DNA of 64,000 bases from Octopus vulgaris (taxonomy: Eukaryota): positions 54,746,001-54,810,000 of the forward strand of contig OX597822.1 in NCBI GenBank assembly GCA_951406725.2, read 5' to 3'. Below the pieces are notes generated by a model, which ran no database searches, was not told the origin of the DNA, and saw only the letters and a program-made list of their open reading frames with translations. Numbering within the stretch: the first letter of the stretch is position 1; each line of letters opens with the position of its first letter. Both the position numbers and the translations under genes were made by a program. This document shows positions 1 to 64,000 of this stretch, one piece after another.

Positions 1-344
1 GTCTCCAACTCAACTCATCAGAATTCTGTAAAAAATTCATTTGCTGTAGATACTTGAATTACCAATAATTCATGCCCATGTTCAGTCAGGCATGTTTACA
101 TGACTACATTTGCATATTACTATTAAAACAAAATAACAAATCACTGGTTTGGATTAACTGGTCAAAAAGAAAGGATGTATAGAATAAAAAAGACCTCTAG
201 TCTAAATTGTTGCATAAACCATTGCATCATATATAATTACAAACAAGGAGAATGGAGTCCTTTTATTACATTTATTTTGAATTGTTTCATTGAAATTTGA
301 TCTCATGAATATTGTTATGTGTGTGTTTTTATACACACACACAC

Positions 345-418
<74 letters not shown>

Positions 419-1026
419 GTTTGCAAAAAGTTTTTGTTTATAGGGATATGTTATCCAAGCAGGCTCCAGTTTTGCTCTACTATCAATTGATAATTCTGGT
501 TATGACTATGAACTAATGTTTATGGTTGTTAGTTTGACCATTCTTTGGCCAGTGGTTTTTTTGGTCACACCGAACTGTATTGATATAATGAACCGATATA
601 TACAGTAATAATAAGAATCCTTGGATGGAATTTATAAATCTGTGGAAACGCATGTAACAATGCATTAAAGTATTTATAAATTCCATTCATAGATTATTAT
701 TATTAATACAATATATATATATATACACACACACACATGCACAGGTGGGTGGGACTGTGTGGTAAGAAGTTCATTTTACACTCACATAATCTTTAGATTC
801 AACTCCACTGCATATATATGGACAAATGTGTTCTACTATAGCCCTGCAAAGTCTTGTGAGTGGATCTGGTAGATGAAAACTGAAAGAAGCCCATCATTTA
901 TGTATGTGTGTGTCCATGTATGTGCATGCTTGTTTCTCTGCAGAAACATAAAAAGATAGGTTGTTTCGAACAACATAGTTATTCCAGTTAAAGTCGAGGA
1001 TTAAGATAGATATAAGTAGATAGATG

Positions 1027-1195
1027 ACTACACTCATGGAGTGGTTGGCGTTAGGAAGGGCATCCAGCCGTAGAAACACTGCCAGATCTGACTAGGCCTG
1101 ATGAAGCCTTCTGGCTTCACAGACCCCAGTTGAACCGTCCAACCCATGCTAGCATGGAAAACGGATGCTAAACGATGATGATGATAATGATGATG
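1027..1195 (+). mobile_element. RTE LINE 3' end / RTE-tailed short element
   Basis: ggttggcgttaggaagggcatccagc...catgctagcatggaaa followed by (GAT)n; same sequence as the 3' UTR of the RTE at 24563-27500. Confidence 0.8.
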
Positions 1196-1907
1196 GCTAG
1201 ATAGACATACAGACAGACAGATATGGTATGGTATGTAATTGTAAAACTATTCCTATAGGATTTGAAGTGAAGCTCTTGAGCCACCAGTCTGTTACAATAC
1301 AGCAAATCTCATCTGTTTGTCACCTGCAGCCGAACATCTGAGACACTTCATCATCATCATCCTCTTCTCTCTTGTTAGCATTAGCGTCTTTTTTTCATTA
1401 CCACTAACATCTCCATCATCCTCATCATCGTTATGGCCACCACTGTCACCAGCATCAGCATCTACAATGTCATATCATGTCACTGCCATGATTATTGCTA
1501 ATAAAACTATTGGAATGATTATTATCTACACTCTGTCACCAGCACCACACCACCATCACTACCACCACCTCTTCCACTGCTATCCACATCATGATCCATA
1601 CTGTCACTATCAGCACTGTTATCAGTATCCATACCATCAGCACTGTTACCTTTACCTCCACCACCACCACCACCACCTCCATCATAATGATAATTACCAT
1701 CATTATAGATCAGTAATAGACAGGATGCACATTGTTGACCCTTGGCTGTTCACTCAGCCATAGCGCCTCTCTGTCTCTCTCCTCCTCTCTTTCTCGTCCT
1801 CCACCTCTCTTTCTCGTCCTCCACCCCTCTCTCTTGTCCTCCACCACTATCTCTCGCCCTCCACCCCTCTCTCTCGTCCTCCACCCCTCTCTCTGTCTGT
1901 CTGTCGG

Positions 1908-1938
<31 letters not shown>

Positions 1939-2465
1939 TACACACACAATTCATTGTTTACCTTCTGAAGCTTTAACAAGAGACATTATCCAGTTGGTCA
2001 GTCTGAATAATTTGTAAACAACTTATATAATGTCGTAGTTGTTGTTGTTGTCAACAGTCAAGCTGCCAGGGACTAATTAAATTCACTAGGAGGCATGATG
2101 TTATCAAGTCTTTAATAAAGGAAGTGCTCACTAGACTGATGATGACTTGCCTCCTGCAATTTCACTCCGAGCGGTTTTGTTTTTTTTTCTAACATACTTA
2201 AACACTTACCAGAAAAAGAAAGCAACAACAATAGAAGGAGCGACTCTATTTCTCTTATCTTGATCTTATTTATTTATTTTTAATTTGTGGCTGTGTGTTA
2301 AAAAGCTTGCTTCCCAACCACATGGTTCCAGGTTCAGTCCCACTGTGTGGTACCTTGGGCAAGTGCTTTGTATTTTAGCCCCGGGCTGACCAAAGTCTTG
2401 GGAGTGGAGTTGATAGATAGAAGCTAAAAGAAGCCTGTCGTGTGTGTGTGTGTATGTGTATGTAT

Positions 2466-3390
2466 TGAGTCATCCCATAAATAATGTGGTGTTTTTATAT
2501 TTCTTTTATTTTTCAAAATTAAGATAAGATACTTTTTTAATCTAAAATATACTCTCCTTCATTTTCTACAATGCTTTTCTGTCTATCTGGTAGACTTACA
2601 CGGCCCCTCTTCCAAAATTCACTTGTCTGTGATGAAAAATACTCCTCCAGTATTGTTCTATCTCAACTACAGAATTCATAATTTTTCCATATAAATGATT
2701 TCAAAGACTGCAAAATAAATGATAATCAGATTAGGCAATGTCCGGCAAATATGGTGGGTGGGGCATTGTTTCCCATTCAAACTGCTCCAGCCTTTGGAAT
2801 GTCATCCTCGCTGCATGTAGCTGAGCATTATCCTAATGGAAGAACACCTTTCATCTTGAAACCAAAGATGGTCGTTTTTCTTCTAGCACTGGCTTCAGCT
2901 GCTCAAGCTGCTCGCAGTTGATCTCCTTTGTTATTGTTTGGTTTGGGTTTAAAAGTTCAAAGTGGACTAAATCTTACATATCCCACCAAACAGATAACAC
3001 CTTACATGGGTGAAGACCTTCTTTAGCCTGGGGTACCAGTGTTTCTCTTTTCCCCACCCACTGTCTTTGGCATTTGACATTTTTATAGAGAACCCATTTC
3101 TTGTCACCTATTTGGTCCTAGAAAGGTTCATTTGTGAGACATGACAGTAAAGAAGAGTGCACATTCAATCTCTGTGCACAATTAGAATTGGAAAGTTTCT
3201 CAGAAACCCATTGACCCAATTTGCTGACTTTTCCAATGGCACACAATTGTCAATGAATGATTGAATGGCCAAATCTAAGCTTCTCTGCTAGTTCCTCAAC
3301 AGTTATGATAGGATTTTTTTCCACCAGGATTTGCAGGACATCCTCGTTCAGCTCTACAGATTTTCCAGTCATTCACACCTACACTTCAGT
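2466..3390 (-). mobile_element. Degenerate mariner transposase remnant
   Basis: Reverse translation gives LH*DNAQLH...WETMPHPPYLPDIA*SDYHLF, matching the mariner HDNA and YSPDLAPSD motifs; stops and frameshifts present. Confidence 0.8.
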
Positions 3391-3796
3391 ATCATTTCAC
3401 AAATATAGACTCATGTCATAGAAATCTCAAAGTTATGAAATAATGCATGATTTATTCAAAACAATTAAAGTAAATAAGCATTACATTTGACAGAGTAATC
3501 TGAATGCTAAAAGGTTAAAACTGTGTCATTTGGTTAGCGTTTTTTTTTTATTGGATTTTTAAAAAGAAATTGTTTGGTGTGGAAAAAAGGATTGCATTTA
3601 TGGTCCTGGCAGGCCCACCAAGACTGGTCAGAATGATATGGTTGATGTTCCTTGTAAACAGTTGCAGGTAAAACATGAGCAGTGTGAGAGCATTCCAGAG
3701 GAATAATGTCTGGAAGGGGAGACTCTAGAAAATGTGGAACTTCAGGAAGTGGATTTAATATGGGAAATAAGAAGAGGAGAGACTAATTGGCTTTAA

Positions 3797-4014
3797 CCCT
3801 CTTGAGACATGCAGGCCAATTGATCAGCCCGAGTGATACAAGCTAAAAGGACTTTGAGGCCAATCCATTGGCCTGATGGAACAAATGTTGTGAACGGTTG
3901 GTTTTGAAGTGTAATAGCTAATCAGAGATTATCTTTCAGTAGATCTATTTCAATATTTAAAAGATTTTCATCTTTTTGGCTACACATACCAAAACACTGT
4001 GTGTCTCAAAAGGG
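3797..4014. mobile_element. piggyBac-type MITE
   Basis: TTAA|ccctcttgagaca ... tgtctcaaaaggg|TTAA: TTAA TSD and 12/13 TIR match. Confidence 0.8.
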
Positions 4015-4726
4015 TTAAGAAACAGAGGTTATTCTAATAGCTGTAGAAAAGTAAAATAATGAGCCAGAACAGTTGTGGGCCAGAAGTTGGTGTGTGTTAG
4101 TGGCTTTTTTTTTTTTTTTTTTTGGATGTCATCTAGTATGTCTGTGTGTGTTTGAATGGTAACAACATGGGTCTAGATATAGGAACAGTAGTGTATTTTG
4201 GGGTCTCCTTTGAACTTTATATAGGGTTAGTACTTGTTGGAAGTAGAAGTATTTTTCAGGCCTTGAAGAGGAATGCTAGTTTTGGAGATGTAGTCTTTAT
4301 GTTTAAAATGTGATATTACCAGGAGGTGAGGGTGAGGTCAGACATTTAATAAATGTCTTTCCTATTACTATGAATCATGTACATATTTCCTATATTCTTA
4401 GAATGCCATTATTCCATATTTCACTGCTTGCCTTGTCTTATCAAAACTTCTTTTTGTTATGTGAGTGTATGAGTATCAATGTTTAGTTGGGTTCATGACA
4501 TTTCTAAAATATAATAGATAATGGATAATTTTGGTTAGCTCTGTGCTTCCATTTCATCTGACCTTTCATTAATTTCCAAAGCAGCCTTCATTGTTGTCAC
4601 TCTATTTACATTGGGGATACTATCATTATTGTTTCAACAACTACTTTTCCATGCTTGCACTACTTATGTGACAATGATACTCATTTACAACTCTTTCACA
4701 ATGTCAAGACAAGGAGACACGAAAAC

Positions 4727-4768
<42 letters not shown>

Positions 4769-6342
4769 CTCACACAGACACACACACACTTAGCTAGAAT
4801 AACCATGTTTGTCTACTACAGCAAAACACCTGTTCTTGTCCTTTTATCAAACTTTAACCTCTCAACACTTGGCATAACGCCCCCTTCCTCAATATTACAC
4901 CCCTACTTTAATGCGGCAAGCTGGAAGAATTATTAGCATGCCTGGCAAAATTCTTAGCAGTATTTCATGTATCCTTATGTTCTGAGTTTAGATTCCACTG
5001 AAGTTAACTTAACCTTTCATCCTTTCAAGGTTGATAAAATAAATACCAGTTAAGCACTGGGGTCGATGTAATTGACATACCCTCACCCTGAAATTGCTGG
5101 CCTTGTGCCAAAATTTGAAATCAGTGTTAGATCCCCCACTTAATTGAAGGGGCTTGTCTTGTGAATTACTTGGTGATCTAACTAGTGCTAGTATCATGAA
5201 AAATTATCCAGTACATCGATGCCAAACCTGAGATTGGTACTTAGTTCAGTCCTGTAGCTTGTCAGCAGATCTTCTCAAACCATATAAACTATACCAGCAT
5301 GGAAGACAGATGTTAAACAATGAGGATGGTAATAATGATACATATATGATGGCTTTCTTTTAGTCTCTGTTCACCAAACCCATTCAGTTGTTTAATCACA
5401 GGCTATAGTAAAAGACACTTGTCCAAGGTCCAACACGGTGAGACTGAAACTGGAACCATGTGGTTGGTATTTTATTTTATATGACACTAGAGGAATGAAA
5501 AGAAAAGTTGACCTGACTTTGAACTCAGAATGTAAAAAGGCATTTTGCTGTGGTACTTTAACAGTTCTACTATCCACAGCCTTAACAAACACCATTATAT
5601 AACTTCTGGTCAGTCTTGAGTTTATAGAACTGTGATCAAAGACATTCTAACCAAGATTGTTTCTTTATATTTTTAGATGCAGGACCACATTATTCATCAT
5701 CATCACCCTCCCCCTCCTCATCGGTTTAATATCCACTTTTCCGTGCTTGCATGGGTTGGATGGAATTTGTCAAGGTGGATTTTCTATGGCTGGATATCCT
5801 TCTAGTCATCAGCCCTCACTTGTTTCCAAGTGAGGTAATATTTCCCCATAACCAGATAGTGACACTTGTTTATAACTATGATTTGATGTCAAGACGAGAA
5901 GATAGTAACCCACTTTTGAGCACACGCACACACACACATATATGTATGTTGGAACTCTTCCATTTTCCATCTACCAAATTCACTTGCAAGGCTTTGGTTG
6001 GCCCAAAGCTCTGGTAGAAACCACTTGCCTAAAGGATTGAAACAAAACCATATAGTTGAGAAGCAAACTTTTTACCACATTGCTATGTCAGCACCTATTC
6101 AAAATGTTAATTTTTAAAAAAAATGATATAACGTGATTTATAACTTGTCTATTATTCCAACAAGGTTAAGCAGAGGTTCCTTCACTGGCCTGTGTATGAT
6201 TTAATCTATGACACTCTCAGAATTAACACTGAATGTTGAAGATACTGGATAATTTAGGTTAAATCTGTGTTTCTATTTCATCTTACCTGTCATTAATTTC
6301 CAAGTCTGTCAGTCTTCATTGTTGTAATACAGTGAAGTCAGA

Positions 6343-6373
<31 letters not shown>

Positions 6374-8059
6374 CTTACAACACAGATGTCAGGATCAAAT
6401 CACACATGAAACATGATCTCTGGCACTGAAATTGTGTTATGGTTGTAATTTCTCAATGTCAAGTAGAGGTTTACAGGTTATTGGGGATAATTAATTTTGT
6501 CCCTATTTTCTCTTATAACTGTAAAAGAATCTTTCTTTGTCACAAGAAACTTTTATATAAAGGGAGAGCTATTTGTGGATTTTTGGTAATGACAGTGAAA
6601 ATGATAATTGGCTTCAGACCATTCATCATGCAGAGTGTTCACAGTCACTCTGTTGTTGCCTAGATATTCTCATTTGTGAAGAGTTGAATGAAATTGACCC
6701 TGCAAACCATGGAGATGTTCATCAATTTTATAGTTGCATACAATGATATATTCTTTCTTGAACTTGCCTCAGTCATGTGATTGCCACCATGTGGGGTTTA
6801 GTTAATCAAATTAACCCCAGTACTTGTACTTATTTTAAGTGTGATACTTGTTCTATAGGTCCCTTTTGCTGGACACTAAGTTACAAAGGGATCTTTGTAA
6901 ACTAACACTACTTTTTAAGTAAGGAAAGACAAACACATTCCCCCTCCAAATATATATATATATACATGAGATAGCCTTCTGCGCAGTTTCCATCAATTGA
7001 ATTCACTTACAAGTTATTGGTTGACCCCAGGACTATACTACAAGATATTACATTTACCCAGAATGCTACACTGTGGGATTGAACCTGAAATCTAATGGTT
7101 GTGAAAGAAACTTCTTAACCAACTAGCCATGCTTGTGTTTATATATTGTATCACCTTGTTATACTTACACTTTGGTTACTCAGGCCACAACACTGTTAGC
7201 AAATTATAAGCTTTGCCAACTCTCCTTATGTTTGTTCCAATCAACCATAACTCTATTTTACTATATTTCTTGGACTTATTTTATTGACTTTGCCCTCCAT
7301 TGGGGATAAAAAGGAAAAGCTCAGTGAATCGAAATTTAAATTCTGAACTGTCAAATAGCAAACAGTATGTTATAGGGATTGTAAATTAGCATGTTATCAA
7401 CCACTTCATCTTTCCAATACTTATATCTACACATAGGCACAGGTATGGCTGTGTGGTAAAATGTTTGCTTCCCCACTTCATGGTTCTGAGTTCAGTCCCA
7501 CTGCATGGCACCTCAGTCTTCTACTATAGCCCTGGGATGGCCAAAGCTTTGTGAGTGGATTTGACTGATGGAAGCTGAAAGAAGCCTCTTGTATTTATGT
7601 ACATGTGTGTGTGTGTATACATGTATGTCTTTGTGTCTGCGTTTATGTAACTTAGTGGTTTGGTAAAAGAGACCCATAAAAAAGTATCAGGCTTCAAAAA
7701 GTAAGCATTGGGGTCAATTCTTCAAGGTAGTCCCTCAGTGTAGCCACAATCCAGTGGTCGAAACTGTTTTATCATCTGTTTTTCAATTGTTTTTGAGTGT
7801 TTTATTCCTAGATATGTACATGGCCCCACTCTGTATTCAAACTTAGAACCTTTATTTCTAAACTAAAAGTAGTAATGTCCTTACCCACTTCACCACTGGT
7901 ACATGTAGACATTTAATCAAGATCTCAAAAGCCTCTAGTCTACTGTCTGCGTAACTTTTACTCTCAGCTATGAGTTCAAGTGCAATCCACAGAGGAGTGT
8001 TGCTTGCATCTGAGAGAGTGCTGTTGTTGCTGTACACACAGACATATTTCACTGCGTCC

Positions 8060-8420
8060 AGAATAGGGTCAACTGATTGATAGGGACAAAAGTCACTCAG
8101 AGACATGGTCCAACCTCTGGTCCTTAGGCATACTGCCTCTTCTCTCTACTTTTTCTATCACTACTATAATGGCTACTGCTCCCTGGAGCTGGTTGGTTTC
8201 ACACTGCTTCACTCAGGCATTTCTATCCTACTCTTCTCCCTTTTTCCCCCTTGTTACATCCAGCTCCCCAGGCCCTGTGCTAATAATCATGCCTAGTCAT
8301 TCCATCCCAGAATGTCAGCCCTTCAGAACTCCCTTCTTGCTCATATCTTTCTCATATGGGTTGACTTACAAAGGTTCAAGAAGAACATTAAAGGCATCAA
8401 TCTCTCTGATATAGCTGATT
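8060..8420 (+). mobile_element. CR1/L2/Jockey-group LINE ORF2 C-terminal remnant
   Basis: VQPLVLRHTASSLYFFYHYYNGYCSLEL resembles the L.PLS.RR.VASLSLFYRYY.G.CS.EL tail motif of these LINEs. Confidence 0.55.
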
Positions 8421-10029
8421 CTGTGAAGACCATGGGCACTATTCCTTCCTCCAGACCCAGCAAATATGAAAAAAAAACGAAAAAAATTAACAATATGGAC
8501 AAATCTTACATTTTTTATATATTGGTGATTCTAGCAGACTTGAACTTCTCCAGCCCACATCATTTTACGCCAGTAAATTCTTTCAAAGAACTTTCTTATC
8601 AACTTTGATCAGGCATCATGTTACAGTTTAGAGCAATTCAAGAAATTGCTGCCAAACTGACTAACTCAAATGGCAACCCACAAATTCCACTTAGCATAAT
8701 ATGACATTTACCAATAACAGGTCACATGTTTCCCAGATTTACTTTGCTAATAATGCTTTCTGCATACCCCAGTTAGCCGTAAAAGAGCATCATTTCTGTT
8801 AAGGGTAGCCAGAGAATTACACAAAGATTTTATAAATCCTCTGCTAAAATTCCATTTAAGTTTTTCAGATTTTGTTCTCAAGAACAAAATTAAATTTATT
8901 CTTTTTTTGGTATCTTGTTGAAAATACAGTTTTAAAAAAGTGATTAGAAAATATAGTGGTGGTGGTGGTGCTTTCTTAATTATGCAAAAGACTAATTGGT
9001 AGGGGCTGATTGGCTGCATCAGCCCCAGTATATTACTGATACTTAAAGAATTGTGGATTTGATGAATCAGTAGAGTACAGAACTGAATCAACAGCATTTT
9101 GTTCTCTCTCTCTCTCTCAATTCCCCAAATTTTGGCACAAGTCCAGTGACTCTGAACAGAGGGGATAAGTTAATTACATTGTCTCTAGTACTTGATTGGT
9201 GACTTTGGTAGGATTTGAGCTCAGAATATAAATGCTACTAAGAAGAAATGCTACTAAGTATTTTCTCCAGCATGCTACAATTTTACAAACTTGTTGCTTT
9301 CTGAGATTAATAATAATTTTGGCTTCAAATTTTAGCACAAAGCCAGCAATTTCAGGTGGGGGAGGACTAGTCAACTACATTGATTTCAGTGCTCAACTGA
9401 TATTTATTTTATTAACACCCCCAAATAAATGAAAAGAAAGTCAACCTTGGCAGAATTTGAACTCGAAATGTGAAGATGGATGAAATACTACTAAGCATTT
9501 TGCCCAGCCTGCTAAAGATTCAGCCAGTTTGCCACCTTAGAATTAATAATAATATTGTAATAATTTGATATCTTAATACTTTAACTAAGGTACTTCATAG
9601 CTATATACATCATAGTCTTTGCTACTGTTTTAGTTCACTCAGTAAGAGTTTGACAACAAATATAGGCTTTGGATATGAAAACATTAAGCAAAGATTGTAG
9701 TTACACAACAGAAGTCATATGGTCCTGTAGGATAAAAATAAATGATTTTTATTTATATAATTACATAATGTATGCGTATTGTTCAACACTTGTAACTAAG
9801 GTATTATGCCTAAGAGAGCTCTGATGTGCAGAATACTATATTAGGTTCCAGATACAATAAACAGATAGTCTGTTAAATCCTAGATCTAGATGTAAGCTTA
9901 TCTTTTGTGATTTTATGCTTGTTCATAAATTTCTTATTCTTTTTTTGATATCTTGTTGAAAATACAGTTTTTAAAAAGTGATTAGAAAATATAGTGGTGG
10001 TGGTGCTTTCTTAATTATGCAAAAGACTA

Positions 10030-10252
10030 CTTGGCAGAAACGTTAGCGCGCCGGGCGAAATGCTTAGCGGTATTTCGTCTGTCATTACGTTCTGGGTTCA
10101 AATTCTGCTGAGGTCGACTTTACCTTTCATTCTTTCGGGGTCGATAAATAAAGTACCAGTTTTGCACTGGGATCAATGTAATTGACTTAATCCGTTTGTC
10201 TGTCCTTATTTGTTCTCTCTGTGTTTAGCCCCTTGTGGGTAGTAAAGAAATA
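10030..10252 (+). mobile_element. Meta-domain-like tRNA SINE
   Basis: tggcagaaacgttag (box A-like), ggttcaaattc (box B), and the gtcgactttacctttcattctttcggggtcgataaa core. Confidence 0.8.
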
Positions 10253-10254
10253 TA

Positions 10255-10660
10255 TACTTTTACTTTTACTTGTTTCGGTCATTTGACTGCGGCCATGCTG
10301 GAGCACCTTTAGTCGAGCAAATCGACCCCGGGACTTATTCTTTGTAAGCCCAGTACTTATTCTATCGGTTTCTTTTTGCTGAACCGCTAAGTGACAGGGA
10401 CGTAAACACACCAGCATCGGTTGACAAGCAATGCTAGGGGGACAAACGCAGACACACAAACACACACACATACATATATATATATACATACATATATACG
10501 ACAGGCTTCTTTCAGTTTCTTTCTACCAAATCCACTCACAAGGCATTGGTTGGCCTGGGGCTATAGCAGAAGGCACTTGCCCAAGATGCCACGCAGTGGG
10601 ACTGAACCTGGAACCATGTGGTTGGTTAGCAAGCTACTTACCACACAGCCACTCCTGTGC
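10255..10660 (-). mobile_element. CORE-like tRNA SINE, full length
   Basis: Reverse complement of the family seen at 19980-20380; lies tail-to-tail with the Meta-like SINE. Confidence 0.85.
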
Positions 10661-10950
10661 CTATATATATATATAATTCTATCTATAGTTTCTCTTATGT
10701 ATATACATATGTATAAATGTAGAAATATGCCATCTGATGATTGTACAGCAGAGCTATTAAAACATAGAAGTGACAGAACAATTTATTAATAAATCCTGAA
10801 AGCAGTACTCCAGCATGGCTATGGATGTGATGGCAAAAGAAATATCTGAAGAATGAAATTCCTTTTGACATGGATATAATTTCTGCATTTTCTAATTTGT
10901 TTGTTTTTTTTTTCTTTTGTTTTAACATTCCTGTTTTTCTTTCATTCTAG

Positions 10951-11087
10951 AATATAGGTTACTTGAGTTGGCTGGGATTATACAAAGATTTACCCAAGGC
11001 AAAAACAGTGGTTCCATTATGGGACAGATATAAAAAAAAAGATGAGACAGTAAAACAGTCTATGATTGACAAGTTTAAAAAAATCAC
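10951..11087 (+). CDS. PDE9A: PDE9-like phosphodiesterase, internal exon upstream of the catalytic domain (NIGYLSWLGLYKDLPKAKTVVPLWDRYKKKDETVKQSMIDKFKKI-T)
   Basis: Long pyrimidine tract ending ttctag; open frame of 45 codons + 2 nt; GTGAGT donor. Its phase-2 end (AC) joins the single leading A of the exon at 35071 to give ACA (Thr). Confidence 0.75.
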
Positions 11088-11642
11088 GTGAGTACATTTT
11101 TCTTTATCACAGTTTTTTTTTTTTAGTTGTAAAAGCAAAGAAAAATAAACAAACTAAACCTTGAAATACAAATATTCTAATTCATCTCAATCAAACATGC
11201 ACCATTCTTTTCTGTCGTTGCTATTCTTTTCAGAATTAATTACATATTATTTGATTGTTGTGAAAGAAGTTATCATATTCCTTTCTTGTTGTCATGTAGC
11301 CTCAAGTTGGCTTTGATTGAGCTGGCTTATGGCCAAAGCCATTTCAGAGACATCTTAGCGGCATCTAGGTTTACATTAACTCCCTATTTAAGATGGTGGA
11401 ATGTTATTTGAAGGGTATTCAGTTGCTATTTTTAGCAGATTGATTGATCACAAAGGTTTCCTTAAAAGTTGCATTGTTTTACAAATAGCTATTTACTCAT
11501 TATTGCTTCACTCTGAAATTTTTCATGTAATCTAATGTATGTGTGATGTAAATATGATAATTTCTAAATCTCTCAAAGACAGACATTCAGTAACAGTTCC
11601 TTAAAGTACATGCTATTTGCTAACATAATGTGGCTGTCTCAA

Positions 11643-11938
11643 AAGGGACGATGTTAGTATTGTTTTAGCCCCAAGAAACATCGTTTCTAGCTGACTATAC
11701 AACACACTGTGTCCTTATATTTTTGAACAGGGAGCTCAGCACTCCCATCTAGTGCAAAACATCTGTGGACTAGTTTCTGGGTTATTGCTCTTTATCAACA
11801 CAGAGTAGCTGCTTTGGCTGTGCTAGATGGAAGTGCTGAGCTCCCGGTTTGAATATATAAGGATACAGATAGTGAGTCACATAGCCAGCTAGAAACAATG
11901 TTTCTTAGGGCTAAAACAATGGTAACATTGTCCCTTTC
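11643..11938. mobile_element. Foldback MITE (long hairpin)
   Basis: aaagggacgatgttag..ttttagccccaagaaacatcgtttctagctg pairs with cagctagaaacaatgtttcttagggctaaaa..cattgtcccttt; inner gggagctcagcac/gtgctgagctccc also pairs. Confidence 0.8.
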
Positions 11939-12699
11939 AGGGTGTACATATGTGTATTTGGATTCCATTTTATCTAGCTGTAAAGCGAAATACATACATA
12001 CATACATACATACATACATACATACATACATACATACATACATACATACATACGTACGTACGTACGTACGTACGTGTGTGTGTATTTGTTTTTTCGTTTG
12101 GTTTTTATGTTCATTTTCCCATACTAGCATGGGTTAGACAAATGCTTTGTTAAGGTACTGATTTACAACCAAATGTCCTACCTGTTGCTAACCATTAGGG
12201 ATCTCTTATTTCACACATGCATATGTGCAAAGCTGGATGAAAATTTGTTGGAAAAGGAATTGACAACAATGTCACTGTTTATAACTCATGATATTCAATG
12301 ATGTTAACATTCATCCCCCAACACACACACACACACATATATGCATACATACACAATGGGCTTCTTTCAGTTTCTGCCTGCTAAATCCACTCACAAAGCT
12401 TTGCTCAGACTGTGGTTACAGTAGAAGACAAACACATGCATACATAACCATATAACATAGAATACAAATGGAAAACTAGTGTGGAGATAAATTAATTCAA
12501 TTTATTCTTACATGTATTTCATTAACAAAAATATTTATTTTGTACAGAAATACTTTATAAACATACCACATTATCAAATCATCAGATTGCATAACAAGCA
12601 CAAACCTTTTGACAGTACTATTGTCTCAACTAATATAACAGCTCTATAAGTGTGCATATATGTGCATTTGTATGTAAACCCAACAAGGAAACAAGCTAT

Positions 12700-13450
12700 C
12701 CTAGTTGACAATTAAGGATATGAAGGCAAGGAAAGCCTGGTCCATCAGGAATTATGGCAGACATGCTAAAAATATCTGTTGGAGTTGGATGAAGCCTAGT
12801 CACCTGTATGGTTAATCAGATTGTGCAGGAAAGTATACAACTGCACACCCAATGACTAGTGTAGCAGCATTATCGTCAAATGTTACAAGAAGAGTAAAGA
12901 AGATGCCTTAGGTAGAGATAATTACTAAGATGTCAAAATTGCTGGACCAGGTTATGAAAATTACAGAAAGAATTATAACCCAATTAATGAAGAAGAAATT
13001 TAGACTAGATGAGATGCCACTTGGTTTTGCTCCTGGAAGCAGTACTATTAATATCCTCTTTCTAATTAGAAAACTGCAGAAATATTTAACTAAAAGTAAG
13101 CCATTTTATATGGCATTCATTGACCTGGTGAAAGCCTTCAACAAGGTCTCATGCTCAGTGATCTGGAAATAGGGGTCAGTGAATGACCAGTGATAGTTAT
13201 TCAAGCTATATACAGGAGTGCTGACAGTAAGGTTAGAGTTAGTAGTTAGTACAGCAATGAATTTAGTATTCAGATATAGGAGTTCACCAGGTCCCAGTTC
13301 TCAGTCCCTTCCTATTCATCATAATCCTCTAGGTCACAACAGAAGAATTTAAGACCAGTTGCACTTAGGAAATACTATATACTGATGTCATTGTTATGGA
13401 ATCTATAGTAGAAGTAAAAAGAAATTCCCAGGTTGGAAGCAGAATCTCTA
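12700..13450 (+). mobile_element. Degenerate RTE LINE RT fragment (continues at about 14415-14790)
   Basis: KLLDQVMKITERII...GFAPGSST...FIDLVKAFNKV; later LLYAGDLVL. Many stops. Confidence 0.85.
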
Positions 13451-15096
13451 CACTCTTAATTGAGTTCTCTCTATAGTAAATAAAATTTACATTCTGGCAA
13501 CTGCAAGGAATCAACATTGTTGTTTTGGTTGGTCACAGACACACATGTTGTGTGATTGATGCAGTGGTAAGTTTATTGTCATAGTTACGAAGAAACTCTT
13601 AAGCTTATGGTGTGCATAATGGATTAACAGAGAATCTTGTCTCTCACAATATAGAAACATTTCTCATGCTGTGGAAGTAGGTTTTCAGTAATGAGGAGTA
13701 ATGTAGCCAGTTTTAGTTTACAGTAAAAACTGATTTGTTTCTCTTGAGTGTTCAGATTGAATTCTCATTATTATTTAATGTTGTTGTTGTTGTTTACATT
13801 GTTTTCATTGTTGTTGGTTAGTGCATACAACTTTAAAGCTAACACAGATGTATGTTTTTAATTGTTAGACTCCGTGGTCTGATTTCAGTTCCCATTTGAA
13901 ATGATTTCACTTATAGTATTAATGATCTTAAGAAATGCTTGACACAGTTTTCTGGTTCTCCTGTTAGCAGTAACTTCTTCTCTACATCACATCTAATTGA
14001 GATATCAATAATAGTTTCTGTCATTAGCACAAAGCTACTTTAGAACAGGACTGGCCATTGCTGTAGTGATTCTGGAAGGATGAAAGGCAACATTATCTCA
14101 GGTGGGATTTGAAGTCAGATCATAAAGGGATGTATCTGAATATTGCATGCACCTACCTAATCAAGTATTTTGTCTAGCAATTAGTTTGGTAATTACTTTG
14201 GTAATTTGTTTAGTAATTTATCTGGTAACCTATCAGGTAATTAGGCCAGTAATCTACCTGATAAGTTTTCTGGTAATCTATCTGGTATGGTTGTTAGTCC
14301 AGTATTTTGTTGGGTAATTACACTGGCAATTAGTTGGTAATGAAATTGGTCATCTATTTTGTAATTAGTGTAGTACTTAATCAGTTCAATATAATCCCCC
14401 AAGCCATAACAGATGAGTTTAAGTTTGATTGTTCATTAAGAACTCTTATATGCTGGTGACCTAGTTCTTATAGTTGAATCAGTCAAAGATCTAACAAAGA
14501 AATTCTGGACATGAAAGCAAATACTCTGAATCAACACTTCTCAAAGTGAGCTTGTCAAAGACTAAAGTATTTGTTTGTAGGAAAGAAGACAGAGTGTTAC
14601 TACCTTTAGGGAAATGGCCATTGTGCAGAAAAGAAGTTTCATATAGTGTATCCATGATAAACTATGGATGCACGATAGGTGTAGTAGAATCACAGACAGG
14701 CAAATGGAAAAGATAGACTTCAAATGCACAAGTAAAGGAAGCACAAGGAGCATACTTAAAATAGATACTCTCAAATGCCTGTTCCGGCATTTGAGAGAAT
14801 AGATTTCATGTGTCTTCATCTTTCTAACATTCACCCAATCTCCTTTTCACTGTGCCATACAGTCAATGTAACAAAGGAGTAGCATTGGAGCTCACCAATC
14901 TTATTGCTCTGCACACCTCTCTCTCTTCCATAATATACATGTATGTGTACATACGAAGTAAAGCAGGCCTAGCCGACAACTCAAGAAAATACATAGTAAA
15001 TGATCTTCAGGCGCTCAAGCAAACTGAGTCCTTGTTCCATTTGACAAAATGTTTGCAAGGCACCAGCAGGCCTCAAGAAACACATTTGTATCCATT

Positions 15097-15696
15097 TAGA
15101 ATCAACCTAGCCAAAACCAAAGTCCTAATAAGTAGGAAGGTAGACCAATCACAAACGCCTTCAGGTAGATGGCCCTGCTCGATCTGTAAAAAAGGTGTAG
15201 GTAGAAACTCTATAAGGTGCACCAAGTGTAAGCTATGGACACATAAGAGGTGCAGCAATGTCAAAGGAAGGCTAACTAGGAAAATAGTTTTTGTATGTGG
15301 CAGATGCTCAGGAGCAATAAACACTGAAAATGTGCAGAGACCAACTTCTACCACGTTCCAGGGAGAAAAACTAGAAGTAGTTGATAGCTACCGCTACCTA
15401 GGTGACCAAGTCAGTAGCGGGGGTGTGTGTGCTGAAAGTGTAACTGCTAGAGTAAGAATAGCCTGGGCAAAGTTTAGAGAGCTCTTACCCCTGCTGGTGA
15501 TAAAAGGCCTCTCGTTCAGAGTAAAATGCAGACTGTATGATGCATGTGTATGTACAGCCATGCTACATGGTAGTGAAACATGGGCTGTGACTGCTGAGGA
15601 TATGCGTAAGCTCGCAAGAAATGAAGCCAGTATGCTCCGATGGATGTGTTATGTCAGTGTTCATAATCGACAGAGTGTAAGTACCTTGAGAGAAAA
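15097..15696 (+). mobile_element. RTE LINE fragment with open frame and Cys/His finger
   Basis: RINLAKTKVL..WPCSIC..CTKC.LWTHKRC..FVCGRC..YRYLGD..RIAWAKFREL..MLHGSETW; homologous to 25399-26193. Confidence 0.9.
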
Positions 15697-17466
15697 GTAT
15701 GTGTATAATATGTGTGTGTATTCTTAAAATCATAGTCTCTATTTCTGGGATGATTACAGTGCTGCCCATAGTGTCCGAGGACATCGGGTAGATCATGTTC
15801 ATGCAAGTAGCGATGCATTAAAATATTTATAAATTCCATCCAAAGATTATTATTATTATTATTATTACTGTATATATCCTACATTATATTGGCACAGCTC
15901 GGGACAACTCAAAAAAACTGGCATTGCCAGTTGGCATCATTAGGCTGTAGCTGGTATAATGGAATAAGAGCTTTTATATGCATATTTAAAACATTTCCCA
16001 TCAATGAACATAAAGGATATATATCTATAATAATAAATGCCAAAACAAATTTGTGTGTGTCAGTGTGTCACACTTTGACCTCCTCCTTTGCTATTCAGTG
16101 ACACTTCTACTCCTCTTGCTGGGATGAGAGTAATAGTAGGCATAGAGATGGTGAGGGTGGTAGTAGATTGACAGTTGAGATGTTAATAGGGTGATAGTAA
16201 TAGTATGAGCTGTAGTTGTGGTAGAGGCAGAGGTGGCAGTGATGTTGGTGGTGGTGGTGATGGTAGCTGAGGTGGTCAAGCATGATGGTGATAGTAAGGG
16301 ATGTGAAAGACAGTAGTGATGGTGGTGGAGGGGAAGGCAACGATGTCAAAGGTGTTGATGGTGGTGACGTCAGAAGTTTGAATGGTGTGTGCATGGCAGT
16401 TGTGGTGGCGATAGTGGTGGTACTGGTGATGGTGATGGTTGAAAACAATCAGCAGAAAAAGAGAGAGAGAGAAAGAAAGAGATTAGATAAAAAAAATTGT
16501 ACTGACCCCTGAATGCGAAGACAAAAAATGTTTATCAAGCAGCTGTGCAGTAAGTTTCAAGTCGATATATTAAATCATTGTTTTGAAGAAAATTGTTCAT
16601 TGCTTGAAGAATATTGGTCAAGTTTAATAAAATTTGATATGTACTTAATGCATGAAGTGTCATTATTGGTTTCAAGGCCCATTGAAGAGCCCTCCACAGG
16701 AGCTAGCCTAAAAGCCACCCTATCAGGCAGCTTTTAAGCTAGTATATATATATATTAGTCAAACAATGAACCCCCAGTACTTATTTACTAAAGTCTGGAA
16801 CTGATACTTATTTTCTTTTGCTGAGCTACTAAGTGACAGGGATGTAAGCTGGTTGTCAAGTGGTATGGAGCGGGGGATGCAATCTCACACACACACGTTA
16901 GGCTTCTTTCAGTTTCAGTCTACCAAATCCACTCACAAAATTTTGGTCAACCTGAGGCTGTAGTAGAAGACACTTGTCCAAGTTGCCAATGTGCTTCATG
17001 TCTTGTCTTGTTTTGGCATTTTGTACTAATTGTAAATAAATATCACTGGCATAAAATGGTGTTGTTTGCCTGCAGCCTTCCATGAGATATTGTACTGTTT
17101 TCATTTCAAGAACCAAAGGAAATATAATCTTGCTCTGGAAACAGGTGAAGGTTGGCAACTGGGAGAGCAGCTGACTGTAGAAGAATTTACTTCAACAAAT
17201 TTCATCTAACCCTGTGATCCATATCCATGCAAGGTTGGAAAAGTGGGCATTTAAATGAAGATGGTGTCACACACAAATATATATGTACATACATGTACAC
17301 ACATAGATATACCTAAAGGTACATACCAATATATACATATATATGCGCACATATATGTATACATATATATACATATACACAAAATTTTAATGTGTATGTA
17401 TATATATGAGCATGTATGTGTACAATATGTGTGTATTTTTAATGCATATGTATGTGTGTATGGCTT

Positions 17467-17511
<45 letters not shown>

Positions 17512-18716
17512 ATAGAGAGAAAGAGACATATAGCTGTAATGTGCTTAAGCAATATTAAAAATAATCTTCATGCCAGGGTCTTAAGTAAGACCAGATTTCT
17601 CCAACATAGAATCTGTATGGTGTATTTGTTTTCTGCTTTTTTAGTAACACTGACCCAATTCACTAATCTTTCGGTGATAGTTAAGTATGTTATTTCAGAG
17701 TTATTTATTACTAGACCTTTAGGCAGATGAATTGTTACAGACAGTTTCTAGTCAGTCAAGTGATGGGGGTGGCAGCTGTGGTGAGAACTTAAAGGAGCTC
17801 AACAACAATGAAATATCATCATCATCAGCAGCAGCAGCATCAATATTACCAAACACTAACACCACCGCCAACAACACCACCACTACCACCATCATCTTCG
17901 GCTCAACCCTACTACCATGATGATGATCATCAGCACCACCACCACCACCATCATTATGATCAAGTAATAAAAGTTGCCTTCCTTATGTAAATCATCACAT
18001 CAACTCAACATCTGGATAAAGCATCACCTACACTCTTACTCTCACTAGCTGTGAGTTGCACTCAGTATTTATAATCTTGCTTCTCTTTTCTCTTGAATCA
18101 TTAGATTACTGCCCTCTCTGCTACTTCATTTGAGAGTGGAAATGGGAGAGTAGTTGTCCACACATGAGGTTTCATTTTAATAAGTAAGTCTTGTACTACT
18201 TTATCTCAGTATCTTGGGGGAGAGAGCAAGGTAAACAAATCCTGACTAAGGTGTTAAATAACAATGAAATTTGTCACTTCAATTTGCACATCAAACCACA
18301 AAACTTACCCTTATGGGACTTAAATCTTTCTCAGTAAGACTAAATGCATTTAGATGTGAGGTTATAATATTTATTGATACATAATCCACACCATATAGGT
18401 ACTCAACACTCTGGTTGTCAACATACTGTGTATCAAGTTTTTTTCATAAACCTGTAGTTGGTACTCATTCTGTCCAATTTTTTTCTACTACTGTTTCAGA
18501 CATAGTATTGTATCTGTCAGTAAGATTTGAACTGATCACTTTTGGAATATAGTGGCTAACACTTTTGTTTTTGCTGTTGTTGCTGTTTTGATGCTGGTCT
18601 AAGTTGTCTTTTGATGTATTTGTAACAACTATTGTAGTTTAGTTTAGTCAAATATTCACTTGAATTATTTCTAACAACTTGAACAGCTAATAGAAGGAAA
18701 AAGAAAGTTTAGATTG

Positions 18717-18750
<34 letters not shown>

Positions 18751-18940
18751 TTTTGCTTTTTGAGTTAACTTTTTGGAAAAATATAATTTGGAGATTTTCA
18801 TTAATTGTTCATTTCCTTTACTGTTGAGGTCAACTTGGTCCTTCATTCTTTTGGAGTCAACAAAATAAGTACCAGTTGAGTACTGTGATCAATGTAATTG
18901 ACTAACATCTCCCCACAAAATTTTAAGCCTTGTGCCTATA

Positions 18941-18985
<45 letters not shown>

Positions 18986-19385
18986 GTTATTATTTCTCTC
19001 TATCACAGGTTTTGTTGGAGCTCCTAGAGTCTTGCATGCATAGTGGGCTTGCTACTTACAGCCTACAGTACCATGCTATCCATTCTTTTCAGCTATCTAA
19101 TACTTTCCTGATTATTCTTGCTGTGCCAAAGCAGCAAACCTTTTGTAACAGTTCTACTGGGCACTCTATTCCTATTCCCTTTATATTCCTTTATATTCTT
19201 CGGATACTGTTCCCAAGGACCTAACAATAATTGGCACTATCTTCACCTTCATTTTCCATAGCCAGGCTATTTCGTACTTAAGAGGGTTTTTACCTTCATT
19301 GTTTTGCTAGTCTCCAGCTCCACCACTTACTGTGGTTTGTACGCATACCACATCTTGCCTCTCCCTAGCCCCCACTTTTTGCATT
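18941..19385 (-). mobile_element. R4/Dong-like (RLE) LINE 3' fragment with (TAA)n tail
   Basis: Reverse translation gives KYEIAWLWKMKVKIVPIIVRSLGTV and a frameshifted LLQK...GTARIIRKVL. It ends in a (TAA)n microsatellite. Confidence 0.7.
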
Positions 19386-19979
19386 ATTGTTATTATTATT
19401 GAGCTAGCAGAAACGTTAACATGCCGGATGAAATGCATAGCAGTATTTCGTTTGTCTTTACGTTCTGAGTTCAAATTCCACCGAGGTCGACTTTGCCTTT
19501 CATCCTCTCAGGGTCAATAAATTAAATATCAGTTGCATACTGGGGGCAATCTAATCGACTGGCCCCTTCCCCCAAAAATTTCAGGCCTTGTGTCTAGAGT
19601 AGAAAAGATTATTATTATTGTTTTATGGAATATTGCTGAGGACAGTGGCATCATTCCATATAATAATTATAATAATAATAATAATAATAAAGAAAATTGT
19701 GGCAGATGCAGTAGTTTTATTAGTACCAGTATTTTACTGGTTTCAACATAATTGATTATATCCTACCCTTTTCTCAAAAATATGAGACACAGTACACTAC
19801 CGCCTATTCAATAGCCAATGCCTAGCCCCAAATTCTTGGTAATTGAGTGCTCTCTATACTTGGCTCTCAAAATTTAGAATAAATTTGGTTACATGAACCA
19901 TCTTGCATGAAGCAGTACTGGCTTTGAGGGGTTGGCTATACAAAACCCCTCTTGTCACCCTTGTCATCAAAAAATACAC

Positions 19980-20380
19980 ATAGGTGCAGGAGTGGCTGTG
20001 TGATAAGTAGATTGCTTACCAACCACATGGTTCCAGGTTCAGTCCCACTGTGTGGCATCTTGGGCATGTGTTTTCTACTATAGCCTTGGGTTGACCAAAG
20101 TCTTGTGAGTGGATTTGGTAGACAGAAACTGAAAGAAGCTCGTCGTATATATGTATGTGTGTGTATATGTTTGTGTGTCTGTGTTTGTCCCCCCAACATC
20201 ACTTAACAACTGATGCTGGTGTGTTTACATCCCCGTAACTTAGCAGTTCAGCAAAAGACACCAATAGAATAAGTACTAGGCTTACAAAGAATAAGTCCTG
20301 GGGTCGATTTGATTGACTAAAGGTGGTGTTCTAGCATGGCCGCAGTCAAATGACTGAAACAAGCAAAAGAGAGTAAAGAG
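19980..20380 (+). mobile_element. CORE-like tRNA SINE, full length (further copies or parts near 742, 2287, 7435, 37000-37404 minus, 41684-42085, 63670-64000)
   Basis: Box A tggctgtgtg, box B ggttcagtccc, cttgggca.gtg core, internal (TA/TG)n, tail gactgaaacaag.aaaagagagt. Confidence 0.85.
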
Positions 20381-21184
20381 AGTATAGTCGGTGATTGGAA
20401 CATTGGAAACCTGTAACCAGTGAAACTTTGTTCATAAATGCATGACATAAATAAAAAATACTATTCTTGTGAGATTAACTTTCACTTTCCTACCTCCAAT
20501 GCTGATAAAATGATAAACAGTCAAGTACTGAGGCTGATTTGACTCTCTCTCTCTCTCTCCCTCCCTCCCTCCCCTCCTCCTCAAAATGTGTAGCCTTGTG
20601 CCTTTATTAAAAATCAATATTATTATATTACTGCTAGTGAAGGTGACAAATAGGCAGAATTGTTAGCACATTGGACAAAATGCTTACTTCGCTGGCTTTA
20701 TCTTCAAAGGGTTCAAGTGCCACCAAGGATGACTTTGTCTTTCATCCTTTTAGCATCAATAAGTACTGGTTGAACACTGGGGTCAATTTAATCTACTTAA
20801 CCCCTTCCCTAAAATTCTTGGCCATGTACCAAAATTTGAAACCAATATATTATTGCTAATGAGAATACTTTACAAAAGGTATTTGATGAACATCACAGAG
20901 TTCCTCTACCTGCAGTAAATCTTAAACTTCTGTGTATACAGGGATTAGAGGATCAAATACTGCCTCCGACCACAATATAATGTTGATGATCAAGACCATT
21001 AGCTCTTAGTAACTGAGTCAATTGTGATATAAATAGGTACTACTGATAATATAATTCAGCATGGTAACTAGTAGCAATGTTGTGCAGTAAAGGAGATCGT
21101 AGATTATGAAGATAAGTTTAATACTTCTCTTGGGGAAAGAAAAAAAATGTAAATATGATAGACCAAATGGTTCTATCCAAGTTA

Positions 21185-21414
21185 GAAGGCAGCGAGCTGG
21201 CAGAAACGTTAGCACGCTGGGCGAAATGCGTAGCCGTATTTCGTCTGCCGTTATGTTCTGAGTTCAAATTCCACCGAGTTCAACTTTGCCTTTCATCCTT
21301 TCGGGGTCGATAAATTAAGTACCAGTTACGCATTGGGGTCGATGTAATCGACTTAATCCGTTTATCCTTGTTTGTCCTCTCTGTGTTTAGCCCCTTGTGG
21401 GTAGTAAAGAAATA
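21185..21414 (+). mobile_element. Young Meta-like SINE with 16-bp TSD
   Basis: ggttctatccaagtta is duplicated at 21169-21184 and 21415-21430; CpGs are intact. Confidence 0.9.
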
Positions 21415-22245
21415 GGTTCTATCCAAGTTATGGAAAGATTTATCTCTCAGCAACTTTGCAGTACAGTCATGATCACTCAACTTGCTAGTAACATTAACCA
21501 AATCTCCCTCAAATATCATTCCAATATCTGAAAATGGGAAGTACATACAAGGTAATGTAGTCTTAGAATAAAAATTGGATGGCCATAGTTGGTATACTTT
21601 TGATCATAGATTGGCTCAATCAGGACTGACTTGGTGCTAAACAATGATGCCAACAATCTCCTGAAGGTAAGCACTGATCCCTCTATGTCCTTGAGATTAG
21701 GAAGAGATTAGCTTATTAGCTGTTTAAAGAATTATTTAAACAGAAATATAGAAATAAATGGTTTACTGAAATACCTTTAGCCTGAAGCACAAAATTATGG
21801 AGTAGAACATGGTAAGAGAACAAGAGAGGAGAAAATAGAAGAGGAAAGTTCTTTAGTGAAAATAAAGAGAGAGGAATTGAAATGGTGAGACATAAGCCAA
21901 AAAGACAGGCAAGAAATCGATTAGTTGAAAGTTAAAGGAGGAGGATAGCAGAGAGGGAGAGAGAGAGAGAGTCAGTAGGGTAGTGAGAGTAACAAATAGA
22001 TACATGACGAAAAGGGAAGTCTGAGAGAAACAAAAAAACAGGAAGAGAGAATGTCAGGTGGAATTAATAAAAAATGGAAGTTTAGAAAGTAAAAGCCGTG
22101 GGGGAGGCAGTGAAAGAGAGAGAGAGAAGGAAAGAAATGAGGTACTAGAGGGAAAAGATTGAGCGTGATTAACTAAAAGATACTTTGAGAATGGATTATA
22201 AGGAATTAAATACAGAATTTGTTGTTGTTGTGATTGTGCTGTTTC

Positions 22246-22289
<44 letters not shown>

Positions 22290-23252
22290 ACTAACCAGTT
22301 CATCCTTGATCTAGCTGATCTATGATCAAAAGTATTCTTCCCATGACCATCTCATCTGTTTTTTGAGATATAGTGTATTTTGGACTTCATTATAATGTTC
22401 CTTTTGTTTTTTCAAAGAGTATCATATGAGGGACACTTGGTAGTTATTTCTAGCAGATCAAGCAATGATGTAGAGCTTTTCTTCCCTCTACCCTCTGTCT
22501 GTTTCTTTCAGATAAATCCATTGATAGCTAACACATCAAACCTCGAATTGTTGGTGAACGAGAATGTAAACCCTTTCTATTATAGGCAGAAAGCCTGAAA
22601 CTTTGTGGGGAGGGTGACAGTCAATTACATCAACCCCAGTGCTCAAGAGGTACTTAATTTATTGACCCCAAAACGGTGAAAGGCAAAGTTGACCTCAGCA
22701 GAATTTGAACTCAGATTGTAAAAAGTACCCAGTGTGACTTGAACCTGTGCTTCTTTGATGATAATTGTTGCTATAACCATTGTACTGTATTTCATTTTTT
22801 GTATTTGGTTTGTAAGATTCTTTATGTGAATTTGTGCGTTGAAACAAATTTTGTTGTCTAGGGAGGGTCATTATGCCAATATTATTAGCACATACACTGG
22901 TTCAATTCCACTCCTTTATTATTAGTCAACTGGTGGAATATCCAATAATTAAGTCATTGAAAAGGTTGCTAGTAGCAATGAAAGAGCTTTGACAAACAAA
23001 AACAAAACAAATGACTTACTGTTTAAGCAAATTAAACAAACAGTTGATTAGTTATTTTGTTGTGTCTGGGGAAAGTCATTCTGTTTTAATACCTTATTAA
23101 TTAACACACTCACTGGTTCGATTTCCACTCAATTTTTTTTTTCTAAAAGTAAATAAGTAAACAAGTGGCTGTCAACAACTATTGAAGAGGTTGCAAGAAG
23201 CAATGAAAAATTTTAGAAAATATAAATAAGTAAATGAGTGGAAATTGAACTG

Positions 23253-23710
23253 ATCATCATCATCATCATCGTTTAATCTCCGTTTTCCATGATAGCATGG
23301 GTTGGACGGTTTTGACTGAGGGCTGGCAACCAGACTCCATTCTTGATCTGGCAGAGTTTCTACAGCTGGATGCCCTTCCTAATGCCAACCACTCCGAGAG
23401 TGTAGTGGGTGCTTTTTATGTGCCACCTGCACGGGGGCCAGTCAGGTGGTACTGGCAATGACCTCGCTCGAATCTTTTACACATGCCACCGACACAGGTG
23501 CCAGTGAAGCGACGTTGGTAACGATCACGATCGAATGGTGCCCTTTTTACGTGCCATGGGTATGGAAGCCAGTTGGCTGCTCTGGCAACGATCACAACAA
23601 TCACGCTCGGATGGTGTTCTTGGCTCCCTACTAGCACAGGCATAAGTGCCAGTAAGGCGACGCTGGTAACGATCATACTCAAATAGCCTCTCTGTCAATG
23701 ATCACACTTG
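23253..23710 (-). mobile_element. RTE 3'-end element with (CAT)n tail and internal tandem subrepeats
   Basis: ctggatgcccttcctaatgccaaccactcc shared with the RTE 3' UTR; repeated gcgacg.tggtaacgatca. Confidence 0.8.
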
Positions 23711-24562
23711 TATGGTGATGAGTGTGTTAATTAATAAGGCATTAATACAGAATGACTCTCCCCAGACACAACAAAATATGCTTCAACGCACAAATTCACC
23801 TACAGAATCTTGCAAACATAATACAAAAACGAAGTAAATCAATTAATTAGCTTGATATTTAACCAGTTGATTAATAATAAAGGAATGGAACTGAACCAGT
23901 GCATGTGTTAATAGTATTGGTATAATGACTCTCCCTTGGCACTGTACTGTATGTTTTCAAAATAAACCTTCCTGTTATTTTGATGTCTTTCAACTTGAGC
24001 TCTTCGCAATGACTTTTGCGTAATCGATGAAAAGAAATTTTTTAATTCCTTCAGTGTAATGATATTTTAAAATTATAATGACATTTTAAAATTTTAATGA
24101 AGTGGAAGCTACTTTCTCCAGTACTATACAAAAAAAAGCCTTTGCACGAATACCATCTAACTTGAAAGTATTTGTGGCAATCTCTAGCTTTCTGTCTTTG
24201 ATAGAGCAGTAAAGAGTAGAACTGGTACAGTGCTGGACTAAATTTAATTATATCCTTTTACCTTCTGAGTTGAAATACTACCACATGATTTTTTTTTTTT
24301 TTTTCAAGTACAATTAATGTAATATAGATTACCCCTCTGGACCACATACCTGTGAACAATTTGTGAACTTGTTGAGAAGTGTGTATGAAGTGTTAACAAC
24401 ATACTTGCTCTTGTCGGCAATGAGAAAAAAAACATGGACATTCATTTACAACTATCATGTGATGTCAAGACAAGGAAGCATACACACACACTCACACACA
24501 CACTCACACACACATAACATGTGCACACTTGCGTACACACACACACACACAAATACATATCC

Positions 24563-27500
24563 CCATCATCATCATTGTTTAACATCTGTTTTCCATGCTA
24601 GCATGGGTTGGACGGTTCAACTGGGGTCTGGGAAGCCAGGAGATTGCACCAGGCTCTAGTCTGATCTGGCAGTGTTTCTACAGCTGGATGCCCTTCCTAA
24701 TGCCAACCACTCCGAGAGTGTAGTGGGTGCTTTTTACATGCCACCAGCACAAGGGCCAGAGGAGGCTGGCAGCGCCCACGATCGATTGGTGCTTTTTACG
24801 TGCCACCGGCTCAGAAGCCAGTCAAGGTGGCGCTGGCATCAGCCATGTTTGGATGGTGCTTTTTACGTGCTGCCAGCACAGGTATCACAACTACAATTTC
24901 CATTTGATATTTATTTTGATGTTGATGTACTTGACTCAATAGGTCTCCTCAAGCACAGCAGGTCACCCTATGAGCCAAGGTAAGCACAGCTGGTCGTTCT
25001 GCAATCCAAGGTGCTTTGGATGGGCTGGGGCTATGCAAAACTGGTACTTTTTAGGTGCCACTGGCATGGGTATCACAACTATAATTTCCATTTGATTTTC
25101 ATTTTGATGTTGATGTACTTGACTGAATAGGTCTCATCAAGCACAGCAGATTGCCCACGATCCAAGGTCCTTTTGAATGGGCTGGGGCTGGTTATGTGAA
25201 ACTGGCGTAGGATACAGCTGCAAACTCACTTTATTTGCCGGGTCTTCTCAGTCATAGCATATCTCCAGAGGTCTCGGTCTTTCGTCATTGCCTCTGTGAG
25301 GCCCAACATTTGAAGGTCATGCTTCACCATCTCATCCCATGTCTTCCTGGGTCTACCTCTACCCCGGATTCCTTTAAATGTTTTGGGGTGGCACTTCTTC
25401 ACACAACTTTCCTCATCCATCCATAGTACATGACCATACCAGTGCAAACGATCTCTTGCATGCCACATCCGATGCTTCTTATGTCCAACATTTCTCTCAG
25501 GGTGCTTACACTCTGTTGTGTGTGCACACTGACATTACACATCCAGCAGATCATGCTAGCTTCATTTTTTTCGAGCCTACGCATGTCCTCCACAGTCACG
25601 GCCCATGTTTCACTGCCGTGAAGCATGGCAGTTTGCACACATGCATCGTACAATCTACTTTTCACTCTGTGTGAGAGGCCCTTTGTCATCAGCAGGGGTA
25701 GAAGCTTTCTAAACTTTGCCCAGGCCATTCTTATTCTAGTGGTAACACTATCAGAGTATCCACCCCAAATACTAATTTGGTCACCTAGGTAGCAGAAGCT
25801 ATCAACCACTTCTAGTTTCTCTTCCTGGAGTGTGATAGAATCTGTTTTCTGAGCATCTATGGTGTTTATTGCCCCTGTGCATCAGCTGCACATGAAAGCT
25901 ATCTTCCCAGTAAATCTTCCTTTGATGTTGCTGCACTTCTTATGTGTCCATAGCTTACACTGGGTACTTCTTATGGAGTTTCTACCTACACCTTTTCTAC
26001 AGATCGAGCAGGGCCACCTACCTGAGGAGGTGTGTGATGAGTTCGCCTTCCTACTTACTAGAACTTTGGTCTTTGCTACATTGACTCTAAGGCCTTTTGA
26101 TTCTAAACCTTGCTTCCACACCCAAAATTTCTTCTCTAGTTCTGGTAGTGATTCTGGTATAAGGGCCAGGTCATCAGCATAGAGGAGCTCCAAGGGGCAA
26201 CCCGTCTTGAATTCCTCTGTTATTACCTGGAGGACTATGATGAATAAAAGGGGACTGAGGGCTGATCCTTGGTGGACCCCTACTTCTACTTGGAATTCCT
26301 CACTATCCTCATTGCTGATCCTAACCTTACTAATGGCCTGTCTATATAGGGCCTGTACAGCCTTTATTAACTATTCGTCTATCCCCAGTTTCCGCATCAC
26401 CCACCAGATAAGGGACTGAGGGACCCTGTCAAAAGCTTTCTCCAAAGGGGCTTAACTTTAGCAAGGTATTTCTCCTGCAGTTGTTAAACCAGGAATATAG
26501 CATCAGTGGTGCTTCTACCTGGCACAAAATCAAACTTCATCTCATCTAAGCAGATTCTCTCCCTAATGAGATGGGCTATGACCCTCTCCATGACCTTCAT
26601 CACCTGATCCAGCTGTTTGATACCCCTGTAGTTATTTCTATCTAAAGAACATCACCTTTACCCTTGTAGCAGTTGACTATGGTGCTGCTACTCCAGTCAT
26701 TGGGTTTCCTTTATGAACTACCTGGTTTACAATGTGGGTGACTAGGCCATAGCCCACACCACCAGATATTTTAAGCATCTCAGCAGTGATTCCTGATGGG
26801 CCGAGGGTTTTTCCTGGCTTCATATCCTTAATTGCTTTATGTACCAGGGAGCTGTCTATTCGGATAGCTGGACCCTCTACCGGGTCAACATCTAGCTGGC
26901 TCTCCTCCTCCCATTCATTCTCCACGTTCAGCAGTGTTTCATAATGGCTTCTCCAAGCCTCTTTCTTTTCAGAATCATTAAAAGCAAGTGTATCATCATC
27001 CATGCAGACACATTTCTCTCCTGTGATATCATAATTTTCTCTCACACACTGTCTTGCAATCTGAAATACTTCAGTTGTTTGGTCCTCACGTCGCTGGACA
27101 TTGGCAAACTTCTTTCCTGCTTCGCCCTTGGTTATATATACCTGCTGCTCAGCCTCTCTTTTGGCTACCTAGTACAGTTCCCTTGCTACCCCACCATTCC
27201 AGGCTTTCCAAGCCTGTTTCTTTGCTCTAATGGCTTTGCCTACACCCCCCACTCCATCCATGTTACCTTACCAGAAGATATTATACCTATGTGCTTTGCC
27301 TGTGAGGATCCTAGCTGAAGCTCCTCTTCATCTTACCTTTTGTATGCAGCATACATCGACACATCTCCTTTCAAGCATCTCTGCAATCTGACTAGACCTA
27401 CCTTTCAGTGTGCCTACATTGACTGTGCCAACTCTGAAAACTGGGGAAGGAATGTGGGCTGAGGCTTGGGGAGGAGAGATATTATTCAGTGCCTGAAAAG
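24563..27500 (-). mobile_element. RTE-clade LINE, near full span, internally deleted and frameshifted
   Basis: APE endonuclease start (RVGTVNVGTLKGRS..VDVCCIQ) near 27430; RT motifs GVHQGSALSPLLF and ELLYADDLAL; C-terminal RGRGRPRKTW; 3' UTR ends in (GAT)n. Confidence 0.92.
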
Positions 27501-28817
27501 AAGAGGGAGGTTGTCATGTTCATTTTTTAGGCATGCTTCATCTGTTCTCACTTCCGACCTGACATCATTCAAACATTTAAGTGTATTAGGAGTAAGACTG
27601 TAGCCCCTACTGGAGGTAGGATTAGGTGTTAGTGGTGTTGTGAGTATACGCCATTATGGTCATCATAAGAGGTGGTGGTGATTTCAGAGAGAGAGAGAGA
27701 GGAAGCAAGTTCATCCATATATAGACACAAGCACACACATACACACGGACACAGGGGAACAAGTGCACACATACAGCCCAATAGCTGTTTCCTTCACTTG
27801 ATATGTGCATGGAAAAAATTACTGGGAAGTTGTTGGAATATTTCTAGATGGGATGAAACGGAATGAAGGATAAGTCAGTTAAGTAGGTGGGCAGCTGACT
27901 TAGTTGCGTTTTTTCGGAGAGAGAGTGGGGGTGCAGGTAGTATAGAGAACAGCACCAGCGAGGAAGGGAGATTGAGAGAAGGGACATTTGGTAATGGTGG
28001 TGAGAGAGCGCAAGACAGAACAAAACGAAAGATAGCTGGGCAGCTGAGTTAGTTGCATACGTCCCAGGAGAGAGAGAGAGAGAGAGAGAGAGAAGGTGAG
28101 TGCAGGTAATATATAGAGAACAGCCCAGTGAGGAGGAGCTGTGGAGAGAAGAGACATCAGGCAACAGTGGTGGGATGAGAGAGATCCAGTGTAGATGGTG
28201 AGAAGATAAAGATCGGGATAAAGATTGAGATATCCAGTATTGGGGGTGGGGTGGGACAGGGTGGGCGCACTGCGAACAAGCGAGTTTAATTTGGGAAGAT
28301 GGTACGAGGAATGAACGAAAGAAGCAGGAGTGTTTAGCATAGAATACATTCATAATGTTCATGGCGGATGAGAAATTAAACTAGAGAAATGAGGAATTAG
28401 AAATTATTATCCTAATTTAATCAGTTAGCTTCTGAGAAAAATTAGCCGTAATAAACAGTACATTTAAACAGTAAACAATACATTTAAGGTGTTAATGGCG
28501 AATGAATATATGAAAGATCAAGGCTTTGGTTGGTCCAAGGCTATACAAGAAGAGACTTGCACAAGATGCCTTACAGTGGAATTGAACTCAAGACCACATG
28601 GTTTGGAAGCAAGCTTCCTAATCGTTCAGCATACCAGCACTTATATATAGCAGGTGTGTGTTGGTGTGGTTTTGTGGTGAAAAGTTTGTTTTCTAACCAC
28701 ATGGCTCCAGGTTTAGTCTGGCTGTGTGACACATTTGGCAAGTGCTGTTTTGCTATAGCTCTGGGCCAACAAAAGTCTTATAAGTGGATTTGGTAGACAG
28801 AAACTGAAAGAAGCTTG

Positions 28818-28858
<41 letters not shown>

Positions 28859-29729
28859 TAGATAGATAGATAGATAGATAATCCTAATAAGCAACAGGAT
28901 ATCAAGAGGTGATGCAGTATGACTGTTTCAAGCGGTTCCATTTAATTGAACAATGCAATCATTACATCAATTTAAATGCAGGGCTATCCTCAGCTGCATA
29001 AATAAATAGGATTTTTAATCAGATGGACACATAATTTTACTCAAATTCTCTAAAAGAGCAAGAAGAGGAAAAAGAGTCCCTGTTGCTACTAATGTGGGTA
29101 AGAATATACTACACTTCTAAGAACTGTATGAAGTTTAAGGTCATATCTTGTAAAGGATTGTAGTTCATTTCAAATTTATTAGTCTTTTTTTATCAACTAC
29201 CAAATCTAAGGCTAGAGGACAGTGTCTGTTTAGAATGGGGGGCAGGAGTGAGTTGACAGTTTATAGTTGGGTATGGTCATAAATATTATCAGGATTTTAG
29301 GATTTGTATAAGTAATTGTCTATAAAGAAGGTTGAGTAGGGAGAGACCCTAAATCAAGATGTTAATTACCAGTTAAAGGGACAAGACACTAATAAAACCT
29401 TTGATGTTAACACAGAGGAAATTATCATGGGGTACAATATATGATTGCATATAAACAATATTGTTATGTTGTATAAAGATAAAATAAGATTACTAAAAAT
29501 GATATAACCAGAATAGATGGAAAGTAAAGTGGACCTTGGTAGAATTTGAACTTAGAATGTAAAGACAGATGAAATGCCGCTTGGCGTTTTGCCCAGAATA
29601 CTAACAATATTGCCAGCTCACCGCCTTTTCATTATGTTATTTCATAGTAAATATCACATCCATTAAGTGTCTGTTTAAAGTTTCCTCTTGAGTTATTATT
29701 CAGTGTCATTGAAACTTGTGTGCACCACT

Positions 29730-30245
29730 TCCATCTTCACCACCACCACCATGCTCACAACCATCAGTAGTTGCATCACCGTAGTATCAGTACCATCACC
29801 ACTATCACATCTGTCACCTACAGCAGCATCACCACTAACCACTTCTACCATCACTGACACGACCACCACTGGCTGCCATGACCACCACCACCACTACTAC
29901 TATCACTACCACCACTACAACAATCACTACCACCACTACTACTATCTCCTCCAATATCACCATTGCTGATGTCATTATTTAATACAGCTACTCCTACCAC
30001 TACCACCACAACCACTACAGCTGTCACCATTGCCATCACCACCACCACAACTACTGCCATCACCACTGCAAACACTGCCATCACCACTACCACTGTCACC
30101 AGCACCACCACTACCACTGTCACCAACACCACCTTCACCACTGCCACCATCACCTCCAAAACCACTGCTGTCTTCACCACTATCATTGCTACCACTGTCT
30201 GTAACATCACCAACAAAACCATCTCCGCCATCACCCTCACTACTC
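29730..30245. repeat. Degenerate (CAC/CAT/TAC)n trinucleotide low-complexity tract (similar tracts at 1345-1705, 16120-16445, 17810-17960, 62885-63200)
   Basis: Visible directly; generates poly-T/H/V pseudo-ORFs. Confidence 0.9.
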
Positions 30246-33200
30246 CCTGTGGCACTAATAAGCATAAAACCCTGTTTGTTAGCTATAATCCAAGGAATCA
30301 ATTTGCTAAGAAGCAACAGGTGGGAGGGTGGATTGGCTGCAGTTGTTGCCGTCTCTCACTCGCAGTCTCTATATGTTTCTGTCTCAACAAAGACTCTATT
30401 ATTAACTCCAGGAATGCCAGGTGTCTTTAAGCAAGATTAAGATGGAATTAACCCGCATTTATTTGCTAGCAACATGTCACATGCAAATCCAAAGATACAG
30501 TCTTCAGTGATATGTCCATGCCGATAAATTACCCTATCATAGCAAGGGAAGAGCGAGGTGTGGTGTGAGGGTTGGCAAGAGGTGTGTTGGTGTAGTTTCA
30601 GGGAGTGGTAGTAGTGATGTGTGTTTCCACCTCTTTCTCTCTTTCTCTATTATGGTCATGCCATCTGCATCCTAAACAATTGTGCAATGGTAAAAAATAG
30701 CAAGGCATCAGACTTGCATTACTTTAGCTTCATCTCTCTATGTTCTTGAGTTCAATAACCTCTGTGAGTGATTCACCTGACTACACCCATCTCCTACATA
30801 GAAATCTTTATGAAGGTGTATCCAGTTGTAATGCTTTTAATTCAAGAATTTGTGTTCAAATTTCGATTTTACTAAAGCTCACAATCTATGTAACTTCATT
30901 ATTATCATCATTTAATGTCCATTTCCCATGCTGGAATAGGTTGGACAGTTTGACAGAAGCTGGAAAGGTTAGGAGCCACACCAGGTTCCATAGTCTACTT
31001 TGGTTTGGTTTCTATGGCTAGATGCCCTTCCTAATGCCAACCACTTTACAGAGTGTACTGTGTGTTTTTTATGTATCACTAGCACCAATGCTTTTTATGT
31101 GGCACTAACACCAGTGCTTCTTACATTGCACGGATCTTTGGCTTCACTTTTTGAAATTTTCTAATTAAGTGAAAATTTTCAAATTAAGTATAATTTTGCA
31201 TGCTGAATCTTAGCATAAAATAATTTTCTGTTGCATTTTTTATAATCTTCTTTTATTTTCATTTCTTTTACTGGTTCCAGACACTGGACAGCACAGGCTG
31301 GAGTACTGCTTTTAAGTGTTTTAGTTGATCATATTGGTTCCAGTATTGCACTTCAGTACATATTGTGTCAAAGCACAGTCATACTTTCTGGACGCAACAT
31401 AAGCCCCAAACATCAATTTGTTTTGTTTTGTTTTTTTTTGTATTTATTCTTTCATTTACATCAATAAACATGGTCAGAGGCACATATATTGCATGCACAT
31501 ATTTATACATGCATACATATGGTCTTTTATTCTTCAATTTGTTTGTCATTTGACTGTGGCAATGCTGAAGGATTTTAGTTGAACAAATTGACCTCAGAAC
31601 TTATTTCTTGAGCCTAATACTTATTCTATCGGTCCTATTATATTTGCCAAAGGTGAAGTAAAGTGAAATTGAACCCAAAACTATGTTGTTTCAAAGCAAA
31701 TTTCTTAACTACATAGTTATACTGGTGCCGATAAATTTTTAAATCAAATTATCATTATGTAATTTCATATTAAATATCTCACCCATTAAGTATCTCCTTA
31801 AGTTTCCTCTTGAGTTTTGTGTCATTGAAAACTGTTTGCATACACTTTTGTAGTAAGCAGCCTCTTAAACAATGGTTGAGCCATGTTTCTGTAATGCTAG
31901 CATGTTTACGGCTGGCTTTCATTCAGTTTTTCTCTTTATCATTCTAAAACCATGCCTCTACCTCACCACAGTATTATCTTAGCCCCCAAATATTCACTCA
32001 GTGGAATATTTGAAAATTTAAGTTTCTAAACTATTCCATTTCAGTTGGTAGATGCAAAGTCAAACCATTTTAGGTTTACCCTTAGACTTGAGTGGGGTGA
32101 AATACTGAAGGGTGTTGTGTAATACTTGTAATGCTAATGTGTATGCCAGCATTGGATTGGTAGAAATGTTAGAGCATCCAACAAACAGCTGTGAGATTTT
32201 GTTACTGCTCTTTACACTCTGTGTTCAAATATTCCTATGGTCACCTTTGTTTTCCATCCGTCCAGGGTCAGTAAAATAAAGTACTAATTAAGTACTGGGG
32301 TCAATTTAAATGACTATGACTCATTCTCCAAATTTTAAATCTTGTGTTTATGTTAATAAAGATTTTGTGATGTTCTCCAAAGTACAGCCAGCTGTCACTC
32401 ACAAGTAGACATAGACACCTTCTTGGCTCCCTCATCCTTGACTCAGTGAAACATCCAGGATAGGAAAGGTTGAAGGAGAGAGGTTTGCACCGACACTTAG
32501 GCAGTACTCATTACAGATAATTAGATTTGAGCAACATGAAATGAAGTGTCCTGTTCAAGGACACAACAGGCTACCCAGTCCAGGAATCAAACTCACATCC
32601 TTGAGTCAAACACCTTAACCACTAAGCCACACAGCTTCACAGTTTTTAATAGTAACTCATAAATAGTGACCCATGGCAAACAATTTTTTAGATATTTAGA
32701 TATTGCAAGGTTGTAGGCTAATCTGTTATGATTATTATGGGAATATTCAATGATGAGATATAATTGAAAGAAACATCTAGAGAAACCACTTGAATCTCTC
32801 CTAACACAAATGTCAATCTGTGTTTTATACATGAAACCTTAGGTTTTCATAATTTGTTCTTATCTCTGAGTGATTACAGCATAATGTAAGCATTTTCCAC
32901 CTACACATTAAATACGTCATTTGAAAAGAAAATTCTGTAGCATTATTTAGCATTTATTTATCTGAATATTAACTGATGGTAGTTTAAAATTTATTACTTC
33001 AGGTCTTTATAAATAATCATCAGCAGTATCTGGTTCCAACCAATTTAGAGAGGCTTCCTGCAGTGGCTTCTGCCTGTCAGCTATCTTAAATTCATTACTC
33101 GACGCAAATACAGATGATTTATGAAAGTATAAATTATATAAATTGAGAAGCTTTAAAACTGAACTGAAAACATTTAACAAATAGATTAATGACTGTATAG

Positions 33201-35070
33201 GTTGTCTGAACAAGGTTAGAAACCCAGTTCTAACTTAGATATTCAGGAAGGCGGATAATTTAGGAAATTTAATATGATACAATCCATTCTTTCTTTTATT
33301 GTGTCTTATTTTTTTTATCTTTTATCTTTAACTTATTTCAGTCATTGGACAGCAGTCATACTGGGGCACCATTTTCAAGGGTTCTAATTGAACAAATCCT
33401 CTCGAGTACTAATTTATTTTTTTAAGCCTGGTACTTATTCTTTCAGTCTCTTTGGCTGAACTGCTAAGTTTAGGGGATGTAAGCAAACCAACACCAGTTG
33501 CAAGTGGTGGTGGGGAACAAACGCAACGCAATGATACACTCGCATGTGTGCACAATGGACATCTTTGAGTTTCTGCCTACCAAATCAACTTACAAAGTCT
33601 GGAACTATAGTGGGAAAGTTGCTTGCCTAAGGTGCTGCACAGTGAGACTGAACCTAAGATCACATAGTTGGGTAGTAAGCTTCTTGGCCATGCTACGACG
33701 TCTGCACTGTTCATTATTGGTTATGTGTTTATTGCTTATAGCATGGTATTATACTAATGTTATTGTTGTTTAGCCATTGGTCAAGTTGAATTATGACCAA
33801 AGGTGTTGTAACCATAGGCATCTTGTCCACCTCACCATTTTTTAAATCATTGTATATGAAGGATTATATTATCAAATGTGTGGACTTCATTTTTAAAGAT
33901 AGTAAGGTGTTAACTGAGAAAACTTTTGTTACTATATCTAGCATAGATACTTGTTCTTCACAATTACTCTTGTATTCAGAAATGACATCTTTTTTCCCAG
34001 TCATTTTTCATTTTGGAGTTCTTCATTTCCTAAATCAAAATCAAGAAGAAAATGGGAAAATTTAAAATTAAAATTAAAATTTGATCAAAATTGAAGTTAA
34101 TTAAAGACAAAACAACAAAATAGAAAAGAAAATGAAAAATTTTGTTTAAATTTATATTTTGCAGTGTTTTTTTCCTGTGAGATATTCAGATGTATTTTTT
34201 TATATGCTTTGTGTTTTGATAAAATTCCAAAAGGAGAAAAATTCTAATTGAGAAGAAAAACAAAAGAAAGTGGAAACTGATTAAAAAACAACCTGAAAAT
34301 AATTAAATTTTGATATCCAACTGGACTGGAAGAGTTGTTAAAGTGTCAGATAGATTCTCTTGCTGTATTTCTTGTGACAGCACTTTAAATTCAAATCCTG
34401 CTAAGGACTAACTTGACTTTTTTTGGTGAGTGGTGGGGAGTGATAAAGTATCAATCCAGGATGATGGTTGCTGGAACTGTAACAACATTGAACTGAATGC
34501 CTTGTAGTATTTGATCCAGCTCTTTGCATTCTGAGTTCTAATCTTGCCATGGCTTAAACAATCCATCCCCTGGTTTAACGTCATTATCTGGCACTTTGAA
34601 TGCTTTTAGCATAGTCCTCTCTATGCTTTGAGAGTGATAAACACTGCTTTCTCTCCTGACTAAAATTATGTTACTAGTTATTATTGTTATTAGATTCTGA
34701 AAGGTGGTGAGCAAACAGAAACCATTAATATGCCAGGCAAAATGCTTGGCAGTGCTTCTTTTGACTTTTATATTATGTTCCAAGTTCAAATTCTACAGAG
34801 GTTGACTTTGTCTTTCATCCTTTTGGAGTCAATAAATTAAAATACCAGTTGAGCACTGGAGTTGATATAACCAACTTGCCTTATCTCCCAAAATTTCAGG
34901 CCTTGTACCTTTAACAGAAAGAATTATTACTAGGATCTGAAGAAGTCTTCAAGTGTGTTGTTCATTTAACTTCAGCTACAGTGAATAGCACTTCAAGGCT
35001 TGCAATGTATTCTTTGTATATTTTATCAAAGCTTATAAAAGGATGTAACCAACATACATCTCTATTTCAG

Positions 35071-35212
35071 ACAATCCCAGTTTAGCTCAAGCGTCAGTGA
35101 TTATCTCAAAGAACCCTCATTTGATAATTGGCAGTGGGATGAAGCTGAAATGATGCTTTTATTGCAGTCCATGTTCATTGAATTGGATATTCTTTCCAAA
35201 TTTGGCATTACG
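35071..35212 (+). CDS. PDE9A: PDE9-like exon (QSQFSSSVSDYLKEPSFDNWQWDEAEMMLLLQSMFIELDILSKFGIT)
   Basis: tttcag acceptor, GTAAAT donor; resembles human PDE9A [24 protein letters not shown]. Confidence 0.9.
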
Positions 35213-36219
35213 GTAAATATGGCTTTTATTTATTTTAGTTTCTAATTATAACTACTACAGAAATAACTTTATTTAATTGCGATGTATTAAAAACAAAAAA
35301 AAACTAACTTTAAAAATGAAACAGTTAGAACAAAAGAGAAAATTATATTAATTTTTTATACCAACCCATCCAAGACTCCCCCTTTTACCCAGATGCACCT
35401 GATATACCCTCATAGTGTATTATACCCTTTTACCCAGGTCTCTTTAACATTTTCAGCTTGTGACATACACCTCACAACACAAGCCCAACTGAAACACCCA
35501 TTTAGTAACATACTAGCCTTCACCCAGACCGAACTAGTGACATGCCTCCACCTCTACAGACCCACCCAAGATACCCAGCTAGTGACATATGCCTTCCACA
35601 CAGACACAGCCTAGACATTCAGCTAGTGACATATGTACCTCCACCCAAACCCTGCAAAGTCCTCCTCATTCTTCTTTCATTCTTTCATAGGAACCACTAT
35701 ACCTAATCCTTCCTATAGTTTCAGCCTTCTGGAATTTCCTTCACACTCATGTTTTTCTGTGCATGTCAACAATGTTCCAAATGACACCAACCATATATAT
35801 ATTGCCAATCTCACCACTCTGAAACAGATAGTGTAGATCAAGGCCTCTATCCCACTTTCCGTAGTAAACCATAGAAAACAAACTATCTTGGAGTTTATTT
35901 AACAATTAGTGTCAGTATACTTAATTTGGTAGGCCTTAAAAATCTAATTATAAATAATTATGTGCTGAAGAAAAGATAGCCATACCTGGATACTATTTTA
36001 ATCATTTCAGGAAGTATTGGGAGACAACTCTTGACTTATTTGCTGAAATTTTTGCTTTGTTGATGAGGTCTAATGAGCCTGAAACATAATTTAAATAATA
36101 TTAATTATAAAAGCTAATATACATGGTCAATCATACTTTACTTAATTGCTGATATATGTGCAAATTGTGTCTCTGGGTAATTAACCTCAGTGTTTAGTTA
36201 CATATCAAGTTTGTTTGAG

Positions 36220-36810
36220 ACACTGGCATTGTAGATAAAGGATTGAGAGTTTGTTCATTTCATTAATTCCTTTGACCCCCATGTGAAGCATAGGGCACTG
36301 ACAAGAGACCCCCATCTGCTTTGATCTTTGGTAATGAATTGCAGTTGTTTCCAGGTGTGGCTGCCAACCAGTGCTCCTTCTTTTGGCTTTCACAATGTTG
36401 ATTCATCTGCAGGACCAATCTCGTATGTTCTCTGTGTTTCAGTCGAAATGTAGAAAATTGATAGTGCATAGATTCTAATCCTATACCTACCACTCTCCTT
36501 TCTCCTTGAGACTGGTTATGACGGAGCGGAGTTTCAGAGTTCATGTTTCTGCCAAAATATTCTATGGATAACATAGTAGAGTTACTAAAATCTTACTCAT
36601 GTTTTAAACCAAGAGCTTTCAGTATTCTAATCAGCATAAGGTCATATGATCAGCTGAAGAATGAGCATTTTGCACATCGCAGTTGGTGCGGCTGCACAGT
36701 GTCTGTAGGTAAGACACTAAATAACCCAGTCCATGTAGTTATCAATAGGGAGGGCAAGGTGTCTAGTTTACTGTTCTAAGCAGCAATACTGGATCCAATC
36801 CTCACTATGT
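36220..36810 (-). mobile_element. Degenerate RTE-like LINE 3' fragment
   Basis: Reverse strand shows RIGSSIAA..LDTLPSL, RRVVGI..LES..HY and a C-terminal Q.W motif; heavily decayed. Confidence 0.45.
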
Positions 36811-38408
36811 TTATAGCTAGTTTGTTCTAGATGTAGTACTCAAAAGTTAAATGAAATGTTACTACTAGTTCAGATATGCTTGCTGTTATTCTCAAAACTT
36901 TAGTCTTCAATGATACCCCTAAACTAAAATGGCTTTGTGAGGGAAGGGGTGTCTCTCTTCTCCTTATATTCTAAGAAGGAAATATATTGTTGTTATATCT
37001 CTTTATTCTCTTTTACTTGTTTCAGTCATTTGACTGCGGCCATGCTTGAGCACCGCCTTTAGTCGAGCAAATCGACCCCAGGACTTATTCTTTGTAAGCC
37101 CAGTACTTATTCTATCGGTCTCTTTTGCCGAGCCGCTAAGTGACGGTGACATAAACACACCAGCATCGGTTGTCAAGCAATGCTAGGGGGACAAACAAAG
37201 ACACACAAACATACACATATGTATATATATATACATATATATGACAGGCTTCTTTCAGTTTCTGTCTACCAAATCCACTCGCAAGGCATTGGTCGGCCCG
37301 AGGCTATAGTAGAAGACACTTGCCCAACATGCCACGCAGTGGGACTGAACCCGGAACCATATGGTTGGTAAGCAAGCTACTTACTACACAGCCACTCATG
37401 CGCCTCTCATTTAGTTTTACTGAGTTAGTGAGTTCAAATTCCGTTCTGGCTAACTATAGCTCTGATATTTTTCCATTGATAGATAATAGAAATCTATTTG
37501 GGAGGGCATCTCTCTTTTGAGAAACCCATGCTATTGTTGCCAAAAAAATCACATATCTGAAACAGTGAAGCAGCAACTGCTACAATGATGCATGCATGCA
37601 TGTGTGCACACACAAACACACATACTCATTAGTCCTTTAATATATTGTAACTTCCCTCTGTCTCTATCATTGTTATAATGTTCCTTGTTTTACCAAAGTA
37701 GCTGACAGTCTAAACCTACCCCTATTTCCCTATTGAAGCCCATCCTGATTTATCTTCTCCTCGCATCCTCTCACTTTATTCCAATTTCCCTTCTCTGACA
37801 CTGCAAACCTTATAGTACTTCTTTTCTACCTTTGTTTCCCCTACATTGAAACTTGAATCCTAACATTCCCACCAATCTGGAATGGCCGGTAAACAGTTAA
37901 ATTAAAACCAAAATCTTCTATGATCATAAGTAGGGTTGACTTGGAAGCCAGTCACCTGCAGCATCATCAGAATAACCCTTTAAATGTTGAGTAAATGATG
38001 TACACTTACATTTTTGGTCAAGAACTCATGTTTTTCATTTATTATGAGAGGTTACCAAATTTTCTGTAACATAATTAAACTAGCTAAATATTAATTTTTG
38101 TTTCATTTAGTTTTTTTAATAACTTTCTGTTTTAAACTATTTCCCTTGCTTCTTCCCATCAATTTTCTCCTAACTCTTGTCGTTAGTCAAAGAAATTATA
38201 GAAACCTCGAGTTGATCACTCATCTTTTGAATTTCTTGAAGAACTCGCCCTTTTTTTTTTCATTTTAAAAATTGTTTTTCTGTATTATTATCCTTTTTTA
38301 AATTTCCTAAAATGTGTTAATGTAATGAATTTGTGATTGAAACATTTCTAATATTGAAATATTTCTAATAATAATGATGAAGGCTAATTAAGTCCCTCTT
38401 TCTTCCAG

Positions 38409-38504
38409 CTGAGTGCCCTGCAAACTTGGCTCTGTGAAGTCTACTTGCATTACTTTGATGTTCCATTCCACAATTTTAAACATTGTTTCATGGTGGCACA
38501 AATG
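38409..38504 (+). CDS. PDE9A: PDE9-like exon (LSALQTWLCEVYLHYFDVPFHNFKHCFMVAQM)
   Basis: ttccag acceptor, GTAAGT donor, 32 codons; PFHNFxHCFxVAQM is the first catalytic His motif of PDE9. Confidence 0.96.
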
Positions 38505-40689
38505 GTAAGTGTGTATAAACAGATGGTGATATTTAATGTTTCAGTATAGTGTTAGTGTGTTATATATTGACTGTACTGTACTGTATAGTATCTCTATGCG
38601 TAGTATATATGACATATAGTGCACACTTATGTATAATTTTCTTGAGGATTTTAATGTGTTAGAAATGGAATATCCAGGTGAAGGAAAGAGAATAGAATAA
38701 AATATATGAACTTAGTTCAAAAATATATTTGAACCCTTCCTATTGTTGTTCATCGCACATTAATATTCAATTCACATATTCCATATATTGTTATTGCTGC
38801 TGTTGCATCAATCTCCAGGTGCTTATTTCTTTGTTATTTCTTCTCTGTCCATAAACCTGGTTTTTATAGTTGTGCGTCAATATAAGAGACCTGAGAGATT
38901 CAAGACAGAGGTCACTCGAACAGATTTATATTTGGTCATGGTTTATGACAGTTTTATTCAATCTATTCCCTTTCTCTCACCTGAATATTCCATTTCTAAC
39001 ATTCTTTAATATTTTCAAGAGAACTATTTTACTAAAAGCAGCTGGCATAAATTTTATATGTATACCTTATTTCTTGACTGCTGTCATCGTTGACATGAAG
39101 TTATTCAAGAAAGTTCTTCCCAATGGCCCTGCAGAAGAATAATTTATTTACTGAAAATTCTTGTTTCACAAAAGGCAAGAACTGCTGAACTGGTTGGCTT
39201 CAATTTCTTTGTAGTTTAACCACTTCCCCTGTTCTATGTTCAAGGATGCAATTAATATATTAGAGATGAAATATTCTAAGAAGTCATCACCTACAAGAAA
39301 ATGTTACAAATTTAGATCAAGAAAACAAATAGGAGGATAAAGCATTGATTACTTTCATAAATTTTTCTGAAATTTCTCTCAAAGGAATACTACACTAGTC
39401 CCCTTATATCTGGCTAACATAGCAGTCTTCTCATCTCAGGTGCATTCATCTCAGGCACATAGTCATAAGCTATTAGATGACTCCTTCTTAAAAGTTATGA
39501 AGGCTCAACAGAAAATCTACTCTTATTTGATGGCAATGATAATGGAACTAGCAAAGGGCAATACTATATTATTGTACACTCACTCACAGGACCTTCTATA
39601 GTTCCAGTATTTAAGAAGAAACAGTGTCTTTGCTGTAGTAAAAGACCAACACTGTAGATGAAACATGTACCCTACAATGAACTCTGTATGCAACAAATAT
39701 AATAAAAATGAGCGCTGGGTTAATATTTGTCCTGCAAAACAAATTTTCACCATATCATAACCTAAATGTCACCTTTAAATGAATCACTGCTCTCACCTTT
39801 AACAACCAACTAAAATTGTTCACATTCCAAGAAAATTAAGAAAAAGACACCATGCTATTAAATACTCTTGCTTCAGTACCCAAAGTCATCCATCTCATAT
39901 ATGCTTCTACCACTGACTTAAAGGTCAAGGCATTAATTGACACAAACTCAGATAACATCTTCATTTGCAAAACACATTCTAAATGACAATATCTTATTCA
40001 ATAAAACTATTCATAAACCCATCACTCTTGTAAATGTATTAGAATTTCAAATTTGTGGGTCACTGGCACAATACTTGTTAACTAAATTTAACTCTTGACA
40101 AAATGCATAGGCTTCTCTCTTATTACAATTTCTTTGAGTACTTATTCACTGTGGAAAGGACTTGCCATCACAACACTCGCAAAAAGATATCAAACTGAGA
40201 GGTAAACTTACCTTGATAACCTTATGTATGGTACTGTCTATTGTATAGAGTAAACCTTATAAGTTATTTTCTGGAGTATTGCAACTCCGTCAAGATTCCC
40301 CTTAGACACAAGTCATTAGTGTTGGGATAGCTAGATGCTAAAGGATGAGTTAGCTAGGAAACTAGAAATGCTAGAAAAGCTCAACATTTTGTATAAAAGT
40401 ATGGCCAGAGGATCTAAAACTAAACTAGTAATAGACTTCTTTAACACAGTTAATATTTTTTTAATCAAGAAGAAATGGTAATGCCCAATATAATTCCTAT
40501 AACATCTTTCCTCAGTGATGTCTTAATTCACATTGGCAAACTGCTTTACATTTGGAACACTTCAGACCTCTGATCTCCCTTTCACAAAACTTTTGCAAAC
40601 CTCTTACTTTCTGCTGCTTCCCTTACTGAGTATACCTGACACAAAGATTCTCTTTTAGTTACTTGATATTGTTTTTTGCTTTCTGCTAT

Positions 40690-41105
40690 CCTTCATTCCT
40701 TAAATCTAGTCCATATCATAAAATTTTCAATAGACACATGGCTAAACTGGCCAACTCTACCTAATAAAGGGTAAAGACCCCCTTCAGTTATGCATGACCA
40801 CGGGATTGCACTTAGAAAGTTATCCTCTATGGCACAAGTCTGGGTAAGGTTATTTATGGAAGACCAACAGTTACCCATGCATATTAGCCTCCTCACCACT
40901 GATGTTATCCAAGGGAAAGGCAAAGGCCAATACAGCTTGGCACCAATGACGTTGCAACTCATTTCTACAGTTGAGTGAACTGATGCAACATGAAATAAAG
41001 TGTCTTACTCAAGAACACAACACACAGCCCAGTCCCGGAATCAAACTCACTACTACATGATTGTAAGCCCTGTGCTCTAACCACTGAGCCATGCACCTTC
41101 ACCTG
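40690..41105 (-). mobile_element. tRNA-derived SINE of a third family (related head at about 32500-32640)
   Basis: Minus strand head tggctcagtggttagagc..gtttgattcc, followed by gtgttcttgagtaagacacttt. Confidence 0.75.
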
Positions 41106-41329
41106 CCTAATACTGTTGAATATATATACCAGGATTTAGCTGTAGTACATTAATCAGTTTGGCTCATAATGCTACTGTAACTGACAGCACATCTAATATT
41201 GCAACTTCTAGTCACCTAAATAACTGCAATGCAATATCTACTGGAAATAATCAACATATTGATGTTCCTGATTCCGATAAACGTACTATTAATAATAGTG
41301 AAGCTGAACTCATCATATCCACTAATGAT

Positions 41330-41670
41330 CAAGGTAACTTTGCTCTGTGTAAAAAATCGCTGTGTCCCATTAATAACCAATGCCTTAGGAAAAATATATA
41401 AGTGCTCTGTCACTGCTCTTGGTAAAGAACATGTTTACATTAATGTTTCTTCTTCCTCATTTGAGTTTCACTGGAATAATCACAAATCTACATTTAGATA
41501 TATAAAAAAAGGCTAATAATACATTTCTTGCTAAATTTGTATATTCTCTCACTGATAACACTACTGAATTTAAAATTGCTTTGTGTATTTATATAATGCA
41601 CATCCATATAAAGGTGGCAGAGGCTGGTGGGGGCTCTGTGTATCTGAGGCATTCCATATTAATAAAATAA
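41330..41670 (+). mobile_element. Penelope-like element GIY-YIG endonuclease remnant
   Basis: Across frameshifts: CKKSLCPINNQCLRKNI / YKCSVT..HVYINVSSSSFEFHWNNHKSTFR / AHPYKGG..GLCVSEAFHI. This matches the PLE pattern CPL.G.C...VY.A.V....YIG.....FK.R..NHK.SF...C.LC..E..HI. Confidence 0.75.
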
Positions 41671-41828
41671 AATTGAATATTATTAGGTGCAGGTGTTGGC
41701 TGTGTGTTAAGAACTACATGGTTCTGGTTTCAGTCCCACTACATGGCACCTTGGGCATCTTCTATTATAGCATCAAGCTGACCAAAGCCTTGTGAATGGA
41801 TTTAGTAGACAGAAAGTGAAAGAAGCCC

Positions 41829-41879
<51 letters not shown>

Positions 41880-42139
41880 ATGCATGCGTGCGTGCGTGTG
41901 TATTTATGTCTGTGTTTGTTCCCCACCCCCGACTGCTTGACAACCGGTGTTGATGTGCTTAAGTCCCTGTAACTTAGTGATTTGGCAAAAGAGATTGATA
42001 GAATAAGTACCAGGTTTTTAAAAAAAGGCTTCCTCAAAGCAGTGCCCCAGCATGGCACAGTCTAATGACTGAAACACGAAAAGCAAAAAAAAAAAAGGGG
42101 GATTATCTATCAGCATGATGAATTGATTGTAAGATACCA

Positions 42140-42780
42140 GCACCTTAAATATAAATCATTCATACATTCAAACTATACCTAACCTGAAATTTAATCATTA
42201 TGTTCTCACTAATAGACTTCATATCCTAGATTAATGCTTCGAATAAATTCTATACCTTGGTTAATTATAATGCGGTCATACTTAGGAATGGATAATGTAT
42301 CTAAATGTGTTCACACATTCTATTTGTATAAATACTTATCACCCATTAATACCATCATCTATATATAAATTGTTCATGTATGTTAGCTAATTCTCTACCT
42401 TAGTTTACCATAATTTAGTCTTACCTTAATTGATAATGTATTAAAACCATATCCAAACATTCTACTACTTGTATTACCTTGTTAACTATCATTTATTTTC
42501 ATCTTAGTGATAGATAATATACTGGATCATATGCAAACATCCTGCTATTTGTGAAAATACATATCTTTCATTGATGTTAGCGCCTTAAATTTAAATAGTC
42601 CCTATATGTTAACTATACCTAACTTTACACTTAATTATTAAGCTTGCACTAATAAAATTTAACCTTGATGAATACAAATGTATAATTCCCTACCTTGGTT
42701 AATCATAATTTGGTTTCATTTTAGTAATAGATAATGTATTAGACCAAATGTAGACATTCTATTTGGAAAATACTTAAGTG
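42140..42780. repeat. Old degenerate AT-rich minisatellite / segmental repeat
   Basis: taccttggttaa.ataat...gataatgtat...acattct recurs near 42253, 42397, 42475 and 42691; 42140-42340 resembles 42580-42780. Confidence 0.65.
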
Positions 42781-43529
42781 TTTCAGTCTATCATATCTAA
42801 TACCTGAACCTTTTTTTTTTTTCATATTATTGAAGCTGCTGCCCTATAATGGTTTCATGATTCTGTAATTCTACACCTTCACACTTCTATGTACTCCTGT
42901 TTACGTCTATCTTAAACATTATTTCCTTTTTATTACTATATACATAATTCATTAAATCTGCTCTTGCAATCAAGACTAGCACTATGACCCTGCGTTGCCA
43001 GGTCATAGTACTAGTGCATGCATATACAGCTGTGTGCATGCGCACATACATGCAAGTACTCTCCAAATCTCTGACCAATCACATACAGCTAGCTGGCATT
43101 CAATTGGCGTATCAAGTTTCGGGCATTTTGATTGGGTTTTGGATAGAAAATTCACAAAAAAAGTCACTTCTATTGATTTTTTAATGGCTTTGTGGGGTGA
43201 CTGGGGAAATGTAAAGATGTGCACGACCACCCTTGGACGGTTTTGAATGACCATAGAAAGTGCAAGCCTTCTAACTGAAAATCTATGGATTTATATAAAG
43301 GACACACACATTGACATTTTGCCGTTTATATATATAAAGATTAGCTGATTCAATCTAATTGAAGTGTTTACTTTATAGCATTTATATCCATACATTTATA
43401 TATGAACCAGTATGCATGCTTGTTGTATTAATATATGTATATCTATATATTTGTACCTAAATTTATACCTGTGAGTATATATGCATGCATATACATATCT
43501 TTATTCTGATACATACATATATATATATA

Positions 43530-44388
43530 TGAGGTGTAGTCAAAAAGTATCTGACTATGACTTTTTTTTTGCACAAAATAATAATGTGTGAGCAAAATCT
43601 GCATGGGTATTAAGTGGTCATATCCTTTCTGAGCTTGTGCAAAAATTTTCATGTCTGTAGGTTGCACTATTTGCCTACAGTGATGCATTGAGTACAGACG
43701 TAAAGCGTGTGCTGTGCAATTTTTATTTTTGAGTCAAGATGACCAAGTGCATTGAGCAAAGATACTGTATCAGACTCTGCCAAAAACTTGGTGATACGCA
43801 AGCCCAGACTATCAGGAAGATTCAGAAGGCCTTTGGAGATGATGCTGTGGGAAAGAACACAAATGAAGGAGTAGTACAACCAGTTCAAAAATGGCCACAC
43901 CTCAGTGGACAGTGAGCCATGTTGTGGCCAGACAATTAACAAAAATTACTACCTAGAGGTTCTTCGTTGCCTTTGTGAAGGTGTGCAGTGAAAACGACCC
44001 AACCTGTGGGCAGCAAAGAACTGGCAACTCCATCATGACAATACATCCACCCACGTGGCCCAAGCATCTATCATCAAGCAAAACACACCACTTGTTTGTC
44101 AGGCTTCCTACTCTCCAGACATAGCTCCATGTGACTTTTGGCTATTCTCAAAGCTCAAAAAACACTCAAAGGGAGATTTGAGTTAACAGAGGGCATTAAG
44201 CAAAATTCAATGGCACAGCTCTACAGCATCCCAAAAAGTGATTTCCAGAAATATTCCCAGCAGTGGTAGGAATGCTGGCAGAAGTGTGTAGACTCCCAAG
44301 GTGAATACTTTCAAGGAGACTAATGGTGAGTTTTTTAATATTACTTGTTTTTTGGCCAAAGGTCGGATATTTTTTTTACTACACCTCA
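43530..44388 (+). mobile_element. Internally deleted mariner with both TIRs and TA flanks
   Basis: TIR tgaggtgtagtcaaaaagtatctgac and gtcggatatttttttt-actacacctca. N-terminal EQRYCIRLCQKLG..FKNGHTSVD; C-terminal WQLHHDN..YSPDIAPCDFWLFSKLK. Confidence 0.9.
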
Positions 44389-44540
44389 TATATACCTCAC
44401 TATCTGTTTATTTGTATGGAAGTATATTTAAATTTGTATATTAAATAGGCAGGTGTGTATGCATTTATATATGGTCTTTGCATTTATGTATGTCCCTCTA
44501 TGTGTGCATATATATGTATGTATGTATGTATATATATATA

Positions 44541-44591
<51 letters not shown>

Positions 44592-45204
44592 GCCTGCTCG
44601 CTTAGCCAGCGGGGTGGCGTCATTCGAAGGCTAAAAACAATGCGAACGCATTGTGACCAGCAATGTGTAGCAACATCTGATGGTCTGGTCGGTCACGTGA
44701 TATATATATGTGTGTATGTGTTTATGTCTATATGTTGTGTATATAGATGAATATACATATATATGTGTATATATGCATATTTGTGTGCATGAGGGAGTGT
44801 GCAGCTGAAGGTTCCTACACTGGTATCTATCTACTATTACTTGGAAACAGGAGATGGTTTGTGACAAGAAGGGTATCTAACCATAAAAAAATCTGCCTTG
44901 AAAAACTCTGTCCAACCCATGCCAGTATGGAAAAGTGGACACTTAAATAATGATGATGATTCTCTGATTACCTCAGTTACTTTATCCATCTCTCTCTAAA
45001 GAATATACCTACCTTGACCATAGCCAAAATATTCTCCAACAGAAAATTTTTGTGCCCATGTTGCTTGCCTTGAAGACGTCTGATTGAGGTACTCTGCAAC
45101 GTTACATCTCATATACAGCACATGTTTACTTGCCTCTAGTCCAGCAGCTCTTAGCAATTGCCCCACATTTACTCTTCATCACATCTACATAGATTGTTGC
45201 ATCT

Positions 45205-45438
45205 GTGAGGTTTTCTTATTTCTTTATTGCCCAAAAGGGGCTAAACATAGAGGGGACAAACAAGGACATACAAATGGATTAAGTCGATTATATCGCCCCC
45301 AGTGTGTAACTGGTACCTAATTTATCGACCCCGAAAGGATGAAAGGCAAAGTCGACCTCGGCGGAATTTGAACTCAGAACGTAACGGCAGACGAAATACC
45401 ACAAAGCATTTCGCCCGGCGTGCTAACGTTTCTGCCAA
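45205..45438 (-). mobile_element. Young Meta-like SINE
   Basis: Reverse complement of 21185-21414; imperfect flanking duplication tgcat(c/t)tgtgag(g/a)ttttct. Confidence 0.85.
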
Positions 45439-45508
45439 TTTGTGCATTTGTGAGATTTTCTACCTGTTGGAAAGCAACAAGAAACCTATGTCTATGTATG
45501 TATAGATG

Positions 45509-45543
<35 letters not shown>

Positions 45544-45548
45544 GTGTA

Positions 45549-45591
<43 letters not shown>

Positions 45592-45669
45592 TTGTGTGTG
45601 TTATTTATGTATGTACCTACCTACCTATCTACCTAAATATCCCCTCCCACACATTTGCATACATGCACA

Positions 45670-45714
<45 letters not shown>

Positions 45715-46362
45715 ATTCACTTACAGACATAGTCTTTTCTTTCTCCAGGCAAAATGAATATGAATGAACAAAATAAGAGTTGACAGCTACTTATTCGACA
45801 TTTGAAAACGAGTTATAGAATTATTTACTGGATGCTTGAATGAAAATCTTCAGGATCTACTTTTGCTGTCTATTTTCTCTGTGTCATCTTTTATTACCAT
45901 CCGTAACACCCCCTCATCATCATGGTCACCATCATCATCACCACCATCAGCATTACCATCACTATCACCACTATCACCATCAATCAGTGCTCATCTCCAC
46001 TGCTGCTGCTGACTGGACTTAGTTAAGATACATTACATCCTGTTGTACCAGTTTCAGAAGATATAATTATATTCGCATTTCTTTACTCGATGCTTTTACC
46101 TTAAGCAATCAGTGATTGCATGAGAGTTGCCATTTGTGTTCTGGATTGTCCTACGTGTGTCCTACTTCGATATTGGCATCTTGATTCTTAGTTGCAGCTT
46201 TTATACCAACTTCACCATTTCCCACACCATGGCATGGCAATAAATCATTATTCAATGACGTTAGAAGTACACCAAGATTTTGTGATTATCTGAGGAGACA
46301 AGAGAACTAAAATTTAATTTCATCTAATGAAATTGTATACTGTAAATTTGTCTACATGCATG

Positions 46363-46402
<40 letters not shown>

Positions 46403-47650
46403 ATAGATAGATAGATAGATAATAGCTACAGGAATACCTGTGTTAAGATTAAGCTGCAAGTATGGCTATGTGGTAAAGAAGATTGCTCTGTAAACATATG
46501 CTTCTGGGTTTGATCCTAGTATTTGACTTATCGTCTACTATAGCCATGTCCGGGATATGATTTTAAAGTGTACCCAATATGTGGGCCTTGTTCAGGAGTT
46601 TGGGTTCTCTTATCTGAAGTGTGTAGAATCACCTTTTAGCCACAATTGTTCTCAGGTGTTCTCTGATCCAGAGGAGTAACACCTGTCAGGTCCCAGTTAT
46701 GGGTTAATTAGCATGTTAGGGCTTACCTACTTATGCATGTGATAATTGGATTTGGTAGACTCTGTGGAAGAAACCTACATGGTTCAGCAGAGAGGAGGAC
46801 AGCTGCAGCAACACACTGTGGGGTGCAGAGAGAAAGACGAGGCAATTAAGACATTTTGGTCATCCACTGCATCTGTTTCCATCCTCAGTTGTCTTGACTT
46901 GGTTTTGCCACTGGACTGAAGATGATCACAGATGAGAGAGTGAGGTTGATGGTGTGCAACTTTTCTTCACTTTAATCAAAGTTACCATGACTAGATGGTC
47001 CTCTTTGCTCTAACAAATGAACATGCAATAGTACTATAACCATTAATCGGTTGGTGCTTTCTAAGTGAAATTTGGTAGACAGTAACTGTATAGAAGGCCG
47101 TTAAGTGTGTGTGTGTGGAAACTAGCGCTTGTAATCCCTAATGGCTGGAGGACATCCCCCACTTTTTTTTTTAACATGTAGGCGCAGGAGTGGCTGTGTG
47201 GTAAGTAGCTTGCTAACCAATCACATGCTTCCGGGTTCAGTCCCACTGCATGGCATCTTGGGCAAGTGTCTCCTGCTATAGCCTCGGGCCGACCAAAGCC
47301 TTGTGAGTGGATTTGGTAGATGGGAACTGAAAGAAGCCTGTCATATATATGTATATATATATATGTATATATAAATTAATTAATAAGGGTGAGAGAATTA
47401 GATACTAATTTAATAGTATATTTATTCCACACCAAGTGGCCTAGTGCTACGAGAAACCTGGATTATTATAATATTTTATAACATATTATAATATTTTCAC
47501 AAAATAAATATAAGAGAGTGTTCACTATATTGATCACTCTAGCACTAGTTAATCCAAGAGGTTTCAACCACGAAAAATACATGTTTCCCATGAAAGCCGG
47601 TACGACTGTTAGTTCACACGGACAGGGCAAATAAAAAATAACAAAAATAC

Positions 47651-47742
47651 AGATTATCTTGGGACAATTGTTTCGCTATTAATGAATTAAATGTAATATT
47701 ACTTACAGTAATCCATTTGTAGCTCTTCAGCCAAGGCTATCT
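47651..47742 (-). ncRNA. Type I hammerhead ribozyme, copy 1
   Basis: Minus strand reads AGATAGC-CTTGG-CTGAAGA-GCTA..41 nt..TAGC-GAAA-CAATTG-TC^-CCAAG-ATAATCT. Core complete, stems I and II pair, stem III is the palindrome ACAATTGT. Predicted cut between 47663 and 47662. Confidence 0.88.
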
Positions 47743-48185
47743 TGATGAAATCCACTCAATCACACGCCAGATTTTACCATAACGATAATTACGCGTGCGG
47801 TTCAATTGATTACATCGGACGTTATAATTCAAATGCCCCAACCAACAGCGCGCCAAACTCTCACGGAAAAACAAATACAGCATTTAGAAATAAATGCAGC
47901 ATAATTATAATTAATTAATAAGGGTGAGAGAATTAGATACTAATTTAATAGTATATTTATTCCACACCAAGTGGCCTAGTGCTACGAGAAACCTGGATTA
48001 TTATAATATTTTATAACATATTATAATATTTTCACAAAATAAATATAAGAGAGTGTTCACTATATTGATCACTCTAGCACTAGTTAATCCAAGAGGTTTC
48101 AACCACGAAAAATACATGTTTCCCATGAAAGCCGGTACGACTGTTAGTTCACACGGACAGGGCAAATAAAAAATAACAAAAATAC

Positions 48186-48277
48186 AGATTATCTTGGGAC
48201 AATTGTTTCGCTATTAATGAATTAAATGTAATATTACTTACAGTAATCCATTTGTAGCTCTTCAGCCAAGGCTATCT
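48186..48277 (-). ncRNA. Type I hammerhead ribozyme, copy 2
   Basis: Same sequence as copy 1, +535 bp. Confidence 0.88.
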
Positions 48278-48720
48278 TGATGAAATCCACTCAATCACAC
48301 GCCAGATTTTACCATAACGATAATTACGCGTGCGGTTCAATTGATTACATCGGACGTTATAATTCAAATGCCCCAACCAACAGCGCGCCAAACTCTCACG
48401 GAAAAACAAATACAGCATTTAGAAATAAATGCAGCATAATTATAATTAATTAATAAGGGTGAGAGAATTAGATACTAATTTAATAGTATATTTATTCCAC
48501 ACCAAGTGGCCTAGTGCTACGAGAAACCTGGATTATTATAATATTTTATAACATATTATAATATTTTCACAAAATAAATATAAGAGAGTGTTCACTATAT
48601 TGATCACTCTAGCACTAGTTAATCCAAGAGGTTTCAACCACGAAAAATACATGTTTCCCATGAAAGCCGGTACGACTGTTAGTTCACACGGACAGGGCAA
48701 ATAAAAAATAACAAAAATAC

Positions 48721-48812
48721 AGATTATCTTGGGACAATTGTTTCGCTATTAATGAATTAAATGTAATATTACTTACAGTAATCCATTTGTAGCTCTTCAG
48801 CCAAGGCTATCT
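48721..48812 (-). ncRNA. Type I hammerhead ribozyme, copy 3
   Basis: Same sequence as copy 1, +1070 bp. Confidence 0.88.
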
Positions 48813-49255
48813 TGATGAAATCCACTCAATCACACGCCAGATTTTACCATAACGATAATTACGCGTGCGGTTCAATTGATTACATCGGACGTTATAATTC
48901 AAATGCCCCAACCAACAGCGCGCCAAACTCTCACGGAAAAACAAATACAGCATTTAGAAATAAATGCAGCATAATTATAATTAATTAATAAGGGTGAGAG
49001 AATTAGATACTAATTTAATAGTATATTTATTCCACACCAAGTGGCCTAGTGCTACGAGAAACCTGGATTATTATAATATTTTATAACATATTATAATATT
49101 TTCACAAAATAAATATAAGAGAGTGTTCACTATATTGATCACTCTAGCACTAGTTAATCCAAGAGGTTTCAACCACGAAAAATACATGTTTCCCATGAAA
49201 GCCGGTACGACTGTTAGTTCACACGGACAGGGCAAATAAAAAATAACAAAAATAC

Positions 49256-49347
49256 AGATTATCTTGGGACAATTGTTTCGCTATTAATGAATTAAATGTA
49301 ATATTACTTACAGTAATCCATTTGTAGCTCTTCAGCCAAGGCTATCT
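49256..49347 (-). ncRNA. Type I hammerhead ribozyme, copy 4
   Basis: Same sequence as copy 1, +1605 bp. Confidence 0.88.
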
Positions 49348-49790
49348 TGATGAAATCCACTCAATCACACGCCAGATTTTACCATAACGATAATTACGCG
49401 TGCGGTTCAATTGATTACATCGGACGTTATAATTCAAATGCCCCAACCAACAGCGCGCCAAACTCTCACGGAAAAACAAATACAGCATTTAGAAATAAAT
49501 GCAGCATAATTATAATTAATTAATAAGGGTGAGAGAATTAGATACTAATTTAATAGTATATTTATTCCACACCAAGTGGCCTAGTGCTACGAGAAACCTG
49601 GATTATTATAATATTTTATAACATATTATAATATTTTCACAAAATAAATATAAGAGAGTGTTCACTATATTGATCACTCTAGCACTAGTTAATCCAAGAG
49701 GTTTCAACCACGAAAAATACATGTTTCCCATGAAAGCCGGTACGACTGTTAGTTCACACGGACAGGGCAAATAAAAAATAACAAAAATAC

Positions 49791-49882
49791 AGATTATCTT
49801 GGGACAATTGTTTCGCTATTAATGAATTAAATGTAATATTACTTACAGTAATCCATTTGTAGCTCTTCAGCCAAGGCTATCT
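49791..49882 (-). ncRNA. Type I hammerhead ribozyme, copy 5
   Basis: Same sequence as copy 1, +2140 bp. Confidence 0.88.
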
Positions 49883-50325
49883 TGATGAAATCCACTCAAT
49901 CACACGCCAGATTTTACCATAACGATAATTACGCGTGCGGTTCAATTGATTACATCGGACGTTATAATTCAAATGCCCCAACCAACAGCGCGCCAAACTC
50001 TCACGGAAAAACAAATACAGCATTTAGAAATAAATGCAGCATAATTATAATTAATTAATAAGGGTGAGAGAATTAGATACTAATTTAATAGTATATTTAT
50101 TCCACACCAAGTGGCCTAGTGCTACGAGAAACCTGGATTATTATAATATTTTATAACATATTATAATATTTTCACAAAATAAATATAAGAGAGTGTTCAC
50201 TATATTGATCACTCTAGCACTAGTTAATCCAAGAGGTTTCAACCACGAAAAATACATGTTTCCCATGAAAGCCGGTACGACTGTTAGTTCACACGGACAG
50301 GGCAAATAAAAAATAACAAAAATAC

Positions 50326-50417
50326 AGATTATCTTGGGACAATTGTTTCGCTATTAATGAATTAAATGTAATATTACTTACAGTAATCCATTTGTAGCTC
50401 TTCAGCCAAGGCTATCT
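50326..50417 (-). ncRNA. Type I hammerhead ribozyme, copy 6
   Basis: Same sequence as copy 1, +2675 bp. Confidence 0.88.
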
Positions 50418-51016
50418 TGATGAAATCCACTCAATCACACGCCAGATTTTACCATAACGATAATTACGCGTGCGGTTCAATTGATTACATCGGACGTTAT
50501 AATTCAAATGCCCCAACCAACAGCGCGCCAAACTCTCACGGAAAAACAAATACAGCATTTAGAAATAAATGCAGCATAATTATAATTAATTAATAAGGGT
50601 GAGAGAATTAGATACTAATTTAATAGTATATTTATTCCACTATATATATATATATATGTATGTGTGTATATATGTTTGTGTGTCTGTGTTTGTCCCTCTA
50701 GCATTGCATGACAACCGATGCTGGTGTGTTTACGTCCCTGTCACTTAGCAGTTCGGCAAAAGAGACCGATAGAATAAGTACTAGGCTTACAAAGAATAAG
50801 TCCCAGGGTCGATTTGCTCGACTAAAGGTGGTGCTCCCGCATGGCCACAGTCAAATGACTGAAACAAGTAAAAGCGAAAAGAGAGTAGTTACAGTATGAT
50901 ACATTTAACTGAGGTTTTATTGAATTTTTGGAAATGATGCTCTGATTAAAGAAAACACTATGTATTCTGATTATTGAAACTGCTGTGATAATTCCTGGTG
51001 TTTTGTTCTTTTTCAG

Positions 51017-51139
51017 ATGTATTGCCTTATATGGCATTTAGAACTCTGCAGTTTACTTGCTGAAGAAGAGATCCTCACATTACTTGTATCTGCAATATGT
51101 CATGATTTAGAACATTCTGGTTTTAACAATATTTATCAT
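51017..51139 (+). CDS. PDE9A: PDE9-like exon (MYCLIWHLELCSLLAEEEILTLLVSAICHDLEHSGFNNIYH)
   Basis: tttcag acceptor, GTAAGT donor, 41 codons; HDLxHxGxxNxY is the class I PDE signature. Confidence 0.97.
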
Positions 51140-51817
51140 GTAAGTAATTTCTAAGCCAGCTTTTCTGAAATGGTAAAATATGAGATATAAACTCTCTCTC
51201 TCTCTCTCTCTCTGTGTTTTTTATAAAGTTTTTGCAAATGAATGTCTAGTTGGTTTGTATGCATTTGGATATTTTCTCCAGAAACTTATCAAAATGACTG
51301 TTGTTCTTGTTTAATATTATCTGGCCTGTCTTTTCATTTTAAAGATCACTGAATGTAATTCAAGAAAGATTTAGCAGTTATTTAGCTAAAGAAAGATTTA
51401 GCAGTCTCTTATTGGCTACTTGTTGAAAAACATGCAGTTCTACTTGTAAAGTGAATGATAAGAGGCTTCAGGAAATCTTGATGTCCACTCTGCAAGGTCG
51501 TTGATGTTAGGAAGGGCATCTAGCTGTAAAAACCCAGACAAAACAGACAATGAAGGCTAGTGCAGTCCAGCCCCTGTCAAACCATCCCACCCATGATGAT
51601 GGTGATGATGAACTTCAGTTGATGTTATTTTAGATGAAATGGTTTACCCTACTCAAGAATACATTAAAACAGCAGCTGGATGTTATTTCTTCAGCTGTGA
51701 CATAGCATGGTGCTTTAAGCTATACAGCTTGAAGGAAAATGGACTGGGAGGAAAGTGATGGAAAATTTGAGGTTGGTTGGTGGTTGGGAAGGTTGGATTG
51801 GAGAGTAAGAGATTGTG

Positions 51818-52221
51818 GGATCTTTTCGGTTTGAACGGCAGTTTTTTCAAATAATTTCCACGTAACTAAACACTTTTAAACTTCGTATACTAGTAGAATA
51901 TATTTATAAAACATCTTTTTCTCTTGGCTTTATTGAGAAAATTCTATAGTTTGTAAGATATTTGTTGGTTTTTTTCTTCAATTTCTGCAATTTCAACCAA
52001 TCAATGACGTCTATTGAGGTGAAAACATTATGTGCCATATGAATATGTCCCTCGTTTAAGAAACAGATTGGGTTTATTTACATTTCTGAAGAAAAAAAGA
52101 TACCCTTCCCCCTAACCCTAAAACAGATTGAAATGCAATAGATCGATACTAGGGTCATAATTATGGGTGACAATTTCATATGACACCGCTAAGAAAACTG
52201 CCGTTCAAACCGAAAAGATCC
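51818..52221. mobile_element. MULE-type MITE
   Basis: Perfect 28-bp TIR ggatcttttcggtttgaacggcagtttt; 9-bp TSD gagattgtg/aagattgtg (8/9 match). Confidence 0.88.
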
Positions 52222-52565
52222 AAGATTGTGTCTATTGCTATGTGTCTAGAGCCATATTAAGTGATGGCTTGACTAGTGGAAAACCTTGTTTATTAATTGA
52301 AAACATTAGGAATGGTTAATAGACGCTACAGAAACATTTTTATCAAATTCTTTAATCTCTGAACTTATCAACTGGGAGAAATGCCTTTCAAGTTTTCGTT
52401 TTGAGCAAATAAGTTGTTTTGTACATATATACATAGACACACACATAAACAATAATGAAGCATGCACACACACACACACACACACACTCACACACTCTTG
52501 TTTTTGTGCTAAAGTGGCATGCACTCTCCCACTACATAAGAGCAAATTTATCCAAGCATGCACCC

Positions 52566-52611
<46 letters not shown>

Positions 52612-52724
52612 ATTCTCATATTCACAAACCCCTTACATACACACACGCATATACATAAGTGCATACATACATATCATATACACATACATGTATATTCAAA
52701 ATTATGTTCCTCTCTCCACTTCAG

Positions 52725-52879
52725 GTGAATGCCCATACCATTTTGGCACGAACTTATAATGACAGGTCACCTTTGGAGAACCATCACTGTGATGTGGCGT
52801 TCCGAATATTAGAGAAAACTGACTTACTGAAGAACCTATCTCCACAACAGTACACTATTGTCCGCCAAGGTATTATTAG
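52725..52879 (+). CDS. PDE9A: PDE9-like exon (VNAHTILARTYNDRSPLENHHCDVAFRILEKTDLLKNLSPQQYTIVRQGII-R)
   Basis: cttcag acceptor, GTAAGA donor; YNDxSPLENHH motif; ends in phase 2. Confidence 0.97.
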
Positions 52880-53440
52880 GTAAGACACTGCTTTGTTTTG
52901 TTTCTCCACTTTAGTGTTGGTGTTGTTTCAATTCTAGTTCAGCTCTGAATGTGCAAACTCAATCATGACATTTCCATCTTATTTTTGTAAATTGTCTTAG
53001 ACTACATTCTTCAATATGGTGGAAAATGACATGAAAATAAGGAAAATTTGGCTGCTGTTCCCAGTAGATTGAGTGACTATATAGGGCTTCTTGAGTTGGT
53101 TTACTATTGTTACTGTTGCTGTTGTTGTTGTTAGGAGTGCAATGGAGTGGCCAAAACAGTTGGTTACAGGAACAATAAAATCTTATAGTATTTAGTTTTA
53201 TGCATCTAGACTCATAAGTTCAAATTCAACTGGATTCAACTGTATTGGATCAGTAAAATTACTTGGCATTGACTGGAATTAACTCCAGTTAAATCAGTTA
53301 TTTCCCCCTCTGTACCAATGCATTGTTGTTTGTGAAAGGGTCTTCATTATTGCTGTTGTTGTTGTTGTTCTGTACTTTAGCCCTTGGTCAGCCCTGATGC
53401 CTTTTTTAACTACACAGCCATGTCAACATCTGCAATGTCA

Positions 53441-53481
<41 letters not shown>

Positions 53482-55749
53482 TGTGAAACATGTTATCTGC
53501 TCATGAAATATTGTTTTCAAGGAAATATACTCCACGTTTCACTTATACTGAGTTCTTTATTTGTAGTGTTGATTGCCTAATCATATGATTAAGTATATTT
53601 AATATACTTACATACATAGACACATTCACACATACACATATATTTATATCTATTAATCCAGTAATATGCCTACCTACCTATTTGTCTGCCCAGGTGTATG
53701 TTTGTGTGCTTATGTATATACATAAGTAATGAACTGGAAAAATGGGTGGTCAGTACCAGTAATGTGGACAAACAATTGTTTTTAAAAGAATTGTAGCTAC
53801 ATTTATGGCACCTAAGGTTTCCTGTTGACAGAGATCATCTTTTTTGCGCATAAGTGCAGATTCTGTATTTTGTCAGGAACAAATTGAAGTAATCATGATT
53901 TTAGACTGGTTCTGTATTAGTGTTTTACTATAATATTCATGTGTCTAAATGTTTTGGAGTATTCTAATGTTTAAATCTAATTGAGCAGACCTGTGATCAA
54001 AGCTGTTCCAGCTGTAAGCATCCCATCTTCTTTTGAGGTATAATGTGCCTAAGATTATATTAGTCATCCTTTCTGGGGTTTTTTAAAAGAAACTAGGGTG
54101 TGACTTGAAAGAGATTTGTCTATTATTTTTGCAGATCAAATGTAGTGGTTCTGTTGTTTGATTGTACATGTAAATATTTATATGAGTGAGAAAATATCTT
54201 AATTTGATTTCTCATGTTATTCTAATCCAGGTCGGCTTTGATTCTGCATACCTGTAGTCAAAAGTATTTCATTCATGATTGCTCTGTCATTGTTTTCAAG
54301 CATAGCATATCTAAGAGTGCATTATCCAATATATCCTTCTTGTGTGATTTGAATGACATTTAGCTGCTATTACTAACGTGTTAAAAAGAGCTTGTTACTG
54401 TTGTTGTTCTTATTGACCATGTTGCTGTTACTGCTGTTTTTGTAGTTGTTTTCAGGCATACTATATTTAGGAGTATCTTGTTCCATATTTTATTTTTTAA
54501 AGACATTTGTGTGACTAAATTTGGCTGCTATTATTAACAAGTCAAAAGGATCTTGTTACTGTTGTTGTTTTAGACCATGCTGTTGTTATTTTCTTCCTTT
54601 TACCATAATGACAACTTTCTCTGTCATTAGTTACTATTTTCCTAATCACTTTAATCTCCGAGATTGTAATTAATGAGGAAATTAATGATGAGTCATTGAT
54701 GAGAACTGCATCCCTTGATGACATGAGATGAGATTGTTTTATCCAATTATTCTACAATGTCATTATACCATTATTCCATTATATCATTTCTTTAATCCTT
54801 CATCACACATTCAGATTAACAAGTGGGTTGAAAGCTAATATTATTGTTTCCATCATTGTAATAACATCTTATGTTTTTAATGCTAAGATTAGCTGCCATT
54901 AAATATGGAATCAGAGCCAAGTCTTCTCCAAAGACGGTGTACAATTAGGATTAGTAAACTTCACTGTAGTGTTACTACTACATATAGGACCCAAGACAAT
55001 CTGGTCACTTGACATGCTAGAAATAGCAGTCAAATCACACTCATATCACACCCTGCAATATTAGTAATACTCATAATCTAGTCAGACTTATTTCTAAAAT
55101 GATGGGATGGTTATGCATGGAATGTCTTTTATCATATGCCTGTTTGGTCAGGATTGACTTGATGCTAGATACCAGCTACACATGAACATGTGAGCATTAC
55201 TACTACATTGCCCTCATCCTCCTCATCATCATCACAAGTCTTCCATCATAATTGCCATTATTATTATTATTGTTGTTGTTGTTGTTTGGCCCCAGGCAGA
55301 TCTATAATCAAAGGCAATCTAGCCAAAACCATCTTATTATAAGAACATATTGGACTACATTATCTAATGTATCCTGTCCTCATGTAAGATGGCAGGATGT
55401 GAAATGAAGGAGACATAACTGTTATTTCTATCAACCACATGGATTCTCACTCACTGGTTCCTAAATGTTATTGTTATTGTTGTTTTGAGGCACCATTAGA
55501 TTGGCAGAAATTAGGTGTCAGATTAATGTGCTGTTCACTTATATTTCTTTACATAAACTGAGCAAAAATCCTGCCAAAATTTGATAAAATGATTACCTAT
55601 CATATGTCTATTATCTACTTTGTCCATCTATTGAACATTCTCTACTCCAGTAATATAATATAGTTGATGCAACCTTCTATATACCAGTAATATCATATAG
55701 TTGATACAACCTTCTATGCATTCTCTTCTCATTGCTGTTGTTGTTATTA

Positions 55750-55948
55750 TTATTAAAGCAGCAAGCTAGCAGAATCAGTAGCATGTCAGACAAAATGCAT
55801 TGTGGCATTTCTTCTCTTTAGCTTCTGAGTTCAAATTCCACTGAGGTCAGCTTTGCCTTTCATCTTTTCCATGGGATCAATGAAATAAGCCCCAGTTGAG
55901 TACTGGGGTCAAGGTAAACTTGCTGGCCTTGTGCCAAAATCTGAAAGA

Positions 55949-55987
<39 letters not shown>

Positions 55988-57010
55988 GCTGTGAAGGTGG
56001 AAAGCCGGCAGAATTGTTAGCATGCTGGGCAATATGCTTAGCAGTATTTCTCCTGTCACTACATTCTGAGTTCAAATTCCACCGAGGGCGACTTTGCCTT
56101 TCATCCTTTTGATGGTCGATAAATTAAGTACCAGTGAAATACTGGGGTCAATGTAATCAACTAGTCCCCTCCCCAACGTTTCTGGCCTTGTGTCTATAGT
56201 AAAAAGGATTATTATTAAGGCAGCAAGCTTGGCACAATCGTTAGCACGCCAGACAAAATACTTAGCAACATTTCATCCATCTTTACATTCTGTGTTCAAA
56301 TTCTGCCACAGTTGACTTTGCCTTTCATCCTTTTGGGGTCGATAAATTAAGTACCAGTGAAACGCTGGGGTTGATGTAATCAACTAGTTCCCTCCCCCAA
56401 AAGTGCAGGCTTTGTGCCTTTAGTGGAAAGGATTATCATTATTATTATTAAGGTGGCTGAAATGGCAGGATTGTTAGTATGCTGGACAAATTGCTTAGAA
56501 GCATTTCATCTGTCTTTACGTTCTGAGTCCAAATGCTGTCAAGGTCGATTTTGCCTTTTATCCTTCCAGGGTTGAGGAAATAATTACTGGTTGAACACTG
56601 TGGTTGATGTAATTGACTTACCCAGCCCCCCAAAATCAGGCCTTGTGCCTATAATAGAAAGGATTATTATTATTATAAGGCAGTGGGCTGGCAGAATTGT
56701 TAGCACACTTGATAAAATGCTTAGTGACATTTCATGTCTTTACATCCTGAGTTCAAATCCCCCGAGATTGACTTTGCCTTTCATCCCTTCAGGGTCAATG
56801 AAATAAGTACCGGTCAAGCACTGGGTTTAAAGTAATCGACCAACCTCTACAATTGTTATATTATCAGGCAGTAAGCTGGCAGAATCGTTGAAGCATCAGA
56901 ACTATTGCATTGCAACATTTGTTCTATTAACAAATTTTGAGTTCAGATCCCATCCAGGTGAAATTTGCCCTTCATCCCTCCAGGGTTGATGAATTAAAAT
57001 ACTAGTCAAG
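55750..57010 (+). mobile_element. Head-to-tail cluster of about 6 Meta-like SINEs separated by (ATT)n
   Basis: Repeated ggcag..ctggcagaat.gttagc ... gttcaaattc ... tttgcctttcatcc units start near 55757, 55993, 56217, 56450, 56677 and 56866. Confidence 0.85.
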
Positions 57011-57356
57011 TATTTAGTTATGTCCCTTTATTGGAACTGGCCTTTCAGCTATCCAGACTTGATAAACTGAGTACCAATATCATTACTGAAATTGATCCAG
57101 TAGATTTTATGATCCTACACTGCACAAATTTGTGACTTATGCCTTGTGTTACAAATAAACGTTTGTACACTCAGCTGTAGCCTAAGGATGAGTATGTATG
57201 AAATAGAAGACCACCTTTAAATAATTGTAGCATTTACCAATTGAAACACACTGCTAAACAGGAAGTTGAGAACCTGGATGATCAGTTCTGCACTTGTAAA
57301 AATTATTGATAGACTTGTATGTAGTTAAGCTTTTACTTGATTTAATTTTAAGTTTA

Positions 57357-57498
57357 CAGTTGTGGCCAAAAGTTTTAAACATAGGTGTGAAAATTAAAAT
57401 TTTTATATCAAATGCCCAAAGCTATGTTCGAATCAAATTATACTTGGGCAAACCACTTTAAATTTTAAAAAGATGTTCTAAACTTTTGGCCATGACTA
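57357..57498. mobile_element. Short Tc1-type MITE
   Basis: ta|cagttgtggccaaaagttt ... aaacttttggccatgacta terminal inverted repeats. Confidence 0.7.
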
Positions 57499-57552
57499 TG
57501 TTTATGCAGGAATTAAGCATGCTTTATAAATATTTTTGGTCATTCTTTTTAG

Positions 57553-57655
57553 GTGTATTTTAAGTACAGACATGGCTAAACATAATAACATCTTACATGA
57601 TTTTGAAACAGCTTTGGTCAACTTTGATATAGACAAGAAAGAACATCGTATGCAG
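57553..57655 (+). CDS. PDE9A: PDE9-like exon (CILSTDMAKHNNILHDFETALVNFDIDKKEHRMQ)
   Basis: ttttag acceptor, GTAAG donor; ILxTDMAxH motif; phase matches the previous exon (AG+G = Arg). Confidence 0.96.
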
Positions 57656-59236
57656 GTAAGTTTAAGAAATATTATGTTTAACGTGTGTGTGTGTGAGTGA
57701 GAGAGAGAGAGAGAGAGAAACAGACAGACAGACAGAGATATTGGTTAACTGGTGTATGCTGGATTGATAGAACAAAAAAGGCTATAACAGATATACATAC
57801 ATCCTTTCAGTAGTTTTATGCCTGAAAATTTATCAATATTTGTACAAATTAAAGATTTTCATTTGTTTGAAATCATCTCCGTATTTTATCTTGTTTACAG
57901 TTTAATGTAAAATCAGTGGAAAAGAAGTTGGCTAAAATCTAATTATAATCTTTGGATTAATGTCCCTTCTACTCCTCTTTCTGTGAGACCAATGTTAACC
58001 CTAATCAATTTCAAATAAATTCTATGACATCAATTGTATAGTAATTTATTTCTGAAATTAATTATTGACCTGCCATTGACACTGGAGTTTTCTCTAATGG
58101 CAATATAATTTTCTATTGTTTCTGCAAACCTTCACTGCTCGAGTGTTAGGTGAATCAAACCTGAAGCATTCTGTGCCTTGCCTAAACCCCTGTCCAAGTG
58201 CCAGTAACCAGAACATCTTTCCTCATCCAACCATTGGCATTTCTTTGTTCTTATGTATTTATTTATTTATTTCATTGGCCCCTCCCCCTTCTACCACTCT
58301 CACTCCTATCATTGTTTCTCCAGTTATACTTATACTCTTTCTACTTTCACCTAGATTCTTTCTCTGTCAACATTTTCTCTTCCATTCACCTTCACAGTCA
58401 TGTTTGCCTTGGATGAACAGAGACAATGTAGAGTAGAGAATAGCCATTTAGTCCGACAGGAGTCAATGTAATTTTTATCATGTTGCCATAGTCAGATACT
58501 CCCAGTAGACACTGTAAAGTGATGAGCAAACAAATGGTGACAAATGAAGATGGAGAAGACTTGTTAAATTTGTTGAAGAAGTGATGCCATCCTTAGCATC
58601 ACTTCTTCAATATTACTATGATGAATATCATTATGATCACCATCATTGTCTTCATTTTTATGTAATCTTTTCATGCCGGTATAGGTTGAACAGATTGTTA
58701 CAGTCTGAATCAGGTCTTATTTGGAGCTACTGCCCTTGTAGATTGGTTGGTGCAATGACTTGCTTAAGTGTTAAATTTTTTGATATAATTTTAACTGCTT
58801 GATACTTTTCCTGATGCCAACCACTTTGCAGAGTATACTGGGTGCATTTTGAAGTGGCACCAGCACAGTAGCTGCGCCATGTTCTCAGCAAAACTAACAT
58901 GTCCTCTCTAACTTGAGCCATCACCATTTGTTTGCTAATTGCTTTTGGATACTTACTGAGAGTATTTGATCATGACAACATGACAGAAGTTGTGTTGACT
59001 CCTGCTGGACTAAAAACTATTCTCTACTCTACATTGTCTCTGTTCATCCAAGGCAAACATGACTGTGAAGATGAATGGAAGGAAAAAGGAAATGTTGACA
59101 GAGAAAGAACCTGGGTGAAAGTAGAAAGAGTATGAGTAAAGCTGGAGAAACAGTGATAGAAGAGAGAGCAATGGAAGAAAGACAGTGATAGGCAGCTACG
59201 TGTAAGTTATTGGAAAGGAGATTGAATAGAAAGACT

Positions 59237-59596
59237 TTATTTACATTATTTACATTTGATGGATATTTGTCCTCCTCTTGTTTGTTGTTAACTCAACATT
59301 ACGGCTAATATACCCTCCAGCCTTCATCAGGTGTCTTGGGGGCATATGGCATTGTGGTTAAGAGCATGGGCTACTAATCCCAAGATTCCAAGTTTGATTC
59401 CAGGCAGTGACCTGAAAAATAATAGTAATAATTATAATTATAACAACAACAACATCAAAAAATACCTTAGGAATGAGAACCCAGGTTCGAAATTTCCCCA
59501 AGAGACCTCATGAAGACTGGATAGTATATCACCAAAATGTGCTAACAACAAATAAGATGAGGACAAATATCTGTCAAATGTAAATAATGTACATAA
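59237..59596 (+). mobile_element. tRNA-headed element with inverted ~100-bp arms carrying decayed hammerhead motifs
   Basis: 59237-59341 is the reverse complement of 59496-59596; tRNA-like A and B boxes at 59340-59412. Confidence 0.75.
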
Positions 59597-60294
59597 TTCC
59601 TCATCTCTTAAATATAGAACTGTAGAAAAACTATATTGTCCTTTGATAATAATATATGCTTGTGATGTTCATAATAACAATTGAAGGGCAGTGTGCTTAA
59701 CAATCTTGCTTTGCAGCCATGCAGTTTAACAGGCAGTCCCACTGCATGGTTTTTTGGGCAAGAGTCATCTGCTATATCCTCTGGCTGGCTAATACCTTGT
59801 GAATGAATTTGGTTAACAAAAATTTTGTGGCAGCCTCTGTGTTTGAGTGTGTGTGGGGGTGCATACACTTGTGTTTGTCCCTCACTTTGCTGTTTTTACT
59901 CTTATATTTTACTGACACAGACCAACAATCGTATACAAAACTGCCATTTTATTTTGTACCTTGTGAATTTAGCTAAATTCATATGCTGTTGGTATATGGG
60001 GACACTGGTGATTCAGGAATGTTCCTTACCCTGGGTGTGAAAGAAATGAAATATTTCAACATTAAAAAAAAAAGAAATTAAAATTCTCACTCTCTCAGAC
60101 AAAGAGCCAGTACCAACTCTTCAAATTTATCTTCTCTTCATAAACAACATTGCATAATTTTTACTACTGAAGACCACCATCAGTTACCTATATCTTTTTT
60201 TTCTCACACCTTGTTAATTTCTTTTTTTTTTTGCTTTGATATTTGTTTTTATTAAAATGTAACAAAATTTATTTTCTTCTGCGTATTTTTTTAG

Positions 60295-60399
60295 TTGATG
60301 TCCATGCTTATAAAAGTTGCAGATATTTCAAATGAACTCCGACCTCCTACTGTTGCTGAGCCATGGTTGGACTGTCTGTTGAATGAGTTCTTTGCACAG
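60295..60399 (+). CDS. PDE9A: PDE9-like exon ([35 protein letters not shown])
   Basis: ttttag acceptor, GTCTGT donor; DISNExRP..VAEPWxDCLL is characteristic of PDE9. Confidence 0.97.
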
Positions 60400-61394
60400 G
60401 TCTGTTATTAAATTGTAGATTATTTTATAATATAGCTGTTGTTGTTATCCTTGCTGTTAAACCCCAATCTTGCTTTGATCTCCCAAAACCCATGCTGAAA
60501 ACTGTCTCAGATGTGACTATCCCATATTTTTACATACTGTATTTGGAATTATATTATCAATGTGCTTCCCTATTATTTAAGACAGTTGAGTGTGATTTGA
60601 GGAATATTTGGTTGCTATTTCTAGCAAGTCAAGTGACTGCATTGAAACTTCCTCATTAGCTAACATAGAAATTCCTACATTAGATTATGTTGAAACTCTC
60701 TTTGTTAGCTCACACAGAAACTCTCATTAGTTCACATTGGGATTTCCTCATCAGTACATAGAGAGAATACCTTATTAGCCCACGTGGAGAAGCCTTGTTA
60801 GCTCATACAAAGACCTTATTAGCTCTCACAAAAATTGGCTCATCCACTCACCCTCTCCAATTCCTGATCCACTTCATTTATACACACCATGCTGTAACTT
60901 GGTTATATGGCTTCTGCTCCCTCCCTTTGACATCTTCACCATCTTTTCACTCTCCATTAAGATAACCATATTTTTCCTGCATTGAAAGACACCTTTTCTA
61001 TCCCTCAATACTTCTCCCTGCCCTCAGTTGAGGGGTCTTGGCCTGAAAGTTACTTAGTGGTCTCTCTGCTGCTGGTCCCACATGAAAAGCATCCAGTACA
61101 TTCTGTAAAGTGGTTGGCAGAAGGAAGGGCATCCAGCCATAAAAACCATACCAAAGCAGACAGCAGGGTTTGGTGCAGTCTTCTAGTTTGCCAGTTCCTG
61201 TCAAACTGTCCAAGCTATGCCAGCATGGAAAATGGATGTTGGGGGCAGATAGTGATGTTGATGTTGAGCTGTAGCTGTTATTACTCTTTCTACAGTTGAT
61301 GTTGTAGCAAGCAGCCCCTTTGTGATATGTCAGAGGTTGATATCTCTGTAACTTTACATTGGAATTGATAGTAACATTTACACTTACTATTATT

Positions 61395-61995
61395 GTTGTT
61401 ATATAACACCATCCTGCTCGTCATCTGCTCAAATTTTTAACCCATGTATGCCATCCATCTCAGTCCTACATTATTTGAGGGAGGTCTTTGGCATCCAGTG
61501 TCTCTTGTGAGTTGGTCAACATGTGTTGTATTTGGACGACCTGCTTAAGTACAACCATGCTTTGGCATCCATAGCAGAAGCTCACTTGTCAGTTCTTGTT
61601 TAGCTCACCAGCAATATTCTACAAAGCACAAGTGCTTTGTATAATAGTGGAAACAGGCAGGTGATCTCCAAACAGCTGTGTTTTAGCAGAATGAGTTCTC
61701 CAAGATATGTTTCAGATTGCTCTTAACATTCGGATCTAAGTTCCATCTTGCTTGGATTTTAGTTTTTGGCAAGCGTCCTGGCTGTTGCTCCATATCAGAG
61801 AAGACCCCCATCAATCAATTTGATAATTTCGCATACCTCATTTCTGAGATAGCCTCTACTGAAAAGATGTAAAAACTTGAATAGCCAGAGCATGGCTAAC
61901 CTTCAACAAACTGAATGTTGTCTGGAAATCAAACCAGTCAGACAACTTAAAAAGGAATTTGTTCAGTGCAACAGTAGAGTCAATTCTTTTATATA
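61395..61995 (-). mobile_element. RTE-clade LINE 3' fragment with 5' inversion
   Basis: Minus strand (to about 61800): YGATA.TL..DGT.IRMLRAI.NISWRTH. Plus strand (about 61805-61995): FAYL.SEI..IARAWLTFNKLNVVWKS..FSATVESILLY. Confidence 0.75.
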
Positions 61996-62633
61996 ACACC
62001 AAGTCAGCCCTAATTGAATACATTTATGAACAGAAACACTTCAGTCATGACTATCCAAAATTTTTTTTTTTTTTGGGGGGGGGTTTTAGGAATAATGTAT
62101 TTAAGACTCAAACAACCACAATTGCAGCACGGAAGATGTTTGTAAGCCATTAGTTTCACTTCAACATTTAAATTTCATTATTGTTAAAATATTTTTGCTG
62201 CTTTGAAACCATGACCTGTTCACTGACAAAATTGCATGGTTTTTGTGTGTTCTTGAATGGCTTACAAACATCTTCTATGCTGCAATTGTTTTTGTTTCAG
62301 CACATGATCCCAGATCAAGTCACTTGCTATGCAAGTACATCTCTGTATCTAAGACTGCTTTATGTAAAAATATGACCTTCCTTTTTAAAGAGTGAAGAAG
62401 TGAGATTTGAGAAGATTTGGCTGCTATTTCTAGCAGATCATACAACCACATAGGGGCCACATTTCTGACGAATGATTAATTGTTATGTAATTTAATTTTT
62501 TTTTTCATTATATAAAGTGTCCGATTGGGAAATCATAAGTTAAACATATTTTGATATTTCTTTATATAAAAAAAAAATGCATGTTATCTGGTGTATTATT
62601 AACCTTTTACTGATTTCTGTTTTTATTTGACAG

Positions 62634-62780
62634 AGTGATACAGAGAAACTTGAAGGATTACCTGTGACTAGTTTCATGGATAGAGACACACATGTGAAAT
62701 CTAGATCTCAGGTCCACTTCATAGCCAATGTATTGATGCCTTTAGTCAAGGCCCTCTGTCAGTGCTTCCCCAAGGCAATG
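62634..62780 (+). CDS. PDE9A: PDE9-like exon (SDTEKLEGLPVTSFMDRDTHVKSRSQVHFIANVLMPLVKALCQCFPKAM)
   Basis: gacag acceptor, GTATGT donor; SDxEKxEGLPVxxFMDRD and the invariant Gln (QxxF). No terminal exon found in the window. Confidence 0.96.
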
Positions 62781-64000
62781 GTATGTTCACAGATTTTGTT
62801 CTCCTGTCAATATGCAGCTCATTTTATTTTCCTTACAGTTTGGCTGATCTGTTTGTAGTTTCTCAGTGTTATATCAGGCTGAGATGATCATTCTCATTGT
62901 CACCAGCATCAACACCACCATCATTATCATTATCATTACTACCGTCATAATCGTCACCATCAACACCACCACCCTCATAACCATCACTGTCATCATCATC
63001 ACCTTTATTGTCATCATCATCATCATCATCATTGTCATTATCGTTATCATCAATATTATCAAAATCATCACTGTCATCATCATCATCATCACCACTATTA
63101 TCATTGTCAACATCAGCATTCTTACCATCATTACCATCATTTTTCATCATCATCACCATTATTATCATATCATCATCATCACCACCATTGTTACCATCAC
63201 CTTACTTTTCCATGCTTGCATGCATCATACAGAATTTGTTAAGGCAGATTTCCTACAACCAGATGCCCTCCCTATCACCAAACCTCACCTGTTTCCAAGT
63301 GAGGTGATGTCTTCCCCCCCCCCATTGCCTGACATGTTTTCACAGAATATTGGAAACAGAGTATACCACTTGCCTGACTGTGACACTCATTTACAACTAT
63401 GACCCAAAGTCAAAGCAGGAAGCCAGTGACACACACACATGTATACTTATAGGAAGCATGCATTATACATTGGATAACAAAACTGATTGGATGGTCACCA
63501 ATGGAATGTTTGATCATAGGTTTAGTTGATAAGAGTTGACTACTATATCATCTTTAGATTGATGTTCTGTTATGTAACATGTTGTCACACTTAGATGTCT
63601 GTTTCATAATATAATAACCCAAATAATAAGTTTCAATTTAATGGGTATAATTTATTAAAGATTTATGTATACTTTTATTTTTTTATTCAGTCATTTTTAT
63701 TCAGTCGTTTGACTGTGGCCATGCTGGAGCATGTCTTGAAGTGTTTTTGTCAAGCAATTCCATCCCAAGACTTATTCTATCAATCTCTTTGCCAAATTAC
63801 TAAGTTATGGGGACGTAAAACACTGTCGGTTGTCAAGCAGTGATGGGTGGGGGGACAAACACAGAGACACACACACACACACATATAAGGCACAGAAGTG
63901 GCTGTGTGGTAAGAAGCTTGTTTCCCAACCACATGGTTCTGTGTGGCACCTTGGGCAAGTGTCTATTATAGCCTCGGGCTGACCAAAGCCTTGTGAGAGG

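Follow-up and report, generated by a model that had tools for sequence, protein, structure and literature searches.

An array of identical tandem units, each bearing a candidate ribozyme, raises a question in the genome of Octopus vulgaris: by what route is such a structure made and inserted? It lies in a window of 64,000 nucleotides, which is the whole stretch of DNA analysed here (GenBank assembly GCA_951406725.2, contig OX597822.1, positions 54,746,001 to 54,810,000 of the forward strand). The first-pass annotation had described six identical, CpG-intact 535-bp units plus 57 bp, with no long open reading frame, and the description was confirmed throughout. Positions 47374-50583 hold six 535-bp units with 0 differences among them, 57 bp more follow, and the bounds of period-535 identity fall at exactly 47374-50640. 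The retrozyme insertion (47374..50640; the minus strand is the RNA-sense strand) comprises 6.1 identical 535-nt units in a single arm. The unit has a GC content of 33% and is tandem and non-coding, with neither an LTR nor an ORF; its longest stop-free frame is 69 aa. It contains 16 CpG dinucleotides vs. 14.5 expected, and the observed/expected ratio in the rest of the window is 0.23. The array is devoid of the single ORF with reverse transcriptase (RT) and C-terminal GIY-YIG domains that characterizes autonomous Hydra Penelope-like elements (PLEs).

A predicted type I hammerhead ribozyme is present on the minus strand of every unit, as had been claimed: the structure scan located six copies (47658..47735, 48193..48270, 48728..48805, 49263..49340, 49798..49875 and 50333..50410, all minus) and no hammerhead elsewhere in the window. 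In copy 1, which is identified by structure scan, covariation and fold, stem I pairs 47735-47731 with 47662-47658; the core, CUGAAGA, occupies 47730-47724; stem II pairs 47723-47720 with 47678-47675; GAAA lies at 47674-47671; and stem III consists of 2 bp closed by a palindromic loop. The sequence places the predicted cut between 47663 and 47662, just where the annotation had put it. Folding of 47650-47745 yields stems I and II (z = -2.5; 5/200 shuffles were equally stable). The proposed check by covariation gave a positive answer: in 24 distinct copies from three subfamilies, 5/7 pairs of stem I and 2/4 pairs of stem II are changed on both sides, the covariation score was reached by 0/500 shuffles, and sliding the partners destroys the covariation. 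Because these copies are related sequences, from subfamilies about 70-100% alike, the covariation represents a few events, not 47. The core is intact in 246/256 copies, with U4C in 9. Two elements of the original proposal failed. The distal part of stem I (AGAT/ATCT) was rejected, as only 68% of cells are paired with no compensatory change, and comparison of the unit with Rfam returned no hammerhead, either at the gathering score or at E<=10. As regards stem III, two copies are predicted to pair at -7.8 kcal/mol, while a single copy alone is predicted not to fold; hammerheads of this sort have been described as acting as dimers (PMC4209133).

Where does the array reside? Flank comparison shows it between the left part and TA tract (47181..47373, plus) and the TA tract and right part (50641..50860, plus) of an abundant SINE-like repeat, which we presume to be a SINE. 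At other fetched loci, 40 hit pairs place the left flank no more than 300 nt from the right one, with gaps of 11-79 nt in the 25 pairs listed of the 40. The flanks are thus halves of a repeat that is uninterrupted elsewhere, and the array is an insertion in that repeat's TA tract. It ends in (TA)n on both sides; because the ends lie within (TA)n, a target-site duplication would be indistinguishable. Downstream is an exon of a host cyclic-nucleotide phosphodiesterase gene (51017..51139, plus; PF00233, E 4.7e-11), with further motif-bearing phosphodiesterase frames at 52773 and 57560. No phosphodiesterase exon was located upstream of the array, which likely sits in the intron preceding the exon at 51017; the hammerhead strand is antisense to the gene.

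The annotation had treated the array as single and nearly unique, and this view did not survive the genome-wide search that it had itself recommended. A search with the unit gave 973 candidates, of which 40 were scored; these yielded 255 matches, and identity is 98-100% in the 150 listed of these 255. The hammerhead core pattern has 819 matches dispersed over the genome; a control pattern has 0. The window array is one of hundreds of young, dispersed insertions of a non-coding 535-base repeat, and the family falls in a published class. When 34 loci per 97 matches on contig C1 are extrapolated to the whole genome, the total comes to about 290 insertions. Near-identical pieces of the unit also occur in contigs under a second organism label (X14). 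For closer comparison, loci were fetched from the best matches (37), from the pattern list (20) and from an older subfamily (27), a sample skewed toward the youngest, full-unit copies. Three subfamilies could be distinguished, A being about 92-100% alike, B 71-80% and C 66-75%. The ends, the copies and the covariation observed across the genome all back the annotation's suggestion of a retrozyme with a type I hammerhead and Penelope-type mobilisation.

The architecture of these insertions is stereotyped. The outer ends of the family lie at two fixed points, about 290 nt (A, "long") and 160 nt (B, "short") from the cut and about 130 nt apart; they run into (TA)n, do not coincide with the cut, and recur in subfamilies 66-80% alike. 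In the window, end A is a fixed 3' end (47374..47400, minus), about 289-292 nt after the cut and joined to (TA)n, and we infer that reverse transcription starts there. Site B (47498..47530, minus), which lies about 157-164 nt beyond the cut and is the second of the family's fixed ends, is internal in the window copy and recurs in each unit. At the other extremity, the array is 5'-truncated at unit position 233, whereupon (TA)n follows (50630..50640, minus). No inverted arm was detected at the window insertion, which consists of an A arm only. Two divergent arms are present in 34/46 subfamily-A loci, and in 32 of these 34 an inverted insertion in a (TA)n target pairs A with B, one long end with one short; the 2 exceptions are damaged loci. 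The other 12 of the 46 are single-armed (7 A, 5 B), and the window copy is of the same type. These end counts exclude L031, and they include L041 and L042, which have a flank in common and probably represent a single insertion entered twice.

Arm lengths range from about 90 to 5,266 nt, and an arm of the youngest loci may contain as many as about 10 units. The inner ends are uniformly distributed over the unit (n=76, KS p=0.71): only 1/76 lies within 15 nt of the cut, vs. about 4 expected, and the joints across the cut site are precise in 264/265 cases. The precision of the joints and the lack of an excess of ends at the cut indicate that the RT passed the cleavage site without interruption, and hence that its template was either circular or a multimer left uncleaved. 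Classical twin priming from a single linear molecule was considered and rejected: A arms rarely stop near site B (3/32), the length of one arm does not correlate with that of the other (rho -0.13, p 0.49), and in 21/32 loci each of the two arms is longer than one unit.

Insight into the template also comes from the variants. Full units match the majority of their own locus in 125/179 cases, and 35 loci yield 26 haplotypes. Between units, 0.34 substitutions were counted within loci vs. 3.8 between loci, with the exclusion of L042 and of units more than 3 differences from the locus majority (7/179); the counts of singleton substitutions carry the same exclusions. In 12/47 loci we found a private substitution, absent from all other loci of the sample and fixed, at a share of at least 85% of the covering copies; in 7 of those 12, it is present in both arms. 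A private variant fixed across an array demands a bottleneck of one unit, and a monomer circle supplies one. A-to-I editing was discarded as the origin of the fixed variants, as A>G accounts for 4/21 of them, like the singletons (3/20). Five loci (L038, L043, L160, L162 and L164) have variants common to a subset of units, implying that template switching, conversion or a mixed source occurs too; such variants cannot come from one monomer circle alone, and we count them against the circle as template.

Taken together, these observations lead us to favour, at somewhat better than even chances, the reading that 47374-50640 is a young non-LTR retrozyme insertion for which a Hydra-clade PLE copied a monomer circle into (TA)n. 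Its component claims differ in strength. Judging from the sequences, the retrozyme is very probably mobilised by a PLE; that this PLE belongs to the Hydra clade is likely; and that the template is a monomer circle, itself a predicted RNA, has reasonable probability. The steps may be envisioned as follows. Read-through transcripts of an array would self-cleave into 535-nt monomers, probably by means of double hammerheads formed via the palindromic stem III, and a ligase of the host would close the monomer into a circle. The PLE's RT and GIY-YIG nuclease would then introduce a nick into each strand of a TA tract, and two cDNAs would start at internal sites A and B, either on one circle or on two identical circles. 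Each cDNA could make as many as about ten circuits of its template before the two were joined head to head; the window copy would have retained the A arm only. A broader proposition can be put forward only tentatively, at slightly under even chances: that the insertions directly record the spread of an animal retrozyme via monomeric circular RNA, through two-site rolling-circle copying by a Hydra PLE, and that such copying may also explain the tandem and inverted architecture of autonomous elements, for example a clonal triple 3.6-kb Hydra tandem observed in this genome.

Could the template instead have been an uncleaved linear multimer, transcribed from an existing array and used by the same helper, with the hammerhead serving another step? 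The uniform inner ends and precise joints fit this notion equally well, and a mixed source would account for the mosaic loci L043 and L160. Moreover, for Poseidon PAc in vitro, unprocessed linear RNA is the dominant substrate and hammerhead cleavage is dispensable (PMC11167929). However, a new variant fixed in both arms would still need a single-unit bottleneck, and the 12 loci with fixed private variants and the multiplicity of haplotypes are hard to reconcile with a multimeric source; also, the two arms of the mosaic loci, when compared by eye, differ in the order of their variants rather than repeating it. We deem a linear multimer rather unlikely.

It is less probable still, at perhaps a slim chance, that short PLE-type insertions, with 1-2 units in each arm, were lengthened locally afterwards through unequal crossing-over. 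This process also gives clonal arrays, and adjacent units do share variants in L038, L043 and L162; Li, Clavereau & Pollet (bioRxiv 10.64898/2026.07.22.740005) proposed local expansion of this kind as the route to satellites. The octopus arrays, by contrast, look born at full length: the youngest loci already have arms of as many as about 10 units, and the older subfamily B has fewer units rather than more (on contig C1, 11 matches in 9 loci vs. 86 in 25 loci). In addition, the variants within arrays are mostly singletons in a star-like pattern, with 20 true singleton substitutions listed vs. 8 subset-shared cases.

A cleaved linear monomer, from whose 5' end the RT jumped repeatedly to a 3' end, would yield clonal multimers without ligation, and template jumping is known for the R2 RT. 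Nevertheless, truncations do not pile up at the cut, and the joints lack the heterogeneity that jumping should leave, making this route highly improbable. Finally, an assembly artefact or an ordinary DNA satellite with a chance hammerhead, to which the 100% identity of the units, a contig (C120) that is nothing but array, and the window array's being known from the assembly might point, is scarcely credible given the dispersed loci with distinct flanks and private haplotypes, the hammerhead covariation, and the uninterrupted target repeat at other loci.

Returning to the favoured reading, copying of a monomer circle by a Hydra-clade PLE, we ask which element might supply the enzymes. The PLE families of the genome include young ones whose open frames are long, namely a Neptune-like family (781 aa) and the Hydra-type families D, E/F and G, which have near-identical copies. 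All of these families insert in (TA)n. Families D and F possess DKT, the RW/RxKW motif and CxCX5C; family G possesses DKT and RW, with no match to CxCX5C. The motifs of D and F, together with (TA)n targeting, correspond to the Hydra definition in section 11 of PMC8557442. A long and a short end are paired in 9/9 family D loci with two scored ends (about 85 nt apart) and in 8/8 such loci of family G (about 150 nt apart). The end spacings of the Hydra families, 85-190 nt, bracket the 130 nt of the retrozyme. The helper may instead be the Neptune-like family, which is young, active and TA-targeting, but its ends are about 40 nt apart and it has no DNA similarity to the unit.

The first-pass annotation had also suggested looking for copies attached to PLE frames, and here the outcome was negative: in 130 PLE loci, which covered some of the Hydra families, there was no pLTR match and no DNA similarity between the unit and an autonomous element. 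The sole unit matches (L222 and L285) lie, by position, in flanking sequence. GIY-YIG/RT fragments beside L155 and L151 were considered as an attached helper and dismissed, being by position separate TA insertions. Among 18 matches to a pattern for further hammerheads that share this stem III, none had a Hydra frame attached within 1.5 kb, apart from a known flank. The similarity of the retrozyme ends to those of family D is weak and not specific (z 1.1-3.5). Family D was accordingly rejected as a parent: its stem III sequence and short motifs at the ends recur in the retrozyme, but the alignment scores are not specific. A YYCTWA end motif was likewise set aside as post hoc; it fails at the E/F long end (scored without G ends). 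Given the weak end similarity and the lack of pLTR homology, we assign the helper to a likely clade and not to a family.

The monomer RNA itself was scrutinized for structure and expression. The predicted circular fold has an MFE of -148 kcal/mol (z = -6.3 vs. 60 shuffles), with compensatory change in 22/118 consensus pairs, including pairs outside the ribozyme. The active hammerhead fold is rare within that predicted circle, with occupancies of about 7% for stem I and 0.3% for stem III; this low occupancy was counted against the circle model. Newt satellite 2 is a retrozyme of the type with a U-snRNA promoter. In the octopus unit, no U1/U2 proximal element was found upstream of the hammerhead (best score 3.9 vs. 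a null mean of 5.7), and the ATCAGT core, located at -57 to -60 in six U1/U2 promoter types, is absent there. T5-T6 runs in the sense strand argue against transcription by Pol III. The unit was found in contigs of 4 runs guessed to be RNA, contigs being blind to strand, ends and circles; among the sequence sets holding the unit, none is listed on record as RNA.

How does this family compare with known systems? The animal non-LTR retrozymes of PMC7229834 resemble it in having low-GC, tandem, non-coding units with one type I hammerhead each, a short helix III with a palindromic loop, dispersed copies, and co-occurrence with PLEs. They differ in size, at about 170-400 nt vs. 535 nt. The first-pass remark that the unit is longer than most animal retrozymes therefore stands against the 170-400 nt of Cervera 2020; it does not stand against the 51-972 bp reported by Li et al. 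(2026), within which 535 falls. Expression, cleavage and circles have been shown for the retrozymes of PMC7229834, with circles demonstrated in coral, mussel and axolotl, whereas the octopus unit is known from sequence. Conversely, the two fixed ends, inverted arms and clonality observed in octopus were not found described in the consulted portion of that paper, and the words "inverted" and "rolling" have 0 occurrences in its main text. Li et al. (bioRxiv 10.64898/2026.07.22.740005) tied vertebrate retrozymes to PLE ends, and PLE dependence is common to their elements and ours. However, 24/57 of their Xenopus families resemble known TEs, mostly PLE ends, while the octopus unit is devoid of pLTR homology. 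Cleavage of their Xenopus dimers occurred in only 1/9, which we count against the favoured reading. The tables of Li et al. could include relatives of the octopus family.

With Hydra-clade PLEs (PMC8557442; Craig et al. 2021, where Hydra-1_Obim is given for Octopus bimaculoides), the retrozyme has in common a (TA)n target, a canonical hammerhead, an inverted 5'-truncated arm and two alternative ends. Unlike them, it has no RT or nuclease frame, and its ends are 130 nt apart vs. the 30-40 bp tail of the PLEs in that paper. For Poseidon PAc in vitro, reverse transcription starts at two internal RNA sites that equal the genomic ends (PMC11167929; Frangieh et al. 2024). As is proposed for the octopus insertions, AT-rich DNA is cut in both of its strands, which are then extended from two internal starts, but Poseidon PAc is of another clade, and its starts are adjacent and its template linear and uncleaved. 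Our literature search, conducted mostly outside the subscription literature, found no published octopus or cephalopod retrozyme and no published clonal, two-armed retrozyme insertions.

The synthesis of multimeric cDNA from circles by PLEs has been proposed (PMC7229834, PMC7761336), and the integration of retrozymes and PLEs as multimeric cDNA from hammerhead-made circles has been put forward since 2014-2020 (PMC4209133, PMC7229834, PMC7761336, PMC8557442). In those same papers, the origin of the inverted ends and tails of PLEs is treated as an open question. The retrozyme class and the circle/PLE model are already published, and the octopus family adds a member. The shape of its copies suggests that each was made by a Penelope-type enzyme from one RNA ring and placed into (TA)n repeats, a route that has been under proposal for years. 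The family is of very recent origin, its start sites are defined, and intact candidate helper frames occur in the same genome. The choice between a circular and a linear template is therefore directly testable, and the octopus family, with its predicted 535-nt RNA, is a useful system for such a test.

The 535-nt retrozyme, a non-coding repeat with a predicted minus-strand type I hammerhead, was also found in arrays elsewhere in the genome. One 6.5-kb contig (L031, G000:C120) consists of approximately 12 retrozyme units and nothing else; these units are identical to the haplotype of the window copy (47374-50640), and the contig is possibly a collapsed array. At two other loci, L160 and L043, the arrays are mosaic, with variants dispersed across both arms, and most of the units at L160 carry a U4C change in the core.

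We also observed another retrozyme-like family (L249:2860-4200), which has a unit of about 415 nt and a hammerhead unlike that of the 535-nt retrozyme. Like the latter, it forms a two-ended inverted TA insertion, here sitting within a Hydra frame. The window itself contains a diverged tandem repeat (56007-56837; period ~230, 3.7 copies). Elsewhere, the promoters of this genome's U1 and U2 genes (L293-L332) fall into six types that are otherwise dissimilar but all contain an ATCAGT core, located at -57 to -60.

Variant hammerheads or hammerhead-like motifs were seen among the Penelope-like elements. In the young Neptune-like family, a hammerhead-like motif, read by eye (L108:6060-6115), has UUGAUAA in place of CUGANGA; this may be a compensatory U3-A8 core. 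The Hydra E/F hammerheads at the 3' ends of L242 and L236 have very long stem II inserts (~90–110 nt), and some have a CCGAAGA core. In Hydra families D and F, N-rich stretches separate the RT from the nuclease.

Finally, whole 3,623-bp elements of Hydra family G are arranged as head-to-tail tandems at L273-L274 (G000:C1:119.51-119.53 Mb) and L279. As in the 535-nt retrozyme arrays, the pattern is clonal: the units of the C1 tandem are mutually identical, whereas every other copy differs from them by ~1%.
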